64,000 bases of DNA from an uncultured Planctomycetales bacterium (GTDB lineage Bacteria > Omnitrophota > Gorgyraeia > Gygaellales > Profunditerraquicolaceae): the NCBI GenBank assembly GCA_964427405.1, contig CAYRUB010000002.1, positions 68,741 to 132,740 on the forward strand, written 5' to 3'. Both the position numbers and the translations under genes were made by a program. Position 1 is the stretch's first letter; each line of letters starts with the position of its first letter. This document shows, in pieces, positions 1 to 64,000 of this stretch. The notes beneath the pieces are model-generated. The model was not told the origin of the DNA, ran no database searches, and was given only the letters and a program-made list of their open reading frames with translations.

Positions 1-933
1 TATCTGATCATTTTTATCGCTTTTTCTATCGGCAGGTTTTTTGTTCCGGCTAAACTCTCCATTATACCGGATTTAGTGGATAAGAAAGACCTGCTTATTG
101 CCAATTCTCTGGTTAACACAACCGGAATGATCGCAGCAACCCTGGGATTTGGAATAAGCGGAGTGCTTGTAGAGTGGCTGGGTGCTAAAAGCGGTTTTTA
201 TCTTAACTCCTTAACCTTTTTAATCTCGGGAACATTTATCTTTTTGATCTCCAGGAAATTTGTGGTAAAGATGGATTTTAAGAAGATCGGCCAGGAGATT
301 ATAGATGTAATTAGAAAATCAGTATTTCAGGAGATCAAGGAGGGGGTGTCTTATTTTATCCGGAAAAAAGACATCCGTTTTACCGCCGGAATTATCTTTG
401 CGCTTTGGTCGGCATTAGGCGCGGTTTATGTGGTAATCATCGTTTTTGTGCAAAATACCCTGCATTCGACAACTAAAGACCTGGGGCTTTTGGTGATGTT
501 TTTGGGTATCGGTTTATTTCTGGGGTCTCTGGTTTATGGCAGGTTCGGCCAGCGCATTGCGCATTATAAGGTCATTTTTGCTTCTCTGGTCTTAAGCGGA
601 ATAATGCTGGACATTTTTGCCCTGGGAATATATAATTATCCCAATTTTGCCATGGCTGCGTTGCTAGCTTTGTGTTTGGGCTTGATTATTGCTCCGATTA
701 TGATTGCCTCCAATACTATTATCCATAGTGTCAGTGATAACGATATGCTAGGCAAGGTTTTTAGTTCCTTTGAGATAGTCATGCATCTGGGTTTTCTTTT
801 ATTCATGTTTATCAGCAGCATGCTGGCAGAAAGATTCTCTCATTTGTTGATTTTGATTATCGTAGGTGGATTGTTGAGCCTGCTAGGATTAGTAAATTTA
901 TTCTTTAACCGAAAGGCAGCATGGTTAAATTAG
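1..933 (+). CDS. MFS-type transporter, C-terminal part (5' end lies upstream of the window)
   Basis: Frame 1 is open from base 1 (YLIIFIAFSIGRFFVPAKLSIIPDLVDKKDLLIANSL precedes the tracked ORF at 76). The product is a series of hydrophobic helices typical of the second half of MFS permeases. Confidence 0.6.
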   Translation, partial: YLIIFIAFSIGRFFVPAKLSIIPDLVDKKDLLIANSLVNTTGMIAATLGFGISGVLVEWLGAKSGFYLNSLTFLISGTFIFLISRKFVVKMDFKKIGQEIIDVIRKSVFQEIKEGVSYFIRKKDIRFTAGIIFALWSALGAVYVVIIVFVQNTLHSTTKDLGLLVMFLGIGLFLGSLVYGRFGQRIAHYKVIFASLVLSGIMLDIFALGIYNYPNFAMAALLALCLGLIIAPIMIASNTIIHSVSDNDMLGKVFSSFEIVMHLGFLLFMFISSMLAERFSHLLILIIVGGLLSLLGLVNLFFNRKAAWLN

Positions 934-2189
934 CGGAAAATAAACACTATTCGCAAAATAAGGCGATTGAAAAATTGCCGCTTCCTTCTAAAGTCTATCT
1001 GCCTTTAATCCAGCATTTGGGTAAGATCTGTAACCCCGAGGTAAAAGTTGGCGATACGGTCAGACTTGGCCAGAGGATTGCCACTATACAGGCCAATCTC
1101 TACGCGCCTATTCATGCTTCAATATCTGGTGTGGTTGTCGCGATACAAGATTGGCCGCATCCTGTTTTGGGCAGGGCCAAGGCCATTGTTTTAGAAGGTA
1201 GCGGCCAGGATGATGGCACAGCTTTTAGTTTAAAAAGCCGGCAGGAGATAGATAGGCTTAGTCCCACGGATATCAGGAAGATTGTTTTAGATGCCGGTAT
1301 AGTAGGTATGGGCGGGGCAAGTTTTCCTACCCATATAAAACTTAATCCTCCTAAGCCGCTGAATACGCTGATTATTAACGGCGCAGAGTGTGAGCCGTAT
1401 TTGACTGCGGATGGCCGGCTAATGGTTGAGAAAACAGCCGAAATTGCAGAGGGTATTAAATTAATTGCCGCTTGCTTAGGGATAAAAGAGATTTATATCG
1501 GGATAGAGGATAATAAACCCGAAGCGATAAAGGTATTTTCCGGTTTTCCCGGGATTAAAGTTAAGGTTTTAAAGTCAGATTATCCGCAAGGCGGAGAAAA
1601 ACAATTAATTCAGAATATTCTAGGCAAGCAGATTCCCCGCGGCAAACTGCCCTTTGATATCGGTGTGCTGGTGCAGAATGTAGCTACTGTATATGCGGTT
1701 TACGAGGCGGTGTTTAAAGGTAAGCCTTTAATTGAAAGGCTGGTTACAGTTACCGGCAACTGTCTGGAAAACCCCAAAAATCTACTCGTGCGTTTAGGCA
1801 CTCCGATAAAGAATTTGATTGATTTTTGCGGGCCGCTTAAGGAAGAGCCGGCGAAGATTATTATTGGCGGCCCGATGATGGGTATTGCCCAGTATACAGA
1901 TGAAGTTCCAATAATAAAATCAAGCGGCGGCCTCTTGCTTATGAATGCGCAAGAAGCCAAAACCATAGAGGAAGGGCCTTGTATACGCTGTGCTGCCTGT
2001 GTACGCGGTTGTCCTGTGGGGCTTATGCCTTGTCAGATTAACCTGGCTTCAGAGAGATCTCTTTGGTCATTAACCAAAGAGTATGGAGCTGGCGATTGTA
2101 TTGAATGCGGCATATGTAATTATGTCTGTCCGGCAAATCGCAGGTTGTTGCAGACGATTAAAAGGGCAAAGTTAGAGGGAATAAAATAA
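921..2189 (+). CDS. rnfC: Rnf electron-transport complex subunit C
   Basis: 422 aa with two C-terminal 4Fe-4S motifs, CIRCAACVRGCP and CIECGICNYVCP. GGASFPTH and INGAECEPYLTAD resemble RnfC/NqrF-like NADH-binding cores. First gene of a contiguous rnf cluster. Confidence 0.9.
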   Translation: MVKLAENKHYSQNKAIEKLPLPSKVYLPLIQHLGKICNPEVKVGDTVRLGQRIATIQANLYAPIHASISGVVVAIQDWPHPVLGRAKAIVLEGSGQDDGTAFSLKSRQEIDRLSPTDIRKIVLDAGIVGMGGASFPTHIKLNPPKPLNTLIINGAECEPYLTADGRLMVEKTAEIAEGIKLIAACLGIKEIYIGIEDNKPEAIKVFSGFPGIKVKVLKSDYPQGGEKQLIQNILGKQIPRGKLPFDIGVLVQNVATVYAVYEAVFKGKPLIERLVTVTGNCLENPKNLLVRLGTPIKNLIDFCGPLKEEPAKIIIGGPMMGIAQYTDEVPIIKSSGGLLLMNAQEAKTIEEGPCIRCAACVRGCPVGLMPCQINLASERSLWSLTKEYGAGDCIECGICNYVCPANRRLLQTIKRAKLEGIK

Positions 2190-2190
2190 C

Positions 2191-2715
2191 ATGAAAGAAA
2201 TGGCCCGTTACGGTTTTATCTTAACGTTGATTTGTGTAGTTGCCGCGGGGTTATTAGCCGGGGTTAATTCACTTACCCGTTCTAAAATTATAGCCCAAGC
2301 TTTAGCAGAAGAGCAGGCAGCGCTTAAAGAGGTTATGCCTGGCGCCGTGAAATTTACCGAGGTAAAATCAGGACAGGAAATATTATATTACAGGGCGCTG
2401 GATAGCCAGAATAGCTTAATAGGTTTTGTTTTTAAAGCCAGTGGTAAAGGTTATTCCAGCGTAATTGAAACTTTAGCCGGTATCTTTCTTGATGGAAAAA
2501 TAAGCGCCATAAAGGTCATTTCTTTAAATGAAACCCCAGGTTTAGGTATGCGTGTTACGGAAGATAGCTTTACCAGCCAGTTTAATAGCCAGGATGCGTT
2601 GAATCTATCGGGAGTGCAGGCAATTGCCGGGGCAACTATTTCTAGCCGGGCGGTAATGGATTCAGTGGTTAAAAAGGCGCAAGAGTTACAAGAATTAATA
2701 AAAAATGAAAAATAA
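2191..2715 (+). CDS. rnfG: Rnf complex subunit G (FMN-binding)
   Basis: 174 aa with an N-terminal TM helix, an ETPGLG segment and the covalent-FMN motif AGATISSRAV of RnfG/NqrC. Confidence 0.85.
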   Translation: MKEMARYGFILTLICVVAAGLLAGVNSLTRSKIIAQALAEEQAALKEVMPGAVKFTEVKSGQEILYYRALDSQNSLIGFVFKASGKGYSSVIETLAGIFLDGKISAIKVISLNETPGLGMRVTEDSFTSQFNSQDALNLSGVQAIAGATISSRAVMDSVVKKAQELQELIKNEK

Positions 2716-3646
2716 TCTTATAGTTTCCGGTTCTCCGCATATCCATAAGCAGGAATCTGTTTCCCGGATCATGTGGACAGTTGTGCTTAGTATTATACCC
2801 GCTGGGGTTGCCGGGGTAATCATATTCGGCTTAGATGCGCTTTGGGTTACTTTAGTTGCGGTTACCGCTGCGGTTTTAACTGAAACAATTTTTGAAGTTT
2901 GGACTAAAAAGAAGATTACGGTTATGGATGGCTCAGCGGTAATTACCGGGATATTACTGGCCTATAATTTGCCGTCTAATGTGCCTTTGTGGTTGCCGAT
3001 AGTTGGCGCGGTATTCTCTATTGCCATCGGCAAGCAGGTTTTCGGCGGCCTGGGGCAGAATATTTTTAACCCCGCGCTCGTAGGCAGGGTATTTCTTATG
3101 GCTTCCTGGCCGAAATATATGACTACCTTTGTTAAGCCATTTAGTTATGATGCAATAACTTCCGCAACCCCTTTGGCTGTGCTTAAAGAAGGAAAGATCC
3201 TGGAGCATATTTCTTATCTGGATTTATTCTTAGGCAAACGCGGAGGTTGTATCGGTGAAGTTTGTATATTAGCATTATTAATCGGAGCGGCGATTTTGTT
3301 GTACAAGGGGTATATTTCCTGGCATATTCCCGCAACCTATATTCTTACCACAGCTATCTTTACCTATATATTCGGGGCTAAACAGTTATTCCATGGAGAC
3401 TGGTTATTTCATATATTAAGCGGAGGTTTGATCCTGGGGGCATTTTTTATGGCTACTGATTATGTGGCTACGCCCTTAACTTCCAAAGGACAAATTATCT
3501 TTGGCGTAGGCTGCGGCCTGCTTACGGCAATTATCCGGCTTTGGGGTGGATACCCGGAAGGGGCATCATATGCCATCTTAATGATGAATGCGGCAACCCC
3601 GTTTATCGACCGTTATACAAAAAACAGGATTTACGGCTCAAAATGA
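2705..3646 (+). CDS. rnfD: Rnf complex subunit D
   Basis: 313-aa polytopic protein with an N-terminal SGSPHIH motif and a TSATPL flavinylation-type motif of RnfD/NqrB. Overlaps the rnfG end. Confidence 0.9.
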   Translation: MKNNLIVSGSPHIHKQESVSRIMWTVVLSIIPAGVAGVIIFGLDALWVTLVAVTAAVLTETIFEVWTKKKITVMDGSAVITGILLAYNLPSNVPLWLPIVGAVFSIAIGKQVFGGLGQNIFNPALVGRVFLMASWPKYMTTFVKPFSYDAITSATPLAVLKEGKILEHISYLDLFLGKRGGCIGEVCILALLIGAAILLYKGYISWHIPATYILTTAIFTYIFGAKQLFHGDWLFHILSGGLILGAFFMATDYVATPLTSKGQIIFGVGCGLLTAIIRLWGGYPEGASYAILMMNAATPFIDRYTKNRIYGSK

Positions 3647-4236
3647 AGAACTTAATTAAAGAATTTACTAAAGGGATAATTAAAGATAATCCCACTTTTG
3701 TCCTTGTTCTGGGTTTGTGCCCAACGCTGGCAGTTTCCGTATCGGTAGCTAATGGTATTGGTATGGGGATCGCCGCTACTTTTGTGCTCTTGGGTTCAAG
3801 TATAATGATCTCATTAGTCAGGGATTTTATTCCGGATAAGATTCGTATACCTTGCTATATCGTAATTATCGCTACATTTGTTACGATTATTGAATTGTGT
3901 ATGAAAGCCTACAGTCCGGTATTGGATCGTGCTTTAGGTATTTACGTTCCGCTGATTGTTGTTAACTGCATGGTTTTGGGCCGCGCAGAGGCATTTGCCT
4001 GCAAGAATAATTTAAGCCGTTCATTTTTTGATGGCTTGGGCATGGGTGTGGGTTTTACCCTGGCGCTTATTCTCATCTCAGCTATAAGGGAGTTTTTAGG
4101 CTCAGGCCAGATATTGGGCCACACCTTGATTAAAGGGTTTGAGCCGATATTTGTTTTTGGCATGCCTTCAGGGGCCTTGCTGGTGATAGGGTTATTATTA
4201 GGTTTTTTTAATTTATTAAAGAATAGAAAAACATGA
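3643..4236 (+). CDS. rnfE: Rnf complex subunit E
   Basis: Start moved from 3541 to in-frame ATG 3643 (MKNLIKEF..., ATGA overlap with the rnfD stop). LVLGLCPTLAVS and VPLIVVNCMVLGRAEAF are RnfE/NqrD signatures. Confidence 0.85.
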   Translation: MKNLIKEFTKGIIKDNPTFVLVLGLCPTLAVSVSVANGIGMGIAATFVLLGSSIMISLVRDFIPDKIRIPCYIVIIATFVTIIELCMKAYSPVLDRALGIYVPLIVVNCMVLGRAEAFACKNNLSRSFFDGLGMGVGFTLALILISAIREFLGSGQILGHTLIKGFEPIFVFGMPSGALLVIGLLLGFFNLLKNRKT

Positions 4237-4841
4237 GCCTGCAAGAATTATTAACCATATTTATTTCCGCGGTATTTATTTATAACGTAATTCTTTCGCG
4301 TTTCCTGGGTCTTTGTTCTTTTATTGCTATTTCCAAAGAGACAAAGCCGGCGCTGGCGATGAGTTCTGCGGTTATGTTTGTTATTGTTATGTCTTCGGCG
4401 ATCACCTGGTTTGTCTATCGTTTTCTGCTTTTACCGTTTGGGTTGACTTATCTGCGCACAATTTCCTTTATTTTAGTTATTGCCACATTTGTACAGTTTG
4501 TAGAAATGGTTATAAAGAAGGTGAGTCCGCAGTTGTATAGAGCATTTGGAATTTATCTGCCATTAATTACCGTAAACTGCGCGGTGTTAGGGGTGGCTGT
4601 ACTAAATATCGATATGTTTTTTGTAAACGGCAAGCAGGTTGCCGGTAGCTTCTACTATTCTGTCTTTCAGGGTTTATGTGTAGGTTTAGGTTATACCTTG
4701 GCCATGCTTTTGATGTCCGGGATAAGAGAGAGGCTTGAGCTTTGTAATATTCCTAAAGCCTTGAAGGATTTTCCGCTGGCGTTTATTATCGCTGCTGTTT
4801 TAAGTTTAAGTTTTATGGGTTTTAGCGGGTTTAAATTCTAA
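4233..4841 (+). CDS. rnfA: Rnf complex subunit A
   Basis: 202-aa polytopic protein. GIYLPLITVNCAVLGVA is the RnfA/NqrE signature. ATGA overlap with rnfE. Confidence 0.9.
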   Translation: MSLQELLTIFISAVFIYNVILSRFLGLCSFIAISKETKPALAMSSAVMFVIVMSSAITWFVYRFLLLPFGLTYLRTISFILVIATFVQFVEMVIKKVSPQLYRAFGIYLPLITVNCAVLGVAVLNIDMFFVNGKQVAGSFYYSVFQGLCVGLGYTLAMLLMSGIRERLELCNIPKALKDFPLAFIIAAVLSLSFMGFSGFKF

Positions 4842-5629
4842 TGGAAATATTGATTGCCATACTAGTCTTAGGTTTCTTAGGGTTACTGTTTGGGGTAGGT
4901 TTAGCTATCGCCTCCAAAAAGTTAGCTGTTCAGATTAATCCTAAATTAGAAGAGCTGCAGCATCTTCTTCCTGGCTCAAACTGCGGGGCATGCGGAAATC
5001 CCGGATGTTTTGGTTTTGCGGAGAGCCTGCTTAATGGTAAGAGCGCTGCAGATGGCTGCCGGGTTTGTAGCGATGAAGTTAAAGAGGAAATTGCCCGCCT
5101 GATGGGACTTACGCTTGAGAAGCAGACTAAAAAGATCGCCACCCTGCATTGTAACGGGGGCTTAAAGGTAAAAGATAAATATTTATATAACGGGGTTAAT
5201 GATTGCGTTGCGGCGAATCTGGTTTTAGGAGGGCAGAAGGCTTGCGTCTTTGCCTGCCTTGGTTTTAGTACTTGCCAGAAGGCCTGTCCGTTTGGAGCGA
5301 TTAGCATGTCTGCCGAGGGTTTGCCGATAGTAGATAAAATTAAATGCCGCGCTTGTAATAAATGCGTATTGGCCTGTCCCAAGAAACTATTCTCGCTTGT
5401 ATCCGTATCCAATAGCGTGTATGTAGCATGCAGCTCACATGATTCAGGCAGGGATGTAAAAGCCGTCTGTCCTGTAGGTTGTATTGCCTGTAAGTTATGC
5501 GAGAAGGCGTGTAAATTCGACGCGATTCATGTAATAGATAACCTGGCGGTAATTGATTATCATAAGTGTACTTCTTGTAAAGAGTGTGTTAAGGTTTGCC
5601 CTGCCAAGACCATAAGGATAAGAGAATGA
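4841..5629 (+). CDS. rnfB: Rnf complex subunit B (polyferredoxin)
   Basis: 262 aa with an N-terminal TM helix, an SNCGACGNPGC cluster motif, and several CxxCxxCxxxCP ferredoxin motifs. Confidence 0.9.
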   Translation: MEILIAILVLGFLGLLFGVGLAIASKKLAVQINPKLEELQHLLPGSNCGACGNPGCFGFAESLLNGKSAADGCRVCSDEVKEEIARLMGLTLEKQTKKIATLHCNGGLKVKDKYLYNGVNDCVAANLVLGGQKACVFACLGFSTCQKACPFGAISMSAEGLPIVDKIKCRACNKCVLACPKKLFSLVSVSNSVYVACSSHDSGRDVKAVCPVGCIACKLCEKACKFDAIHVIDNLAVIDYHKCTSCKECVKVCPAKTIRIRE

Positions 5630-6198
5630 ATTTAGCCGTATTTGCTTCGGGTAACGGAAGTAATTTTTCGGCGATTGTTAAAGCGATAAAGCAACGCAAG
5701 ATTAAGATGAAGTCGGTAATTTTGGTTTGCGATAAGCCAGGGGCTTTTGTGATTAAGCGCGCGCAAAAGGCAGGAGTGCAGGTTATTTTAGTCAGCCGTG
5801 TTGACTTTTCCAGCCGCAAAGATTTTGAAACAGCGATAATTCAGAGACTAAAAAATTATAAAATAGATTTAATTGCGTTAGCCGGATTTATGCGTATGCT
5901 CAGCCCGGCTCTTGTTAAGCAATACCGTAACCGCATTTTAAATATCCACCCTTCATTGCTTCCTGAGTTTAAGGGCGGCCATGCCATAAAAGACGCCTTT
6001 GAAGATAAAGTTCCTTTTACCGGAGTAACAGTGCATTTTGTTGATGAAAAGATGGACCACGGACCGGTTATTTTGCAGGAACAAATAAAAATCAGAAATA
6101 GGGATACATTGGCCTCGCTTGAGAAGAGAATTCATAGCTTGGAACACAAGCTTTATCCTCAGGCAATCAAATTATTTTGTAGCGGTAAGATAAATTAA
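5626..6198 (+). CDS. purN: Phosphoribosylglycinamide formyltransferase
   Basis: Start taken at ATG 5626 (MNLAVFASGNGSNFSAI, ATGA overlap with the rnfB stop). NIHPSLLP and TGVTVHFVDEKMDHGPVI are PurN motifs. The tracked start at 5596 lies inside rnfB. Confidence 0.9.
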   Translation: MNLAVFASGNGSNFSAIVKAIKQRKIKMKSVILVCDKPGAFVIKRAQKAGVQVILVSRVDFSSRKDFETAIIQRLKNYKIDLIALAGFMRMLSPALVKQYRNRILNIHPSLLPEFKGGHAIKDAFEDKVPFTGVTVHFVDEKMDHGPVILQEQIKIRNRDTLASLEKRIHSLEHKLYPQAIKLFCSGKIN

Positions 6199-6216
6199 AG
6201 AGGCAGGAAGGTATTG

Positions 6217-7104
6217 CTATTCTTTAGATCCGGCAAAGACAGCAGTTTGATTAAGGATGGTCTTTGTTCCGGTTACCAGGTTAGTCATCTCTACAATAGT
6301 AAAATCTTTAAAAGCGTAAGTATTTAAAGTAAGAGAGACTATCTTTAAGATTTCCCTGTCGATATCCGCATTCTTTTCCACCTCTGGTTTTTGGAACTTC
6401 ATTCTTATGCGGCCTTGGATCTGATCAGTGAGAAACTCCTCTAAGGTTATATCCTGATAAACTAAATGCCTGCCTTCTTTATCTCCGATAATCTGTGCGG
6501 AAACCTCCGTATTCTGGACAATACGGTGCTGATATTCGGACTGGGAGATAAAACCATAAGACAGTTTCTTTAAGTCCAGGCAATAAAAAATTTGTTTTAG
6601 TTCAAAACCGTTTGCGATATCTGAAGTAACAATACAGAAAAACAGGGGGTTATTCTTAGGCTGCTTGTTATCCATACTAAAAAGCACTCTGCGGATAACC
6701 TGCAATACGTTAAAGATTTTTGTATTTACGGATTTATCTAATGACATATCCTGCTGTTTTTCTGTTTCCGGGACAGGTTTAACAAGATAATTAATTCTTA
6801 AGATTCTTTCATCCAAGTGACTCTTTCTGTTTTCAACCAGGAATCTTTCGATGTATTTTTCCGGTTTGGGAGATTTGGTAATTATGTTCTCAAGCGGCAT
6901 ATATACCCAAAAAGTGCGCCCCTCAAGATTGGTTATAATATCAAGCTGGTATTCCTTTTTACATATATCTTTTACTGCTTTGGAGATATCATTTTTTAAA
7001 AATGACGGAGTGGTAGAGGAGGTGCAGGCGGATAAAAATAAAATAAGAGGGATCAGTTTAAGGGCGGCTCTTGCCAAACTCTTTGAAGATAGCTTCGATT
7101 TCAT
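6217..7104 (-). CDS. Hypothetical lipoprotein
   Basis: Signal peptide with lipobox (MKSKLSSKSLARAALKLIPLILFLSAC). No recognisable catalytic motif. Start chosen at the Met preceding the signal peptide. It overlaps the ftsH-like 3' end by 47 nt. Confidence 0.5.
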   Translation of the reverse strand: MKSKLSSKSLARAALKLIPLILFLSACTSSTTPSFLKNDISKAVKDICKKEYQLDIITNLEGRTFWVYMPLENIITKSPKPEKYIERFLVENRKSHLDERILRINYLVKPVPETEKQQDMSLDKSVNTKIFNVLQVIRRVLFSMDNKQPKNNPLFFCIVTSDIANGFELKQIFYCLDLKKLSYGFISQSEYQHRIVQNTEVSAQIIGDKEGRHLVYQDITLEEFLTDQIQGRIRMKFQKPEVEKNADIDREILKIVSLTLNTYAFKDFTIVEMTNLVTGTKTILNQTAVFAGSKE

Positions 7105-8707
7105 CGTAATTGAGTTCACTTTTTGCCACAAGCTCTTTGGCCAACCGGTCCATAAGGGGTTCTTCTTTTTTGAGTAATGCGGTTACTTCGATAAGGCAGG
7201 TATTTAATATGTCCTGGACGTCGGCATCAAGCTTGCCCTTAACATCTTCGGAGATCTTATCAACAATCTCCCAGTTGCCTAAAAATCCGCTTTTACCCAT
7301 GCCGCAGACCCAGACCATATTGTGGGCATGATGCATGGCACTGGAAAAATCTCCATATACGCCGGAGGTTGTCGCATTGTACTTGATTTTTTCTGCAGCG
7401 TACGAACCTAAACTAATCTTTATTTTGCTGAGTAGCTCATTAGAATCTTCAATAAAAGTATCTTCTCTTTCCGGAATCCAGGTTGCTCCACCAGTGGGGC
7501 CGCGCGGGGTGATCGTTATTTTAAAAACATCCTTAGAGGGGGCAAGCAGGTAAGTGGTAATGGCATGTCCGCTTTCATGGTAGGCGGTCTGCCATTTTTC
7601 TTTTTCACTTAATTTAATTCTGCGTTTTATACCTAAGGCGATTCTTTCCCGCGCTTCATCAATTTCTTTCATGGAAACTGATGAGTTTTGATTGCGTACG
7701 GTAATTAGGGCTGCCTCTCGTACTATATTGGCAATATCCGCCGGGCTTTGACCTACGGTAATGCGTGCGAGCCGGTCGATCTTTACATCTTGCGCATCAT
7801 ATTTTACACTTTTTAGGTAATAGGCAAAGAGCTTACCGCGATCCTCCAGATTGGGTTTATCTACGATGATCTTGCGGTCAAACCTTCCCGGTCTAAGCAG
7901 GGCCTGATCAAGGTAAGTTTCAGGCGCATTGGTTGCGCCGATTAAAATAATATTATAATCTTTATCTTTTAGGCCATCCAGTTCAACCAGCAACTGATTC
8001 AGGGTAGTATTATGCTCAGTAGTCCCGCCGAAACCGCGATCCATGGAACGTTGCGCGCCTATGGCATCAATTTCATCAATAAAAATGATGCAGCCGCCTT
8101 CAAGTTCCGCCAGTTGTTGTGCCCTTTTAAATAAAGAACGTACCCTTCCGGCTCCTACGCCGACAAACATCTCTACAAATTCCGAACCCGACATGGAGAT
8201 AAAAGGAAGCTTGGTTTCTGTAGCGATTGCTTTAGCCAGGTAAGTCTTACCGCATCCCGGGGGGCCGAGCATAAGGATGCCTTTTAAAATTTTTCCTCCT
8301 ATACGCTGAAGGCTCACACGGTCGGTGATCAATTTAACTACTTCCAGGGCTTCTTGTTTGGCTTCATCCATCCCGATCACATCATCCCAGGTAACACCTA
8401 CATCTCCCCCGGAAATAGATTTCTTGCTGGTTTGAGAAAATGATGAGGCCCCGCGTTTAAAATAGAGCCAATACATCAGGTATGTGTATACAAAGCCGAA
8501 GATAAGGGCCATAATAATCTGTAGGTATAGCTGCAGGGGAATCATGGCTAGCTGGGATTGTCTTAAATAAGATTCAGATTCATTCCAGGCACGCAGGCCG
8601 GTAATAACGAGGAATCCTAGAGATATGGCCAGTGCAGCTAAAAAAGTAAAAAGGAGGACTTTTAACCAGTGTAGCTTTGCATAGAACCTGATTTTTTTCC
8701 AATTCAT
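7058..8707 (-). CDS. ftsH: FtsH-like AAA+ zinc metalloprotease with a short periplasmic loop
   Basis: Walker A GPPGCGKT, Walker B IIFIDEIDA, an SRH region, and zinc site HESGHA. Two N-terminal TM helices are separated by only ~20 aa. Start at the second Met (8707) has the SD GGGAGA upstream. Confidence 0.85.
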   Translation of the reverse strand: MNWKKIRFYAKLHWLKVLLFTFLAALAISLGFLVITGLRAWNESESYLRQSQLAMIPLQLYLQIIMALIFGFVYTYLMYWLYFKRGASSFSQTSKKSISGGDVGVTWDDVIGMDEAKQEALEVVKLITDRVSLQRIGGKILKGILMLGPPGCGKTYLAKAIATETKLPFISMSGSEFVEMFVGVGAGRVRSLFKRAQQLAELEGGCIIFIDEIDAIGAQRSMDRGFGGTTEHNTTLNQLLVELDGLKDKDYNIILIGATNAPETYLDQALLRPGRFDRKIIVDKPNLEDRGKLFAYYLKSVKYDAQDVKIDRLARITVGQSPADIANIVREAALITVRNQNSSVSMKEIDEARERIALGIKRRIKLSEKEKWQTAYHESGHAITTYLLAPSKDVFKITITPRGPTGGATWIPEREDTFIEDSNELLSKIKISLGSYAAEKIKYNATTSGVYGDFSSAMHHAHNMVWVCGMGKSGFLGNWEIVDKISEDVKGKLDADVQDILNTCLIEVTALLKKEEPLMDRLAKELVAKSELNYDEIEAIFKEFGKSRP

Positions 8708-8797
8708 AATTTCTCCCGTCTGCCGCTGACTAAGCATGTGAAATACAACATATAAAAAATAACATATCTGTTATCTTAAGTCAAACCTTTTCTTCCC

Positions 8798-8825
8798 TTG
8801 ACTTGATAATTTTTGCGTGTATAAT
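8798..8825 (+). promoter_or_regulatory. Sigma70-type promoter for eno
   Basis: TTGACT (8798-8803), 16-nt spacer, TATAAT (8820-8825), ~40 nt upstream of the eno ATG. The SD AAGGGAGA follows. Confidence 0.55.
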
Positions 8826-8830
8826 TATGA

Positions 8831-10132
<1,302 letters not shown>

Positions 10133-10414
10133 ATGCTCTCTACGTTAAGAAAGGCCTTTTGGCTTTTTGGTTTTACGGTTTTGCTTTTAATCTTATTCCT
10201 GCCGGGTTATATAAAATTGCAGGGATTAAGAGCGAAGAACCGTCAGTTAGAGGATAGTTTTCGTAAGATGGCCGTTGAAAATTATCTTTTGCAACAAGAG
10301 CTTAAGCGGGTTGATAATGACCCGGTTTATCAGGAGAAGATGGCTCGGGATAAGATGGGGGTAGTGAGAAAAGGCGAGATCCCGATTAAGATTTTCTCGG
10401 ATAAGAAGAGATAG
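10133..10414 (+). CDS. ftsB: Septum formation initiator (FtsB/DivIC family)
   Basis: 93 aa with one TM helix followed by a coiled coil, plus the conserved eno-ftsB synteny. Confidence 0.7.
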   Translation: MLSTLRKAFWLFGFTVLLLILFLPGYIKLQGLRAKNRQLEDSFRKMAVENYLLQQELKRVDNDPVYQEKMARDKMGVVRKGEIPIKIFSDKKR

Positions 10415-10445
10415 CTGGTTTTAATATCATAGGTAGGTAATCAAT

Positions 10446-10551
10446 ATCCCCGCAGTTAATCGCTTCGCAAATTCTTCACAGAATTTGTTCGCAACTGCAG
10501 GGATTAATTCGCACATTGACTTATGTTTACTCCGTTCCATAAGCCAAGTGC
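10446..10551. repeat. Intergenic hairpin cluster (member of the dispersed hairpin family)
   Basis: Outer imperfect stem TCCCCGCAGTT (10447-57) / AACTGCAGGGA (10493-503), enclosing CAAATTC-ttcaca-GAATTTG. A second hairpin is GCAC-a-TTGACTTATG (10511-25) / CATAAGCCAA-GTGC (10538-51). Both mismatches become G-U pairs on the minus strand, where the loop reads GAACGGAGTAAA. Confidence 0.6.
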
Positions 10552-10561
10552 TCATTAATTT

Positions 10562-10635
10562 CGCGGGGTGGAGCAGCCTGGTAGCTCGCAAGGCTCATAA
10601 CCTTGAGGTCATGCGTTCAAATCGCATCCCCGCAA
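10562..10635 (+). tRNA. Initiator tRNA-Met (CAT)
   Basis: Hand-folded cloverleaf that is near-identical in its 5' half to E. coli tRNA-fMet (CGCGGGGTGGAGCAGCCTGGTAGCTCG). It has the C1xA72 mismatch, anticodon loop CTCATAA and T-loop TTCAAAT. No encoded CCA. Confidence 0.9.
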
Positions 10636-10679
10636 TTGAACATACACCTGTACCGTTAGATGCACATATTGTGTAAAAT

Positions 10680-10702
10680 CCCGTGAGCGTAAGCGAAACG
10701 GG
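10680..10702 (+). repeat. Small hairpin of the GAGC-loop family
   Basis: CCCGT-gagcgtaagcgaa-ACGGG. The 13-nt loop closely resembles the loop at 35891-35903 (gagcgacagtgaa). Confidence 0.45.
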
Positions 10703-10715
10703 GTCAATACAAACA

Positions 10716-10759
10716 AGGCTAGGATGAGCAGTTATGCAAATCCTGGCTTTTTTGTTTTT
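10716..10759 (+). terminator. Rho-independent terminator after tRNA-fMet
   Basis: Stem AGGCTAGGAT / ATCCTGGCTT (two G-U pairs), loop gagcagttatgcaa, followed by TTTTTTGTTTTT. Confidence 0.55.
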
Positions 10760-10910
10760 CTATCCCAGTCAGCTCCATTCTGCCCCCTGTTATGGTTACG
10801 GGTTTTTTCTCCCCATTAAATTGCTTACCATTCTGAAATGGAAGTGATATAATTAGGAAACAGTTTGGTAAAATCGTTAATTTTTGATATAAGAAATAGA
10901 TGAATAAAAA

Positions 10911-12272
10911 ATGATGAAGAAAATATCTTACTTTATTTTTATTTTTTGCCTGTTATTTATATCAGCTTGCCAGCGCGAAGGAAAAAGGGGGTACGCGCCT
11001 CCGGCTGTAATTCCTAACACAACAAGAGAGATGAAAAGCCCCGGTTTTTGGATAAGCCGGAATTCTTTCGCAGATAAAGTGGTTTTGGATTCTTCAGCTA
11101 TCGCTTTGTTTAACTCAGAAGTAGAATGTAAGCTTGGGCTTACGGAGGATGTTGCTAAAATTGGCCCGAGTTATTCAGGGGAAGAATTAAGCTCTTTTTT
11201 AGAAAAAGAACTTAAGGGGCTTTTTTTAAATAAACTTTTCGATAAAAATGCAAAGAGAATAAACAACTCTTTTTACCGGGCAATCAGGGAAGAAATTAAT
11301 TTTAGCGCTATACCGGTTGAAATTAATGTGCGTTACGGTTTTATCAGGCATTATGCTGACCAGAGGATTTTGCCAACTGAGGAGGCCTTATTTAGTCAGC
11401 CGGGTGATGTTGAATTTGACGAGCTTCAAAATAGTTCTTTGGATATCGGGACACCTTTAGCAGTTTTACATGAAAGTAAAGACGGTTTATGGATATATGC
11501 GCATTCTCCGGCAAGCCCAGGCTGGGTAAGAAAAGACAGGGTTGTTATTTGTACTTTTGCTGAGCTTAAGAGTTATTTAGAAAAAGAGCCCTTTGTTGTA
11601 GTGACTAATACTAAGGCCGATATTTTCTTAGATCCGGGTTTAACACAATATTTTGATTATGTCAGGATGGGAGTGAGGTTTCCCGTAAAGAAAGATATTA
11701 ATTCTGGAGTAATCCAGATTTCTATCCCTTTTCAAGTAGATGGAGGCAAGTTTAATAAGCGCAATGCCTATATGAGAAAAGAGGATATAAATTCAGGCTA
11801 TTTACTGTATACTCCTCGCAATATTATTCAGCAGGCCTTTAAGCTTCTCAATGCTCCTTATGGCTGGGGAGGCATGAATGGCGAACAGGATTGCTCTAGC
11901 TTTCTCCAGGAGATTTTTTCCACCGTTGGTATATATTTACCAAGGAATTCTCAGGCTCAATGTAAAGTAGGAAAGCAATTAGGGTCATTTACTGAAAAAA
12001 CAAACAGCGCATCAAAACTGCTTATTCTGGATAAATTAGCTATCGGTGGAGCTACGATTTTACAGTTAAAAGGACACGTGCTTTTATATCTTGGGTCATA
12101 TAAAGGTTCTCCTTACGTGATACATGAAACTCATGGCTATAGGCAAAAAAAAGGGTGGAAAGATATCTTGTGCGCAGTAAATCGCGTAGTAGTAAGCGAT
12201 CTTTCTTTGGGGCAAGGGTCAAAAAATGGTTCTTTGCTTGAAAGATTGCTATCTATTTGTAACGTTAATTAA
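10911..12272 (+). CDS. NlpC/P60 (C40) cell-wall peptidase lipoprotein with SH3-like N-terminal region
   Basis: Lipobox LFISAC. The C-terminal domain has APYGWGGMNGEQDCSSFLQEIF (catalytic Cys) and the later GHVLLYLG...IHETHG His residues. Confidence 0.75.
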   Translation: MMKKISYFIFIFCLLFISACQREGKRGYAPPAVIPNTTREMKSPGFWISRNSFADKVVLDSSAIALFNSEVECKLGLTEDVAKIGPSYSGEELSSFLEKELKGLFLNKLFDKNAKRINNSFYRAIREEINFSAIPVEINVRYGFIRHYADQRILPTEEALFSQPGDVEFDELQNSSLDIGTPLAVLHESKDGLWIYAHSPASPGWVRKDRVVICTFAELKSYLEKEPFVVVTNTKADIFLDPGLTQYFDYVRMGVRFPVKKDINSGVIQISIPFQVDGGKFNKRNAYMRKEDINSGYLLYTPRNIIQQAFKLLNAPYGWGGMNGEQDCSSFLQEIFSTVGIYLPRNSQAQCKVGKQLGSFTEKTNSASKLLILDKLAIGGATILQLKGHVLLYLGSYKGSPYVIHETHGYRQKKGWKDILCAVNRVVVSDLSLGQGSKNGSLLERLLSICNVN

Positions 12273-12423
12273 TAGTAATAAAAAAGCCGATATTTTCCTA
12301 TAAGCATTGTGCATAAAAAAGAGTTGTTTTTAAGATGCTAAAGTGGGAAAATAATAAAATATTAAGAAAGTTTGGTATAAACGTTGTGATTCTAATGGCA
12401 GTGTAAGGGGAGAGCGAGGCGGA

Positions 12424-12780
12424 ATGCAAGAGAGAAGAAGGTATACAAGAGTTCCTGAAAGCCTGCAGGTAGCTTACGAGATCATACCCGCAGAGACAAT
12501 AAAGGAGTATCTCACAAGGGATATCAGTCAGGGGGGGATAAGATTTTTAACTCATGAGTTTATCCCTAAGGATAGCCGCTTAAGGATCAGGATCACTTTC
12601 CCTGCGACGTTATTCAGCTTTGAGACATTGGTTAAATGTATGTGGATTAGGGAGTTGTCTTATGGCGATGATTTTGAGGTTGGCGTAGAGTTTATAGATT
12701 TGCCATCAGAAATACTGGATTATCTTGTAAGCTACATAAGAGCCTCTTTTAATATCAAAAAAGAAGAGCCGGGTGGTTAA
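12424..12780 (+). CDS. PilZ domain protein (c-di-GMP receptor type)
   Basis: 118 aa with RRRYTR (RxxxR) and DISQGG (DxSxxG) motifs at canonical spacing. Confidence 0.8.
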   Translation: MQERRRYTRVPESLQVAYEIIPAETIKEYLTRDISQGGIRFLTHEFIPKDSRLRIRITFPATLFSFETLVKCMWIRELSYGDDFEVGVEFIDLPSEILDYLVSYIRASFNIKKEEPGG

Positions 12781-13015
12781 GACTTTATCCTGCCCGATTT
12801 CAATATTGGTTTATTTGTTCGCTATAGTAGTCGGTTTAGCGATGTTTCTTGCGCCCGGAGCGATTATTGAGTTCCAGCGAAAGTTCTATGAAAAGATTAA
12901 CTGGCGTGTTGAGCCAATCTCAATGCCTAAAGAAATACGCAATACCAAGTTGATGGGTTTATTCCTGGTTCTTGCAACCTTCCTGGCTGTAATTTATATT
13001 CTCAATTCGCATTAA
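12773..13015 (+). CDS. Small two-helix membrane protein
   Basis: 80 aa with two hydrophobic helices. Overlaps the PilZ gene stop. No recognisable family. Confidence 0.4.
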   Translation: MVKTLSCPISILVYLFAIVVGLAMFLAPGAIIEFQRKFYEKINWRVEPISMPKEIRNTKLMGLFLVLATFLAVIYILNSH

Positions 13016-13106
13016 TCTTTAAATGAGCCGATTCTTCAAATTCACATTTTATCACTAAGGCATATCGCTTTATTATGATATTTTAAAATATATGGGTTAG
13101 AAAGGA

Positions 13107-13571
13107 GTGGGAGGTATATTGAAGTGGAAATTTAAGAGGATTGCTGTCCGTCTGCTTAGGCTGAATAATTCTCCCCAGGAGATTGCCTTGGGAGTTGCCA
13201 TAGGCGTTTTTATTGGTATCTTACCGGTTTATGGGTTGCATACCGTATTGGTAGTTATCGCTGCTATTCTGGTCCGTCCGGCAAATAAGATCGCGATTTT
13301 CCTGGGAACCAGTATTTCTTTACCTCCGACAGTCCCTCCCATAACCTGGGCAGGCTATGAAATTGGCAGGTGTATCTTAAATGGAAAATTTGAACCTTTA
13401 AGCTGGTCAGTATTTAAGAATATAACATTCCAGAAGATTTGTAGTTATTATCAGCCGCTTTTTTTAGGTAGCGTAGTACTGGGGATTATCTGCGCGGTAA
13501 TCTTTTACTTCATTACCTTTTTCATAGTAAAGAGGATTAACCTTAAGGCAAAACGTGTCCGGAGAACTTAA
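13107..13571 (+). CDS. DUF2062-family membrane protein
   Basis: SPQEIALGVAIGVFIGILPVYGLHTVLV matches the DUF2062 signature as I remember it. Three or four TM helices. Confidence 0.6.
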   Translation: MGGILKWKFKRIAVRLLRLNNSPQEIALGVAIGVFIGILPVYGLHTVLVVIAAILVRPANKIAIFLGTSISLPPTVPPITWAGYEIGRCILNGKFEPLSWSVFKNITFQKICSYYQPLFLGSVVLGIICAVIFYFITFFIVKRINLKAKRVRRT

Positions 13572-14217
13572 CGTAAATATCAGGAAGTTTGAAAATAGGG
13601 ATAGAGGCAAGCTCAGGTCAATCAGCCATGATACTGCTTTTATGGGGCAGCCGGCTTCTCTATTTTTTGAAGGCAGAGAAATTATTTGCGATGCCCTTAA
13701 CTCATATTTTACTGATTATGAACCGGAGTCTTGTTTTGTCGCGGAGGTTAATTCGACAGTCGTTGGTTACTTGATTGGCGCAAAAAACAAAATTGCCGCA
13801 GAAAAAGTTTTTCAAGATAAGATAATGTTACGTTTATTTTGGAGGGCGCTAAAAAGCGGCGTTTTTATTAAAAAAAAGAATATTGTCTTTATTTTTAGTT
13901 GTTTGACGGCGTTTCTTAAGGGCGGCTTTTCCACTCCTGATTTTACAAAAGAATACCCAGCCACTTTTCATATCAACATAAAAAACGAATTCCGTGGCCA
14001 AAATATCGGCACGGCCTTAATAAACGCTTACCTGAGTTACCTGAAAGAAAAACTGGTCTCTGGCGTGCATTTAGCGACAATGTCCCGGGCCGGAGCAGAT
14101 TTTTTCTTTAAACAATCATTCCGGTTGCTCTATGAAGGAAAAAGGTCTTATTTTAAACATATTCTGCGCAAAGATGTTCCGCTTTATATTTACGGTAAGA
14201 AATTAGTAAGTTTATAG
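13555..14217 (+). CDS. GNAT-family N-acetyltransferase
   Basis: 220 aa. FHINIKNEFRGQNIGTALINAYL fits the acetyl-CoA-binding motif A (R/QxxGxG/A). GTG start overlaps the upstream gene. Confidence 0.65.
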   Translation: MSGELNVNIRKFENRDRGKLRSISHDTAFMGQPASLFFEGREIICDALNSYFTDYEPESCFVAEVNSTVVGYLIGAKNKIAAEKVFQDKIMLRLFWRALKSGVFIKKKNIVFIFSCLTAFLKGGFSTPDFTKEYPATFHINIKNEFRGQNIGTALINAYLSYLKEKLVSGVHLATMSRAGADFFFKQSFRLLYEGKRSYFKHILRKDVPLYIYGKKLVSL

Positions 14218-14262
14218 AGTTTTGCTTGAATATACCTTATGCTTATGTTAATTTAACTAATT

Positions 14263-16926
14263 ATGGATAAAACTTTATATAGCTTTACGGATAATTCAGG
14301 AAGTTTTTATTCGGGCTGCGCAGATAAAATCAAGAGCCTGTATTTGCCTCTGGGCAATGATAGCATTATGTCTTCTATCACTCCTGATTTGCATGGGGAT
14401 ATCAAGAGCGGACAAAACTCTTTTCTTTTGGCCCCGGTTTCGCGCATTGATTTAACCAACTTGCGCTCTTCGCGCAACTTCTGGATTTATATTAACCCGC
14501 GTAAAGTATGGTCAGCTACCGGTGTCTCCAAAGATTCCAAACAGATAGGCCAGGATAAATTTAGCTTAGAGGCTGGTTTACTTTGGCAGAAGATAAACCG
14601 TCGGAATAAAACAATAGGTATTAATGCAGAGATCCTTTCTTTTGTGCCGGCTACGGGTGAGCCGGTTGAAATAATGCAAGTCAGGCTTACCAATATTTCC
14701 CGTAACTTAATAAGTTTTATCCCCACAGCGGCTATTCCTATGTATAGCCGCGGCGCCAATAATATACGCGATCATCGCCACGTAACCAGTTTGTTGCAGC
14801 GTGTTAGCTTGCATAAATTTGGGGTAATCTCTAAACCGACATTGGCTTTTGATGAATCCGGCCACCGGAGGAATAAAGATAGCTATTTTGTTTTAAGCTG
14901 GGATGAAAAACTTTCTCCTCCTGAGAGGATCTATCCGACACAGGAGGTTTTTTGTGGAGACTCAGGTGACCTGGAAGAACCAGAGGCGGTATTTAAAAAC
15001 ATCCCTGAGCGGTTAAATAATATTCAGGGCAAGGAGGTCATGGGGGGTTTAAGTTTTAAGAGAGTTTCTCTTAAAACTGGGCAGTCAAAGATATATACGG
15101 TGGCTATGGGGATAGTTCAGGATGCCGGGCAAATTACAAAATTAATTTCTAAATTTAATCATCCGGATAAAATTTCGCATGCCTTGCAAAAAACTAGAAT
15201 ATTCTGGGGAAGCTTGAGTCAGGGGATAAATATTACAACACAGGATAGAGATTTTGATAACTGGTTGCGCTGGGTAAATGCCCAACCGACATTAAGAAGA
15301 ATTTTCGGGTGTTCATTTCTGCCGGATTTTGATTACGGAAAAGGCGGGCGTGGATGGCGCGACCTATGGCAGGATTGCCTGGGGCTAATCCTTAATGAAC
15401 CTGAAAAAGTCAGGCCGTTTTTAGTTAATAATTTCTGCGGAGTAAAGATTGACGGCTCCAATGCTACTATCATCGGAAAGGAGCCCGGAGAATTTATTGC
15501 CGACCGTAACAATATCAGCCGGGTATGGATGGATCATGGTATCTGGCCGCTTTTAACCCTGGATTTATATATTAACGAAACCGGTGACCTGGGTATTTTG
15601 TTTGAGTCGGCAACTTATTTTTACAATCATGAAATAAAACGTACCAAAGATATTGATTATAACTGGACACCTGCTTACGGGAATAAGCTAAAGACTAATT
15701 CCGGAAGGATATATTCAGGTTCTGTTTTAGAGCATCTTTTAGTGCAAAATCTGGTACAGTTCCTTAATGTCGGCAGCCACAATCATATCCGTCTTGAAGG
15801 TGCTGATTGGAATGACGGCCTGGATATGGCAAGGGAAAACGGAGAAAGCGTAGCTTTTAGCGCTATGTACGCGCAAAATCTGGAAACACTTGCTGAACTT
15901 TTGCTTAAAACCGGGAAAAACAAAATAGAGGTTTTCGATGAGATCAAAATATTATTTACTAAGATTAATTACAAAAGCATTCCTTCTAAGCGTAAACTTT
16001 TAGGTAAATATTTTTCTAAAATTTCTACTGTTGTGTCCGGAAAAAAGATCCTTTTAGATGTCGCGCAGATAGCCGCAGATCTTAGGGGTAAGTCTGTTTG
16101 GATGAAACAACACATCCGTGCCTCAGAATGGCTTAAGGAAGGGTTTTTTAATGGTTATTATGATAACCGTAAGAAGCGCCTGGAGGGTAGAAAAGGAAAT
16201 CGTGTGCAAATGACCCTGACTGCCCAGGTTTTTAACGTAATGGCCGGCATTGCCCGGCCTTGGCAGGTGCGCAAAATCCTACAAAGTGTAAATAAATATC
16301 TGTTTGATAAACAAAACCGCAGCATTCATCTTAATACCGATTTTAAACAAGAGCAGCTTGATTTGGGCAGGGCTTTTTCTTTTTCTTATGGGGAAAAGGA
16401 GAATGGGGCAATTTTTAGCCATATGGCAGTGATGTTTAGTTATGCGTTATATAAACAAGGCTATGCTCAAGAGGCCTGGGAAACTTTAAGCTCACTTTAT
16501 AAAATGGCAGTGAATACTTCCAGGAGTAAAGTTTATCCTTGTCTGCCGGAATACTTTAATCTGGAAGGCCGGGGGATGTATTCTTATTTGACCGGTTCAG
16601 CCAGCTGGTTTATGTTAACTATGCTTACCCAGGTTTTTGGAGTCAGGGGGCAGGGCGGAGATTTGGTAATTGAGCCAAAATTAAACGCAGAGCATTTTCG
16701 TAAAAGCAACAGCATAAGCATTGAGCGTATTTTTGCCGGCAGAAGGATAAAAATAAAGTTTATAAATTGCGGAAAGCTTGTTTACGGAAAGTATAAGATT
16801 GCTAAGGTTTTGTTTAATTCAGAAAATCTGCTTGTTGATAAATCCCGCTATTTGATCATTACCCGCCAGGTAATCCTTGCCCTACCGAACAAAAAGTTAA
16901 ATTTAATCGAAGTTCATCTGCGTTAA
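14263..16926 (+). CDS. Large glycoside hydrolase/phosphorylase-like protein (GH94-type (alpha/alpha)6 catalytic-domain signature)
   Basis: 887 aa. RLEGADWNDGLDMA resembles the catalytic DWND segment of GH94-like phosphorylases. Size and predicted beta-sandwich-plus-barrel layout are compatible. The family call is tentative. Confidence 0.45.
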   Translation: MDKTLYSFTDNSGSFYSGCADKIKSLYLPLGNDSIMSSITPDLHGDIKSGQNSFLLAPVSRIDLTNLRSSRNFWIYINPRKVWSATGVSKDSKQIGQDKFSLEAGLLWQKINRRNKTIGINAEILSFVPATGEPVEIMQVRLTNISRNLISFIPTAAIPMYSRGANNIRDHRHVTSLLQRVSLHKFGVISKPTLAFDESGHRRNKDSYFVLSWDEKLSPPERIYPTQEVFCGDSGDLEEPEAVFKNIPERLNNIQGKEVMGGLSFKRVSLKTGQSKIYTVAMGIVQDAGQITKLISKFNHPDKISHALQKTRIFWGSLSQGINITTQDRDFDNWLRWVNAQPTLRRIFGCSFLPDFDYGKGGRGWRDLWQDCLGLILNEPEKVRPFLVNNFCGVKIDGSNATIIGKEPGEFIADRNNISRVWMDHGIWPLLTLDLYINETGDLGILFESATYFYNHEIKRTKDIDYNWTPAYGNKLKTNSGRIYSGSVLEHLLVQNLVQFLNVGSHNHIRLEGADWNDGLDMARENGESVAFSAMYAQNLETLAELLLKTGKNKIEVFDEIKILFTKINYKSIPSKRKLLGKYFSKISTVVSGKKILLDVAQIAADLRGKSVWMKQHIRASEWLKEGFFNGYYDNRKKRLEGRKGNRVQMTLTAQVFNVMAGIARPWQVRKILQSVNKYLFDKQNRSIHLNTDFKQEQLDLGRAFSFSYGEKENGAIFSHMAVMFSYALYKQGYAQEAWETLSSLYKMAVNTSRSKVYPCLPEYFNLEGRGMYSYLTGSASWFMLTMLTQVFGVRGQGGDLVIEPKLNAEHFRKSNSISIERIFAGRRIKIKFINCGKLVYGKYKIAKVLFNSENLLVDKSRYLIITRQVILALPNKKLNLIEVHLR

Positions 16927-17448
16927 TTCCTGCGTTTTTGTGCAGACAAAAAGCTGATTAAATCCAAGCATAAAGGTTTGATAGGTTTCAATCTGGAAAA
17001 GGCCTTTCAGCAAGTTATGCATAGAATTTAGATTGTAATATCTTTGGTGCGGGCCTTCTGTCGTTTCGTAATGGGGATGATATATCTTCATCAGCCACTT
17101 TCCCGCTGACTTCGGGGTAGTTATAATTAATTTACCGTCAGCTTTGATTATACGGTGGCATTCTTTGATAATCTTTTCCGGGCAGCTCAGATGTTCTATG
17201 CAGGCCAGCATTGTTATGCAGTCAATGCTATTGTCTTGCGCAGGGATTGTATCAACCAGGACTTGTCCAGTTTGCCGGTCAAATCCTATGCGGGTCCGGC
17301 AGGGGGATTTTTTTAATAAGTACTTATCGAGCCCGCATCCGATATCAATATGGATTTCTGCGCGGGGAATATAAGGCAAGGCTTTGCGCGTCCTTATTTC
17401 TCTGGTAAGCCAGGTGAAGATATTTAATAATTTTTTATGATTGCCCAT
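16903..17448 (-). CDS. Class I SAM-dependent methyltransferase
   Basis: 181 aa with motif I IDIGCG, the later ACIEHL, and DGKLIITTP. Last gene of the minus-strand operon. Its 3' end converges on and overlaps the 14263-16926 gene by 24 nt. Confidence 0.7.
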   Translation of the reverse strand: MGNHKKLLNIFTWLTREIRTRKALPYIPRAEIHIDIGCGLDKYLLKKSPCRTRIGFDRQTGQVLVDTIPAQDNSIDCITMLACIEHLSCPEKIIKECHRIIKADGKLIITTPKSAGKWLMKIYHPHYETTEGPHQRYYNLNSMHNLLKGLFQIETYQTFMLGFNQLFVCTKTQELTQMNFD

Positions 17449-18806
17449 AATCCCTTGAAATCATTTTTAAGTTCAGCAAAGTTTAAATGCCGCAATCTTT
17501 TTGCGATATACGCCGGCCTTAAATAAAATGACCGGGTGGAGTTTTTTATTAAGACAGACAATTCTTTAACTGACATTTTTGTGGTATTCAGCCTGAGTTG
17601 TTCGTATGCGAATGAATAAGGTTGGCCGTTGATGAACCAGTCATTGCGCAGGGCCTCATCATATAGGCAGGAGCCGGGGAACGCGGTAAGGTATGCGCAG
17701 TTAAGATAATCCGGGTCTAATTGTTTTATAAATGCTAAAGTCTGGCGGGCGGTTTCTTTGGTTTCCCCGGGCGCGCCAAAAATAATATTTAAGGTTACCT
17801 GGATCCCTGCTTTCTTTGTTGCCTGGACAGCTCTGGTTGCCTGCTCTAATGTAAAATCCTTTTTAAGATTATTCAGAATTTCCTGGTTGCCTGATTCTAG
17901 CCCATAGGTAATCATTTTGCAGCCAGCCTGCTTCATTAATAAGGCGATTTCTTCGTTGATCATGTCTACCCGTCCATTACAGGACCAGATAAGATTAAAC
18001 CTTTTCTCGATTAAAAGCTTACATAGCGCAATCACATTTTTTTTGTCGATCAAAAAGTCGCTATCTTTAAAAAGAATCTCCTTGATTTTGAATTCTTTGA
18101 CTAACCTGGAGATTTCTGAAATAGTTTTTTGCGGAGACTGCACCCTGTAAACTTTTCCGAACATTTTCTGCACGCCGCAGAAAATACAGTTAAAGGGGCA
18201 CCCGCGGCTGCGGATAAAAGTAACATAAGGTGAGCGCGTTGAGACCATGCTGTTATAACGCGCGATAGGAAGTAAGCCGTAGGCAGGCAAGGGGATAGTG
18301 TCGAGATCCGGTATCAATTCTCTTTTCGGGTTTACAATTATCCGGCCGTTTTTCCTAAACACCAGCCCTTTGATTAAACTGTAATCCTTATCTCTTGATT
18401 CATATGTCTTTAACCATTCAAGAAAAGTGATTTCTCCTTCTCCTGCTACTATTGCATCAAAATTAGTGTCCTTAATCACATCAAGGGGCTGAACTGTAGG
18501 ATGATATCCTCCTGCAATGATAGTAACGTGGGGGAGGACTGTTTTTACAAATCCGGCAGTGTAGTGCGCACTGTCTGATAACAGGCTGGTGAAGCTTATG
18601 CCTACTACGTCGGGTTGAAATTCACGAAGCAGCATGCGCAATGATTGAAAAGGCTTTTTTTCAACGTTAGCATCGAATATGAGCACATTGTGCCCTTGCT
18701 CTAAAGTGACAGCGCTGACAAATGCTATCCCTAGCGGAGGGTATTTTAATCCCTGTTGGATTTTAAGATTGACATTTACCGGAGGGTGTATAAATAATAT
18801 TTTCAT
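17424..18806 (-). CDS. B12-binding-domain radical SAM enzyme (class B)
   Basis: 460 aa. N-terminal cobalamin-binding-like Rossmann region (DVVGISFTS), then the CPFNCIFC (CxxxCxxC) radical SAM cluster motif. Confidence 0.8.
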   Translation of the reverse strand: MKILFIHPPVNVNLKIQQGLKYPPLGIAFVSAVTLEQGHNVLIFDANVEKKPFQSLRMLLREFQPDVVGISFTSLLSDSAHYTAGFVKTVLPHVTIIAGGYHPTVQPLDVIKDTNFDAIVAGEGEITFLEWLKTYESRDKDYSLIKGLVFRKNGRIIVNPKRELIPDLDTIPLPAYGLLPIARYNSMVSTRSPYVTFIRSRGCPFNCIFCGVQKMFGKVYRVQSPQKTISEISRLVKEFKIKEILFKDSDFLIDKKNVIALCKLLIEKRFNLIWSCNGRVDMINEEIALLMKQAGCKMITYGLESGNQEILNNLKKDFTLEQATRAVQATKKAGIQVTLNIIFGAPGETKETARQTLAFIKQLDPDYLNCAYLTAFPGSCLYDEALRNDWFINGQPYSFAYEQLRLNTTKMSVKELSVLIKNSTRSFYLRPAYIAKRLRHLNFAELKNDFKGLWAIIKNY

Positions 18807-18812
18807 AGTCGG

Positions 18813-20228
18813 CTAATGGTTCAGCAGCGTGCTTGCCATATGAACTTGTCTGATCAACTGGGAGACGCTTTTAATTTTAGTTAGTTTACGCATCATGAAT
18901 TTCGGCCGCATGTAGAATTTTTTATTTGTTTCCCGGATAATCTGATCGACCCTTTGTTCAGGCAATTCTTTTGAGGAGAGGCAAGGCGCAGTATTAGTAA
19001 TTTCTCCTGCAAGAAATTTCTCCCAATAATCTGCCGGAATAAGTTTTTGCGAGGCTGCCCAATCAAAGAGTTCGCTTCCCGGTATAAGTATTGTTTTACT
19101 GAGTACCGCAAAATCCGGTTCTATAGCAAATATTAGCGCAATGGTTTTTTTAATAGTCTTTTCGGTTTCTTCGGGGCAGCCGAACATGAAATAGCCGTAG
19201 ATTTCAATACCTGATTCTTTAACAAGGCGGGCGCATTCCAGGGACTGCTTTACGGTAATTCCTTTTTTCAGGATTCTTAATATCGCCTCGTCCCCTGATT
19301 CAAACCCAAAACGGATACGGTAGCAGCCAGATTTTTTCATTATTGCAAGAAGCTCCCGGTCAACCATGTCAACCCGGCTGCGGCACTCCCATATAATTTT
19401 GAGGTTTTTTTCAAGGATTAGATTACAGAATTCAATGGTGCGCCTGCGGTCTATGATAAATTCATCGTCAAAAAACATTATCTCTTTTATGCCATAGTGG
19501 TCTTTTAATTCTCGCATTTCTTCTATAATTCTGCGATTCGAAAAAGAGCGCCATTTATTTCCCATGCGGTTACGCCTGTCGCAATAAATACAACTGTAAG
19601 GGCAGCCCCGGCTGGTGATCATAGTTGCGCATGTGCGTTTTCTCGATAAGGCATCATAATAACGATTAAGCTTTACCAGGTGCCTGGCAGGGTTTGGGAT
19701 AGAATCCAGCGTTTCAATCAAAGGCCTTTGTCCGTTCAAAAATAACTGCTGTTTTTTTCGGTAAATAATTCCAGGTATTTTGCTTGTGTCGCCTTTAAAG
19801 CCAAGTGTCCGCATAAGCTCAATAGTTGTTTTTTCACCTTCGCCAATCACTCCATAATCAAACACGCTGTATTCCATTACCGGCTCGGGTGCTGAAGTGA
19901 TTGCCGCTCCGCCTGCAACTACGCATATAGAAGGAAGGGTATTCTTTGCAAGTTTTGCGATTTCATTAGCCTGGTGAAAAGTCCATGTCATTACGTGGAT
20001 GCACAAGATCTCCGGCTTAAGGCGTAAAAGGGAATGCAGGATCTTGTTTTGAGGATCAGTTTCAATATCAATATCGATTACTTCGACATGGTGGCCTTCT
20101 TGCTCTAATACTGCAGCGATGTAGAGTAACCCTAACGAAGGATAAATTCCCCGGGCTTTTTCAATCCTGTTGTTATAATGCCCCACCTGTTCTCGGGTGA
20201 GGCTTGGGTTGATAAGCAGAATGTTCAT
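18813..20228 (-). CDS. B12-binding-domain radical SAM enzyme (class B), paralog
   Basis: 471 aa with the same architecture as its neighbour and cluster motif CPYSCIYC. Confidence 0.8.
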   Translation of the reverse strand: MNILLINPSLTREQVGHYNNRIEKARGIYPSLGLLYIAAVLEQEGHHVEVIDIDIETDPQNKILHSLLRLKPEILCIHVMTWTFHQANEIAKLAKNTLPSICVVAGGAAITSAPEPVMEYSVFDYGVIGEGEKTTIELMRTLGFKGDTSKIPGIIYRKKQQLFLNGQRPLIETLDSIPNPARHLVKLNRYYDALSRKRTCATMITSRGCPYSCIYCDRRNRMGNKWRSFSNRRIIEEMRELKDHYGIKEIMFFDDEFIIDRRRTIEFCNLILEKNLKIIWECRSRVDMVDRELLAIMKKSGCYRIRFGFESGDEAILRILKKGITVKQSLECARLVKESGIEIYGYFMFGCPEETEKTIKKTIALIFAIEPDFAVLSKTILIPGSELFDWAASQKLIPADYWEKFLAGEITNTAPCLSSKELPEQRVDQIIRETNKKFYMRPKFMMRKLTKIKSVSQLIRQVHMASTLLNH

Positions 20229-20242
20229 ATAAAGAGTTTTGT

Positions 20243-21139
20243 TTAGTGTTTTGTTCCCATCATATCAGCAAGCATTCCGAATAGTATGATTTGAATGCCG
20301 CCAATAACCAGGATTGAAATAGTGGCATCGCCAAAGAATCCCTCCCCGGCCAGCATAATTTTAATCCCCAGCGCAACTCCTGCTGCAATTAAAAAGATCC
20401 CCAGGGGGAGGAATACTTTTAGCGGATTGGCGTAGAAAAAGAAGCGGATTATGGTTGGTACCACCTTGATGGGATAGCGCCAGGAAATAAATGATTTTCC
20501 CGTTTCTCTTTTATAAAATACTACGGGAGTTTCAATAATGCGCATGTGCTTGCTGCTTGCATCCATAATTAATTGTTGCGTCTCATTGTAATCTGAGATC
20601 ATTTCAAAATCTTTAAGATAGCGTTTGCTGAAAGCCATAAGCCCTGTCTGGGCATCGGTTATTTTAAAGCCGGTAAGTTTGCTTACCAGATAGCTGAAAA
20701 ATCGATTACCCATTGTGCGATAAAAAGGCATGGTATATTTTAATCCACCGCTAAAGCGGCTGCCGAAGACACAATCTGCTTTGTCTTCAAGTATGGGCTG
20801 TATAAGCTTATCGATGTCATCAGGGTCATGCTGGAAATCAGCGTCGATTTTAACCGCAACATCGGCGCCCATTTCATAAGCCCTTTGCAGGCCGATGCGC
20901 GTAGCGGCGCCTAACCCCCGGTTTTTAATATGCGAGATTATTTTGTTTACTCCGGCCTCTTTGGCAACTTTTGCGGTGTTGTCAGAGGAGCCGTCATCCA
21001 CTACGATAATCTCAACCCAATAGTTTTTATTTTGGGCAATATAATTTTCCTGTATTTTCTTAATAACATTTGCTATTGACGCCTCTTCATTATGTGCGGG
21101 TATCATAATAACTACGTAAGGGTATCTTTCTAATGTCAT
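20243..21139 (-). CDS. GT2 glycosyltransferase of the polyprenyl-phosphate sugar synthase type (DPM1/ArnC/GtrB-like)
   Basis: IPAHNEE, VVDDGSSDNT and DADFQHDP (DxD) motifs. Two C-terminal TM helices, as in ArnC/GtrB-type enzymes. Confidence 0.75.
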   Translation of the reverse strand: MTLERYPYVVIMIPAHNEEASIANVIKKIQENYIAQNKNYWVEIIVVDDGSSDNTAKVAKEAGVNKIISHIKNRGLGAATRIGLQRAYEMGADVAVKIDADFQHDPDDIDKLIQPILEDKADCVFGSRFSGGLKYTMPFYRTMGNRFFSYLVSKLTGFKITDAQTGLMAFSKRYLKDFEMISDYNETQQLIMDASSKHMRIIETPVVFYKRETGKSFISWRYPIKVVPTIIRFFFYANPLKVFLPLGIFLIAAGVALGIKIMLAGEGFFGDATISILVIGGIQIILFGMLADMMGTKH

Positions 21140-22278
21140 ATTATTGTCCTTTCCTTTAGCCTGTGTAATAGCTTGCCAACCGAATTGACCATATAATCTA
21201 ACTCTTTCTTTGTCAGCCCGGGATACATAGGTAAGGTTACAATGGAATCAGCCACGCGTTCAGTCACCGGTAAATCATGGATCAGGTATTTGTATCTTTC
21301 CGCATAGTATTTTTGTAAATGCACGGGGGGAGTAAAATGCACTGAGGCCATAATTCCTTTTTTCCTCAAACCCAGAACAAAATCCCTCCTTACGACTTTT
21401 TTAACTTTGATGGTGTACATCTGGTAGACATGCCGGCACTCTTTTAACTCTACGGGAAGATCTATTTCATCAAAGCTTAATTTTTTATTCAAGTAGGCAG
21501 CATGTTCTCTGCGTCGTGCATTCATGGCATCAAGTTTTTTCAATTGTTCAACGCCAATGGCCGCTAAAATACTGCTCATCCTGAAATTGTACCCGGCGTA
21601 ACTGGCTTCTCTGAACCATGGTTCTTGTGAATGTTGGCGTTCATACGTGCTTTTTTTAATGCCGTGGCCGGCCAGGACCTTTACTTTATCGGCGAGTTTA
21701 TGATTATTCGTAGTAAGCATCCCGCCTTCACCGGTAGTGATATTTTTTGTGGGGTAAAATGAAAAACATCCCGTAGAAAAGCTGCCGGTTTTTTGTTTCT
21801 TGTAAGTTCCGCCAATGGTCTCAGCGGAATCTTCAATGATCTTTAAGTTATGCCGGCCGGCAAGTTTAGTAATTTTATCCATAGGGCATGCCTGTCCTGC
21901 GTAGTGCACGACCATTATTGCCTGGGTGCGGGGAGTAATCTTGCGTGCGATGTCAATGGGATCAATATTGCAGGTGCCGTATTCTATATCTGCAAACACC
22001 GGTGTCGCCCCGGCTCTTACTACAGCGTTTGCGGAGGCAACAAAGGTAAAACTGGGCAGAATCACCTCGCCCGTGATTTCCGAAGCTTCTATTGCCAGTT
22101 GCAGCGCCGCGGTGCAGGAATTCAAAGTCAGGGCTCTTTTTACTCCGATATATTTTGCAAATGCTTCTTCAAATTCTGTGTTCATCGGGCCGTCAGTAAG
22201 CCACCCCGATTTTAACACCTTCTCAATTGCCCGGGATTCCTTTGAATTAAAATTATTTTTGCAAAGCCGGATTTTCAT
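21136..22278 (-). CDS. DegT/DnrJ/EryC1/StrS-family sugar aminotransferase
   Basis: 380 aa. SFYPTKNITTGEGG contains the PLP-binding Lys. 4-nt overlaps with both neighbours. Confidence 0.85.
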   Translation of the reverse strand: MKIRLCKNNFNSKESRAIEKVLKSGWLTDGPMNTEFEEAFAKYIGVKRALTLNSCTAALQLAIEASEITGEVILPSFTFVASANAVVRAGATPVFADIEYGTCNIDPIDIARKITPRTQAIMVVHYAGQACPMDKITKLAGRHNLKIIEDSAETIGGTYKKQKTGSFSTGCFSFYPTKNITTGEGGMLTTNNHKLADKVKVLAGHGIKKSTYERQHSQEPWFREASYAGYNFRMSSILAAIGVEQLKKLDAMNARRREHAAYLNKKLSFDEIDLPVELKECRHVYQMYTIKVKKVVRRDFVLGLRKKGIMASVHFTPPVHLQKYYAERYKYLIHDLPVTERVADSIVTLPMYPGLTKKELDYMVNSVGKLLHRLKERTII

Positions 22279-23267
22279 TCTGTGCCGGGCTCATTCTTGT
22301 TAAAACCGTTTTCCAGGATAAAATCAATATACTCGTTAATCCCTCTTTCAATATCATAAACTGGTTCATACCCCAGGATTTTCTTAGCCTTTGTGTTATC
22401 CAGGGCGCCTCTTTTTGGCCTGCGTTCATCCGAAGGCTTTATTTGAATACTTAGCCCGGGGATCCTTTTTTTAATAGCTTCTGCGAATTCTTTGACGCTT
22501 CTGCCTTCTCCTCTGGTTATATTAAATGTTTCATTCTTGGCGTTATCGGAAAGGGCGGCTAGCACAAACCCATGGGCGGTGTCTTTGACATAGGTAAAAT
22601 CAATTCTTTCCTGGCCGCCATCGTGTAAGGTAAGCGGCTTTCCGGAAAGGGCGGCATTGATAAGGATTTGCGTTACCCTGCGGTTTGCATCGGTGGGGCC
22701 GTACACCGCGGAAGGCCTGATAATAGTGTAATCCATGCCGAACTTTTTGCCAAAAGCAGCGGTGAGAATTTCTCCTGAAAGTTTTGTTCCTCCGTAAATA
22801 TCAATAGGGCGGCTGGGGTGATTTTCGTCCGCGGGCTCATAATCAAAATCGCCGTAAATAAAACTGGATGAAGTGAAAATAAACCTTTTGACTGAAGTCG
22901 CCTGTCTCAAGCATTCAAGAATAGTCACTGTACCGTTGAGGTTAATTTGGATTGCTTCTTCAGAAAACTGATTTGATGCTTTGTGAATGGGGATGGCAGC
23001 CAGATGGATGACCAGGTCAGGCGCGGTTTCCTTAAGGGCCTTAGCCAGGCATCCCCTGTTGCGTATATCGCCTCGTATCAGACAGGTTTTATTCTTTAAG
23101 TCATTTAAACGGTATCTTAGGTATGTCGCATATGAACTTTCCAGCGGCGGGATGTAATTTAAGAAGGCGTCGTATAAAATGACTTCAACATTATGCTCAA
23201 GGAGTTCCTTGGTGATGTGATACCCCAGGAAGCCGGCTCCGCCAGTGATCAGAATTTTTTTTGTCAT
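22275..23267 (-). CDS. NAD-dependent nucleotide-sugar epimerase/dehydratase (extended SDR)
   Basis: ILITGGAGFLGYH (GxxGxxG) and YGGTKLSGE (YxxxK). First gene of the operon. Confidence 0.85.
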   Translation of the reverse strand: MTKKILITGGAGFLGYHITKELLEHNVEVILYDAFLNYIPPLESSYATYLRYRLNDLKNKTCLIRGDIRNRGCLAKALKETAPDLVIHLAAIPIHKASNQFSEEAIQINLNGTVTILECLRQATSVKRFIFTSSSFIYGDFDYEPADENHPSRPIDIYGGTKLSGEILTAAFGKKFGMDYTIIRPSAVYGPTDANRRVTQILINAALSGKPLTLHDGGQERIDFTYVKDTAHGFVLAALSDNAKNETFNITRGEGRSVKEFAEAIKKRIPGLSIQIKPSDERRPKRGALDNTKAKKILGYEPVYDIERGINEYIDFILENGFNKNEPGTE

Positions 23268-23311
23268 TATGTTTGTGGTTCCGAGTATTAGTTTAGACGG
23301 ATATTGTTTTT

Positions 23312-23340
23312 ATTATATTATAAATAAATAGCGTATGCAA
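23312..23340 (-). promoter_or_regulatory. Sigma70-type promoter for the minus-strand sugar operon
   Basis: On the minus strand: TTGCAT (23340-23335), 17-nt spacer, TATAAT (23317-23312), ~45 nt upstream of the 23267 start. Confidence 0.5.
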
Positions 23341-23405
23341 AGCATTTTAGCCCCAGATTTATTCTTGCAATTGTTTATTTATGATATAATTAAAACAAAT
23401 AAATT

Positions 23406-25247
23406 ATGATGAAAAATTTAGAAAATCGTACACTTTTTTTTATACCATTCGCCGCGTTGCTCTTGTTTTTTCTGGGAATAACCATCTATTCCAATATTTT
23501 GAAAAGCCCCTTTCAGTTTGATGATATTGGGTTTATCGTTGAGAATCGCAGCATAAGGGATATTTCAAATCTGCCTTTAATCTGGAAATTCCTGCCTACC
23601 CGTTTCATGGATTTCTTTTCCTTGGCTTTAAATTACCATTTTGCTAAATTGGATGTTTTTAGCTATCACCTATTTAATTTATTCTTACACCTTGCGGTAT
23701 CAACGCTGGTTTTTTGGTTTGTGCGGCTTATTTTTTCTACTCCAATTATGAAAGAAGAGCGGCTGGCGCGGTTCAAAGGAGAGATCGCCTTATTTATCAG
23801 CCTCATATTTTTAGTTCACCCCATTCAAACAGAATCAGTGACTTATATACATCAACGTTCAACCTGCCTTGCCGGGCTGTTTTATTTATCTTCTCTTTGT
23901 TTATATGTAACTGCCAGATTATGGGGGATAGGCGGGAAGTTGCGCATCCAAAGGCGCATTTTATATATCTTAGCTTATATAGTTGCCCTAGCTGGCATGT
24001 TTACCCGGGAGAATACGATTACCTTACCCTTAGCCATACTTTTATTTGAATTTTATTTTTTTAGGACAGACAAACAAATAAAATGGCAACCGGCGGCCCC
24101 TTTTTTAATCACCTTGCCCATTATCCCGGTTACCATGTTTTTGTCTAAACCCATCACTTTATTGCATATCCAGAAATTGGCCGATGCTCCTATAAAAGGC
24201 TGGTATTATTTCTTAACACAACTAAATGTAAAAATTACCTACTTAAGGTTATTCTTTTATCCTCTAAAACAAAATTTTGATTATGACTATCCAGTATCCA
24301 GGAGCCTGTTTGAGTTACCGACTTTAATCAGCCTGATCGCGTTAATACTGGTTTTGGTTATCGCTGTAAAAATATTCCGCAGATACAAAATATTATCTTT
24401 TGCCATCTTTTGGTTTTTTCTGACATTATTACCGGAGTCGAGTTTTATTCCCCAGCCTGATGTTATATTTGAACACCGGCTTTATTTACCGTTAGTCGGC
24501 CTTTGCATTTTTTCTGTTTGTGTTATGTATTATATTTTTTCCGCAAGAAATAGAAGGCTCTTGGTTATTTTACTAGGTATAATTGTGATATTTTCTTCTG
24601 TTTTAACATTTAAGAGAAATATCATCTGGAGGGATGAAATCTCTTTATGGAATGACACAATCAGTAAGTCTCCCGATAAAGCACGCCCCTATAATGAACG
24701 CGGTAATGCTTATGCTGCCAAGGGCAATTATGCCCAAGCTATCGCGGATTTTAATAAGGCCATTGAAATTGATTCAAAGATGCATTTTAGCGTTAAGAAC
24801 CCCCTGCATTCATATCCTATCAGCGCCAGGATCTATTATAATCGCGCAAATGTATATCAAAAGATGGGCAATCCCGGACAGGCTTTATCCGACTATAACC
24901 GCTCTATTGAAATAAATAGTATTAATCCCAGGGCGTATAATAACCGGGCAACTATTTATGCGATGAAAAATGAGTATGATCAAGCTGTTCTTGATCTCGG
25001 CCAGGCGATAAAAAGTGATCCCAACTTTATTTTGGCATATTCCAACCGGGCAGCGCTATATATGGAGAGGCATAAATACCCGGAAGCAATCTCTGATTTT
25101 TCTAAGGCCGTACAAATTGACCCTAATTTTACCGAGGCATATTATGGCAGGGCAGTTGCTTATCTGAATATGGATAATCTTCAGCAGGCAAGCCTGGATT
25201 TTGAAAAAGTCAAGCGGCTCGAGTCTAGCGCGGGGGTAAAAAGATAG
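23406..25247 (+). CDS. GT-C-fold membrane glycosyltransferase with C-terminal TPR array (TMTC/PMT-like)
   Basis: 613 aa. After TM1 comes [16 protein letters not shown], the acidic first-loop motif of PMT/TMTC-type GT-C enzymes. About 11 TM helices, then at least five TPR units (YNERGNAY..., YNNRATIY..., YSNRAALY...). Confidence 0.65.
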
Positions 25248-25267
25248 AGTTAGGCAAATATTTTTTC

Positions 25268-25296
25268 TTTACAAGGTGTCAGAATATAGATATAAT
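25268..25296 (+). promoter_or_regulatory. Sigma70-type promoter for hisG
   Basis: TTTACA (25268-73), 17-nt spacer, TATAAT (25291-96). It lies inside the tracked N-terminal extension, which supports the 25339 start. Confidence 0.5.
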
Positions 25297-25338
25297 AACT
25301 TTCTTAACAGCGGCTTTTTAAGAAAAGGGAAATTTATT

Positions 25339-26223
25339 ATGAAAAACAAAGTATTAAAATTCGGTTTACCTAAAGGCAGCCTCCAGGAGTCTACCTTTAA
25401 GATGCTTAAAAAGGCCGGTTTTAACGTTAATTTGCCCAGTTCGCGTTCATATTTTCCGTCGGTTGATGATTCGGAGATCCAGGCGGTTTTATTGCGCGCC
25501 CAAGAAATGTCACGTTATGTCCAGGATGGCGCGCTTGACTGCGGAATTACCGGTAATGACTGGATCCTGGAGAATAAATCTGACGTGGTTAGGGTTACGG
25601 ATTTAACTTATGCCAAACAGGGTTTGAATAAAGTAAGATGGGTTTTGGCGGTTCCGGAGGGCTCCGGGATTAAGAGCGTAAAGGATTTAAATGGTAAGCG
25701 TGTGGCTACGGAGTTGGTAAATGTAACCAAGGATTATTTTAAGAAAAATAAAGTTAATGTAGAAGTAGAATTCAGTTGGGGGGCAACGGAGGTTAAAGTC
25801 AGCGGCGGACTGGTTGATGCGATAGTTGAACTGACTGAGACAGGCAGTTCCTTGCGGGCGAATAAATTAATTGAGATTGCCACTCTTTGTGAGTCTACTA
25901 CCCAGCTAATCGCCAATAAAAATGCTTATAAGGACAGCTGGAAGAGGGCTAAGATGGAGCAGATTGCCTTGCTTCTACAGGGGGCAATTGCCGCAGAAGA
26001 AAAAGTCGGCTTAAAGATGAACGTAAGAAAAGAAAATCTTAAGGCAGTTATCGTTAAGCTTCCGGCATTAAAGAAGCCCACTATCTCCGGTTTGAGTGAT
26101 GATGGCTGGTTTGCCATCGAGACAATTATTGACGAGAAAGTTGTCAGGGTGCTTATTCCTGTTTTAAAGCAAGCTGGCGCTCAAGGGATTATTGAATATC
26201 CACTGAATAAGGTTATTTTATAA
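25339..26223 (+). CDS. hisG: ATP phosphoribosyltransferase, long form
   Basis: Start at ATG 25339 ([17 protein letters not shown]) with SD AAAGGGA upstream. [12 protein letters not shown] and a C-terminal regulatory-domain-length tail. Confidence 0.9.
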
Positions 26224-26240
26224 GTAAGGGAGAGGTTATC

Positions 26241-26351
26241 ATGCCTTGTGGAAAGAAAAGAAAAAGACAGAAGATTAAAACCCATAAGCGTAAGAAGATG
26301 CGTCGTCGTCTTCGTCACTTGAAGAAAAGAGCTTGGGGTGGTAAGGGTTAA
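26241..26351 (+). CDS. 36-aa highly basic peptide resembling ribosomal protein bS22 (mS38/AURKAIP1-type); absent from the ORF track
   Basis: ATG 26241 is preceded by the SD AAGGGAGAGG. Product MPCGKKRKRQKIKTHKRKKMRRRLRHLKKRAWGGKG, with TAA at 26349-51. It resembles the KKRRKRMxKKKHRK-type bS22 peptides of mycobacteria and Bacteroidota as I remember them. Confidence 0.6.
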   Translation: MPCGKKRKRQKIKTHKRKKMRRRLRHLKKRAWGGKG

Positions 26352-27366
26352 GTTTTTTCTTCTAGGGCTTCTGGATAATTTTAGAAGGGTATTCTTGAAG
26401 TTACGATATCTTAACAGCGTAGTCTGCCTTTGCCTTTTATTGGCCTTGTTCGCTCCAACTGCCCGGGCCTTAGATGCGGATAGGTTAGAAAACACCCAGA
26501 GTTTAAGCCACTATATCACGGCTATTTATTGCGAAGACCTTGGTGATATAGATAAGGCTATCCAGGAATACCGTAAGGCCCTGGAGAGCGATAATCAGAG
26601 TTCTTTGTTACATTTAAATCTGGCTTCAGCTTTCATTAAAAAAAATGATATCCCTTCGGCAATACTTGAGTTAAAGCAGTCTATCAATCTTGCCCCTGAT
26701 GCCATAGAGCCGCATGCGATATTAGCGCTGGTTTACACAACTCAGAATAAAACGGATTTGGCTACGCAGGAGTATGCGTTTGCGCTTAAGAATGCCGCTA
26801 AACTTGAGCCTGAGAATATTGAGATTTACAAAAATTTAGCTGCGGTTTATTTGCAGCAGCGTAAATTAAAAGAAGCCGAGGGGATTCTTAAATTAATTAC
26901 AGGTTTGGCCCCGCTTGATGCGCAGGCACATTTTTATCTGGGCAGTGTCTATTATGACCTGAAAGATTACGCTGCTACAGAAAAAGAATTTAAGGTCGCA
27001 ATAAAATTAAAACCCGATTATCATGAAGCCTTGAATTTCCTGGGTTATTTTTACCTGGAGCAAAATAGGAATATTGATAAAGCCGGCGGATTGATTAAAA
27101 AGGCTTTAAGTTTTGATCCGGAAAATGGGGCTTATGTTGATAGCCTGGGATGGTTCTATTTCAAAAAAGGTAAGTTTAAAGAGGCGTTAAGCCATTTGGA
27201 AAAAGCAGCGTCTTTTTTAAGCGACCCGGTTATATATGAGCATCTGGGGGATGTTTTTATGAAGTTAGGCAACTGGGATAACGCAAAGCTCAATTGGGAG
27301 AAATCCCTGAAATTAGATTCTACCCAAGAACAAGTAAAAGAAAAACTGCTCCAAGTTTGCCAATAA
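26338..27366 (+). CDS. Secreted TPR-repeat protein
   Basis: Signal-like segment VVCLCLLLALFAPTARA, then repeated TPR units. The tracked GTG start overlaps the small basic ORF, so the true start is uncertain. Confidence 0.6.
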   Translation: MVRVKFFLLGLLDNFRRVFLKLRYLNSVVCLCLLLALFAPTARALDADRLENTQSLSHYITAIYCEDLGDIDKAIQEYRKALESDNQSSLLHLNLASAFIKKNDIPSAILELKQSINLAPDAIEPHAILALVYTTQNKTDLATQEYAFALKNAAKLEPENIEIYKNLAAVYLQQRKLKEAEGILKLITGLAPLDAQAHFYLGSVYYDLKDYAATEKEFKVAIKLKPDYHEALNFLGYFYLEQNRNIDKAGGLIKKALSFDPENGAYVDSLGWFYFKKGKFKEALSHLEKAASFLSDPVIYEHLGDVFMKLGNWDNAKLNWEKSLKLDSTQEQVKEKLLQVCQ

Positions 27367-28187
27367 TGGAAAACAATCAATTATCAGTAAAAGAATTAGA
27401 GGCTAAGGCCAAAGAGGCCCGGCGTCTAATTATTGAGATGCTGGCTAAGGCCGGCTCAGGGCATCCCGGAGGAAGCCTTTCTGCCGCGGATTTAGTTGTC
27501 GCATTATACTTTAATATCTTACGTTTTAATCCAAAAGATCCGCAATGGCCGGACAGGGACCGTTTTCATATGTCTAAGGGACACTGTTGTCCGCTTTGGT
27601 ATGCGGTATTAGCGCAAACAGGTTATTTTCCGAAAGAAGAATTAATGACTTTGCGGCAATTAGGCTCGAATCTTCAGGGGCATCCTGTCCGTTTGACTCC
27701 GGGTATTGAATCAGCATCCGGCTCGCTTGGCCAGGGGCTTTCTATTGGTTTGGGGATGAGCCTGGCGGCAAAAATGGATAAAAAAGATTATCGGGTTTAT
27801 GTTTTATTGGGAGACGGGGAGACGCAAGAGGGAAATATCTGGGAGGCAGCTATGGCTTGCAGCCATTTTTCCTGCGATAATATTTGCGCTATTTTAGATT
27901 TTAACGGTTGTCAGATTGACGGTAAATGCGAAGATATAATGGGAGTAGAGCCATTAGCTGCTAAATGGCAGGCATTTGGCTGGCATGTGATTGAGATTGA
28001 CGGCCATGACATGCGGCAGATTTTATCCGCTTATGAGCAGGCCAAGACAGTAAAATCCAAGCCCACAATAATTATCGGCCGCACTATAAAAGGAAAAGGG
28101 GTCTCATTTATGGAAGGCGTAATAGGCTTTCATGGTAAAGCTCCTACTAAAGAAGAAGCAGAAAAGGCTTTAAGGGAGTTGGCATAA
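27366..28187 (+). CDS. Transketolase, N-terminal (TPP-binding) subunit
   Basis: Start at ATG 27366 (MENNQLSVKEL..., TAATG overlap with the upstream stop). GSGHPGGSLS and GDGETQEG thiamine-diphosphate motifs. Confidence 0.9.
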   Translation: MENNQLSVKELEAKAKEARRLIIEMLAKAGSGHPGGSLSAADLVVALYFNILRFNPKDPQWPDRDRFHMSKGHCCPLWYAVLAQTGYFPKEELMTLRQLGSNLQGHPVRLTPGIESASGSLGQGLSIGLGMSLAAKMDKKDYRVYVLLGDGETQEGNIWEAAMACSHFSCDNICAILDFNGCQIDGKCEDIMGVEPLAAKWQAFGWHVIEIDGHDMRQILSAYEQAKTVKSKPTIIIGRTIKGKGVSFMEGVIGFHGKAPTKEEAEKALRELA

Positions 28188-29116
28188 TGGCAGAGCAGCT
28201 TTATCAAAGGGATGTTTACGGCCAGACATTAGTGAAACTTGGCGCATCAGATAAGAATATTGTGGTTTTAGACGCCGATCTTTCCAGCTCTACCCGGACG
28301 AATCTTTTTGCCAAGCAATTCCCGGACAGATTTTTTAATTTTGGCGTAGCAGAGCAGAACATGATGGCTACGGCCGCAGGATTAGCCAGCTGCGGTAAAA
28401 CGGTTTTTCTTTCTACCTTCGCCGTTTTTGCAGCAGGCCGTGCCTGGGATCAGATACGGGTTTCCATAGCTTATAATAATTTCAATGTTAAAATTGTAGC
28501 TACTCATGCCGGTATTACCGTAGGACCGGATGGCGCAAGCCACCAGGCCCTGGAGGACATTGCGTTGATGCGCGTGCTTGCCGGTATGAATATTATTGTT
28601 CCTTGCGACGGCCCTCAGACAGCAGATGCGATTATTGCCGCAGCAAATACTCCGGGACCTTTTTATATCCGCTTAGGCCGCTCAAAATTTCCTACTATTG
28701 AGAATAAAAATGAGTTTAAATTCGGTAAAGCCCAGGTGATCTCTGAAGGAGACGATCTCACTATTATCGCCTGCGGAATAATGGTTTCGGAGGCGCTCTT
28801 AGCAGTGAAAAGTTTGGCGCAAAAAGGGATTAAGGCGCGCCTGATTAATATGCATACTATTTGGCCGCTGGATAATGAAATTATTCTTAAGGCCGCTAAA
28901 GAAACTAAGTTTTTTGTTATCTGTGAAGAGCATAATGTTATCGGAGGCCTGGCTTCCAGCGTCGATGCAGTCGTTGCTGAACATTGTCCCAGGAAAGTTA
29001 TCCGTCTTGGTATTCGTAACCGCTTTGGCCAATCAGGCCAGCCGGAAGAGCTCTTAAAAGAATATAATCTTACCAGCCTGGATATAGAAAAAGCGGTTTT
29101 ATCCAATATCTCCTAA
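28187..29116 (+). CDS. Transketolase, C-terminal (pyrimidine-binding) subunit
   Basis: 309 aa. FNFGVAEQNMM and GPDGASHQALEDIA motifs. ATAATG junction with the N-terminal subunit gene. Confidence 0.9.
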   Translation: MAEQLYQRDVYGQTLVKLGASDKNIVVLDADLSSSTRTNLFAKQFPDRFFNFGVAEQNMMATAAGLASCGKTVFLSTFAVFAAGRAWDQIRVSIAYNNFNVKIVATHAGITVGPDGASHQALEDIALMRVLAGMNIIVPCDGPQTADAIIAAANTPGPFYIRLGRSKFPTIENKNEFKFGKAQVISEGDDLTIIACGIMVSEALLAVKSLAQKGIKARLINMHTIWPLDNEIILKAAKETKFFVICEEHNVIGGLASSVDAVVAEHCPRKVIRLGIRNRFGQSGQPEELLKEYNLTSLDIEKAVLSNIS

Positions 29117-29132
29117 GCTTTAGCATAAATTC

Positions 29133-30062
29133 ATGAAGCCTCGTAACGAGCCGCTGGTTATTAAATCTTTTGCTAAAATAAATCTTTATTTGCGCGTGTT
29201 AGGCAAGCGCAAAGATAATTTTCATAATCTGGATACCTTGTTTGTACGTATTGATCTGGCGGATACGATTATCCTTAAGCAGCGTAAAGATAATCTGATC
29301 AGGATTAAATGCGATAGCCGGCATGTGCCAAAGGATGAGACTAATCTTTGTTTCCGCGCCGCGGATTTATTAAGACAGGAGTTTAAGTTAAAGTACGGGC
29401 TGGAGATAGAGATTAAAAAGCGCATACCTGTCGGTGCCGGGCTTGGCGGAGGATCATCTAACGCTGCTAGTGTGCTTTTGGGGTTAAATAAATATTGGCA
29501 TTTGAATTTATCTAAAGCAAGGCTGGCTATTTTAGCAGCTAAACTGGGAAGTGATGTCGCTTTTTTTATTTATGATGTGAAATTTGCTTTAGGCAGCCAG
29601 CGGGGAGATAAAATCAAACCGCTAACTTCTTTAAAAAACACTAAATTGTGGTTTATCCTGGTTTATCCGCGGGTTAAAGTCTCCACTCCCTTGATTTACC
29701 GGAAATTCGACTTTTATCTATCCAAGCACAAGAACCCTTTGTTTTCTTTTAAAGGTATTTCCGGGTTGACAAGGCGGGCGCCTGATGTTAAAATACTTCT
29801 TCCTGAATTGCTGGAAAATGGTTGCTCTTTTGATTCAAAATGCCTTTTTAATGATTTAGAAGTTGTTACCAGTAATCTCTACCCTGTAGTTAATCGGGTA
29901 AAAAAAGCGCTTTTTGCTATGGGGTTAGAAAGGGTAATGATGTCTGGAAGCGGTCCGGCGGTATTCGCAATTTGTAATTGCCGGGCCCAGGCTCAAAATT
30001 TAAGCAATAAGTTGCGTAAAGAACATAAATCTTGGCAAGTTTTCCTAAGTTCTGCAGTTTAG
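29133..30062 (+). CDS. ispE: 4-diphosphocytidyl-2-C-methyl-D-erythritol kinase
   Basis: AKINLYLRV, the GHMP kinase motif PVGAGLGGGSSNAA, and MSGSGPAVF. Confidence 0.9.
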   Translation: MKPRNEPLVIKSFAKINLYLRVLGKRKDNFHNLDTLFVRIDLADTIILKQRKDNLIRIKCDSRHVPKDETNLCFRAADLLRQEFKLKYGLEIEIKKRIPVGAGLGGGSSNAASVLLGLNKYWHLNLSKARLAILAAKLGSDVAFFIYDVKFALGSQRGDKIKPLTSLKNTKLWFILVYPRVKVSTPLIYRKFDFYLSKHKNPLFSFKGISGLTRRAPDVKILLPELLENGCSFDSKCLFNDLEVVTSNLYPVVNRVKKALFAMGLERVMMSGSGPAVFAICNCRAQAQNLSNKLRKEHKSWQVFLSSAV

Positions 30063-30086
30063 CCACGGCAGTCAGGGAGGGAAAAT

Positions 30087-30476
30087 ATGGAGATAACGGA
30101 AGTCAGGATAGTGTTGAAGGATTCTCCGGATAAGAAGTTAAAGTCATACGCTACGGTTACTTTTGATAATGTTTTTGTGGTAAGGAATATTAAGGTTATT
30201 GAAGGCTCGACGGGGTTATTCATTGCTATGCCTTCCCGCAAGGTAAAACACCCTTGCCCGAAATGTTCTTTTAAGAATGAATTGCGCAGTAAATATTGCA
30301 ATCAGTGTGCCGCTGCTTTGCCGGTTGAGGCTGTTCCGCAACGCGTGGAAGAGGCGGCAGGCAGCCAGTCCGAGCATAAGGATATAGCCCATCCTATAAC
30401 GCAGCAGTTTAGGGAATATTTGCAAAAAAGAGTCCTTGAAGCGTACGAGCAAGAGAAGAATAGGGCTAAAGTATAA
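30087..30476 (+). CDS. spoVG: SpoVG-family protein with an inserted zinc-ribbon
   Basis: MEITEVRIVLKD...YATVTFDNVFVVRNIKVIEGSTGLFIAMPSRK and KDIAHPITQQFREYLQKRVLEAY are SpoVG core. A CPKC...CNQC segment sits between them. Confidence 0.8.
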   Translation: MEITEVRIVLKDSPDKKLKSYATVTFDNVFVVRNIKVIEGSTGLFIAMPSRKVKHPCPKCSFKNELRSKYCNQCAAALPVEAVPQRVEEAAGSQSEHKDIAHPITQQFREYLQKRVLEAYEQEKNRAKV

Positions 30477-30480
30477 ATTT

Positions 30481-30593
30481 GAGCACCCAAAGTTTTGGTT
30501 TAGCGAAATCCTTGATCGAACGTTAGTGAGATCAAGGATCTAGAGCACCTTAAATCTTTTATTTAGTGAAACACTTGTGCCAAGCGCAAGTGC
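30481..30593 (+). repeat. Intergenic hairpin element (dispersed family), + orientation
   Basis: GAGCACC at 30481. Perfect 10-bp stem ATCCTTGATC (30508-17) / GATCAAGGAT (30530-39) with loop gaacgttagtga. GAGCACCTTAA at 30543-53. Second hairpin CACTTG-tgccaagcg-CAAGTG (30572-92). Confidence 0.65.
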
Positions 30594-30628
30594 CTACCGG
30601 CTTGGAGAGGTAGGGAAGATGTAATTTC

Positions 30629-30699
30629 TGCCCGGTAGTGTAATGGTAGCACATCAGAATTTGGGTCTGACTGTCAAGGTTCGAATCCTTGCCGGGCAA
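30629..30699 (+). tRNA. tRNA-Gln (TTG)
   Basis: Hand fold: TGCCCGG/CCGGGCA acceptor (U1-A72), anticodon stem TCAGA/TCTGA with loop ATTTGGG, T-arm CAAGG-TTCGAAT-CCTTG. No encoded CCA. Confidence 0.85.
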
Positions 30700-30718
30700 C
30701 TATGAATAAAAACAAAAT

Positions 30719-31993
30719 ATGAAAAATAATATCGCAGTAATAATCCTGGCAGCGGGTAAAAGTACACGCATGAGATCTGAAACGCCCAAAGTGCTGCATA
30801 ATCTTTGCGGCAGGCCTATGCTGGGTTATGTTTTGGATTTGGTAGCTTCCTTGAAACCTAAACAGGTGGTCGCGGTTTTAGGGTTTAAACAAGAGTTGGT
30901 GCGTAAGATTATTCCTAAAGGGGTTGGGATATCCGTACAGAAGAAATTGATTGGTACCGCAGATGCGGTTAAAACTGGCCTTACGGCCTTGAAAGGATTT
31001 AAAGGTACTGTGCTTGTTCTCTATGGAGATAATCCTTTATTAAAGAAAGAAACACTTAAGAAGATTTTAGATTACCATATAGAAAATAATGTTGACGCAA
31101 CACTATTAACGGCGCAGTTAAAAAAGCCTTCCGGATACGGCAGGATTATGCGCGATAAATACTTTAGTATATGCGGCATAGTTGAAGAAAAGGACGCCGA
31201 TGAGGTGCAGAAAGATATCAAAGAGATTAATACCGGAATTATGGTATTTAAAAAAGAAGTCCTGGCCGGAAATTTAAAACACATCCGCGCTAATAACCGC
31301 AAGAAAGAATATTATCTAACCGACTTAATTGGTATTTTAGCCAAAAAGAACTACCTGGTTGATGGGGTAAAGGTTGGAGATACCCGGGAAGCGCTGGGGA
31401 TTAACACCCGGGCCGAATTAGCTAAAGCCAACTCTCTGATGCAGGAAAGGATTAATGAAAAATTAATGCAGGATGGCGTAACTATTGTTGACCCGGCATC
31501 TACCTTTATTAATTTTGGTACCAAGGTTGGCATAGATACGGTGATTTATCCCTTTACAGTAATTGAAAGGGGTGTTAAAATTGGAAAACGTTGTGCAGTG
31601 GGTCCTTTTGCTCACCTGCGTGAAGGTGTCGAACTAAAAGATGATGTGACGGCTGGTAACTTTATTGAAATTGTGCGCGCCAAGATCGGCGCCAAGACAC
31701 TCGTCAAACACTTCTCTTACATCGGAGATAGCTCCGTCGGTTCCTGCGTAAATATTGGAGCAGGTACTGTTACGGCTAACTTTGATGGCCTTAGGAAAAA
31801 TAATACAGTTATTAAGGATAAGGCTAATATCGGTTCTGATACTGTAATTGTTGCTCCGGTTCAAATCGGCAAGTCCGCAGTTACCGGAGCTGGTTCAGTG
31901 ATTACTAAAAATATCCCGGATAATACGGTTGTTGTAGGAATTCCGGCGAGAATTTTAAGGAAGAAGCCTGCCTGCCGGCAGGCAGGGGGATAA
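30719..31993 (+). CDS. glmU: Bifunctional GlcNAc-1-P uridyltransferase / GlcN-1-P acetyltransferase
   Basis: N-terminal LAAGKSTRM nucleotidyltransferase motif and a C-terminal left-handed beta-helix of hexapeptide repeats. The last 9 codons are encoded by a GC-rich palindrome. Confidence 0.85.
   Translation: MKNNIAVIILAAGKSTRMRSETPKVLHNLCGRPMLGYVLDLVASLKPKQVVAVLGFKQELVRKIIPKGVGISVQKKLIGTADAVKTGLTALKGFKGTVLVLYGDNPLLKKETLKKILDYHIENNVDATLLTAQLKKPSGYGRIMRDKYFSICGIVEEKDADEVQKDIKEINTGIMVFKKEVLAGNLKHIRANNRKKEYYLTDLIGILAKKNYLVDGVKVGDTREALGINTRAELAKANSLMQERINEKLMQDGVTIVDPASTFINFGTKVGIDTVIYPFTVIERGVKIGKRCAVGPFAHLREGVELKDDVTAGNFIEIVRAKIGAKTLVKHFSYIGDSSVGSCVNIGAGTVTANFDGLRKNNTVIKDKANIGSDTVIVAPVQIGKSAVTGAGSVITKNIPDNTVVVGIPARILRKKPACRQAGG
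31967..31986. repeat. Perfect 20-bp GC-rich palindrome at the glmU 3' end
   Basis: CCTGCCTGCCGGCAGGCAGG equals its own reverse complement. It encodes the atypical GlmU tail PACRQAGG, 14 nt before the prs ATG. Confidence 0.8.
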
Positions 31994-31999
31994 ATAAAT

Positions 32000-32938
32000 A
32001 TGGATAAGTTAGCTATTTTTAGCGGTAATGCAAACCTTGTGTTAGCCAAAGATATCTGTAAGAATTTAAAAGTTAAATTACAGGATGCCCTGGTAGGCAG
32101 ATTCAGTGAAGGCGAGATCCGGGTAAAAATTAATGAGAATGTGCGCGGCAAGGATGTTTTTGTAGTGCAACCGACCTGCCCTCCGTCGAATGATAACCTT
32201 ATGGAATTATTAATTATGATTGATGCCTTGCGCCGCGCATCCGCCCAAAGGATTACCGCGGTTATCCCGTATTTTGGTTATGCGCGCCAGGACAGGAAGG
32301 ATCAGCCGCGTGTGCCGATTACCGCAAAATTAGTAGCTAACCTTCTGACTACCGCCGGGGCTAACCGGATTTTAACCATGGATTTACACGCCGGACAGAT
32401 TCAGGGGTTCTTTGATATTCCCGTGGATCATCTTTTTTCCGTTGGTGTATTCGTGGATTATTTCTCCAAGATGAATATTAAGGATCTTGTTGTTGTTTCT
32501 CCTGATGTGGGGAGTATCAAGATGGCCAGGGCTTATGCTAAAAGAGTTTCCGCAGGCCTGGCGATAATTGATAAACGCCGGGTTTCCCCTGAGAAAGCCG
32601 AAGCCATGCATATTATGGGCGAGGTAGAAGATAAAAATGTGATTATTATTGATGATATGATTGCTACGGGCAGTTCCCTGATCGAGGCTGTAGAGGCTTT
32701 AAAAAAAGCCAGGGCCAAGACTATTTATGCGGCGATTACCCATGGTATTTTATCGGGGCCGGCAATCGAGCGTATTGATCAATGCAAAGGTTTGGAGAAA
32801 TTGCTTATTTCTGACAGCGTGCCTTTATCCGCGGAAAAGCAGCATGCGAGGATTGAGGTGCTTTCAGTAGCCAACCTTTTGGCCGAAGCAATAAAAAGAA
32901 TCCACAATGAGGAGTCAGTCAGCTGCTTATTTGATTAA
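32000..32938 (+). CDS. prs: Ribose-phosphate pyrophosphokinase
   Basis: YFGYARQDRK and the PRPP-binding loop VIIIDDMIATGSSL. Confidence 0.95.
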   Translation: MDKLAIFSGNANLVLAKDICKNLKVKLQDALVGRFSEGEIRVKINENVRGKDVFVVQPTCPPSNDNLMELLIMIDALRRASAQRITAVIPYFGYARQDRKDQPRVPITAKLVANLLTTAGANRILTMDLHAGQIQGFFDIPVDHLFSVGVFVDYFSKMNIKDLVVVSPDVGSIKMARAYAKRVSAGLAIIDKRRVSPEKAEAMHIMGEVEDKNVIIIDDMIATGSSLIEAVEALKKARAKTIYAAITHGILSGPAIERIDQCKGLEKLLISDSVPLSAEKQHARIEVLSVANLLAEAIKRIHNEESVSCLFD

Positions 32939-32981
32939 GCGGTAGGTGTAATTCTTAATAAAGAAAAGAAAGGTAAAGAAA

Positions 32982-33686
32982 ATGGAAGAGATATTTTTGG
33001 AAGCAGAATTAAGAGAAGAAAAAGGAAGCGCTAAGGCCAGGGAATTAAGAAATAAAGGTTATTTGCCGTCAGTGGTTTATTCTCATGGCAAGGATGCCCT
33101 GTCCATAAAGTTTTCTAAGAGCGCACTTTTAAAGCTGGTACATCAGCATCACTTAGAAAGCGTTATTATTAAGCTTAAGATTAAGGATGACAAGAAGGCC
33201 AAAGAGCGTCCATGCCTGGTTAAGGAAATTCAGTATGACCCGGTGAGCGAGGATATTATGCATTTGGATTTTAATGAGATTTCTCTAACTGAAGCCATCA
33301 AGGTTAATGTCTCTATTGAAGTTAAGGGTGAGTCTATAGGTGTAAAACAGGAGGGTGGATCCTTAGAGCATATACTTTGGGAGGTTGAAGTAGAGTGTTT
33401 ACCTACAAATATCCCTAAGAATATCGAAGTAGATGTTTCCGCGCTTAAAATGGGTGAAGCTATTCATGTCAAGGATATAGTTTTCCCTGCGGGAGTTAAG
33501 CCTTTAAATGATCCTGAGGCGATTGTCTTGCATGTTGCCGCTCCGATGAAGGAAGAGGTGCCGGTGGAAGCAGTTGAAGGGGAAACTAAAGCTGAGCCAG
33601 AAGTAATCAAGGAGAAGAAGGAAGTTCCTGTTGAAGGCGCCGCAGCGGCTGATGAAGCTAAGGGAAAAGAAAAAGAGAAGAAATAA
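32982..33686 (+). CDS. rplY: 50S ribosomal protein L25 (Ctc form)
   Basis: 234 aa. RELRNKGYLPSVVYSHG N-terminal motif, a two-domain Ctc-length body, and an acidic/lysine-rich tail. Sits upstream of pth, as is commonly seen. Confidence 0.85.
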   Translation: MEEIFLEAELREEKGSAKARELRNKGYLPSVVYSHGKDALSIKFSKSALLKLVHQHHLESVIIKLKIKDDKKAKERPCLVKEIQYDPVSEDIMHLDFNEISLTEAIKVNVSIEVKGESIGVKQEGGSLEHILWEVEVECLPTNIPKNIEVDVSALKMGEAIHVKDIVFPAGVKPLNDPEAIVLHVAAPMKEEVPVEAVEGETKAEPEVIKEKKEVPVEGAAAADEAKGKEKEKK

Positions 33687-33730
33687 GGACCTAAAGATTA
33701 AAAGAGGGCGAATAGGATAGAGGGTGTTGG

Positions 33731-34309
33731 GTGAAGCTGATTGTAGGATTAGGTAATCCCGGGTTGATTTATGCGGGCTCTCGGCATAACATTGGTTTTA
33801 CGGTAATTAAATCCTTAGCCCGTTCTTTAAAGGTCGTTCTTAAAAGAGATAGTTCAGTTTCGGCTTTAGTCGGTAAAACCAGTTATGGCCAGCATAATCT
33901 GGTATTAGCTCTGCCGCAGACTTTTATGAATTTAAGCGGCATAGCAGTTAAGGCCCTGCTTAAGAAATTTAAGGTAAGCCCGCAAGAGCTTTTGGTGGTC
34001 TGTGACGATCTGGATTTAGAGCTGGGAAGAGTTAAGATCCGGCCGCTTGGCTCAAGCGGCGGGCAGCGGGGAATGGTTTCTATTATTGAGCATTTAGGAA
34101 CGCAAGAGTTTAGCCGGCTGCGCGTCGGTATTGGCCGGCCGAAGAATCCGGCAGATGCCGCACGGTACGTTTTGTCAGGGTTTTTACGTAAAGAAAAAGT
34201 GATTGTTGAAGAAGCAAGGGAAGATGCCGTCGCTTGCGCTTTGAGTTGGGTAGAAAATGGCATAATTATTACTATGGACACTTTTAACACAAGGAGTAGA
34301 AATGAATAA
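33731..34309 (+). CDS. pth: Peptidyl-tRNA hydrolase
   Basis: KLIVGLGNPG...RHNIGF and the GLGGHNG-equivalent segment GSSGGQRGM. GTG start. Confidence 0.9.
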   Translation: MKLIVGLGNPGLIYAGSRHNIGFTVIKSLARSLKVVLKRDSSVSALVGKTSYGQHNLVLALPQTFMNLSGIAVKALLKKFKVSPQELLVVCDDLDLELGRVKIRPLGSSGGQRGMVSIIEHLGTQEFSRLRVGIGRPKNPADAARYVLSGFLRKEKVIVEEAREDAVACALSWVENGIIITMDTFNTRSRNE

Positions 34310-34592
34310 GTATGAAGCAATGTTGATTGTCAAACCGGACTTATCCGATGAAGATAAGAAAACGTTATTTAAACAGATTGATGATGCGGTAACTAAGAAT
34401 AACGGTCAGATTTCCCAGTCAGCGGTATGGGCAGAAAGGCGCAAATTATATTTTCCTATTAATAAATTCCAGGAAGGTATTTATTATCTGGTAGCTTTTA
34501 CCGCTCCGCCGCAGGCGATCAAGGAGATGCGTAATATTTACAAGCTTAATGAAAATATCCTTAGGGTTTTATTTACCCGTATGGATATTTAA
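34302..34592 (+). CDS. rpsF: 30S ribosomal protein S6
   Basis: MNKYEAMLIVKPDLSDED N-terminus and the rpsF-ssb-rpsR-rplI synteny. Confidence 0.9.
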   Translation: MNKYEAMLIVKPDLSDEDKKTLFKQIDDAVTKNNGQISQSAVWAERRKLYFPINKFQEGIYYLVAFTAPPQAIKEMRNIYKLNENILRVLFTRMDI

Positions 34593-34618
34593 AGCGGCGA
34601 TTCACAAGGAGGACTTAC

Positions 34619-35080
34619 ATGGCCAGTTATAATAAAGTATTATTGATGGGTAATCTTACTAAGGATCCCGAGTTGCGCTATACTCCGCAAGGTACCGCTG
34701 TAGTTAATCTGCGCCTGGCGGTAAATCGTAAATACCGCACTAAAGAACAGGAACTAAAAGAAGAGGTTTGTTTTATAACCGCGGTAGTTTGGAATAAGCA
34801 GGCAGAGACATGCAATCAGTATTTACATAAGGGAAGCAGTGTTTTTGTCGAGGGAAGATTACAGTCGCGCTCCTGGGAGGATAATACCGGGGCAAAGCGA
34901 TCGGTAATTGAGGTCAGGGCGGAACGTGTGCAGTTTATGGGTGCGCCTGGCCAGGGCAAGCCAGCCGGTCAAGCCAGCCAAACACACGCAGAGGTTTTGG
35001 TTGATGAGCCGAGCAGCGAATCAACCTGGTTGTCAGAAGGCGGCGATGATGCCCAGCCTTCTGAAGAGGGGATAAATTAA
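34619..35080 (+). CDS. ssb: Single-stranded DNA-binding protein
   Basis: YNKVLLMGNLTKDPELRYTPQGTAV OB-fold start and an acidic C-terminal tail. Confidence 0.9.
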   Translation: MASYNKVLLMGNLTKDPELRYTPQGTAVVNLRLAVNRKYRTKEQELKEEVCFITAVVWNKQAETCNQYLHKGSSVFVEGRLQSRSWEDNTGAKRSVIEVRAERVQFMGAPGQGKPAGQASQTHAEVLVDEPSSESTWLSEGGDDAQPSEEGIN

Positions 35081-35150
35081 TATCTGTGCTTAGCATGGCG
35101 AGGAAAATTTAAATTAAACAAAATAATGAAAAGAGGATAGGGGGACACAC

Positions 35151-35426
35151 ATGAAAGTTAAGACTAGAGGTTTTGGCAAAGACAAGAAGATTATTAAAAA
35201 GAAAAAGGACCTGCTTGGCCCGGTGAGAAAAAGATTCTGCCGGTTCTGTGCGGACAAATTAGGCAGTATTGATTATAAAGATATTAAAAGGCTTGAGGTT
35301 TTTATTACCGAGAAAGGTAAAATCGTCTCCAGCCGTTTTTCCGGAAATTGCGCCAGACATCAGAGAAGGATCAGGGAATTGATTAATAAAGCCAGGTTTC
35401 TTTCTCTGCTTCCCTATACCCGCTAA
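35151..35426 (+). CDS. rpsR: 30S ribosomal protein S18
   Basis: CRFC...IDYKD...L..FITEKGKI..SR.SG.CARHQR matches the S18 signature. Confidence 0.9.
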   Translation: MKVKTRGFGKDKKIIKKKKDLLGPVRKRFCRFCADKLGSIDYKDIKRLEVFITEKGKIVSSRFSGNCARHQRRIRELINKARFLSLLPYTR

Positions 35427-35431
35427 ATAAT

Positions 35432-35872
35432 ATGGAAGTAATATTAATCAAAGATGTAGAAAAAATCGGTAAAGCAGGCTCGGTGGTTAAAATCAAAGAG
35501 GGGTTTGCCAGGAACTTTCTTTTCCCGCATAACCTCGCCAAGATAGCTACTCCGGGAGGCCTTAAACAATTAGACAAAGAAAAGCAGGCGAGGTTGGCGC
35601 AATATGCCAAGGGTAAAGAAGAATCAGAGGAAATTAAGAAACGCCTCAGCGCGCTTTCTTTAACTATTTCTGCTTTGACTCAAGGTGAGGAGTTATATGG
35701 CAGTATCAGCAGCCATGATATAGCTGTTGTTTTGAAAGAGGAAGGTTTTCTTATAGATAAAAATGTTATTGAATTGGCTGAGCCGATAAAATCTTTAGGG
35801 GTTTATGAATTTTCCGTGAAGTTACATCCGGAAGTAATTGCAACGCTCAAGCTTTGTGTAGCTAAAAAGTAA
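35432..35872 (+). CDS. rplI: 50S ribosomal protein L9
   Basis: MEVILIKDVEKIGKAGSVVKIKEGFARNFLFP is the L9 N-terminal domain signature. Confidence 0.95.
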   Translation: MEVILIKDVEKIGKAGSVVKIKEGFARNFLFPHNLAKIATPGGLKQLDKEKQARLAQYAKGKEESEEIKKRLSALSLTISALTQGEELYGSISSHDIAVVLKEEGFLIDKNVIELAEPIKSLGVYEFSVKLHPEVIATLKLCVAKK

Positions 35873-35880
35873 CTGAGTGC

Positions 35881-35954
35881 ATAACTTACGGAGCGACAGT
35901 GAACGTAAGTTATCTGCGCGAAGTTATACTGCATCCTGAAGGGATGCAGTATAA
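35881..35954 (+). repeat. Intergenic double hairpin (dispersed family), + orientation
   Basis: Perfect 10-bp stem ATAACTTACG (35881-90) / CGTAAGTTAT (35904-13) with loop gagcgacagtgaa. Then a perfect 13-bp stem TTATACTGCATCC (35924-36) / GGATGCAGTATAA (35942-54). Confidence 0.7.
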
Positions 35955-35984
35955 GTGATTCAGGTTTTAGGAGATTTGTTAAAC

Positions 35985-37337
35985 ATGCCGCAAGACTTAA
36001 ATCTAGATAAACTCCCTCCGCAAAATCTTGACGCTGAGATGGCCGTATTAGGATCTATGCTTCTGGATGAAGAAGCAGTTTCGGTTGCCGTTGAGAAATT
36101 GGACGCAGGATGTTTTTATAAGGATACTCACAGGAAGATCTTTCAGACAATAAGTGATCTTTATAATGCTAATAAGGCGGTAGATTTAATCACCCTTGCT
36201 GACGCCTTAAGAAAAGATAACTCTCTTGATGAGATAGGCGGGGCAAGCTATCTTACGTCTTTGGCTAATGCTGTTCCTACCGCCGCCAATATCAACCATT
36301 ACGCCGGCATTGTGCGGGAAAAATATATCTTAAGGACCTTAATTAATAACTCTACCAAGATTATCACTGTTTGCCATGAGAGTGAAGGCAATATCGCTGA
36401 AGTTGTAGATACCGCCGAGAGGCTTATCTTTGAGGTCAGCGACCGCAGAAACCAAGGTTCTTATTTGCACCTCAAGGAGATTGTTAAAGAGAGTATTGAA
36501 ACTATTGATAAACTTTATCAAAATAAAGCGCATGTTACCGGAATTCCTACAGGTTATATAGATTTTGATATTAAGACCGCAGGGCTTCAGCCGTCGGATT
36601 TAATTATTGTCGCGGGCCGGCCTTCAATGGGCAAAAGCGCCTTTGCCTTGGGGATAGCTGAATACGCCGGAGTAATTGAAAAGGTGCCTACTGCGATCTT
36701 TAGCTTAGAGATGTCCAAGGAACAGCTGGTGCAGAGGATGCTTTGTTCGCATGCGCGAGTTGATGCGCATAAAGTAAGGACCGGGTATTTAGCTACCAGC
36801 GATTGGCCGCGCCTGACTGCGGCTGCCGGAAAACTTTCCGAGGCACCCATATATATTGACGATACCCCGGCGATCTCCGTAATGGAGCTGCGTGCCAGGG
36901 CGCGTCGTCTGAAATCGCATCATGGTATAAAATTAATTATCTTAGATTACATGCAGTTAATGCGTGGATCAGCGATGAATATGGAGAGCAGACAGCAGGA
37001 GATCTCTGAGATTTCGCGTTCACTCAAAGCTTTAGCAAGAGAATTAAGCGTTCCGGTTATTGCGATCAGTCAGTTGTCCCGGGCAGTGGAATCGCGTACA
37101 GACCATAGGCCGCAGCTTTCAGATTTAAGGGAATCCGGGGCAATAGAGCAGGATGCCGACGTAGTCGTGTTAATTTTAAGGGAGGAGTATTATACCCCTT
37201 CTCCTGATAATCAGGGCATAGCGGAAGCGATTATCGCCAAGCAGCGTAATGGCCCGGTAGGCTCTTTAAAATTAGCCTTTATTAAAGAATTTACCAGGTT
37301 TGACAACTTATCTAGAGTAGATAGTTCAATAGAATGA
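35985..37337 (+). CDS. dnaB: Replicative DNA helicase
   Basis: Start probably ATG 35985 (MPQDLNLDKLPPQNLDAEMAVLGSML); the tracked GTG at 35955 abuts the hairpin. Walker A GRPSMGKSAF, ILDYMQLM, RNGPVG. No intein. Confidence 0.92.
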   Translation: MPQDLNLDKLPPQNLDAEMAVLGSMLLDEEAVSVAVEKLDAGCFYKDTHRKIFQTISDLYNANKAVDLITLADALRKDNSLDEIGGASYLTSLANAVPTAANINHYAGIVREKYILRTLINNSTKIITVCHESEGNIAEVVDTAERLIFEVSDRRNQGSYLHLKEIVKESIETIDKLYQNKAHVTGIPTGYIDFDIKTAGLQPSDLIIVAGRPSMGKSAFALGIAEYAGVIEKVPTAIFSLEMSKEQLVQRMLCSHARVDAHKVRTGYLATSDWPRLTAAAGKLSEAPIYIDDTPAISVMELRARARRLKSHHGIKLIILDYMQLMRGSAMNMESRQQEISEISRSLKALARELSVPVIAISQLSRAVESRTDHRPQLSDLRESGAIEQDADVVVLILREEYYTPSPDNQGIAEAIIAKQRNGPVGSLKLAFIKEFTRFDNLSRVDSSIE

Positions 37338-37376
37338 GTTATATGGCATCCACCTGCGGTAAACTGGATAAAATAT

Positions 37377-37405
37377 TTGATTTTAAAAGCCTATTCCTAT
37401 ATAAT
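37377..37405 (+). promoter_or_regulatory. Consensus-like sigma70 promoter immediately upstream of bamA
   Basis: TTGATT (37377-82), 17-nt spacer, TATAAT (37400-05). The -10 element ends 8 nt before the bamA ATG, and no SD is visible. Confidence 0.4.
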
Positions 37406-37413
37406 AACCTCAA

Positions 37414-39810
37414 ATGCGCAGATTAATCTTAATATCTTTAACCGTTTTCCTTCTTTTCGTTACCGCCTCCTTTGTCTTTGCTGAAGAAAATCTACAGAAC
37501 CAGCCCCAACAGAATACTGTTGTTTCTTCTGAGGCAGCGCCTTCAGCAAAGAATGTCACTGCCATAGAAGTCAAAGGCAATAAATCTATCAGCACCAATG
37601 TAATCGTTTCTAAAATGAAGACGCGCATTGGCAGCCCCTATCAGGAAAATATCATCAGCGATGATTTAAAAAGGCTTTACCTGTTGGGTTTCTTCAGTGA
37701 TATTAAGATAGATACCGAGGCGTATAAAGATGGATTAAAAGTCGTGCTTAACGTTGTAGAAAGGCCGATTATAGATAAAATAAGTTTTACGGGGATAAAC
37801 CGGATTACCATGAAGGAAGATAAATTGAAGCAGCAGTTGAAATCAAAAGAGACGCAATATCTGGATTATCCCAGCCTGTCTGAGGATGTGCGCACGCTAA
37901 AGAAGATGTATGAGAAAATAGGTTATAGCCAGGCTGACGTTACTTATAAAGTTGAGCTTAAGCCTGAAACAAATAAGGCAGTGATAAGTTTTGATGTTGT
38001 AGAGGGCCAGAAAGTCCGTATTAAGGATATTATCGTCCAGGGGAATAAGTCTTTCTCAAGCGGACGTATCCTGAAGTTGCTTAAGATCAAACGCGCCTGG
38101 TTTTTTAATGCCGGGGTTTTAAAAGAAGATGTGTTAAAGGAAGATATGGAGCGCGTCAAATCATTTTATCAACGGGAAGGTTTTACTGATGTCGTGGTAG
38201 AATATGAGGTCAATCCTGATGCTCAAAAGTCATATTTGTTATATGTTACGATTAAGGTTACAGAAGGTAAAAAATATCTCGTAGGTTCGGTGGTCATTCA
38301 AGGAAATAAGGATATTGTTGAAAAAGCTATTCTTAGCCGTCTTAGTGAGTGTGTCCCGGGTAAGGTTTTTAGCGCGGATGCAATGAAAAAAGATGTTACT
38401 AGTATACAGGGGTTATATTTTGACCGTGGATATATATCTGCGCAGGTCCAGGAGTCAACTATAGTTAACCCGGATACCGGACGCGTAGATATAACCTATT
38501 CGATTATCGAAAACCAGATAGTTTATGTGGATAAGATTAAGGTCCGCGGCAATATCAAAACCAAGGATGTAGTTATTCGCAGGGAGATGCGCCTGCATCC
38601 CGGGGACAGGTTTGACGGTGAGAAACTTCGCCGGAGCAAGGAGAGGTTGACAAACTTAGGTTTCTTTGAAGAGGTCAGCTATGACACTGAAGATACCCCG
38701 GAGCCGGATAAAAAGAATTTAGTGGTTGATGTGAAGGAAAGTAAGACCGGGGCTTTCAGTTTCGGAGGCGGATATAGTACGGTTGATCAGTTCGTGGGTT
38801 TTGTGGAGGTTGAACAAAAGAATTTCGACTGGAAGAATTGGCCGTATTTTACCGGAGCCGGCCAGAATTTGAAGGTGCGCGCATCCATCGGTAGCTCGAG
38901 CAATGGTTTTGAATTGAGTTTTACCGAGCCATGGCTATTTGATTATCCGGTTTCTTTTGGCTTTGATCTTTACCGCCGCACGCATGACCGGGACACTGAT
39001 TCAGGTTATGGTTATGATGAAAAGGTTACCGGAGGGGATCTGCGTTTAGGTAAAGAGATATCCGAATACTTAAGAGGGGATATAATGTATCGTTTGGACC
39101 AGGTTGACTTAAGCAACCCATCCGATACCACTGATACCAACCTGATGGATGAAATGGGCACGAATCTGATTAGCACGATTTCCCCCAGCTTAACTTATGA
39201 CTCCAGGGATAATGTCTTTGATGCCAGAAAAGGTAATTTATTAACTGCTTCTTTTGATTTTGCCGGCGGCCCGCTTGGCGGTGATAAAAATTTTACAAAG
39301 TTTTTTGCCCGGGCATCTCATTATTTTCCGATGCCCAGAGGCGCTGTACTTGAGGTAAGAGGCAGGCTTGGTTTGGCACAGCCTTATGGTAGTACAGAAA
39401 AGATCCCTATTTATGAAAGATTCTTTGCCGGCGGCGCTTACACAATAAGAGGTTATGAGGAAAGAAAAGTCGGGCCGGTTAGTAGTGGTAGTGATCATGA
39501 TCCTATAGGCGGCGCGTCTATGGTAGTGGGCAATATTGAGTATACTTATCCTTTATTTAGTTTTTTAAAAGTCGCGGCTTTTTATGATGTAGGTAATGTC
39601 TGGGAGAAAATAGGTGATATGTTTTCAAATAAAAATGCTAACGGAGTAGAGAATAGCGGTGGGCTTAAGTCCAGCGTGGGTTTAGGCTTGCGTATTAAAA
39701 CCCCGATTGGCCCGATTATGTTGGATTACGGTATCCCTTTTGATAAAGAGCCTGGCGAGAGTGATAAAAAGAGCGGGCAATTCCATTTCAGCGCCAGCCA
39801 TGGATTTTAA
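37414..39810 (+). CDS. bamA: Outer-membrane protein assembly factor BamA
   Basis: 798 aa with a signal peptide, a length compatible with five POTRA repeats (IEVKGNK..., ISFTGIN..., IIVQGNK..., VVIQGNK..., IKVRGN...), and a C-terminal beta-barrel ending in aromatic F. Confidence 0.9.
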   Translation: MRRLILISLTVFLLFVTASFVFAEENLQNQPQQNTVVSSEAAPSAKNVTAIEVKGNKSISTNVIVSKMKTRIGSPYQENIISDDLKRLYLLGFFSDIKIDTEAYKDGLKVVLNVVERPIIDKISFTGINRITMKEDKLKQQLKSKETQYLDYPSLSEDVRTLKKMYEKIGYSQADVTYKVELKPETNKAVISFDVVEGQKVRIKDIIVQGNKSFSSGRILKLLKIKRAWFFNAGVLKEDVLKEDMERVKSFYQREGFTDVVVEYEVNPDAQKSYLLYVTIKVTEGKKYLVGSVVIQGNKDIVEKAILSRLSECVPGKVFSADAMKKDVTSIQGLYFDRGYISAQVQESTIVNPDTGRVDITYSIIENQIVYVDKIKVRGNIKTKDVVIRREMRLHPGDRFDGEKLRRSKERLTNLGFFEEVSYDTEDTPEPDKKNLVVDVKESKTGAFSFGGGYSTVDQFVGFVEVEQKNFDWKNWPYFTGAGQNLKVRASIGSSSNGFELSFTEPWLFDYPVSFGFDLYRRTHDRDTDSGYGYDEKVTGGDLRLGKEISEYLRGDIMYRLDQVDLSNPSDTTDTNLMDEMGTNLISTISPSLTYDSRDNVFDARKGNLLTASFDFAGGPLGGDKNFTKFFARASHYFPMPRGAVLEVRGRLGLAQPYGSTEKIPIYERFFAGGAYTIRGYEERKVGPVSSGSDHDPIGGASMVVGNIEYTYPLFSFLKVAAFYDVGNVWEKIGDMFSNKNANGVENSGGLKSSVGLGLRIKTPIGPIMLDYGIPFDKEPGESDKKSGQFHFSASHGF

Positions 39811-39934
39811 AATAAATAATTACTAACCAACACCCCGCGTTGCCCAGGCACCTGGCCCCTATGGGAATTGGGTCAGTGTTTGCCACGTGGCGAAAATTGT
39901 GCGGGTGTGCCCTTGAGGGCAAGGAGGAAGTAAA

Positions 39935-40438
39935 ATGAGAAAGACAGCAGTAGTTTTAGGCAGTATGGTTATTGGTTTGTTTTTGTTTGCAGGAAGCGCT
40001 CAAGCCGCGGATAAATTTGGCTATATTGATTTAAGCCGTACCTTTAGTGAATATAGCAAAACCAAAGGGTATGATAAAACTTTAAACGATAAAGAAAAAG
40101 TTTATACAGACGAGCGTGATAAAAAAGTAGCTGAGCTTAAAGCCCTTCAGGATAAATTTAATTTACTTAATGATAAAGAAAGAGAAGCGAAAAAGGGCGA
40201 ACTTGAAACCAAGATGAAGGCATTCCAGGATTCTGACCGCCAAAAGCAGGAAGCTTTGCGTAAAGAGCAGGATGAGAAAATGAAAGAGATACTCAAGGAT
40301 ATTGAAGATGCGGTGAAGAAATACTCGGAAAAAGAAGGCTACACCATGGTTTTTAATGACCGTGTGTTAGTGTATCAGAATAAGGCCCTGGAGATTACAA
40401 ACCAGATTATTGAGGCTTTAAACAAGGTTAGCAAATAA
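39935..40438 (+). CDS. skp: Periplasmic chaperone Skp/OmpH
   Basis: 167 aa with signal peptide ...AGSAQA and a Lys/Glu-rich coiled-coil body. Conserved bamA-skp-lpxD synteny. Confidence 0.85.
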   Translation: MRKTAVVLGSMVIGLFLFAGSAQAADKFGYIDLSRTFSEYSKTKGYDKTLNDKEKVYTDERDKKVAELKALQDKFNLLNDKEREAKKGELETKMKAFQDSDRQKQEALRKEQDEKMKEILKDIEDAVKKYSEKEGYTMVFNDRVLVYQNKALEITNQIIEALNKVSK

Positions 40439-40452
40439 AATAAATATTCATA

Positions 40453-41493
40453 ATGTTGCATAAAACCCTGAATGAAATAGCCAAATTTATTGGCGGAAAG
40501 GTTATCGGCGACGGAGATACCTTAATTACGGGTGTCTCGGGTATTAAAGAAGCGGCAGAGGGGGATATTACCTTTCTGGCTAATTCTAAATACAGCCCGC
40601 TTATGGATAAGACGGCTGCTTCGGCGATTATTACCTCAGCTGACGCGCAGAAAACCGCAAAGCCGGTTATTTTAACCGAGAACCCTTCCCTGGCATTTAC
40701 CAAGATCATCTCTATGTTTATACCTGATGATATAGGGCATCCAGAGGGTATAGATTATACCGTGGTTATGGGCAAGAATGTAACCTTGGGTAAAGATGTG
40801 GCTATCGGGCCTTATGTAGTTATCGGGGATAATGTATCTATCGGAGACAAATCAATAATTTACGCGGGTTGTTTCATCGGCCATCACAGTAAAATCGGAA
40901 GCCAGACATTAATTTATCCGCATGTCTCAATACGCGAGCGCATCAGTATCGGCAGCCGTGTAATTATCCATTCCGGAACTGTGATTGGTTCAGATGGTTT
41001 TGGATTTGTTACGATTAAGGGTGCGCAGCATAAGATACCCCAGGTGGGTACGGTTGAGATTGCTGATGATGTGGAGATTGGGGCTAATGTTACTATTGAC
41101 CGGGCGCGCTTTGATAAAACTGCGATCGGCTGCGGCACTAAAATTGACAATCTTGTGCAGATCGGCCATAACGTAATTATCGGCGAGAACTGTTTAATCG
41201 TGGCCCAGGTGGCTATAGCCGGCAGCACGATTGTTGGCAACAACGTAACTTTAGCCGGACAGGCAGGCCTAGTCGGACATATTACCATTGGAGACAATGT
41301 GATTGTGACCGGGCAATCAGGCGTATCTAAGTCTGTACCTGCAAATACCATGGTTTCCGGATATCCAGCCCGGCCCTTTATGACTACTCAAAGGGTGAAT
41401 GCCAGCTTGCAGAACCTGCCTAAGTTATTTGATCTAGTTAAAGAATTAAAGAAAAAGGTTGAAGAATTAGAAGCCAGATTGGGTAAGAAATAA
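40453..41493 (+). CDS. lpxD: UDP-3-O-acylglucosamine N-acyltransferase
   Basis: N-terminal LpxD domain ([16 protein letters not shown]...ITFL.N.KY), a long hexapeptide-repeat helix, and a C-terminal coiled-coil. Confidence 0.9.
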
Positions 41494-42785
41494 TGGAAAA
41501 GCAAAAGACAATTGCCGGCCAGGTTTCGCTTTCCGGCATTGGCATACATACAGGGAATAAAGTAAATATAACTCTTAAGCCCGCTCAGGCGTCTTCGGGG
41601 GTGACCTTTATCCGTACAGATATTCCCGGAGCTCCGAGGATACAGGCTAACGTACAGTCATTTCTTGCGGCTAAATTCAGCCGCCGCAGTTCAATTGGCA
41701 ATAATGAAGTAGAGGTGCAGACGATAGAGCATCTTATGGCTGCCCTCTCCAGTTTAGGGATAGACAATATCGATGTAGGGATAGATAGTAATGAACTTCC
41801 GGGCATGGATGGAAGTGCAATTAAATTTGTGGAAGCACTTGAGAAGGTAGGGGTAGTTGAACAGGAGCAGGAAAAATATATCCATGTAATTAAAGAGCCT
41901 ATATGTATTGAAGATGGAGCGTCTTCAATTACGGTTGTGCCGTCAAAAGAGTTTAAGATTTCATATACTTTAAATTATGACCATCCTTTGCTAGAGGCGC
42001 AATTCTTAGAGATATGCGTTAATGCGGAATCTTTTAAAGCTGAGATTGCCCCGGCGCGAACTTTTTGTCTTGAGAGCGAAGCCTCTGAATTGCAAAATCA
42101 GGGTTTAGGTTTAGGCGCTAATTATGAGAATACCCTGGTTGTAGGTAAAACAGGGGTAATTAAGAATAGCTTGAGATTTAAGGATGAGTTTGTCAGGCAT
42201 AAGATACTTGATTTAATCGGTGATCTTTGCCTGGCCGCCTGTCCTATCCGGGGCCACGTGATCGCATTAAAAAGCGGGCATTCTTTAAATTTAAAGATTG
42301 CCCAGAAGATCTATGAACAGAAGACAAAAGCACAAGGAGCCAATACTATGGAAGGGGTTTTAGACGTTAATGAAATTATGAAGATTATTCCGCATCGGGA
42401 GCCGTTTTTATTTGTTGATCGGGTGACCATCCTGGAAAAAGGCAAACGCGCGGTCGGCGTTAAGAATGTAACTATAAACGATTATTTTTTTAGAGGTCAT
42501 TTCCCGGGCCGTCCGGTTATGCCTGGGGTAATCATCGTTGAGGCCATGGCGCAGGTAGGCGGGGTAATGATGCTTGCTTCCGAAGAGAACAGGGGAAAGC
42601 TGGCCTTCTTTTTATCCATTAATAATGTAAAATTCCGTAAGCCGGTAGTTCCGGGAGATCAGTTAGTGCTTGAGGTTGAGGCAATAAAGGTAAAGTCAAA
42701 AACCGGCCAAGTCCGCGGCAGGGCATTAGTAGACGGCAAAGTAGTGGCGGAAGCCGACTTTGTATGTGCCTTGGTGAGTAATTAA
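41493..42785 (+). CDS. lpxC-fabZ: Bifunctional UDP-3-O-acyl-GlcNAc deacetylase / 3-hydroxyacyl-ACP dehydratase (LpxC-FabZ fusion)
   Basis: The N-terminal ~280 aa is LpxC-like (GIGIHTGN, TIEHLMAAL, HKILDLIGDL, KSGHSLN). The C-terminal ~140 aa is a FabZ hotdog (IPHREPFLFVDRV, GHFPGRPVMPGVIIVEAMAQ). Confidence 0.9.
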   Translation: MEKQKTIAGQVSLSGIGIHTGNKVNITLKPAQASSGVTFIRTDIPGAPRIQANVQSFLAAKFSRRSSIGNNEVEVQTIEHLMAALSSLGIDNIDVGIDSNELPGMDGSAIKFVEALEKVGVVEQEQEKYIHVIKEPICIEDGASSITVVPSKEFKISYTLNYDHPLLEAQFLEICVNAESFKAEIAPARTFCLESEASELQNQGLGLGANYENTLVVGKTGVIKNSLRFKDEFVRHKILDLIGDLCLAACPIRGHVIALKSGHSLNLKIAQKIYEQKTKAQGANTMEGVLDVNEIMKIIPHREPFLFVDRVTILEKGKRAVGVKNVTINDYFFRGHFPGRPVMPGVIIVEAMAQVGGVMMLASEENRGKLAFFLSINNVKFRKPVVPGDQLVLEVEAIKVKSKTGQVRGRALVDGKVVAEADFVCALVSN

Positions 42786-42786
42786 T

Positions 42787-43566
42787 ATGCAAATACATCC
42801 CAGTGCGATAGTTTCCCCAAAAGCAAAACTTGAAGCGGGCGTAATTGTCGGTCCGTATAGCATAATTGGCGATAATATAAGCATTGGCGCCGATACGGTA
42901 ATTGGCGCTCATTGTGTAATTGAAGGCAATACTGCTATTGGCAAAGGCTGTGAAATATTTACCGGAGCGGTAATCGGCAGCCGGCCGCAGGACCTTAAAT
43001 TTAAAGGCGAAGATGTTTTTCTGGAGATAGGCAGTAATAATATTATTCGCGAGTATTGCACCCTTAATCCAGGTACCGGTGAAGGCGGCAAGACGATTGT
43101 CGGGGATAACAATTTGTTAATGGCCTATTCGCATATTGCCCATGATTGCCGGGTTGGAAGCGGTTGTATACTGGCCAATAACAGTACTTTGGCTGGCCAT
43201 GTTAGCATTGAAGACAGGGCAGTTGTCGGAGGAATAGTTGCTATCCATCAGTTTGTCAGAGTTGGCATGCTTTCTATTATCGGAGGCTGCTCCAAGGTAG
43301 TTCAAGATATTCCCCCGTTTTCTACATGCGACGGGCATCCTGCCCGGGTCTATGGTTTAAACCTTATCGGCCTGAGGCGCAAAGGTGTTTCCCGCGAATC
43401 CATCAAGCAAATTGACCGGGCGTTTAAATTAATATTTAATTCCGGATTGTCCCCAAAACACGCTATTCTAAGAGTGGAAAAGGAATTAGTTAAGACTGAA
43501 GAGATAGCTTATCTGGTTAATTTTATCAAAAGTTCAGAGCGCGGCCTGACCCGTTCCTGCCGCTAA
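42787..43566 (+). CDS. lpxA: Acyl-ACP--UDP-GlcNAc O-acyltransferase
   Basis: MQIHPSAIVSPKAKL, hexapeptide repeats, GSRPQDLKFKGE, and a C-terminal helical domain. Confidence 0.9.
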   Translation: MQIHPSAIVSPKAKLEAGVIVGPYSIIGDNISIGADTVIGAHCVIEGNTAIGKGCEIFTGAVIGSRPQDLKFKGEDVFLEIGSNNIIREYCTLNPGTGEGGKTIVGDNNLLMAYSHIAHDCRVGSGCILANNSTLAGHVSIEDRAVVGGIVAIHQFVRVGMLSIIGGCSKVVQDIPPFSTCDGHPARVYGLNLIGLRRKGVSRESIKQIDRAFKLIFNSGLSPKHAILRVEKELVKTEEIAYLVNFIKSSERGLTRSCR

Positions 43567-43574
43567 AAATACAT

Positions 43575-44378
43575 ATGGAAAAGATTGGTTTGATTGCCGG
43601 GAACAGAAAATTCCCTCTGCTTTTTGCCGCAAGCGCTAAGAAAAAAGGGTATACCGTTATTGCTATTGCCATTAAAGGCGATACCTCACTTAAGCTAAAG
43701 AAATTAGTTGATAAAATCTACTGGTTAAGTCTTGCTGAATTCCATAAAATATTCACTATATTTAAATCTGAAGGGGTTAAGGATGTGGTTATGGCCGGGC
43801 AAGTCAGCCCGGTTAGGTTGTTCAGCAAGGAAATTAATAAAAGTGAAGAGTTGCGGCAGATATTAGCCAGCCTGAAAGATAAAAAAACGGATACTTTGTT
43901 TGGAGCCGTAGCGCAAAGATTAGAGGCAAATGGGTTGAGCCTTTTGGATTCCACTACTTTTATTGAAGATTATCTGCCTAAAAAGGGCACACTTACGAAC
44001 CTCGAGCCTGATTTTGATACATGGGAAAATATTTACTTTGGTTTAAACCTGGCTAAGGCTGTGGCTGATTTGGATATCGGCCAGACGGTGGCGGTGAAAA
44101 GTAAAGCCATAGTCGCAGTTGAGGCTTTCGAAGGAACGGATAATTTAATTCGCCGGGCAGGTAAAATCGGCCATGGTAGGATTGTGATTGTTAAAGTAAG
44201 CAAACCAAAGCAGGATATGCGTTTTGATATTCCTGTTATTGGGCTAAATACCGTAAAGAATCTGGTTAAGGTAAAGGCCAGATGCCTTGCTTTTGAGGCA
44301 GGTAAAACACTTTTTATTGATAAAGAAGCAAGCCTTAAGCTTGCCGATAAAAAAGGTATCTCGATAGTTGCGGTATAG
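43575..44378 (+). CDS. lpxI: UDP-2,3-diacylglucosamine hydrolase LpxI (DUF1009)
   Basis: IGLIAGNRKFPLL N-terminus, EAFEGTDNLIRRAG and DMRFDIPVIG motifs. Position after lpxA. Confidence 0.75.
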   Translation: MEKIGLIAGNRKFPLLFAASAKKKGYTVIAIAIKGDTSLKLKKLVDKIYWLSLAEFHKIFTIFKSEGVKDVVMAGQVSPVRLFSKEINKSEELRQILASLKDKKTDTLFGAVAQRLEANGLSLLDSTTFIEDYLPKKGTLTNLEPDFDTWENIYFGLNLAKAVADLDIGQTVAVKSKAIVAVEAFEGTDNLIRRAGKIGHGRIVIVKVSKPKQDMRFDIPVIGLNTVKNLVKVKARCLAFEAGKTLFIDKEASLKLADKKGISIVAV

Positions 44379-44392
44379 ATAATGTAAGATTA

Positions 44393-44493
44393 TCCTTGCT
44401 CACTTTGTTCGCAAGGACTTCGCTGGATTAAACCTTAAGGTGCTCGATTCACGCATTGACTTACTCGCACTGCCGTGCTCGTAAGTCAAGCGT
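44393..44493 (-). repeat. Intergenic hairpin element (dispersed family), inverted orientation
   Basis: TCCTTGC (44393-99) / GCAAGGA (44411-17). CCTTAAGGTGCTC (44433-45) is the reverse complement of GAGCACCTTAAGG. ACGC-a-TTGACTTAC (44451-64) / GTAAGTCAA-GCGT (44481-93). The minus-strand loops read gaacaaagtga and gagcacggcagtgcga. Confidence 0.65.
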
Positions 44494-44556
44494 TCATAAA
44501 CTTCTTGACATCGGCTGGTTGTAGTGTGAAAATAAGTGTAAACAAAGGAGGTAGTT

Positions 44557-44832
44557 ATGCCACGTTTAGCCGGAACAAAATTAACAGAATTTAAGTTATA
44601 TGCCCCTGGAGCCAAAAAGGTTGTGCTTGCCGGAAGTTTTAATAAATGGGATACCAGCAAACTACTCGCTAAGAAGGATAGTAAGGGTAATTGGTTGGTA
44701 AAGGCCGGGCTTAAGCCGGGAAGGCACGAATATAAGTTTATCGTCGATGGATCGTGGGTAAATGACCCCCGCTGTACCTCTTGTGTGGCTAATTCACTCG
44801 GAACGCATAATTGTGTTGTTGAAGTAAAATAA
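44557..44832 (+). CDS. Glycogen/starch-binding domain protein (CBM48 / AMPK-beta-like)
   Basis: 91 aa. KKVVLAGSFNKWD...GNW...L.PGRHEYKFIVDGSWVNDP is the AMPK1_CBM/CBM48 signature. Confidence 0.75.
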   Translation: MPRLAGTKLTEFKLYAPGAKKVVLAGSFNKWDTSKLLAKKDSKGNWLVKAGLKPGRHEYKFIVDGSWVNDPRCTSCVANSLGTHNCVVEVK

Positions 44833-44930
44833 TTGAACTTTTTAAGGGTTATTAAGTGAACTTTAGGGCGCTGCTTAATGAGTAGCGCCCTATTCCTTGT
44901 TCGCCAGATAAGAACCATAGGGCACTCATT

Positions 44931-45650
44931 ATGAAATATATATATGGACCGATAAAATCGCGCAGATTGGGACTTTCCTTAGGCCTAAGCCTTAGCTTAC
45001 ATAAAACATGTAATTTGGATTGTATTTATTGCCAATGGGGCTCGACCCCAGTGACTGTTTCTGAGAGAAAGGAATATGCCAGGGTTGATGAAATTATCTT
45101 CGAGTTAAAATCCTGGCTGCAAAATAATCCTCGGGAAGCTAAGCAGCTGCGTTTTGTGACTCTTTCCGGGCTGGGAGAGCCGACATTAAATACATGTATC
45201 GGTGAACTGATCGGCCAGGTAAGAAAGATTACCGGCGCTAACATAGCTGTAATTACTAACTCTACTCTTTTAGGTGACCCCTTAGTGCGTAAGTCCATCT
45301 TAGGGGTAGATTTGATTGTTCCTTCTTTGGATACGGTAGATCCGGAAATATTCAAACAGATTGATCGTCCTTGCGCCGGTATAAAATTAGATGAGATTAT
45401 AAATGGCTTAGTTGCCTTAAGAAAAGAATTCCCGGGTAAGATCTGGCTTGAGGTAATGCTTGTTTCTGGTGTAAATGATGATATCCGGCATATTAAGGAA
45501 TTACACAAGTCTATCCAGCGCATAAACCCGGATAAAATTCAGCTTAACTCTCCGGTGCGCTCAACCGCAGAAAAGAATGTTTTTTCCGTTGAGAAAGCTA
45601 AACTAGAGAAGATCCGCGAGATGTTAGGTAGCAAAGCGGAGATTATTTAA
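44931..45650 (+). CDS. Radical SAM protein (small, function unknown)
   Basis: 239 aa. YGPIKSRRLGLSLG then the CNLDCIYC cluster motif. TLSGLGEPTL SAM-binding-like motif. Confidence 0.7.
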   Translation: MKYIYGPIKSRRLGLSLGLSLSLHKTCNLDCIYCQWGSTPVTVSERKEYARVDEIIFELKSWLQNNPREAKQLRFVTLSGLGEPTLNTCIGELIGQVRKITGANIAVITNSTLLGDPLVRKSILGVDLIVPSLDTVDPEIFKQIDRPCAGIKLDEIINGLVALRKEFPGKIWLEVMLVSGVNDDIRHIKELHKSIQRINPDKIQLNSPVRSTAEKNVFSVEKAKLEKIREMLGSKAEII

Positions 45651-45656
45651 GTTTTT

Positions 45657-45730
45657 GCGCCTGTAGCTCAACTGGATAGAGCGCTAGCCTTCGGAGCTAG
45701 GCGTTGCAGGTTCGACTCCTGCCAGGCGCA
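45657..45730 (+). tRNA. tRNA-Arg (TCG)
   Basis: Hand fold: GCGCCTG/CAGGCGC acceptor, D-arm GCTCAACTGGATAGAGC, anticodon stem CTAGC/GCTAG with loop CTTCGGA, T-arm GCAGG-TTCGACT-CCTGC. No CCA. Confidence 0.85.
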
Positions 45731-45742
45731 TTAAATCCACAT

Positions 45743-46198
45743 ATGTCCAACTTTAACAAAATAACCTACGCTTCAATTATTTCCCTCCTAGTATTTATAG
45801 GCATAATCCGGCTGCAGCTTTTCGCCTCCGAGGCCGGAGAAAAGAAATTGATTTATTTTAAGAGTAATTCTTTTCTTGTGGAGATAGCAGAAACTAAGCA
45901 ACAGCAGGAAAAAGGGTTGATGTTTGTAAGAAGCCTGCCTTATAATTCAGGGATGCTTTTTATTTATAAGGATGAGGCGCCCAGGTCTTTTTATATGAAG
46001 AATACATACATACCCTTAGATATAATCTGGATGAACAAGGAAAAGAAAATTGTTTTTATAAAGAAAAACGCTGAACCTGAAAACCTGGATGCTTACGAGA
46101 CAATCTCTCCTCGTGAAGAGGCCATGTATGTGTTAGAATTAAGCTCTGGTAGTTCAGAGAGGATTGGGTTAAGAATAGGTGACAGGTTGCAGTTCTAG
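45743..46198 (+). CDS. DUF192-family protein
   Basis: Start at ATG 45743; the tracked start at 45704 lies inside the tRNA. Signal/TM segment, then GLMFV...GMLFIY...MKNTYIPLDIIWM, typical of DUF192. Confidence 0.65.
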   Translation: MSNFNKITYASIISLLVFIGIIRLQLFASEAGEKKLIYFKSNSFLVEIAETKQQQEKGLMFVRSLPYNSGMLFIYKDEAPRSFYMKNTYIPLDIIWMNKEKKIVFIKKNAEPENLDAYETISPREEAMYVLELSSGSSERIGLRIGDRLQF

Positions 46199-46242
46199 CA
46201 TTTTAAAGTGAAAGTGGTATAATTAATAAAAGGAGGGAAGAG

Positions 46243-46581
46243 ATGAGAAAAATCATTATTTTTTTGTGCTTAGTGTTAGCCGGCTGCGCCACGGTTCCGT
46301 GTGAAAATAAGGTTCCGTCTCAAGCTGTCAAAATGGAATCTACCGTTACTCTCAATCAAAATGAACTGGATAGCATTATCAATATATTTAGCGAGGCTAT
46401 CAAAAATAACCCTGCTTATGCAGGCGCATATTATAATAGGGCGGTTGCCTATTATTATAAAAAAGACTATGACAAAAGCTGGCAGGACATACATAAGGCG
46501 CAGGATTTGGGGTTTAAAAATGATCCCATGTTTATAGGGCTAGTCAATAAATTAAAGATGGCTTCCGGCAGGGAGAAATAA
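46243..46581 (+). CDS. Small TPR lipoprotein
   Basis: Lipobox LVLAGC, plus one or two TPR units (AYAGAYYNRAVAYYYKKDYDKSWQD). Confidence 0.6.
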   Translation: MRKIIIFLCLVLAGCATVPCENKVPSQAVKMESTVTLNQNELDSIINIFSEAIKNNPAYAGAYYNRAVAYYYKKDYDKSWQDIHKAQDLGFKNDPMFIGLVNKLKMASGREK

Positions 46582-46635
46582 TCTTATTATTAAAAAGCAG
46601 GTAAAAGCCCTCGTTAAAGCCTGGGAGGAAAAGGC

Positions 46636-47019
46636 GTGGTGAAGTTTCTTAAATTGTGGTTTCCTGTTGCTGCCTGGGCTGTTTTTATCTTCTACCTTTC
46701 AGGTATCCCTGATTTAAAGACTGGCCTTGAGTTTGATTTTATTCTAAGAAAAATATCCCACCTTGTTGAATATCTGATCCTTGTTTGGCTTCTATATCGA
46801 GCATTTGCAGGATCATTCGATAATATTAATATTCCGCGTCTTTTTATTTATCCGGCTGCCATATCTTTTCTCTATGCCATATCCGATGAGTTGCATCAAT
46901 CGTTTGTCCCGGGCAGAAACTGTTCCACTCAGGACCTCCTAATTGATGCTCTGGGCATACTTATTTTCTATATTATTAATATTTTTGTATCCCGCAAGAA
47001 AAGGAGAATTATAATTTAA
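46636..47019 (+). CDS. VanZ-like membrane protein
   Basis: KISHLVEYLIL and SDELHQSFVPGRNCSTQDLLIDALG match the VanZ family signature. Confidence 0.7.
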   Translation: MVKFLKLWFPVAAWAVFIFYLSGIPDLKTGLEFDFILRKISHLVEYLILVWLLYRAFAGSFDNINIPRLFIYPAAISFLYAISDELHQSFVPGRNCSTQDLLIDALGILIFYIINIFVSRKKRRIII

Positions 47020-47023
47020 GCAA

Positions 47024-47218
47024 ATGCCTGGTTATCTCTGTCCTCATTGCAAGCAACCCGTTTATGATGATGAAGCCATATTATGCCTTTATTGTGGAGA
47101 AAACCTTGGCCGCAGCGTAGGTTTTATGGGAAAATTAAGGTACCCTAAACATGCAATAATAACTATAGTTTTGATAATCGGAGTGCTGCTCAGTTTTATA
47201 ATATTGATAATTCAATAG
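47024..47218 (+). CDS. Zinc-ribbon protein with C-terminal TM anchor
   Basis: 64 aa with CPHC...CLYC and a hydrophobic C-terminal helix. Confidence 0.5.
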   Translation: MPGYLCPHCKQPVYDDEAILCLYCGENLGRSVGFMGKLRYPKHAIITIVLIIGVLLSFIILIIQ

Positions 47219-47355
47219 TCGGTATTACCGCCCAGCTTATAGAAGCTCCCGAGAAGCTATAAGGTAACCAAAAACTAGTTGATTTTAGGTTGTAATGGCG
47301 GGATAATGAAATAGCCTTATAATTGGTTGGCGACTAAACGCCAAAGGAGAGAGCG

Positions 47356-47847
47356 ATGAAGAAAAAAATAATATTATTATTAAGTGCAGTTATTATGGGT
47401 TTAATCATAGGGTCTTTCTTGGTAAAAGGGAAGGCAAAGGGGGATGGACCGTTTAAGTCATATTACCCGGATGGACAGCTGCGGGAAGTAGGAGCGATTA
47501 AGAGTGGTAAGCTTAATGGGGCATTTAAGTCGTATTATCCAGGTGGCCATCTGAAATTGAAATGGACCTATAGGGATGGCAAGAAAGAGGGCATAGCTAA
47601 ATTTTATTTTGAGAGTGGTAAACTACAAGCGGTAGTAACTTATAAAGGTGATGTGTCAGAAGGAACATCCAAATTTTATTTTGAAAATGGAAAACTGCAG
47701 GCAGAAATGAATTACAAGGATGGTAAGTTGGATGGGGTATCTAAAACATATCGTTCCTCCGGGGAAATCATATATATTGATAATTATGAGAATGGTGAAA
47801 TGAAAATTCGCAAGCCCTTTAACGAGACAGGCAAGCTGGGTGGTTAA
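47356..47847 (+). CDS. MORN-variant repeat protein (YwqK-like)
   Basis: Signal/TM start, then about six tandem ~23-aa units of the form SYYPxGxLKxxxxYKDGKLxG. Confidence 0.65.
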   Translation: MKKKIILLLSAVIMGLIIGSFLVKGKAKGDGPFKSYYPDGQLREVGAIKSGKLNGAFKSYYPGGHLKLKWTYRDGKKEGIAKFYFESGKLQAVVTYKGDVSEGTSKFYFENGKLQAEMNYKDGKLDGVSKTYRSSGEIIYIDNYENGEMKIRKPFNETGKLGG

Positions 47848-47920
47848 GGAAAATTATTGCAGCATAAAGTCTTTCTATGGATAATCTCTTCATGACTCCA
47901 TTCTTTTGCGAACAATTTTC

Positions 47921-47949
47921 TTGATTTAATTTTTTGTCTAAGTTATACT
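47921..47949 (+). promoter_or_regulatory. Sigma70-type promoter for tRNA-Lys
   Basis: TTGATT (47921-26), 17-nt spacer, TATACT (47944-49), 25 nt before the tRNA 5' end. Confidence 0.45.
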
Positions 47950-47974
47950 CTTTACTACAATAACAAGCAATCAC

Positions 47975-48047
47975 GGGCCATTAGCTCAGCTGGTAGAGCA
48001 GGACACTCTTAATGTCAAGGTCGTAGGTTCGACTCCTACATGGCTCA
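47975..48047 (+). tRNA. tRNA-Lys (CTT)
   Basis: Hand fold: GGGCCAT/ATGGCTC acceptor, GCTCAGCTGGTAGAGC D-arm, anticodon stem GGACA/TGTCA with loop CTCTTAA, T-arm GTAGG-TTCGACT-CCTAC. No CCA. Confidence 0.85.
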
Positions 48048-48117
48048 ATTAAATTACAGGGGTATCCCGGATAAACCCTCCTTGTCTTACGCTTATTAAT
48101 TCCTCTGCCTGCATACA

Positions 48118-50079
48118 ATGAACAAAACAATGAAACTAAAACAATCTAAAAATATGGGATTTAAGGAATTGAAGGATAAGTACCAGTTACTCAGAGATCT
48201 GATGGATTTTATCCCGGATGTCATCTACTTTAAAGATAAGAAAGGCAGGTTTATTATGGTCAACCAGGCTCATGCTAGGGGCCTGGGGGTAAAACCTGAA
48301 GCGTTGGTAGGGAAAACAGATTTTGATCTTTTTTCAAAAAACCGGGCGAGGAAAATGGTCCAGGATGATGCACGCGTTATGGATACCTGCACACCAATCA
48401 TTGATAAGGTGGAAAGAGCGACTCGGCCGGACGGCGTAGATAACTATGTTTCTACAACTAAGATTCCGCGTTATGACGATAAAGGAAAGGTTATCGGTTT
48501 AATCGGCATTACCAGGGATATTACCCGGCGTATGCAGTTTGAGCGGCTGAGAAAGGATAAATTAAGTATTGAAAAGAAACTGGAGGCGTTGGAGGAGCTC
48601 AGTGTGATGAAGTCTGAGTTTATCTCTACTGTTTCTCATGAATTACGCACTCCTTTGGCAGTAATTAAGCAGTTGGTTACCGTAGTTTTTAATGAAGTTG
48701 TCGGTCAGATAAACCATAAGCAAAGGGAAGTACTTCAGAAAACACTGGATAACTCTGAACGCTTAAAGAAGATTATTGATGATTTACTGGATGTCTCGCG
48801 GATCGAAAGAAATACCCTCAAACTTCACTATTCCCTGGTAGATATAGTTGATCTCATGAAAGACTCGGAAGGCTTTTTCATGAAATTGGCCGAAGAAAAG
48901 AATATCTGCCTGAAATACGCTTATCCTAATGAACCGGTCAATGTCTTTATTGATGCTGACAGGATAAGGCAGGTTATTTCTAATCTTATCAGTAATGCTA
49001 TCAAATTTACCATGGATGGCGGTAAGATCAAGGTAGAGGTAAAAATTTTGGAAGCAAAAGTCAGGATAGGGGTTGTAGACACCGGTGTCGGTATTTCTAA
49101 AGCAGACCTGCCTTCAATATTTAACAAATTCACTCAAGTTTCTAAACTTCCGGGAGCAGAAACTAAAGGCGTAGGATTGGGGCTTTCTATATCTAAGAAG
49201 CTGGTTGAAAGGCACAAAGGGGAGATTTGGGCTGAATCTAAAGCTGGAGTGGGAAGCAGGTTTTATTTTACCTTACGCCGTTTTTATACTCTTGATATGC
49301 TGGGTAAGAGCGTAAGGAATAAAGTGGGCAGGCTAATGAAAAGCGGAGTATCCATGCACTTTGTTAGCTTGTTGATCTTAAATTGCAGCGAATTCAGAAA
49401 AAGGATGAAAATCGGTTCGCAATCATTATTTAAAGATTTACATACTATTCTTGATTTGGTGCTTAAGAACGCTAAATATGGAAATGCAGATAAACAAGTA
49501 ATGTCTGTAATAAACCCCAAGGCAGGCAAATTCAGCATAATTCTTCCCGGGGCCTCCAACAGGCAGGCAGCCAATATTTCCAGCTTGCTTAAATATAAGA
49601 TTAAGCAGTACTTTGCCAACAATAAAGTCGAAGATGTTTTTATAACTATAGGTTCGCTGTCTTATTCGCAGAAGGTTTTCTCGCAAAATGACGGGCTTTC
49701 TCCTTCGCGGTTTTCTATTAAAGAAATATATATAGGTTCAGAGATGCGGCGTTTTAAAAGGATGTCTTTTAAAACAAATATTAAGCTTTTCTTGCCCGCG
49801 GAAAAAATTGAGTTATCTGAATCCGTAGATGTATCTGAGGGGGGAATTTGCTTGGTAATTAAGCATCTGTTAAAGACAGATTCACAATTAAAGATAAGCT
49901 TTGCTTTCCCGGAAAACAAAGAATTCATTATTGTGGCAAAAGTGCGCCTGGCCTGGATAAGAAAGATTGAACTTCCCCTTGGAGAGATGTCCGATAAATA
50001 TAAAGTGGGGCTGGAGTTTGTAAATTTAGAGAAGAGGTACAAAAGAGTTATTTGCAGAAGATTGATGAATAAATCTTAA
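48118..50079 (+). CDS. PAS sensor histidine kinase with C-terminal degenerate GGDEF-like and PilZ domains
   Basis: PAS (DVIYFKDKKGRFIMVNQAHARGLG), HisKA H-box SHELRTPL, and HATPase N/G boxes (NLISNAIKFT, DTGVGI, GVGLGLS). An ~150-aa region follows with GGDEF-like spacing but AGKFS in place of GGDEF. The PilZ part has RRFKR and DVSEGG. Confidence 0.8.
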   Translation: MNKTMKLKQSKNMGFKELKDKYQLLRDLMDFIPDVIYFKDKKGRFIMVNQAHARGLGVKPEALVGKTDFDLFSKNRARKMVQDDARVMDTCTPIIDKVERATRPDGVDNYVSTTKIPRYDDKGKVIGLIGITRDITRRMQFERLRKDKLSIEKKLEALEELSVMKSEFISTVSHELRTPLAVIKQLVTVVFNEVVGQINHKQREVLQKTLDNSERLKKIIDDLLDVSRIERNTLKLHYSLVDIVDLMKDSEGFFMKLAEEKNICLKYAYPNEPVNVFIDADRIRQVISNLISNAIKFTMDGGKIKVEVKILEAKVRIGVVDTGVGISKADLPSIFNKFTQVSKLPGAETKGVGLGLSISKKLVERHKGEIWAESKAGVGSRFYFTLRRFYTLDMLGKSVRNKVGRLMKSGVSMHFVSLLILNCSEFRKRMKIGSQSLFKDLHTILDLVLKNAKYGNADKQVMSVINPKAGKFSIILPGASNRQAANISSLLKYKIKQYFANNKVEDVFITIGSLSYSQKVFSQNDGLSPSRFSIKEIYIGSEMRRFKRMSFKTNIKLFLPAEKIELSESVDVSEGGICLVIKHLLKTDSQLKISFAFPENKEFIIVAKVRLAWIRKIELPLGEMSDKYKVGLEFVNLEKRYKRVICRRLMNKS

Positions 50080-50092
50080 GGAGCTAAAAACT

Positions 50093-50464
50093 ATGCCAAA
50101 GAAACGAATATTACTTATAGAAGATGAAGTTGATATGGTGTATGCGCTGACTCTTCATCTGGAGGCAATGAATTGTGAAGTTTTAAGTGCTGGCGACGGG
50201 CAAACAGGCTTGGATATGGCGCGTAAAGAAAAGCCGGATTTGATTATACTGGATTTGATGCTTCCCAAAATGGACGGTTATAAGGTTTGCAGAATATTAA
50301 AATTTGATGAAAGATACAAGAAGATACCCATTATTATGTTTACTGCCCGCGCCCAGGATCAGGATAAAAAACTGGGCCAGGAGGTAGGTGCGGATGCTTA
50401 TATCACCAAACCTTTTGATTCCAGGGTGCTTTTGGATAAGATAAGCGCGTTGCTTAAGAAATAA
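50093..50464 (+). CDS. Single-domain response regulator (receiver only)
   Basis: 123 aa. ILLIEDE, DLIILDLMLP (phospho-Asp) and YITKPF motifs. Confidence 0.9.
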   Translation: MPKKRILLIEDEVDMVYALTLHLEAMNCEVLSAGDGQTGLDMARKEKPDLIILDLMLPKMDGYKVCRILKFDERYKKIPIIMFTARAQDQDKKLGQEVGADAYITKPFDSRVLLDKISALLKK

Positions 50465-50883
50465 TGAGTGTTTCTTTCCAGCTTATAGAACATACCGCTG
50501 ATATCGGCATCAGGGTCAAATCACTTTCCTTAGGCGGTTTATTCAAGAAAGCAGGCCTTGCTATAGCCGATCTTTCATTAGAGAGACAAAAAACCCGATA
50601 CCCTGAAAAACACAAGATTGCAATCAAGCAAAAAGCAACTAATCTGGAGGAGCTTTTTGTCAATTGGATAAATGAGCTATTGTCAGTATCCGCAGTAGAA
50701 TCCCTCGCTTTTGAAAATATTCAAATAAATCAGATCAATAAGAATTTTGTGGATGCAGTTGCCGTAGGAAGCGATATAAGAAATTATAAGATCAACACTG
50801 AAATCAAGGCCGCTACCTACCATCAGCTAAAGGTTAAAAAAACCGGGCTCATCTGGCAGGCAGAAGTAATTTTTGATGTGTGA
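50464..50883 (+). CDS. Archease (RtcB cofactor)
   Basis: 139 aa. FQLIEHTADIGIRV N-terminal signature and a KAATYH-type C-terminal motif. Confidence 0.85.
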   Translation: MSVSFQLIEHTADIGIRVKSLSLGGLFKKAGLAIADLSLERQKTRYPEKHKIAIKQKATNLEELFVNWINELLSVSAVESLAFENIQINQINKNFVDAVAVGSDIRNYKINTEIKAATYHQLKVKKTGLIWQAEVIFDV

Positions 50884-50886
50884 AAA

Positions 50887-52341
50887 ATGACCGGCAATAT
50901 CCCATTAGAGAAAATTGATGATTATCGCTGGCGCATCCCCCGAAGCTATAAGCCGGGAATGCGCGTGCCCGGTTTAATTTATGCTGATGAGAAGTTATTG
51001 AAAGACATCTATCAGGACAAGGCCCTGGAACAGGTGGCTAATGTGGCTTTTTTGCCGGGGATAGTAGATAATTCTCTAGCTATGCCTGATATCCATTGGG
51101 GCTATGGTTTTCCTATCGGAGGAGTGGCGGCTACAGATATTGAAGAAGGCGGGGTTATTTCACCCGGAGGAGTAGGGTTTGATATAAATTGCGGGGTAAG
51201 ATTATTAAAAACTAATTTAGAATATGATGATCTTAAGAATAAGATTAAGGATTTAATTTATCGTTTATTTTCTGATGTTCCTTCCGGAGTCGGCTCGCAA
51301 GGTGATATAAGAGTCAGCTCTAAAGAAGAAAGAGAAATCTTATTAAAAGGCGCACGTTGGGCAGTGGAAAAGGGATTTGGAACAGAGGATGATCTTGATT
51401 GCACTGAAGAAAATGGAGCTATGCAGGGAGCAGACCCTCAGACAGTATCGGAGCGGGCCCTGCAGCGGGGCAAAACACAGTCTGGCACATTGGGGTCCGG
51501 AAATCATTTCTTAGAAGTTCAGGTAATTGACCAGCTTTATGACCGGGAGGCCTGCGATACTATGGGGCTTAATTTGGGCCAGGTGATGGTTGCGATCCAC
51601 TCCGGCTCCAGGGGCTTAGGTTATCAGATTTGTGAAGATTATTCGCGCGGCATGGTCGCAAGCCTGGGAAAATATAATATAAATGTGCCTGACCGGCAAC
51701 TTGCTTGTGCTCCGGTTACTTCTAATGAAGGTAAGGCGTATCTATCTGCGATGAAATGCGCGGCAAATTATGCCTGGTGCAACCGGCAGTGTTTGATGCA
51801 TTTAACCCGTCAGGTATTTGAGAAGATTTTTGGTTCTTCTTGGCAGAAACTGGGAATGTTTTTAATTTATGATGTTGCTCACAACATTGCCAAAATTGAA
51901 AAACATAAGGTTGGCGGCAAGGAAAAGAATCTCTGTGTACATCGCAAAGGCGCAACCCGGGCCTTTGGCCCTAACCATCCGGTCCTGCCTGAGAAATACA
52001 AGAAAATCGGCCAGCCGGTAATTATTCCTGGGGATATGGGCAGGAATTCGTATCTTTTGGTCGGGACGGAAAAAGCAATGCAGGAGACCTTTGGCAGCGC
52101 CTGCCATGGCGCCGGCCGTCTGAAATCACGTACCGCCGCCTTAAGATCCATTAACCCAGATATATTATTGAAAGAATTAGAATCTAAAGGTATAATAGTA
52201 AAAGCCTCAGGACGTAATACGCTGGTAGAGGAGGCGCCTTCGGTTTATAAAGATGTAAATGACGTGGTGGATGTAGTACATAATGCGGGGATTTCCAAAC
52301 GCGTCTGCAGAATGCGCCCGCTAGGAGTAGTTAAAGGTTAA
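50887..52341 (+). CDS. rtcB: RNA 3'-phosphate ligase RtcB
   Basis: 484 aa. PDIHWGYGFPIGGV, GVGFDINCGVR, GSGNHFLE, HSGSRGLG and the GSACHGAGR motifs. Confidence 0.95.
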   Translation: MTGNIPLEKIDDYRWRIPRSYKPGMRVPGLIYADEKLLKDIYQDKALEQVANVAFLPGIVDNSLAMPDIHWGYGFPIGGVAATDIEEGGVISPGGVGFDINCGVRLLKTNLEYDDLKNKIKDLIYRLFSDVPSGVGSQGDIRVSSKEEREILLKGARWAVEKGFGTEDDLDCTEENGAMQGADPQTVSERALQRGKTQSGTLGSGNHFLEVQVIDQLYDREACDTMGLNLGQVMVAIHSGSRGLGYQICEDYSRGMVASLGKYNINVPDRQLACAPVTSNEGKAYLSAMKCAANYAWCNRQCLMHLTRQVFEKIFGSSWQKLGMFLIYDVAHNIAKIEKHKVGGKEKNLCVHRKGATRAFGPNHPVLPEKYKKIGQPVIIPGDMGRNSYLLVGTEKAMQETFGSACHGAGRLKSRTAALRSINPDILLKELESKGIIVKASGRNTLVEEAPSVYKDVNDVVDVVHNAGISKRVCRMRPLGVVKG

Positions 52342-52344
52342 AAA

Positions 52345-53616
52345 ATGCTAGATATAAAATTCATTCGGGAAAATCAAGATTTAGTAAAGCAGGCAATGAA
52401 AGACCGGGCTTTAACGGTAGATATTGATAGCCTTGTTAAGATTGACGATAATCGTCGTAAAGCTTTAAGCGAGTTTGAGGAATTAGCAGCTAAGCGCAAT
52501 AAAGCCAATGATGAAATCAGCGTGTTGTTAAAAGAAAAAAAAGACGCGAAGAGCAAAATATTCTCAATGAAGGATATCTCAAAGCGTATTGGAGAGCTTG
52601 AGCCGCAAATAAAAAAGCAGGAAGTAGAATTAAATAAGCTGCTTCTAAGCATTCCCAATGTTCCGCATGCCTCTTTGCCGGTAGGAGATGCTTCCTGTAA
52701 TAAGGTTGTGCGTAGCTGGGGGGAGCCGAGGAAGTTTGATTTTAAGCCGCTTAGCCATATTGAGCTTTGCCAGGACTTAGATATCGTAGACTTTAACCGG
52801 GCTACTAAAATTACCGGTTCGAATTTTATCCTTTTCAAGGGTTGGGGGGCAAAACTTGAGCGCGCTTTAATTAATTTTATGCTTGATTTGCATACCAGCA
52901 AACATGGTTATACTGAAATATTCCCGCCGTTTCTGGTTAATCGCGCCTCTATGCTTGGCACTGGCCAGCTTCCCAAGTTGGAAGAAGATATGTATAAGCT
53001 TAAAGATGATGATCTTTTTCTTATTCCTACCGCAGAAGTACCGGTTACCAATATTTTCCGTGATGAAATTATAGATGAAGATAAACTGCCTATTTATTAT
53101 ACTGCCTATACAGCTTGTTTTAGGAGAGAGGCAGGCTCGTATGGTAAAGATACCAAAGGTTTGATCCGCGTGCATGAATTTGATAAGGTAGAGATGGTTA
53201 AATTTGTTAAGCCTGAAGACTCTTATGATGAGCTGGAAAAACTGGTAGTTAATGCAGAAGAGGTGTTGCAGCTTTTAGAGCTGCCTTATCGGCTGCTATT
53301 GCTTTCTACGCAAGATATAAGTTTTTCTGCCAGCAAATGCTATGACCTTGAGGCTTATACTGCAGGTGTAGATAAATGGCTTGAAGTATCCAGCTGTAGC
53401 AACTTTGAAAGTTTCCAGGCCCGTCGGGCAAATATAAGGATGCGCCGCAAAGAAAGTAAAAAGATAGATTTTGTGCATACTTTGAACGGTTCAGGTATTG
53501 CTTTAGCGCGCACGGTGGTAGCGATTTTAGAGAATTACCAACAGGAGGACGGCTCGGTTTTAATCCCTAAAGCCCTGCAGCCGTATTTAAATGGCCAAGA
53601 AAGAATTACCCGATAA
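52345..53616 (+). CDS. serS: Seryl-tRNA synthetase
   Basis: [14 protein letters not shown], an N-terminal coiled-coil arm, and class II motifs ([42 protein letters not shown]). Confidence 0.95.
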
Positions 53617-54298
53617 GAAATTACTCAAAGATAGCCCTTTATCAAGGGAACCTGCCGGTATCTCCGGAGATTTCTCCAGCAAGATATCTGGTCTATCCAG
53701 CAAGGCCTTTGGAATAATCAAATTTATTTTAGGTTTAGTTCTTTTGCCGTTTGTTTTCTCGACTGCAGTATCTTTTTTAAATGAGTTTGGCCTGGTGAAC
53801 AGGAATTTACAGACAATATTCTGGAGCGGGGCAATTAGTTTTTTGGTGATCTATCTATTTATTTGGGAACCGGCGTTAATTTACAATAAAGGCCACAAGC
53901 TGCTGGAGATTATGTTTAGTTTCTTTAAGCCCATGGTTAATGTAGCGCCTTTTCTTCTGCCTATATACGTGATCTTAGCATTTATTATTTACGGGTTGTT
54001 GTCGCTGGCAATCAAATCCAGCTGGTTGATTGAATATACGCTTTTTTTGGTTGGTTTTGCCGCTGTTTTACACCTGGTGTTTTCAGCTAAAACCATCCGT
54101 ACTAAGAAGGGTGATTTTTTAAAGGGAAATTACATATTTGGATTTTCCTTTATTTTTATCCTGAACCTTGCTTTGCTTGCCATGGGCTTTAGCCTGATTT
54201 TTAAGGAGTTCTCATTTGTTAATTTCTGCAATATTTCTTTTGGTATAGCCAGTAAAATATTTTACGCTGTTTTTAAACAGCTTTTTATATTTGGTTGA
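53591..54298 (+). CDS. Polytopic membrane protein, unknown function
   Basis: 235 aa with about six TM helices. Overlaps the serS 3' end by 26 nt. Confidence 0.45.
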
Positions 54299-54322
54299 GA
54301 ATAGGCCATAATCAGGAGAGCT

Positions 54323-54411
54323 GGAGAGGTCGCATAGCTGGTTGATTGCACCGGTCTTGAAAACCGGAAGGGGACTTGTTCCCCTCGCGAGTTCGAATCT
54401 CGCCCTCTCCG
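54323..54411 (+). tRNA. tRNA-Ser (TGA)
   Basis: Hand fold: GGAGAGG/CCTCTCC acceptor, anticodon stem CCGGT/ACCGG with loop CTTGAAA, long variable arm GGGGACTTGTTCCCC, T-arm GCGAG-TTCGAAT-CTCGC. No CCA. Confidence 0.9.
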
Positions 54412-54424
54412 TTTATTTTTTAAT

Positions 54425-55471
54425 ATGATAGGTGCTATGGCAGAGCGGATTAGAAATAGAAGGGCAAAGTTTCCGGAAGGCAAACAAAGATTGTTTATCT
54501 CAAGCGTTAATAAAAAATTAGGCGTGAGCCGGGATAAGCTATCTGAAATTTTCAATATAAACAGGCGTACATTAAGCGATTGGTGCAGAGAGAAATCCTC
54601 TATGAATTATAAGGTTCTTTTAGATTTGCAAACAAATTATAATATATCAATTCCAAAAGAAATCAAGATTTTACCGCAATTTTGGTACGTTAATAGAGCG
54701 GCTAAACTTGGAGCATTGATGCGGAATAAGCTTTATGGAAACTTTGGTACCCCCGAAGGTAGGCGAAAGGGTGGGCTTACTACGATAAGAAAGTTTATGC
54801 ATAGGCCTAAGTTAGCTAAGAAATTGGGGCTAAGAGTTATTAAAGATATAAAACGTCCTAAAAGTGGCTTGCAATTGTCTGAATTTGTAGGTATAGTATT
54901 GGGCGATGGAGGCTTGACAGATTATCAGCTAAGAATTACTTTTAATAGAGACACAGACGCTGAGTATGCGGATTTTGTGAAAGAGTTGATAAAAAAACTT
55001 TTTAAACTAGCGCCAAGAATAATTCACAAAAAGTCGGATAAGGGAAGTGATATTGCGGTTTATAGTAAGAACTTAGTGGAGTTTTTAGAGAGTCGCGGCT
55101 TAAAAAGAGGGAATAAAGTTAGAAATAAAGTAGATATTCCCCGCTGGATAAAGAAAAACAAAAGATTCCAATTGTCTTGTTTGCGCGGCCTGATGGATAC
55201 TGATGGTTCTTGTTATGCCTATTCGCATAACGTCAATAAGAAGAGATATCGTAATGTTGCGCTTTGTTTTACCAATGCTTCGGAAGCTTTATTAAAAAGT
55301 GTTTACCATATCTTTGATAGTGGTGGATATTATCCTCGTATGACCGGCAGGCGGGTTTATGTATACGGAGAAAACGAGATTAATAAATATTTTCAAAAAG
55401 TAGGCTCGCATAATTATAAGTATTTGGAAAATTATAGAAGATTCAGATCTTTGAAAGGTAAAGAAACCTAA
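54425..55471 (+). CDS. Free-standing double-motif LAGLIDADG endonuclease-like protein with N-terminal HTH-like region
   Basis: Two LAGLIDADG-type motifs (LSEFVGIVLGDGGLT and LSCLRGLMDTDGSCY) ~100 aa apart. A basic N-terminal ~140 aa contains VSRDKLSEIFNINRRTLSDWCR. No clear SD, so the start is uncertain (54425 or 54437). Confidence 0.75.
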   Translation: MIGAMAERIRNRRAKFPEGKQRLFISSVNKKLGVSRDKLSEIFNINRRTLSDWCREKSSMNYKVLLDLQTNYNISIPKEIKILPQFWYVNRAAKLGALMRNKLYGNFGTPEGRRKGGLTTIRKFMHRPKLAKKLGLRVIKDIKRPKSGLQLSEFVGIVLGDGGLTDYQLRITFNRDTDAEYADFVKELIKKLFKLAPRIIHKKSDKGSDIAVYSKNLVEFLESRGLKRGNKVRNKVDIPRWIKKNKRFQLSCLRGLMDTDGSCYAYSHNVNKKRYRNVALCFTNASEALLKSVYHIFDSGGYYPRMTGRRVYVYGENEINKYFQKVGSHNYKYLENYRRFRSLKGKET

Positions 55472-55476
55472 TTTTT

Positions 55477-55567
55477 GGAGGCGTCGCATAGCTGGTTGAG
55501 TGCACCGGTTTCGAAAACCGGAATGGTCGTAAGGCCATCGGAGGTTCGAACCCTCCCGCCTCCGCCA
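55477..55567 (+). tRNA. tRNA-Ser (CGA), CCA encoded
   Basis: Hand fold: GGAGGCG/CGCCTCC acceptor, anticodon stem CCGGT/ACCGG with loop TTCGAAA, variable arm ATGGTCGTAAGGCCAT, T-arm GGAGG-TTCGAAC-CCTCC, then G-CCA. Confidence 0.9.
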
Positions 55568-55626
55568 TAAACATTTTGGTGTGGAACAAATCCTCCCGTT
55601 TCCGATGGAATCTTTTTATGGTGCTA

Positions 55627-55651
55627 CAGGAGGGGCTGTTCCTGATTTTTT
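55627..55651 (+). terminator. Weak rho-independent terminator after the tRNA-Ser pair
   Basis: CAGGA-ggggctgt-TCCTG followed by ATTTTTT. Confidence 0.35.
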
Positions 55652-55677
55652 GAATTATTTGAGGAAGTAGGTAATAT

Positions 55678-56823
55678 TTGGCTTGCTTGAACATTAAGCA
55701 AAAATCCTGTTGTTTGCTCGCACTTTTCTTCCTATCCTTCATTTTTTCTCCCCTATTCGCCCAGGACTTTTCACCCGCGCAAGTAAGAGACATTTCAGAC
55801 CGCGCCTACGAACCGGCAGTGATTGAGCTCTTGGATCAGGCTAAAGAGTCTATTACTATTTCCATGTATAACATCAGCTTGGGCGTAAAGGAAAGGAATC
55901 CGGTAACCTTTCTTCTCCAGGATTTAATGGAAGCCCGCCAACGCGATGTCGCGGTTACATTTTACCTGAACACCAACTTCAGGGAAATTGATAAAGAGCC
56001 CCATCAGCTTATCAGGAGCCCATTCTTTAAGAAATTAGCGGATGCCGGATGCATTTTTCATCTCTTGCCTTCGCGCCTGCGCCTTCACGATAAACTTATC
56101 ATAGTGGATAGCCGTTTCGTGGTTGAGGGAAGCACAAATTGGTCCATCTCTGCCTTAAAGAGCAATCGCGAATCCGCCACACTGATAGATTCCCCTGGAC
56201 TTGCCGGAATAAAGTTATCGCGGCTTAAAGCTCTGCCATTAACCACCAAGCCAAAAGAAAAAGAGCCCCGCAGGGCATTATATCTGGAAACCCTGCCCGA
56301 CAGCATAGTTATCCCCGTGATTCTTCTCCTTGACGAGCGTTATTTTCCCAAAATGTTTACCAGCCAGGATTCCCGCAGTATGGATCTTTATCTACTGCTT
56401 CTATCCCATAGCCAGGTTGAGGGAAAATCAGGTTTCTTCGTTGAGTTGGAGAGTATGGCCCTTAGCCTGAATATGCCTGTTTCCTGGTTTGATTTTGGGC
56501 TTAGGCGCCAGGTAATCAGGAGCCTTAAAAAATTAGAGGATAATTACGGCTTGCTGCGCGTTAAATTTTTCCATAGTAAGGATGCCTGGGTTGAGCTTGT
56601 AAATTTTCCTCAAGAGCCCTTTAGCGCAAATTCTAAACTTATCACTAACCAAAAAATATCTTATCGCCTGAAATTCCTGCTTATGATAAAATCCCTGCTT
56701 GAATCGCAGGGAGAAGATTTGCATTCCATATCCAAACAGGAGATTGCCAGGCGTTTCCATATCCATCCTTGGACTGTAGGCGAAGCCTTCAAAGAGCTAA
56801 AACAATACGAAAAAGGCAGTTAA
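55678..56823 (+). CDS. Secreted PLD-superfamily (Nuc-like, single HKD) protein fused to two winged-helix-like C-terminal domains
   Basis: TTG start with GAGGAAG upstream. Signal peptide ...IFSPLFAQD. HKD motif LHDKLIIVDSRFVVEGSTNWS. The C-terminal ~170 aa has two wHTH-like segments (SRSMDLYLLLLS...IRSLKKLEDNYGLL and ISKQEIARRFHIHPWTVGEAFKELK). Confidence 0.65.
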   Translation: MACLNIKQKSCCLLALFFLSFIFSPLFAQDFSPAQVRDISDRAYEPAVIELLDQAKESITISMYNISLGVKERNPVTFLLQDLMEARQRDVAVTFYLNTNFREIDKEPHQLIRSPFFKKLADAGCIFHLLPSRLRLHDKLIIVDSRFVVEGSTNWSISALKSNRESATLIDSPGLAGIKLSRLKALPLTTKPKEKEPRRALYLETLPDSIVIPVILLLDERYFPKMFTSQDSRSMDLYLLLLSHSQVEGKSGFFVELESMALSLNMPVSWFDFGLRRQVIRSLKKLEDNYGLLRVKFFHSKDAWVELVNFPQEPFSANSKLITNQKISYRLKFLLMIKSLLESQGEDLHSISKQEIARRFHIHPWTVGEAFKELKQYEKGS

Positions 56824-56886
56824 ATGTAATTCCATTATCTTTTTAGTTAATTTTTGATATAATGGGATTCGCTGTAATAGCCGCAA

Positions 56887-58419
56887 TTATTCTACTAAAT
56901 TTTGGAGAGGTGGCAGAGTGGTCGAATGCGCACGCCTGGAGAGCGTGTGACCCGCAAGGGTTCCAGGGTTCGAATCCCTGCCTCTCCGCCAACAAGGATA
57001 GGGCGCTGCTTCAAACAGGGGACGGAAGGTGCCTTCCGTCGAAAAATTGAGGCGGCGCTCTTTTAAAATAAAGTTCGAACCAATCTTTTCCAGAAATTCT
57101 TTCTGGGATTCTAAATTTCCCTCTTCAATCGCGCAACGGGCTCTATTTAAAGAAGTTACAAGTTCTTTGGCCGGTTCGAACCAATTATTTGCCCCAGCAG
57201 CAAAATCCTGCATAGATTCCTGCAATTCCTTCTTATCGTTAATAAAAGCTTCCTTCTTAGCCTGATATTCTTCAAGCGTCAGAGTGCCTTCAAGGTAAAC
57301 ATCAATAAGCTTATTAATCTTAGTTTCAATCGTCTTAACCTTAACTTCAAGATTTTGCTGCTGGGGCAACGATGATTGGACACCGCTATTTCTGTCTTTT
57401 TCTAACTCTTCTAAAATCTTCTTTGTCCAATCATCGCACAAAGAAACTTTTTGAATGAAGGATTTGATCTGCGCGGCAAGCGCTTCTTCACGCACATACT
57501 TCTGATTGCAATTTGTAAGGCGCTTGGTGCAGCGGTAATAAGTATGTCCTTTTTGGATTTCAGCGGTTATTGACCTTCCGCATTCACCGCAACGCATTAG
57601 CCCCCTGAAAACAAATTTAAATTCTTCTTTCTTGGGCTTGCCGCGCCTAAGCATTACTTCCTGACACTTATCAAAAAGTTTCTTTGTGATAATTGGTTCG
57701 TGTGTACCTTCATACATCTCGCCTTTATAGCGAAATACGCCGTAGTAGAGAGGATTTTGCAGCATAAACTGGTAGTCGCTAACAGATAAAGGCTTATCTT
57801 TTCTGCCGGTCATACCAAGGGTGTTTATCTTACGGCGTATTTCGCTAAGAGGATAAGAGCCCGTTGCGTAGATTTCAAAAGCTTTCCTGATGAAAGGAGC
57901 TTTGCCCTCATCCAAGATAATCGCGCGGGTCTTGCGGTCGTTAAGGTATCCAACAGGCGCCCATTGAGGCCAGATACCTTTGCTTAACTTGAGGCGGATG
58001 CCACGCCTGATATTCTCTGAAAGGGCATCTATATAATACTTACTCTGCCCGAAAGCGATAGAGAGCATAAACTTACCTTGGGCGTTATTATCAAGGCGGT
58101 AGGTAGGAAACTTCAAGTCTTTAATTAAGCCACGATCCAAAAGGTAGATGATGCGCCCGCCGTCTATGGAATTGCGCGCCAATCTATCCGGGTGCCAAGC
58201 CATTATTCCTTCGGCTTCACCTTTTTCGATAGCTTTAATCATATCGTTAAAAAGCAACCGCCCGGGCTCTTTGGCAGTTTTCGCTTCAACTAATTCCTTA
58301 TAAACAAAAAGATTCTCCCGCTTGGCAAAGGCGCGCAATTCCACAAGCTGGGCCTCAATGGATAATATTTGTCTGTCATCATCATCGGTGGACTTTCGGG
58401 CATAGATAAAGTAACGCAT
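56887..58419 (-). CDS. Large serine recombinase
   Basis: 510-codon ORF. MRYFIYARKSTDDDDRQILSIEAQ (catalytic Ser region), a resolvase domain, a recombinase domain, a zinc ribbon CGECGRS...YYRC...C, and a coiled-coil segment. SD AAGGAG lies 8 nt upstream. The last ~60 codons are encoded by IR-L and the antisense of tRNA-Ser, so the true C-terminus is uncertain. Confidence 0.85.
   Translation of the reverse strand: MRYFIYARKSTDDDDRQILSIEAQLVELRAFAKRENLFVYKELVEAKTAKEPGRLLFNDMIKAIEKGEAEGIMAWHPDRLARNSIDGGRIIYLLDRGLIKDLKFPTYRLDNNAQGKFMLSIAFGQSKYYIDALSENIRRGIRLKLSKGIWPQWAPVGYLNDRKTRAIILDEGKAPFIRKAFEIYATGSYPLSEIRRKINTLGMTGRKDKPLSVSDYQFMLQNPLYYGVFRYKGEMYEGTHEPIITKKLFDKCQEVMLRRGKPKKEEFKFVFRGLMRCGECGRSITAEIQKGHTYYRCTKRLTNCNQKYVREEALAAQIKSFIQKVSLCDDWTKKILEELEKDRNSGVQSSLPQQQNLEVKVKTIETKINKLIDVYLEGTLTLEEYQAKKEAFINDKKELQESMQDFAAGANNWFEPAKELVTSLNRARCAIEEGNLESQKEFLEKIGSNFILKERRLNFSTEGTFRPLFEAAPYPCWRRGRDSNPGTLAGHTLSRRAHSTTLPPLQNLVE
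56904..56991 (+). tRNA. tRNA-Ser (GGA), CCA encoded
   Basis: Hand fold: GGAGAGG/CCTCTCC acceptor, anticodon stem CACGC/GCGTG with loop CTGGAGA, variable arm ACCCGCAAGGGT, T-arm CAGGG-TTCGAAT-CCCTG, then G-CCA. The last 6 nt are part of IR-L. Confidence 0.9.
56986..57076. repeat. IR-L: left copy of a 91-bp perfect inverted repeat
   Basis: Exact reverse complement of 58527-58617 (compared base by base). Contains the palindrome GACGGAAGG-TG-CCTTCCGTC at 57021-57040. Confidence 0.95.
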
Positions 58420-58471
58420 AGGGCAAAGCTCCTTTCTCCCAAATAGGGAAGAGGGAAATTTAGAATCCGTG

Positions 58472-58508
58472 CTTTTTATTTTGGGCCTCCATTACCCAAA
58501 ATAAAAAG
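58472..58508. other. Perfect 14-bp AT-rich hairpin in the recombinase leader
   Basis: CTTTTTATTTTGGG (58472-85) / CCCAAAATAAAAAG (58495-508) with loop cctccatta. Lies between the recombinase start and IR-R. Confidence 0.7.
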
Positions 58509-58526
58509 TACAAAAAGATTGGTGAA

Positions 58527-58617
58527 GAACTTTATTTTAAAAGAGCGCCGCCTCAATTTTTCGACGGAAGGCACCTTCCGTCCCCTGTTTGAAGCAGCGC
58601 CCTATCCTTGTTGGCGG
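58527..58617. repeat. IR-R: right copy of the 91-bp perfect inverted repeat
   Basis: Exact reverse complement of 56986-57076. Palindrome GACGGAAGG-CA-CCTTCCGTC at 58563-58582. Confidence 0.95.
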
Positions 58618-58654
58618 TGGTTCTTTGATACTGTTCGAACGATCTTTGTTTAAT

Positions 58655-58830
58655 CCACCGCGCCTGTCGGCGCTCCCACATCTCCCGTGCACCGTTCCCC
58701 CTCGCTGGGGCTCGGGGTCACTTGGCGGCCGCCTGGGCCGGCGGCCTTCTTGCTAATGCAATGCGTGTGCGGCGCAGCTGGATGCTGCAGCCGGGTGGGG
58801 GCGGCTGCAGCATCCAGCGTCCTCACCGAG
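58655..58830. other. GC-rich hairpin-dense non-coding island (candidate structured RNA or recombination/insulator element)
   Basis: 122 of 170 bases are G+C over 58661-58830 (hand count), between AT-rich flanks. Hairpins: GCGCC-tgtc-GGCGC (58660-73); GGCCGCC-tgggcc-GGCGGCC (58727-46); a perfect 16-17-bp stem GCTGGATGCTGCAGCC(G) / (C)GGCTGCAGCATCCAGC (58777-58818). The only ORF here (minus, 67 aa, Ala/Pro/Gly-rich) looks non-coding. Confidence 0.5.
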
Positions 58831-58952
58831 CAATTATTATAAGTAAAAACCAAAGTTTATAAGGGTTCGGCCGCTATGCCGCTATTACTTCCTAAAACCT
58901 ACACAAACGCGGCAATGCCGCGCCTCTTGCGTTCAACACTTTAAAGCAGACT

Positions 58953-58983
58953 GGCAAAATTTTGGTGCGGGCAAAATTTTGCC
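58953..58983. repeat. Tandem GGCAAAATTTTG(CC) motifs, operator-like or an 11-bp-stem hairpin
   Basis: GGCAAAATTTTG at 58953-64 and GGCAAAATTTTGCC at 58970-83. The unit is itself palindromic, and the two copies can pair as GGCAAAATTTT/AAAATTTTGCC. Confidence 0.7.
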
Positions 58984-59025
58984 TGACCTATCCTTTTAGG
59001 CCAAAGCATAGAAGAGAAAGAACAT

Positions 59026-59127
59026 CTACTTGAGCATTTCAATTATAAAGAATATAACAAATAAAATTAAAGATATGATGATCCCAGCTGCAATTTTCTC
59101 TTCATAGAATTTAAAATACCTCTCCAT
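59026..59127 (-). CDS. 33-aa hydrophobic peptide (not in the ORF track)
   Basis: Minus-strand ATG at 59127 is preceded by GGAGAG at 6-nt spacing. Product MERYFKFYEEKIAAGIIISLILFVIFFIIEMLK (one TM helix), with TAG at 59028-26. Confidence 0.4.
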   Translation of the reverse strand: MERYFKFYEEKIAAGIIISLILFVIFFIIEMLK

Positions 59128-59156
59128 ATTATTCTCTCCAAAGAATGGAAATTGGT

Positions 59157-59185
59157 TTGAAAAGCGCGTTTTTTAGTGGTAGAAT
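59157..59185 (+). promoter_or_regulatory. Extended -10 sigma70-type promoter upstream of the HTH-mod-res genes
   Basis: TTGAAA (59157-62), 17-nt spacer ending in TGG, TAGAAT (59180-85), ~70 nt upstream of the HTH ATG. Confidence 0.5.
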
Positions 59186-59255
59186 ACGCCTATTGGTATC
59201 CTTAAATTAGCTATCATTATGTTAATACTATTATAATATATAGTCAAGAGAAAAC

Positions 59256-59453
59256 ATGCTAGCAAAAAGAGTAAAAGAGTTTCGAAAAAAGAAGGGTTGG
59301 ACTCAACAGAAATTAGCTGAGAAAACAGGCCTCTCTTTTAATACGATTACTAAGATTGAGCAAGGGATTGGAGATTCTCCTACTTTGAAAACTTTGATTA
59401 AGTTAGCGGATGCTTTAGGTATCGGTTTAGACGAATTGGCCGGTCGTTCTTAA
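59256..59453 (+). CDS. XRE-family HTH protein (controller/C-protein-like)
   Basis: 65 aa. RKKKGWTQQKLAEKTGLSFNTITKIEQG is a canonical XRE HTH. Located directly upstream of mod. Confidence 0.8.
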   Translation: MLAKRVKEFRKKKGWTQQKLAEKTGLSFNTITKIEQGIGDSPTLKTLIKLADALGIGLDELAGRS

Positions 59454-59525
59454 AGTATAAAAAATAATAGAAACGGTCATATTGCTCGTTACTGGAAACA
59501 ATAAGGAAGATTGAAAGGTAGAAGT

Positions 59526-62063
59526 ATGCCGAGAGGAAAAGCAAAACAGAGCAAAGACATAAAAGTTGAGACATATACGCATAAAGGCAAGAAGCGCAGG
59601 AATAATCCCCACGTTGGCCTTGTCTCAAGCGCAACGGATAAATTAAACGGTCGGACGAAATATAAACACGATCCGTATATAGATCCTTATCTTAGCTGGG
59701 CTGGCAAGGCCGAGGGCATGAGTCTTGAAGTTCAGAATGTTAGTCTCCATATCCATGAGCGCATTGACTCCAAGCGCATCGTCAAAGCTTTTTTAAATAA
59801 AAAAGAACAGAAACAATTTCAGCTCGATTTGTTTGAACAGCCGGACAATGACCCTCCGTTAAACAAGGCCATTGACTTCTATAAACACGAGCAAGATTGG
59901 GCAAACCGACTAATCGCCGGTGATTCACTTTTGGTTATGAATTCTCTCCTCAAGAAAGAAGGAATGGCTGGCAAGGTCCAAATGGTCTACATCGACCCGC
60001 CGTATGGAATTAAATACAATTCCAATTTTCAGCCGTTTGTTGATGACACATCAATGAAGCAAGGCGATAAGGATGGTGATTTAGTTGTTGAGCCTGAAAT
60101 GATTCAGGCATTTAGAGACACATGGGAATTGGGTGTGCATTCATACTTAAACTATCTTCGAGATCGGATTCTATTGGCAAAAGATCTCCTCAGTAAATCT
60201 GGGAGTATTTTTGTTCAAATATCGGAGGAAAATGTTCACAGTGTAAGAGCTATCCTCGATGAATTATTTGGAGTCGAAAACTTTGTCAGCCAAATTAATA
60301 TTAAACGCGCATCGATGATGTTCGCAAAAAAGCTATTAAATAATGCGGTTTATTACGTGATATGGTACGCAAAAAATAAAGAAGAAGTTAGATATCACCA
60401 ATTATTTACCGACAAAGATGAGCAATGGTTTGCGGATTCTGCAGGCGCACATCTTAGGGCGGAAAATCCTGTGAATGGAGAAACCATCTTAGTTCCTGCA
60501 GATATGCGAAAGAATATGAAGGAGTTTAAGATAAAATACCCCGATTGGAAGTTATACAGATTGCTAGGGGTTAATGCTCAAGGTACAGAAAAAAGAGAGC
60601 CATTTGAATTTGATGGAAAAAGTTTTATCCCGCCAAGTGGTACTCAATGGAAATATTCATATGATGGCTTAAATATTCTAAAACAGAAAAACCGTCTTGA
60701 AATTGAGAAGAATAGTTTAGCATGCAAAGTTTATCTCTCAGATTATCCTGTAGAGTCTATAAATAGTTTGTGGGATGGAATTGGTGCGGCTGGGGATAAA
60801 ATTTATGTGGTTCAAACATCTGACGAAATAGTTAAAAGATGTCTTTTGATGACTACCGATCCCGGTGACCTTGTTTTTGATCCTACCTGCGGTTCTGGAA
60901 CAACAGCCTATGTTGCCGAGCAATGGGGACGACGCTGGATCACCTGTGATACTTCACGTGTTGCCGTTACTCTTGCCAAACAAAGATTAATGACTTCGAA
61001 ATATGATTATTACCAGTTAGCACATCCTACCGAGGGCATAAAGAGCGGATTTAAGTATAAAACCGTTCCTCATGTCACGCTTGGTTCAATCGCAAATAAT
61101 GAGCTACCCTCGCAAGAAACTCTCTATGATTCACCGCCTGTTGAGAAAGGCAAAGTACGAGTTACGGGACCATTTACTGTTGAAGCAGTGCCATCGCTTC
61201 GTGTGAAGCCATTTGACGGTAACGAGCCAAAGGTTGAAGCCACAAGCGAACAATTAGCACGCATGGGTGAAACCGGCAAGCAGGTTGAATGGCGTGATGA
61301 ATTAAAAACTACCGGGATTCGTGCGACTGGCGGCAAAGTCATACAATTCTCTCGCCTTGAGCCGATGGTTGCTACGAGATTCTTGCATGCCGAGGGCGAG
61401 ATCCTTGACGCTGGCGGTGAAAATAAACGAGCATATATCAGCTTTGGTTCAGATTTTGGCCCACTCGAGCAGAGGCAAGTTGAAGAAGCTATAAAAGAAG
61501 CGCGTTCTCTAAAAAATAAACCGCACTTTGTAATATTTGCCGCATTTCATTTTGACCCTGAAGCGGCCAAAGACATTGATCAGATAAACTGGCCGGGGGT
61601 AAAGATTCTTAAGGCACAGATGAGTGTTGATCTCTTGACTAAAGATCTACGCAAGAACCGGTCTTCTAGCCACAGCTATTGGCTTATCGGTCAGCCGGAT
61701 GTGGAAGTCACCAAGCATAAAGATGGAAACTACAAGGTAAGAGTAAATGGTTTTGATTATTACAATCCGCTTACTGGCGAAATTGAATCTAAAGGCACTA
61801 AGCACATTGCCATGTGGTTTTTAGATACCGACTATGACGAGAGGAGCCTTTATCCCGATCAGGTCTTTTTCCCTGAGAGCGATTCAAAGCGCGACTGGTC
61901 AAAATTGGCCAAGGCATTGAATGGCGAGGTTAATGAAGACCTTCTGGATAAATTCTCAGGCGTTGAATCTCTGCCATTCGCTGGTGGTGAAAATAAAAAG
62001 ATCGCGGTTAAGATTATCGATAACCGCGGGATTGAAGCCTTTGTAATTAAAAAACTGGATTAA
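59526..62063 (+). CDS. mod: Type III restriction-modification DNA methyltransferase (Mod), beta-class N6A/N4C
   Basis: Motif IV VYIDPPYG precedes motif I FDPTCGSGTT (beta order). Conserved N-terminal HDPYIDPYLSWAGK segment and a long C-terminal extension. Start taken at ATG 59526; the tracked TTG at 59511 has no spacing to an SD. Confidence 0.85.
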   Translation: MPRGKAKQSKDIKVETYTHKGKKRRNNPHVGLVSSATDKLNGRTKYKHDPYIDPYLSWAGKAEGMSLEVQNVSLHIHERIDSKRIVKAFLNKKEQKQFQLDLFEQPDNDPPLNKAIDFYKHEQDWANRLIAGDSLLVMNSLLKKEGMAGKVQMVYIDPPYGIKYNSNFQPFVDDTSMKQGDKDGDLVVEPEMIQAFRDTWELGVHSYLNYLRDRILLAKDLLSKSGSIFVQISEENVHSVRAILDELFGVENFVSQINIKRASMMFAKKLLNNAVYYVIWYAKNKEEVRYHQLFTDKDEQWFADSAGAHLRAENPVNGETILVPADMRKNMKEFKIKYPDWKLYRLLGVNAQGTEKREPFEFDGKSFIPPSGTQWKYSYDGLNILKQKNRLEIEKNSLACKVYLSDYPVESINSLWDGIGAAGDKIYVVQTSDEIVKRCLLMTTDPGDLVFDPTCGSGTTAYVAEQWGRRWITCDTSRVAVTLAKQRLMTSKYDYYQLAHPTEGIKSGFKYKTVPHVTLGSIANNELPSQETLYDSPPVEKGKVRVTGPFTVEAVPSLRVKPFDGNEPKVEATSEQLARMGETGKQVEWRDELKTTGIRATGGKVIQFSRLEPMVATRFLHAEGEILDAGGENKRAYISFGSDFGPLEQRQVEEAIKEARSLKNKPHFVIFAAFHFDPEAAKDIDQINWPGVKILKAQMSVDLLTKDLRKNRSSSHSYWLIGQPDVEVTKHKDGNYKVRVNGFDYYNPLTGEIESKGTKHIAMWFLDTDYDERSLYPDQVFFPESDSKRDWSKLAKALNGEVNEDLLDKFSGVESLPFAGGENKKIAVKIIDNRGIEAFVIKKLD

Positions 62064-62065
62064 CT

Positions 62066-64000
62066 ATGAGCCAAAAAGGTATTGATCGGTTAATTATAAG
62101 CAGTCCCTATGAAGAGCCCAAAGAGCATTGGCTGTATATTCGGGAAACACAGGAGTTTGTGCTTCAGCCCGGGCGTAGGCAATCTGGATATTGGCGTGCA
62201 ACCGCAAAGACAGCGCAGAACTTTGATGACCCGGGCGAATTTGTTTCGATAGAGTTGGTTAATAAAATTCGGCCAAGGGTCAAACAATGGAAAGAAAGCG
62301 GATATCCGAATGTAACTGGTGTTACGCAAAAACTGCTTCGTTTCTGGAATGACAGCGCCCAACGTAATCAACCTTTCTTTTGGTGCCAGTTAGAAGCGGT
62401 TGAGACGGCCATATGGTTGGCTGAGGCAAGCTCTGCCGAGAAACAAGGTATTGAGATTCCCAATGATGGGAGTGCGTGGGAGCGGCAATGCTTAAAGCTC
62501 GCCACAGGAACAGGAAAAACAGTTGTCATGGCCATGCTTATCGCGTGGCAGGCTTTGAATAAGATTGCAAACCCAAAAGATCAGAGATTTTCAAAGAACG
62601 TCCTTGTCATAGCGCCGGGTTTGACCGTTCGTGATAGATTACAGGTTCTTTTGCCAGAGAATAGCGAGAATTTTTATCAGCTCTTCTCTCTTATGGATTC
62701 AACCATGTGGCAAGAATTACTGCAAGCCAAGATCGTTGTGACCAATTGGCATACTCTGGCACCGATCAATGAGAATTACGGCCCAAAGGTTGTGAAGAAA
62801 GGCCCGGAAAGCGAAGAGGCTTTTTTCCGTAGGGTCATGCCTGACTTTGGAAACGCAGGCAATATTTTGATAATCAACGATGAGGCCCATCATTGTCATC
62901 GTCCATCGGCAGATGAAGACGAAGATGAGAAAGAAAAGGCCACGATTTGGGTGAGCGGTATTGACCGTATTCATACATCTCGGGGCGTTTTGAGGGCTTA
63001 TGATTTATCTGCTACGCCGTTTAAGCCAACGGGAAAAATTAATCAAGGCGAACAGCTTTTCACTTGGATCGTAAGCGATTTTGGGTTGAACGATGCTATT
63101 GAAAGTGGATTAGTAAAAACCCCTAAGGTCGCGGTGCGTGATGATTCCAATCTTGGCCCGGATTTAAAGTCAAAACTCTTTCATATCTACCCGGAAGTGC
63201 GGGAAGATCTCAATCGTAGAGCTGAACCGCACGAGGGCTTGCCTGATTTAGTGAGAAATGCTGTTAATATTTTGGGTGGCGATTGGTTGAAAGAAAAAGA
63301 AAGCTGGGCGAATCAAGAGCAACCTCGAGAAACTCCGCCGGTAATGATTATGATTTGTAATCGCACTGAAACAGCGGCGCGGCTGGAATATTCAATGGTG
63401 AACGGCTACTTTGCGGTTGATGAACTCGGCGAGAAGGACGCGCTGATTCGTATAGACCAAGACGCGCTGGATAAGATTGAATCCGATGAGGCAGAGCGCA
63501 TTAATGCTGATAAGTCTGGTAAGGAATTAGTTGAATCTCAGCGTGAGAAATTTAATACGGTAGGAAAAAAAGGAAAAGCCGGTGAACAGATTCAGTGCGT
63601 AATCGGCGTTAACATGCTCTCCGAAGGTTGGGACGCCCGGACAGTGACGCATATACTCGGGCTCCGTGCGTTTACGAGTCAGCTTTTGTGTGAACAGGTT
63701 ATCGGACGAGGCTTGCGCCGAATTTCATATGACGTGAATCCCGAGACGGGCTTGTATGAATCTGAATATGTCACAGTTTTTGGCGTACCTTTTACTTTCC
63801 TTCCGGCTGAACAACAAGAGGGGCCTCCTCGTGTAGAAAAGCCTAAGATAAAAATTGAGCCAGTTCAAGACCGCAAAGCACAAGAGATTGGTTGGCCGCA
63901 TGTGTTGCGGGTTGAGTATAAACTTAATTATTTTCTTGATTTAGACTGGGAAAAACTTGCGAAGTTAGTGTTATCCGCCGAAGATGCCCCTACTATTGTT
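62066..64000 (+). CDS. res: Type III restriction enzyme Res subunit (SF2 helicase-nuclease), 3' end outside the window
   Basis: Not in the ORF track because no stop is reached. ATG 62066 lies 2 nt after the mod stop, and I translated the first ~300 codons by hand and found them open. SPYEEPKEHW N-terminus, Walker A LATGTGKT, DEAH box IINDEAHH, and motif VI QVIGRGLRR. Confidence 0.85.
   Translation, partial: MSQKGIDRLIISSPYEEPKEHWLYIRETQEFVLQPGRRQSGYWRATAKTAQNFDDPGEFVSIELVNKIRPRVKQWKESGYPNVTGVTQKLLRFWNDSAQRNQPFFWCQLEAVETAIWLAEASSAEKQGIEIPNDGSAWERQCLKLATGTGKTVVMAMLIAWQALNKIANPKDQRFSKNVLVIAPGLTVRDRLQVLLPENSENFYQLFSLMDSTMWQELLQAKIVVTNWHTLAPINENYGPKVVKKGPESEEAFFRRVMPDFGNAGNILIINDEAHHCHRPSADEDEDEKEKATIWVSGIDRIHTSRGVLRAYDLSATPFKPTGKINQGEQLFTWIVSDFGLNDAIESGLVKTPKVAVRDDSNLGPDLKSKLFHIYPEVREDLNRRAEPHEGLPDLVRNAVNILGGDWLKEKESWANQEQPRETPPVMIMICNRTETAARLEYSMVNGYFAVDELGEKDALIRIDQDALDKIESDEAERINADKSGKELVESQREKFNTVGKKGKAGEQIQCVIGVNMLSEGWDARTVTHILGLRAFTSQLLCEQVIGRGLRRISYDVNPETGLYESEYVTVFGVPFTFLPAEQQEGPPRVEKPKIKIEPVQDRKAQEIGWPHVLRVEYKLNYFLDLDWEKLAKLVLSAEDAPTIV

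Follow-up and report, generated by a model that had tools for sequence, protein, structure and literature searches.

A Free-Standing LAGLIDADG Gene between Two tRNA-Ser Genes, Probably a Mobile Endonuclease of a tRNA-Ser-Associated Family

Introduction

Most known LAGLIDADG homing endonucleases come from introns and inteins of organelles, archaea and phages; they make a site-specific double-strand cut in a target of about 20 bp, leaving 4-nt 3' overhangs. In the window, the whole 64,000-nucleotide stretch of bacterial DNA analyzed here, an intact ORF of 348 codons (54425..55471, plus strand) carrying two such motifs is placed between tRNA-Ser(UGA) and tRNA-Ser(CGA). The question raised by this locus is what a gene of this kind does in a tRNA cluster. 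The original prediction, made from the letters of the window, had left two answers: a mobile endonuclease gene homing into tRNA-Ser spacers, or a domesticated DNA/RNA-binding factor. The comparative analysis described below indicates that the ORF is probably a free-standing gene for a functional LAGLIDADG homing endonuclease, selfish and mobile, from a lineage specialized on tRNA-Ser genes, whose cleavage site is proposed here from sequence comparison.

Results and Discussion

Organization of the Locus

The placement of the ORF between the two tRNA genes is borne out by the ORF list, ARAGORN and Rfam, the last of which scores tRNA-Ser(UGA) at 57.1 bits and tRNA-Ser(CGA) at 55.5 bits (cut-off 29). 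The narrow gaps reported originally, 13 nt upstream and 5 nt downstream, are also recovered, with the first ATG (54425) lying 12 nt past tRNA-Ser(UGA) according to ARAGORN and 13 nt according to Rfam (tRNA end at 54411). The Rfam scan of positions 53500-57500 returns tRNAs only and no intron or ribozyme around the ORF, in agreement with the predicted lack of an intron or intein context; with an intact tRNA on either side, the ORF stands alone and falls outside the class encoded inside self-splicing introns or inteins. The coordinates of all features are collected in Table 1.

Table 1. Features of the tRNA-Ser(UGA)-ORF-tRNA-Ser(CGA) locus, in window positions (aa numbers refer to the 348-aa form).
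Feature	Position	Strand	Basis
Weak sigma-70-like promoter match TTTATA-17-CATAAT, 10 nt before tRNA-Ser(UGA); candidate start of a tRNA-ORF-tRNA transcript	54284..54312	+	consensus match
tRNA-Ser(UGA), variant GGAGAGGTCGCATAG..., without encoded CCA	54322..54412	+	ARAGORN, Rfam, comparison with relatives
A/T-rich spacer, 24 nt, from tRNA-Ser(UGA) to the conserved start; holds the non-conserved first ATG 54425	54413..54436	+	spacing kept in six loci
Decayed 5' tRNA-Ser gene fragment, GGTGCTATGGCAGAGCGG vs GGAGAGTTGGCAGAGCGG; gives start ATG 54437 and codons M-A-E-R	54431..54448	+	matrix scan, 11-mer
Endonuclease gene, 344 aa (348 aa from ATG 54425); HTH, basic linker, two-motif LAGLIDADG core	54437..55471	+	ORF list, Pfam, alignment, model
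Xre/Cro-type helix-turn-helix (HTH) domain, about aa 20-80	54482..54664	+	Pfam, profile match 3op9, model
Conserved basic linker motif YGNFGTPEGRRKGG, aa 104-117; presumed DNA contact	54734..54775	+	family alignment
LAGLIDADG motif 1, EFVGIVLGDGG; presumed catalytic D161 = 54905-54907	54881..54913	+	sequence, alignment, profile
LAGLIDADG motif 2, CLRGLMDTDGS; presumed catalytic D260 = 55202-55204	55178..55210	+	sequence, Pfam, alignment
Spacer TTTTT, 5 nt, from stop codon to tRNA-Ser(CGA)	55472..55476	+	sequence, tRNA calls
tRNA-Ser(CGA), CCA encoded; the tRNA-Ser immediately 3' of the gene is the invariant partner of the family	55477..55567	+	ARAGORN, Rfam
Terminator-like hairpin and T run, 60 nt past tRNA-Ser(CGA); candidate transcript end	55627..55654	+	consensus match only

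The Encoded Protein

Among relatives, the conserved start of the protein is the second ATG (54437, MAE...) and not the first one at 54425, and it is found exactly 24 nt past the tRNA both in the window and in loci L089, L093, L110, L114 and L131. The N-terminal segment described originally as HTH-like receives weak but consistent support: Pfam HTH_3 matches the isolated N-terminal part with an E value of 8e-4, below the gathering score, the family profile matches the XRE protein 3op9 with E 0.006, and the structural model places helices in this region at residues 20-32, 36-42, 47-54 and 62-72. The conserved motif in the basic linker that follows matches no Pfam family, and a NUMOD3-like identity considered for GTPEGRRKGG within it was dropped for want of Pfam support. 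Together, the HTH and the linker probably extend DNA recognition.

Both LAGLIDADG motifs are present as first read from the ORF, and the homology on which the original prediction depended is confirmed by profile searches. The ORF reaches 26.7 bits with Pfam LAGLIDADG_3 (PF14528; cut-off 22.5 bits) at an E value of 6.8e-6, and the family profile matches the TliVMA intein endonuclease with E 1.7e-7, motif 1 aligning with LAEFLGYLIADG of that enzyme. The AlphaFold (AF2) model of the protein has a pLDDT of 87.9; its matches include I-Tsp061I (E 2.7e-11, target-normalized TM-score 0.76) as well as I-DmoI and PI-PfuI. Pfam, the model and the profile comparison agree on the single-chain, two-motif fold, in which alpha-beta-beta-alpha-beta-beta-alpha occurs twice.

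The catalytic acidic residues, whose conservation had been proposed as a check, are intact. An acidic residue closes the C-terminal end of each motif (D161 and D260); these two and K231 are unchanged in all 78 family proteins of the alignment, as are D258, T259 and G261 of motif 2. In one metagenomic relative, L131, which is identical to P0038 over this stretch, G replaces D161. Among six close relatives dN/dS amounts to 0.12-0.25, indicating purifying selection.

Distribution among Close Relatives

Evidence for mobility of the gene comes from 49 close-relative loci, for which the upstream membrane gene served as the anchor. The UGA-CGA spacer is empty in 28 of them, contains the gene in seven and holds unrelated inserts in the remaining 14; in 15 of the 28 empty spacers the tRNAs are separated by merely 7-11 nt, so that the precise empty sites anticipated by the original prediction do occur. 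In the host-marker tree the carriers are scattered: six of the seven have a sister in the tree, and the nearest neighbor is always a non-carrier. The gene is also discordant with serS, since at 86% serS identity the gene identity is 80, 77, 52 or 44%. Its GC content is 35.9%, compared with 41.9% for the window. Collectively, presence and absence at a fixed site and an incongruent phylogeny establish that the gene is not a fixed host gene.

The flanking sequence travels with it, most clearly the upstream tRNA-Ser(UGA) variant. The gene-bearing loci L081, L089, L093, L110 and L114 have the tRNA-Ser(UGA) variant GGAGAGGTCGCATAG in common, and four of their five gene-less sisters (L083, L092, L091 and L119) have a tRNA-Ser(UGA) with GGTGGGGTGGCTGAG; the fifth, L099, sister of L114, combines the variant of the carriers with an empty spacer. 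When the window is compared with its sister L083, homology stops at 54292 and returns at 56901, segment 54293-56900 being replaced. The foreign origin suspected for this part of the cluster is therefore correct. The sign from which it had been suspected, an encoded CCA in the two downstream Ser tRNAs, was accurately read, as only tRNA-Ser(cga) and tRNA-Ser(gga) among the seven tRNAs of the window encode it, but it says little about a separate origin, as CCA is present or absent among alleles of one and the same tRNA in close relatives. A strict link between the endonuclease lineage and one downstream tRNA variant was also considered and fails: GGAGGCGTCGCATAG occurs in the window, L001 and L003, and GGAAGGATGGGAGAG in L002, L093 and L110.

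Association with tRNA-Ser across the Family

The family comprises 343 clusters at 50% identity (E <= 1e-30), and the best 80 of at least 546 loci in species-representative genomes were inspected. In all 80 of these best loci, from Omnitrophota, Nitrospirota and Patescibacteria, a tRNA-Ser gene lies beside the endonuclease gene. The same holds for a partial member on a viral contig, giving 81/81 when it is added to the best 80 genome loci; this IMG/VR entry is the one viral member, and no full-length phage homologue was found. Among the adjacent tRNAs the anticodon counts are gct 29, cga 23, gga 14 and tga 9. In 73 of the best 80 loci the stop codon falls between -55 and +38 nt from the tRNA 5' end, and many ORFs overlap the tRNA. 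For 22 distant LAGLIDADG relatives, no tRNA is present within 3 kb. In Nitrospirota and Omnitrophota the gene is linked to serS as well. The protein tree is arranged largely by phylum and anticodon, which also fits long residence with occasional transfer. In the searchable literature, the coverage of which is incomplete, no description of the association of this family with tRNA-Ser was found.

Homing into tRNA-Ser spacers, as originally proposed, is favored as regards mobility and needs correction as regards the site: what the gene accompanies is the tRNA-Ser gene, with any anticodon and in three phyla, and not the spacer. The position of the gene directly 5' of tRNA-Ser genes of any anticodon, together with the frequent tRNA-Ser fragment upstream of it (see below), suggests that the target lies within the tRNA gene.

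The main competing explanation is a host factor kept for the benefit of the cell, namely a WhiA-like regulator that controls the serS/tRNA-Ser locus by binding specific DNA (or RNA) sequences. WhiA is a conserved host protein built on a LAGLIDADG scaffold, with a C-terminal HTH and with the catalytic acids lost. The very wide and tight linkage to tRNA-Ser and, in two phyla, to serS would suit such a regulator, as would the additional HTH domain, the purifying selection on the gene and the protein clades that track phylum and anticodon; a WhiA-RNAP complex is also found among the structural matches of the model, at rank 44. The resemblance ends with the fold and the presence of an HTH. In the window protein the HTH is N-terminal, and the motif aspartates and K231 are invariant, unlike in WhiA; the gene is patchy, being restricted to 7/49 close-relative loci whose carriers are scattered among non-carriers, and its identity is discordant with host markers. 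Furthermore, some genomes contain two family copies at different tRNA-Ser genes, and short forms without the HTH persist. A domesticated factor present in all relatives with degenerate catalytic residues is not what is observed, and of the two answers left by the original prediction this one is unlikely, the mobile gene being favored by the empty sites, the scattered carriers, the intact acids and the purifying selection.

tRNA-Ser Fragments Upstream of the Gene

In many family copies a 16-26 nt fragment of the 5' part of a tRNA-Ser gene precedes the ORF. A position-weight matrix scan at fixed registers places 22/71 loci at or above the 99th percentile and 33/71 at or above the 95th percentile of 7,736 control windows, the matrix favoring canonical sequences and thereby introducing an ascertainment bias. 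The fragment in the window is decayed and lies in the same register as the clearer fragments of L001, L066 and L068. Apart from the ORF start, the D-arm of tRNA-Ser(GGA) is the one place in the 64 kb that contains its 11-mer TGGCAGAGYGG, against 0.06 occurrences expected. Direct repeats of the downstream tRNA of each locus were sought upstream of the ORF and were rejected as a general feature, reaching p <= 0.01 in just 6/57 loci, because the fragments resemble canonical tRNA-Ser and not the adjacent variant. The matrix scan revealed no upstream fragment in Nitrospirota or in the "MSR" type of Omnitrophota, in which the ORF starts 9-12 nt past tRNA-Ser(UGA).

The clearest arrangement is that of the second copy in L093, where nt 1-26 of the resident tRNA-Ser(GGA) are retained and a different, complete tRNA-Ser(GGA) follows; the upstream flank of this copy is 96% identical to window positions 56825-56926. 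Gene-less scars, consisting of tRNA nt 1-21, a hairpin and then a variant tRNA, are present in L137, L129, L133, L134 and L020, and their hairpins match no known family in Rfam, which reports tRNAs only.

These scars bear on a further explanation, in which the gene is passive cargo in a recombination hot spot, moved through repeated tRNA-Ser genes or by elements with att sites, such as a large serine recombinase, and kept near tRNAs where expression is guaranteed. Unrelated genes do fill the same UGA-CGA spacer in relatives (4Fe-4S/flavodoxin-like, LigT-like and membrane protein genes), a radical-SAM-like cargo in L012 is flanked by a 45-nt tRNA 5' duplicate, and the region is therefore recombinogenic irrespective of the endonuclease. 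The flanking tRNAs of the window also offer homology, the first 51 nt of tRNA-Ser(CGA) being 88% identical to positions 54322-54372 of tRNA-Ser(UGA), and a large serine recombinase repeatedly overlaps tRNA-Ser 3' ends. However, the recombinase works at the end of the tRNA opposite to that occupied by the family, and passive carriage would predict neither invariant nuclease residues nor adjacency to tRNA-Ser in 81/81 loci (the best 80 of at least 546 and the viral contig), across three phyla and four anticodons, on the 5' side and usually within tens of nt. It is considered quite improbable.

Proposed Mechanism and Expression

For the preferred reading, an active homing endonuclease, the following course is proposed. 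In tRNA-Ser loci that lack the gene, the enzyme would cut within the 5' part of the tRNA or close to it, with the D-loop region, approximately nt 16-26, as the best guess. Repair by recombination from a carrier would copy the gene together with flanking tRNA sequence, and the expected product would consist of a 5' tRNA-Ser fragment, the ORF and an intact tRNA-Ser, in this order. With such an outcome the essential tRNA would never be lost. The old 5' fragment would then have been recruited as the translation start (MAE... in the window).

Regarding expression, the gene in the window is probably co-transcribed with its two tRNAs and freed by tRNA processing, a tRNA polycistron, as also envisaged originally, being plausible from the arrangement of the sequence. 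The accompanying statement that no Shine-Dalgarno (SD) sequence or promoter is visible holds in part: GGTG is found at 54431-54434, 2 nt before ATG 54437, a -10-like TATGAT lies at 54423-54428, and weak promoter and terminator matches flank the tRNA-ORF-tRNA unit (Table 1), but none stands above chance alone, such matches being no commoner in a scan of the region than in shuffled sequence. In patescibacterial relatives the gene has a promoter box of its own, positioned to yield a leaderless mRNA, and would be expressed from it. Some LAGLIDADG proteins are RNA maturases, and a maturase-like or processing role on the co-transcribed tRNA-Ser precursor could be read from the overlap of the ORF with the tRNA 5' end in many relatives and from I-AniI (1p8k) and the bI3 maturase (2ab5) among the structural matches, but it is very unlikely given that Rfam detects tRNAs but neither an intron nor any other structured RNA, that the tRNAs of non-carriers are normal, that the gene is patchily distributed and that the DNA-cleavage residues are conserved.

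A more elaborate form of the homing mechanism can be put forward tentatively, as possible though rather doubtful. The family would be a naturally occurring "gene drive" directed at an essential tRNA, cutting in the D-loop (about nt 16-26), replacing the target by a linked functional tRNA-Ser allele and leaving a 16-26 nt 5' scar as the start. In Patescibacteria the scar and the abutting -10 box would form a leaderless transcription unit. With tRNA-Ser downstream of the endonuclease promoter, an imprecise deletion would cost the essential tRNA, which would thereby be held "hostage". The retained tRNA-like fragment could in addition serve as an operator for autorepression by the HTH, for which I-TevI, which autorepresses at its own promoter, provides a model. 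The gene-less scars described above would be footprints of the same cleavage.

The family adds a sizeable free-standing bacterial group with an extra HTH, located in every inspected locus beside one essential gene class, tRNA-Ser, in three phyla of mostly uncultured bacteria. If the homing mechanism holds, an intron is not needed for a selfish nuclease to settle at an essential RNA gene: the gene is rebuilt, and its displaced fragment is reused as the start codon of the nuclease. Mosaic alleles of tRNA-Ser, and the abundance of small insertions in the tRNA-Ser clusters of the three phyla, would then be easier to understand. The family would also be a source of natural meganucleases whose targets are related and highly conserved, and it would draw attention to a systematic problem of annotation, in which ORFs extend into tRNA genes and 5' tRNA fragments occur.

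Relation to Known Systems

With the archaeal intron and intein enzymes (I-Tsp061I, I-DmoI, PI-PfuI and TliVMA) the window protein shares the fold and the acidic pair at the motif ends, and its presence/absence polymorphism at a conserved RNA-gene target is likewise comparable. In contrast to those enzymes, it is encoded outside any intron or intein, has an N-terminal extension of about 140 aa made up of an Xre-type HTH and a basic linker, lies 5' of an intact tRNA-Ser without interrupting a gene, and is bacterial (Omnitrophota, Nitrospirota and Patescibacteria).

Mobile endonuclease ORFs of mitochondria, e.g., in Allomyces atp6, carry a duplicate of the end of the target gene, the displaced end being left as a remnant. 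The regenerated intact copy and the old fragment beside the ORF find a parallel here, with the difference that the mitochondrial ORFs duplicate the 3' end of a protein gene, whereas here the duplicated part is the 5' end of an RNA gene and the remnant is upstream and gives the start codon.

Among free-standing endonucleases, SegB resides in the tRNA gene cluster of phage T4 and drives the inheritance of that region (PMC2330249). This case of intronless homing resembles the present one in the intergenic location within a tRNA cluster and, here, in the co-inheritance of the flanking tRNA allele. SegB is, however, a GIY-YIG enzyme of a phage, whereas the window enzyme is of the LAGLIDADG type, resides on a bacterial chromosome, is tied to a single tRNA identity (Ser) and uses a tRNA fragment as its start codon. 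In the free-standing class (T4 seg/mob type), an intergenic endonuclease gene adjoins the conserved gene that is cut in genomes lacking it, and flanking markers are co-converted. In the window the gene adjoins tRNA-Ser and a tRNA-Ser(UGA) allele is co-inherited; the cleavage site and the immunity of carriers are putative, and the D-arm test described below is non-significant.

D-Arms of Gene-Adjacent tRNAs

Unusual D-arms were considered as a basis of carrier immunity. At positions 9 and 13, gene-adjacent and non-adjacent tRNAs do not differ significantly (Fisher p = 1.0, 0.27 and 1.0); a post hoc trend appears for UCN isoacceptors only. Ordinary tRNA-Ser of Firmicutes can likewise have A9/A13 D-arms. 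If the canonical D-arm were the target, self-cleavage would be predicted, because the tRNA-Ser(GGA) of the window carries the D-arm 11-mer of the fragment. The downstream tRNA is also complete at the carrier locus, and both points weigh against the homing reading.

The endonuclease gene and its tRNA setting

A LAGLIDADG gene with an intact active site varies in presence between tRNA-Ser loci, along with the flanking tRNA alleles. The window copy is a 348-codon ORF between tRNA-Ser(UGA) and tRNA-Ser(CGA), as the original prediction described; the gaps measure 12-13 nt on the upstream side and 5 nt on the downstream side (13 and 5 nt predicted), and both quoted LAGLIDADG-type motifs are found in the sequence. 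The second ATG (MAE...) is the start kept in relatives and is spaced exactly 24 nt from the tRNA in six loci. The three tRNA-Ser genes score 55-58 bits in Rfam, which detects only tRNAs within 53500-57500, with no intron and no non-tRNA RNA family, in agreement with the proposed absence of an intron context. CCA is encoded by the two downstream Ser tRNAs and not by the other five of the seven window tRNAs, also as predicted. The GC content of the ORF is 35.9%, versus 41.9% for the window. Its expression probably proceeds by read-through from tRNA-Ser(UGA), with release via tRNA processing. Positions in the window and in related loci (L handles; L081 is the window's own contig) are collected in the table.

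Coordinates of features in the window and in related loci
Locus	Feature	Position	Strand	Remarks
Window	serS-tRNA-Ser neighbourhood	52345-56991		conserved; also L002-L036
Window	candidate promoter	54284-54312		weak match, not above chance
Window	tRNA-Ser(UGA)	54322-54412		upstream of ORF; Rfam-confirmed
Window	endonuclease ORF	54425-55471	+	348 codons
Window	tRNA-Ser 5' fragment	54431-54448		GGTGCTATGGCAGAGCGG
Window	second ATG	54437
Window	tRNA-Ser(CGA)	55477-55567		downstream of ORF; Rfam-confirmed; CCA encoded
Window	terminator-like hairpin	55627-55654		candidate, not above chance
Window	PLD-like nuclease gene	55678-56823		381 aa; PLDc_2, E 2.6e-16; signal-peptide-like N-terminus
Window	large serine recombinase gene	56887-58419	-	510 aa; overlaps tRNA-Ser(GGA) 3' end
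Window	tRNA-Ser(GGA)	56904-56991		third Ser tRNA; Rfam-confirmed; CCA encoded
Window	inverted repeat	56986-57076 / 58527-58617		91 nt, perfect; brackets recombinase
Window	inner inverted repeat	57106-57126 / 58448-58468		21 nt, perfect
Window	DNA methylase gene	59511-62063		850 aa; N6/N4 domain, E 3.4e-32
L131	variant endonuclease gene	4749-5774		motif 1 altered
L093	short-form gene	3937-4756
L137	gene-less scar	5216-5305		tRNA-Ser 5' fragment + hairpin
L129	gene-less scar	5188-		tRNA-Ser 5' fragment + hairpin
L133	gene-less scar	3060-3231		tRNA-Ser 5' fragment + hairpin
L134	gene-less scar	1917-		tRNA-Ser 5' fragment + hairpin
L020	gene-less scars (two)	2149-2249, 2695-2782		tRNA-Ser 5' fragment + hairpin
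L009	gene-less scar	2425-2626		tRNA-Ser 5' fragment + hairpin
L084/L085	unrelated cargo	5302-6154
L091	unrelated cargo	5301-5988
L120	unrelated cargo	4704-5686
L012	unrelated cargo	2444-3802		radical-SAM-like

Protein identity and active site

By fold and active site, the family belongs to the LAGLIDADG homing endonucleases. The predicted homology is supported by HMM searches: the Pfam LAGLIDADG_3 match exceeds the gathering threshold, all NCBIfam matches are endonuclease parts of archaeal intein-containing proteins, and a profile from 32 homologues matches the TliVMA intein endonuclease (E 1.7e-7), with LAEFIGIVLGDG pairing with LAEFLGYLIADG. The AlphaFold model (pLDDT 87.9) gives structural matches to I-Tsp061I (E 2.7e-11), intein endonucleases, I-DmoI and I-AniI, and to WhiA only at rank 44. 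The family does not resemble WhiA, as it keeps its catalytic residues, carries its HTH N-terminally and is patchily distributed. The HTH-like segment proposed for the N-terminal extension appears as an Xre-type HTH within the first 140 aa, through a sub-threshold Pfam HTH_3 match (E 8e-4) and a family-profile match to the XRE protein 3op9 (E 0.006); the conserved basic linker YGNxGTxEGRRKGG lies C-terminal to it.

Conservation of the catalytic acidic residues was to be checked: D161 and D260 do not vary across 78 proteins of the family, drawn from three phyla, nor do K231 and the glycines of either motif, and dN/dS is 0.12-0.25 among six close relatives. Collectively, these values indicate an intact gene that is under selection and has kept its nuclease active site.

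In the L131 member, identical to the homologue P0038 over the aligned stretch, GVMLGGGYI replaces GIVLGDGG, so that the aspartate of motif 1 is lost and that of motif 2 kept; this protein is possibly a nickase, or else inactive. Short forms (~257-276 aa) without the HTH keep the basic linker and nuclease core (L054, L055, L072, L076, L080, before tRNA-Ser(GCU), L093 and L161). They form a separate clade, located after tRNA-Arg(ACG) in Omnitrophota, and share a genome with a full-length copy in L001+L076 and L008+L054.

Presence and absence among close relatives

Named homologues of the ORF protein are from Omnitrophota only, which makes this phylum the probable source of the window. A metagenome search anchored on the upstream membrane-protein gene (53591-54298) gave 80 related loci, 49 of which contain both the UGA and CGA tRNAs. 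The proposed comparison with empty sites is clear in these 49: the spacer is empty in 28 (7-140 nt; 7-11 nt in 15 of them), holds the endonuclease gene in seven and unrelated inserts in 14. On the host-marker (membrane-protein) tree, the nearest neighbour of every carrier having a sister is a non-carrier (carrier/sister pairs window/L083, L093/L092, L089/L091, L110/L119, L114/L099 and L148/L143); the seventh carrier, L131, is without a sister. Five carriers (L081, L089, L093, L110, L114) have in common the tRNA-Ser(UGA) variant GGAGAGGTCGCATAG..., and four of their five sisters have GGTGGGGTGGCTGAG...; L099, the sister of L114, has the carriers' variant, yet its spacer is empty. Homology between the window and L083 extends up to 54292 (83% identity) and resumes from 56901 (97.5%), both tRNAs, the ORF and the PLD-like gene being replaced in between. 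Gene identity is discordant with that of serS: at 86% serS identity it is 80% (L002), 77% (L003), 52% (L005) or 44% (L019). The endonuclease gene is thus not a fixed host gene, and the patchy carriers, co-travelling flanks, serS discordance and low GC are what one would expect from a homing element that spreads with its flanks.

The unrelated spacer cargo includes a 259-aa 4Fe-4S/flavodoxin-like gene as well as membrane-protein, LigT-like and radical-SAM-like genes; in L012, 45 nt of the tRNA-Ser(CGA) 5' end are duplicated ahead of the cargo.

Family-wide association with tRNA-Ser

At 50% identity (E <= 1e-30), the family forms 343 clusters. A scan of one genome per species gave at least 546 loci, the best 80 of which were inspected; they come from Omnitrophota, Nitrospirota (Nitrospira chromosomes included) and many Patescibacteria, several records standing under other, probably unreliable, taxon names. 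tRNA-Ser adjoins the gene in all of these best 80 loci. It lies directly 3' on the same strand in 75 (CGA 23, GCU 29, GGA 14, UGA 9), and in 73 the stop codon is placed between -55 and +38 nt relative to the 5' end of a tRNA-Ser on its own strand. The exceptions have tRNA-Ser divergent, 67-69 nt upstream (L032, L040, L053), convergent (L071), 82 nt downstream (L077) or 78 nt upstream (L065). A partial member on a viral contig is followed by tRNA-Ser(GGA); as a control, no tRNA occurs within 3 kb of 22 distant LAGLIDADG relatives on viral contigs. Protein clades track phylum and anticodon alike, and two copies occupy different tRNA-Ser genes of one genome in L001+L076, L008+L054 and within L093.

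The gene order is serS-gene-tRNA-Ser(UGA) in Nitrospirota and serS-membrane gene-tRNA-Ser(UGA)-gene-tRNA-Ser(CGA) in Omnitrophota. serS also precedes tRNA-Ser(UGA) in Nitrospirota and lies immediately 5' of the tRNA cluster in Omnitrophota, where the Ser order is UGA, CGA, GGA, in many cases with tRNA-Arg and GCU after these.

In many of the 80 loci the ORF ends inside the tRNA. The stop codon lies 14-55 nt within the downstream tRNA-Ser in L006, L007, L008, L011, L013-L015, L020, L022, L029, L030, L035, L037, L043, L046, L055, L058, L060, L062, L064, L078 and others, and the L066 ORF, a further exception to the stop-codon range, reads 190 nt, across the whole tRNA-Ser. RNase P cleavage of such overlapping transcripts would take away the stop codon. 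Gene callers give tRNA-encoded C-terminal tails, as in the homologues P0033 and P0116.

tRNA-Ser 5' fragments and proposed mechanism

In many lineages, a 5' fragment of a tRNA-Ser gene lies just before or overlaps the ORF start. Scored with a position-weight matrix of tRNA-Ser nt 1-16 against 7,736 control windows, it reaches the 99th percentile or above in 22 of 71 loci and the 95th or above in 33, in a few fixed registers; it is absent in some lineages of this 71-locus scan. Over 1 Mb of loci, 20 of 56 strong matches outside annotated tRNAs are found in the 130 nt preceding the gene. The usual end point of a fragment is nt 16-26, most commonly nt 21-22. In the 64 kb of the window, the 11-mer TGGCAGAGYGG occurs only in the ORF-start fragment and the tRNA-Ser(GGA) D-arm (0.06 expected).

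The clearest recent case is the second copy of L093, in which the promoter and nt 1-26 of the resident tRNA-Ser(GGA) survive, with an upstream flank 96% identical to window 56825-56926; the fragment is followed by a short-form endonuclease gene and a complete, different tRNA-Ser(GGA), 82% identical. In the "MAE" lineages the fragment is now coding: tRNA nt 1-15 are represented by GGAGNT-ATG-GCN-GAG, in which nt 7 is altered to give ATG. In the Patescibacteria GCU clade (L039-L079 loci), a -10-like hexamer, mostly TAnAAT, abuts the 6-nt GGAGNT and lies exactly 6 nt 5' of ATG in 18/18 loci, ~36 nt upstream of ORF codon 13, with a TGn extension in 10/18 and TTGAC at -35 in several. From this spacing, the mRNA of the clade is predicted to be leaderless, its first codons deriving from tRNA-Ser nt 7-15.

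Gene-less scars share the same break (nt 1-21): the first 17-21 nt of tRNA-Ser, a conserved TCCCGC...GCGGGA hairpin plus 70-170 nt, and a complete tRNA-Ser of a different variant. The scar sequences matched no Rfam family; endonuclease action may have left them as footprints, or they may represent a miniature insertion element of separate origin.

These features suggest a mechanism in which the endonuclease would cut tRNA-Ser loci that lack its gene, within the 5' portion of the tRNA gene, and repair from a carrier would copy the gene with tRNA sequence, regenerating an intact tRNA and leaving the old 5' fragment upstream. Mitochondrial mobile ORFs regenerate the end of their target gene, as the window family also would. 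The mechanism is weakened by the lineages that show no fragment and by the unrelated cargo that tRNA-Ser spacers take up as well, a tRNA 5' duplicate accompanying at least one insert other than the endonuclease gene (L012). On carrier immunity, a test of D-arm variants was not significant, and the D-arm of tRNA-Ser(GGA) in the window itself is canonical.

The closest working likeness would be to free-standing phage endonucleases with intronless homing, in particular T4 SegB, whose gene likewise is free-standing within a tRNA cluster (PMC2330249). In the literature searched on LAGLIDADG proteins with tRNA-Ser, Omnitrophica, the candidate phyla radiation or Nitrospira, the tRNA-Ser association is not described, and tRNA-Ser appears nowhere in the text of a 2026 survey covering the tRNA introns of Patescibacteria.

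Neighbouring elements downstream

The PLD-like gene between tRNA-Ser(CGA) and tRNA-Ser(GGA) is limited to some of the relatives (L001, L081, L092, L093); in the sister L083, only 35 nt separate these two tRNAs. The recombinase region (56887-58617) is possibly an invertible segment, or else an integrative element with tRNA-Ser as its attachment site, and the DNA methylase gene just past it may be its cargo. On tRNA-Ser genes in L076, L116, L127, L135 and L136 this recombinase recurs, accompanied by a partial, inverted copy of the region that codes for its C-terminus.
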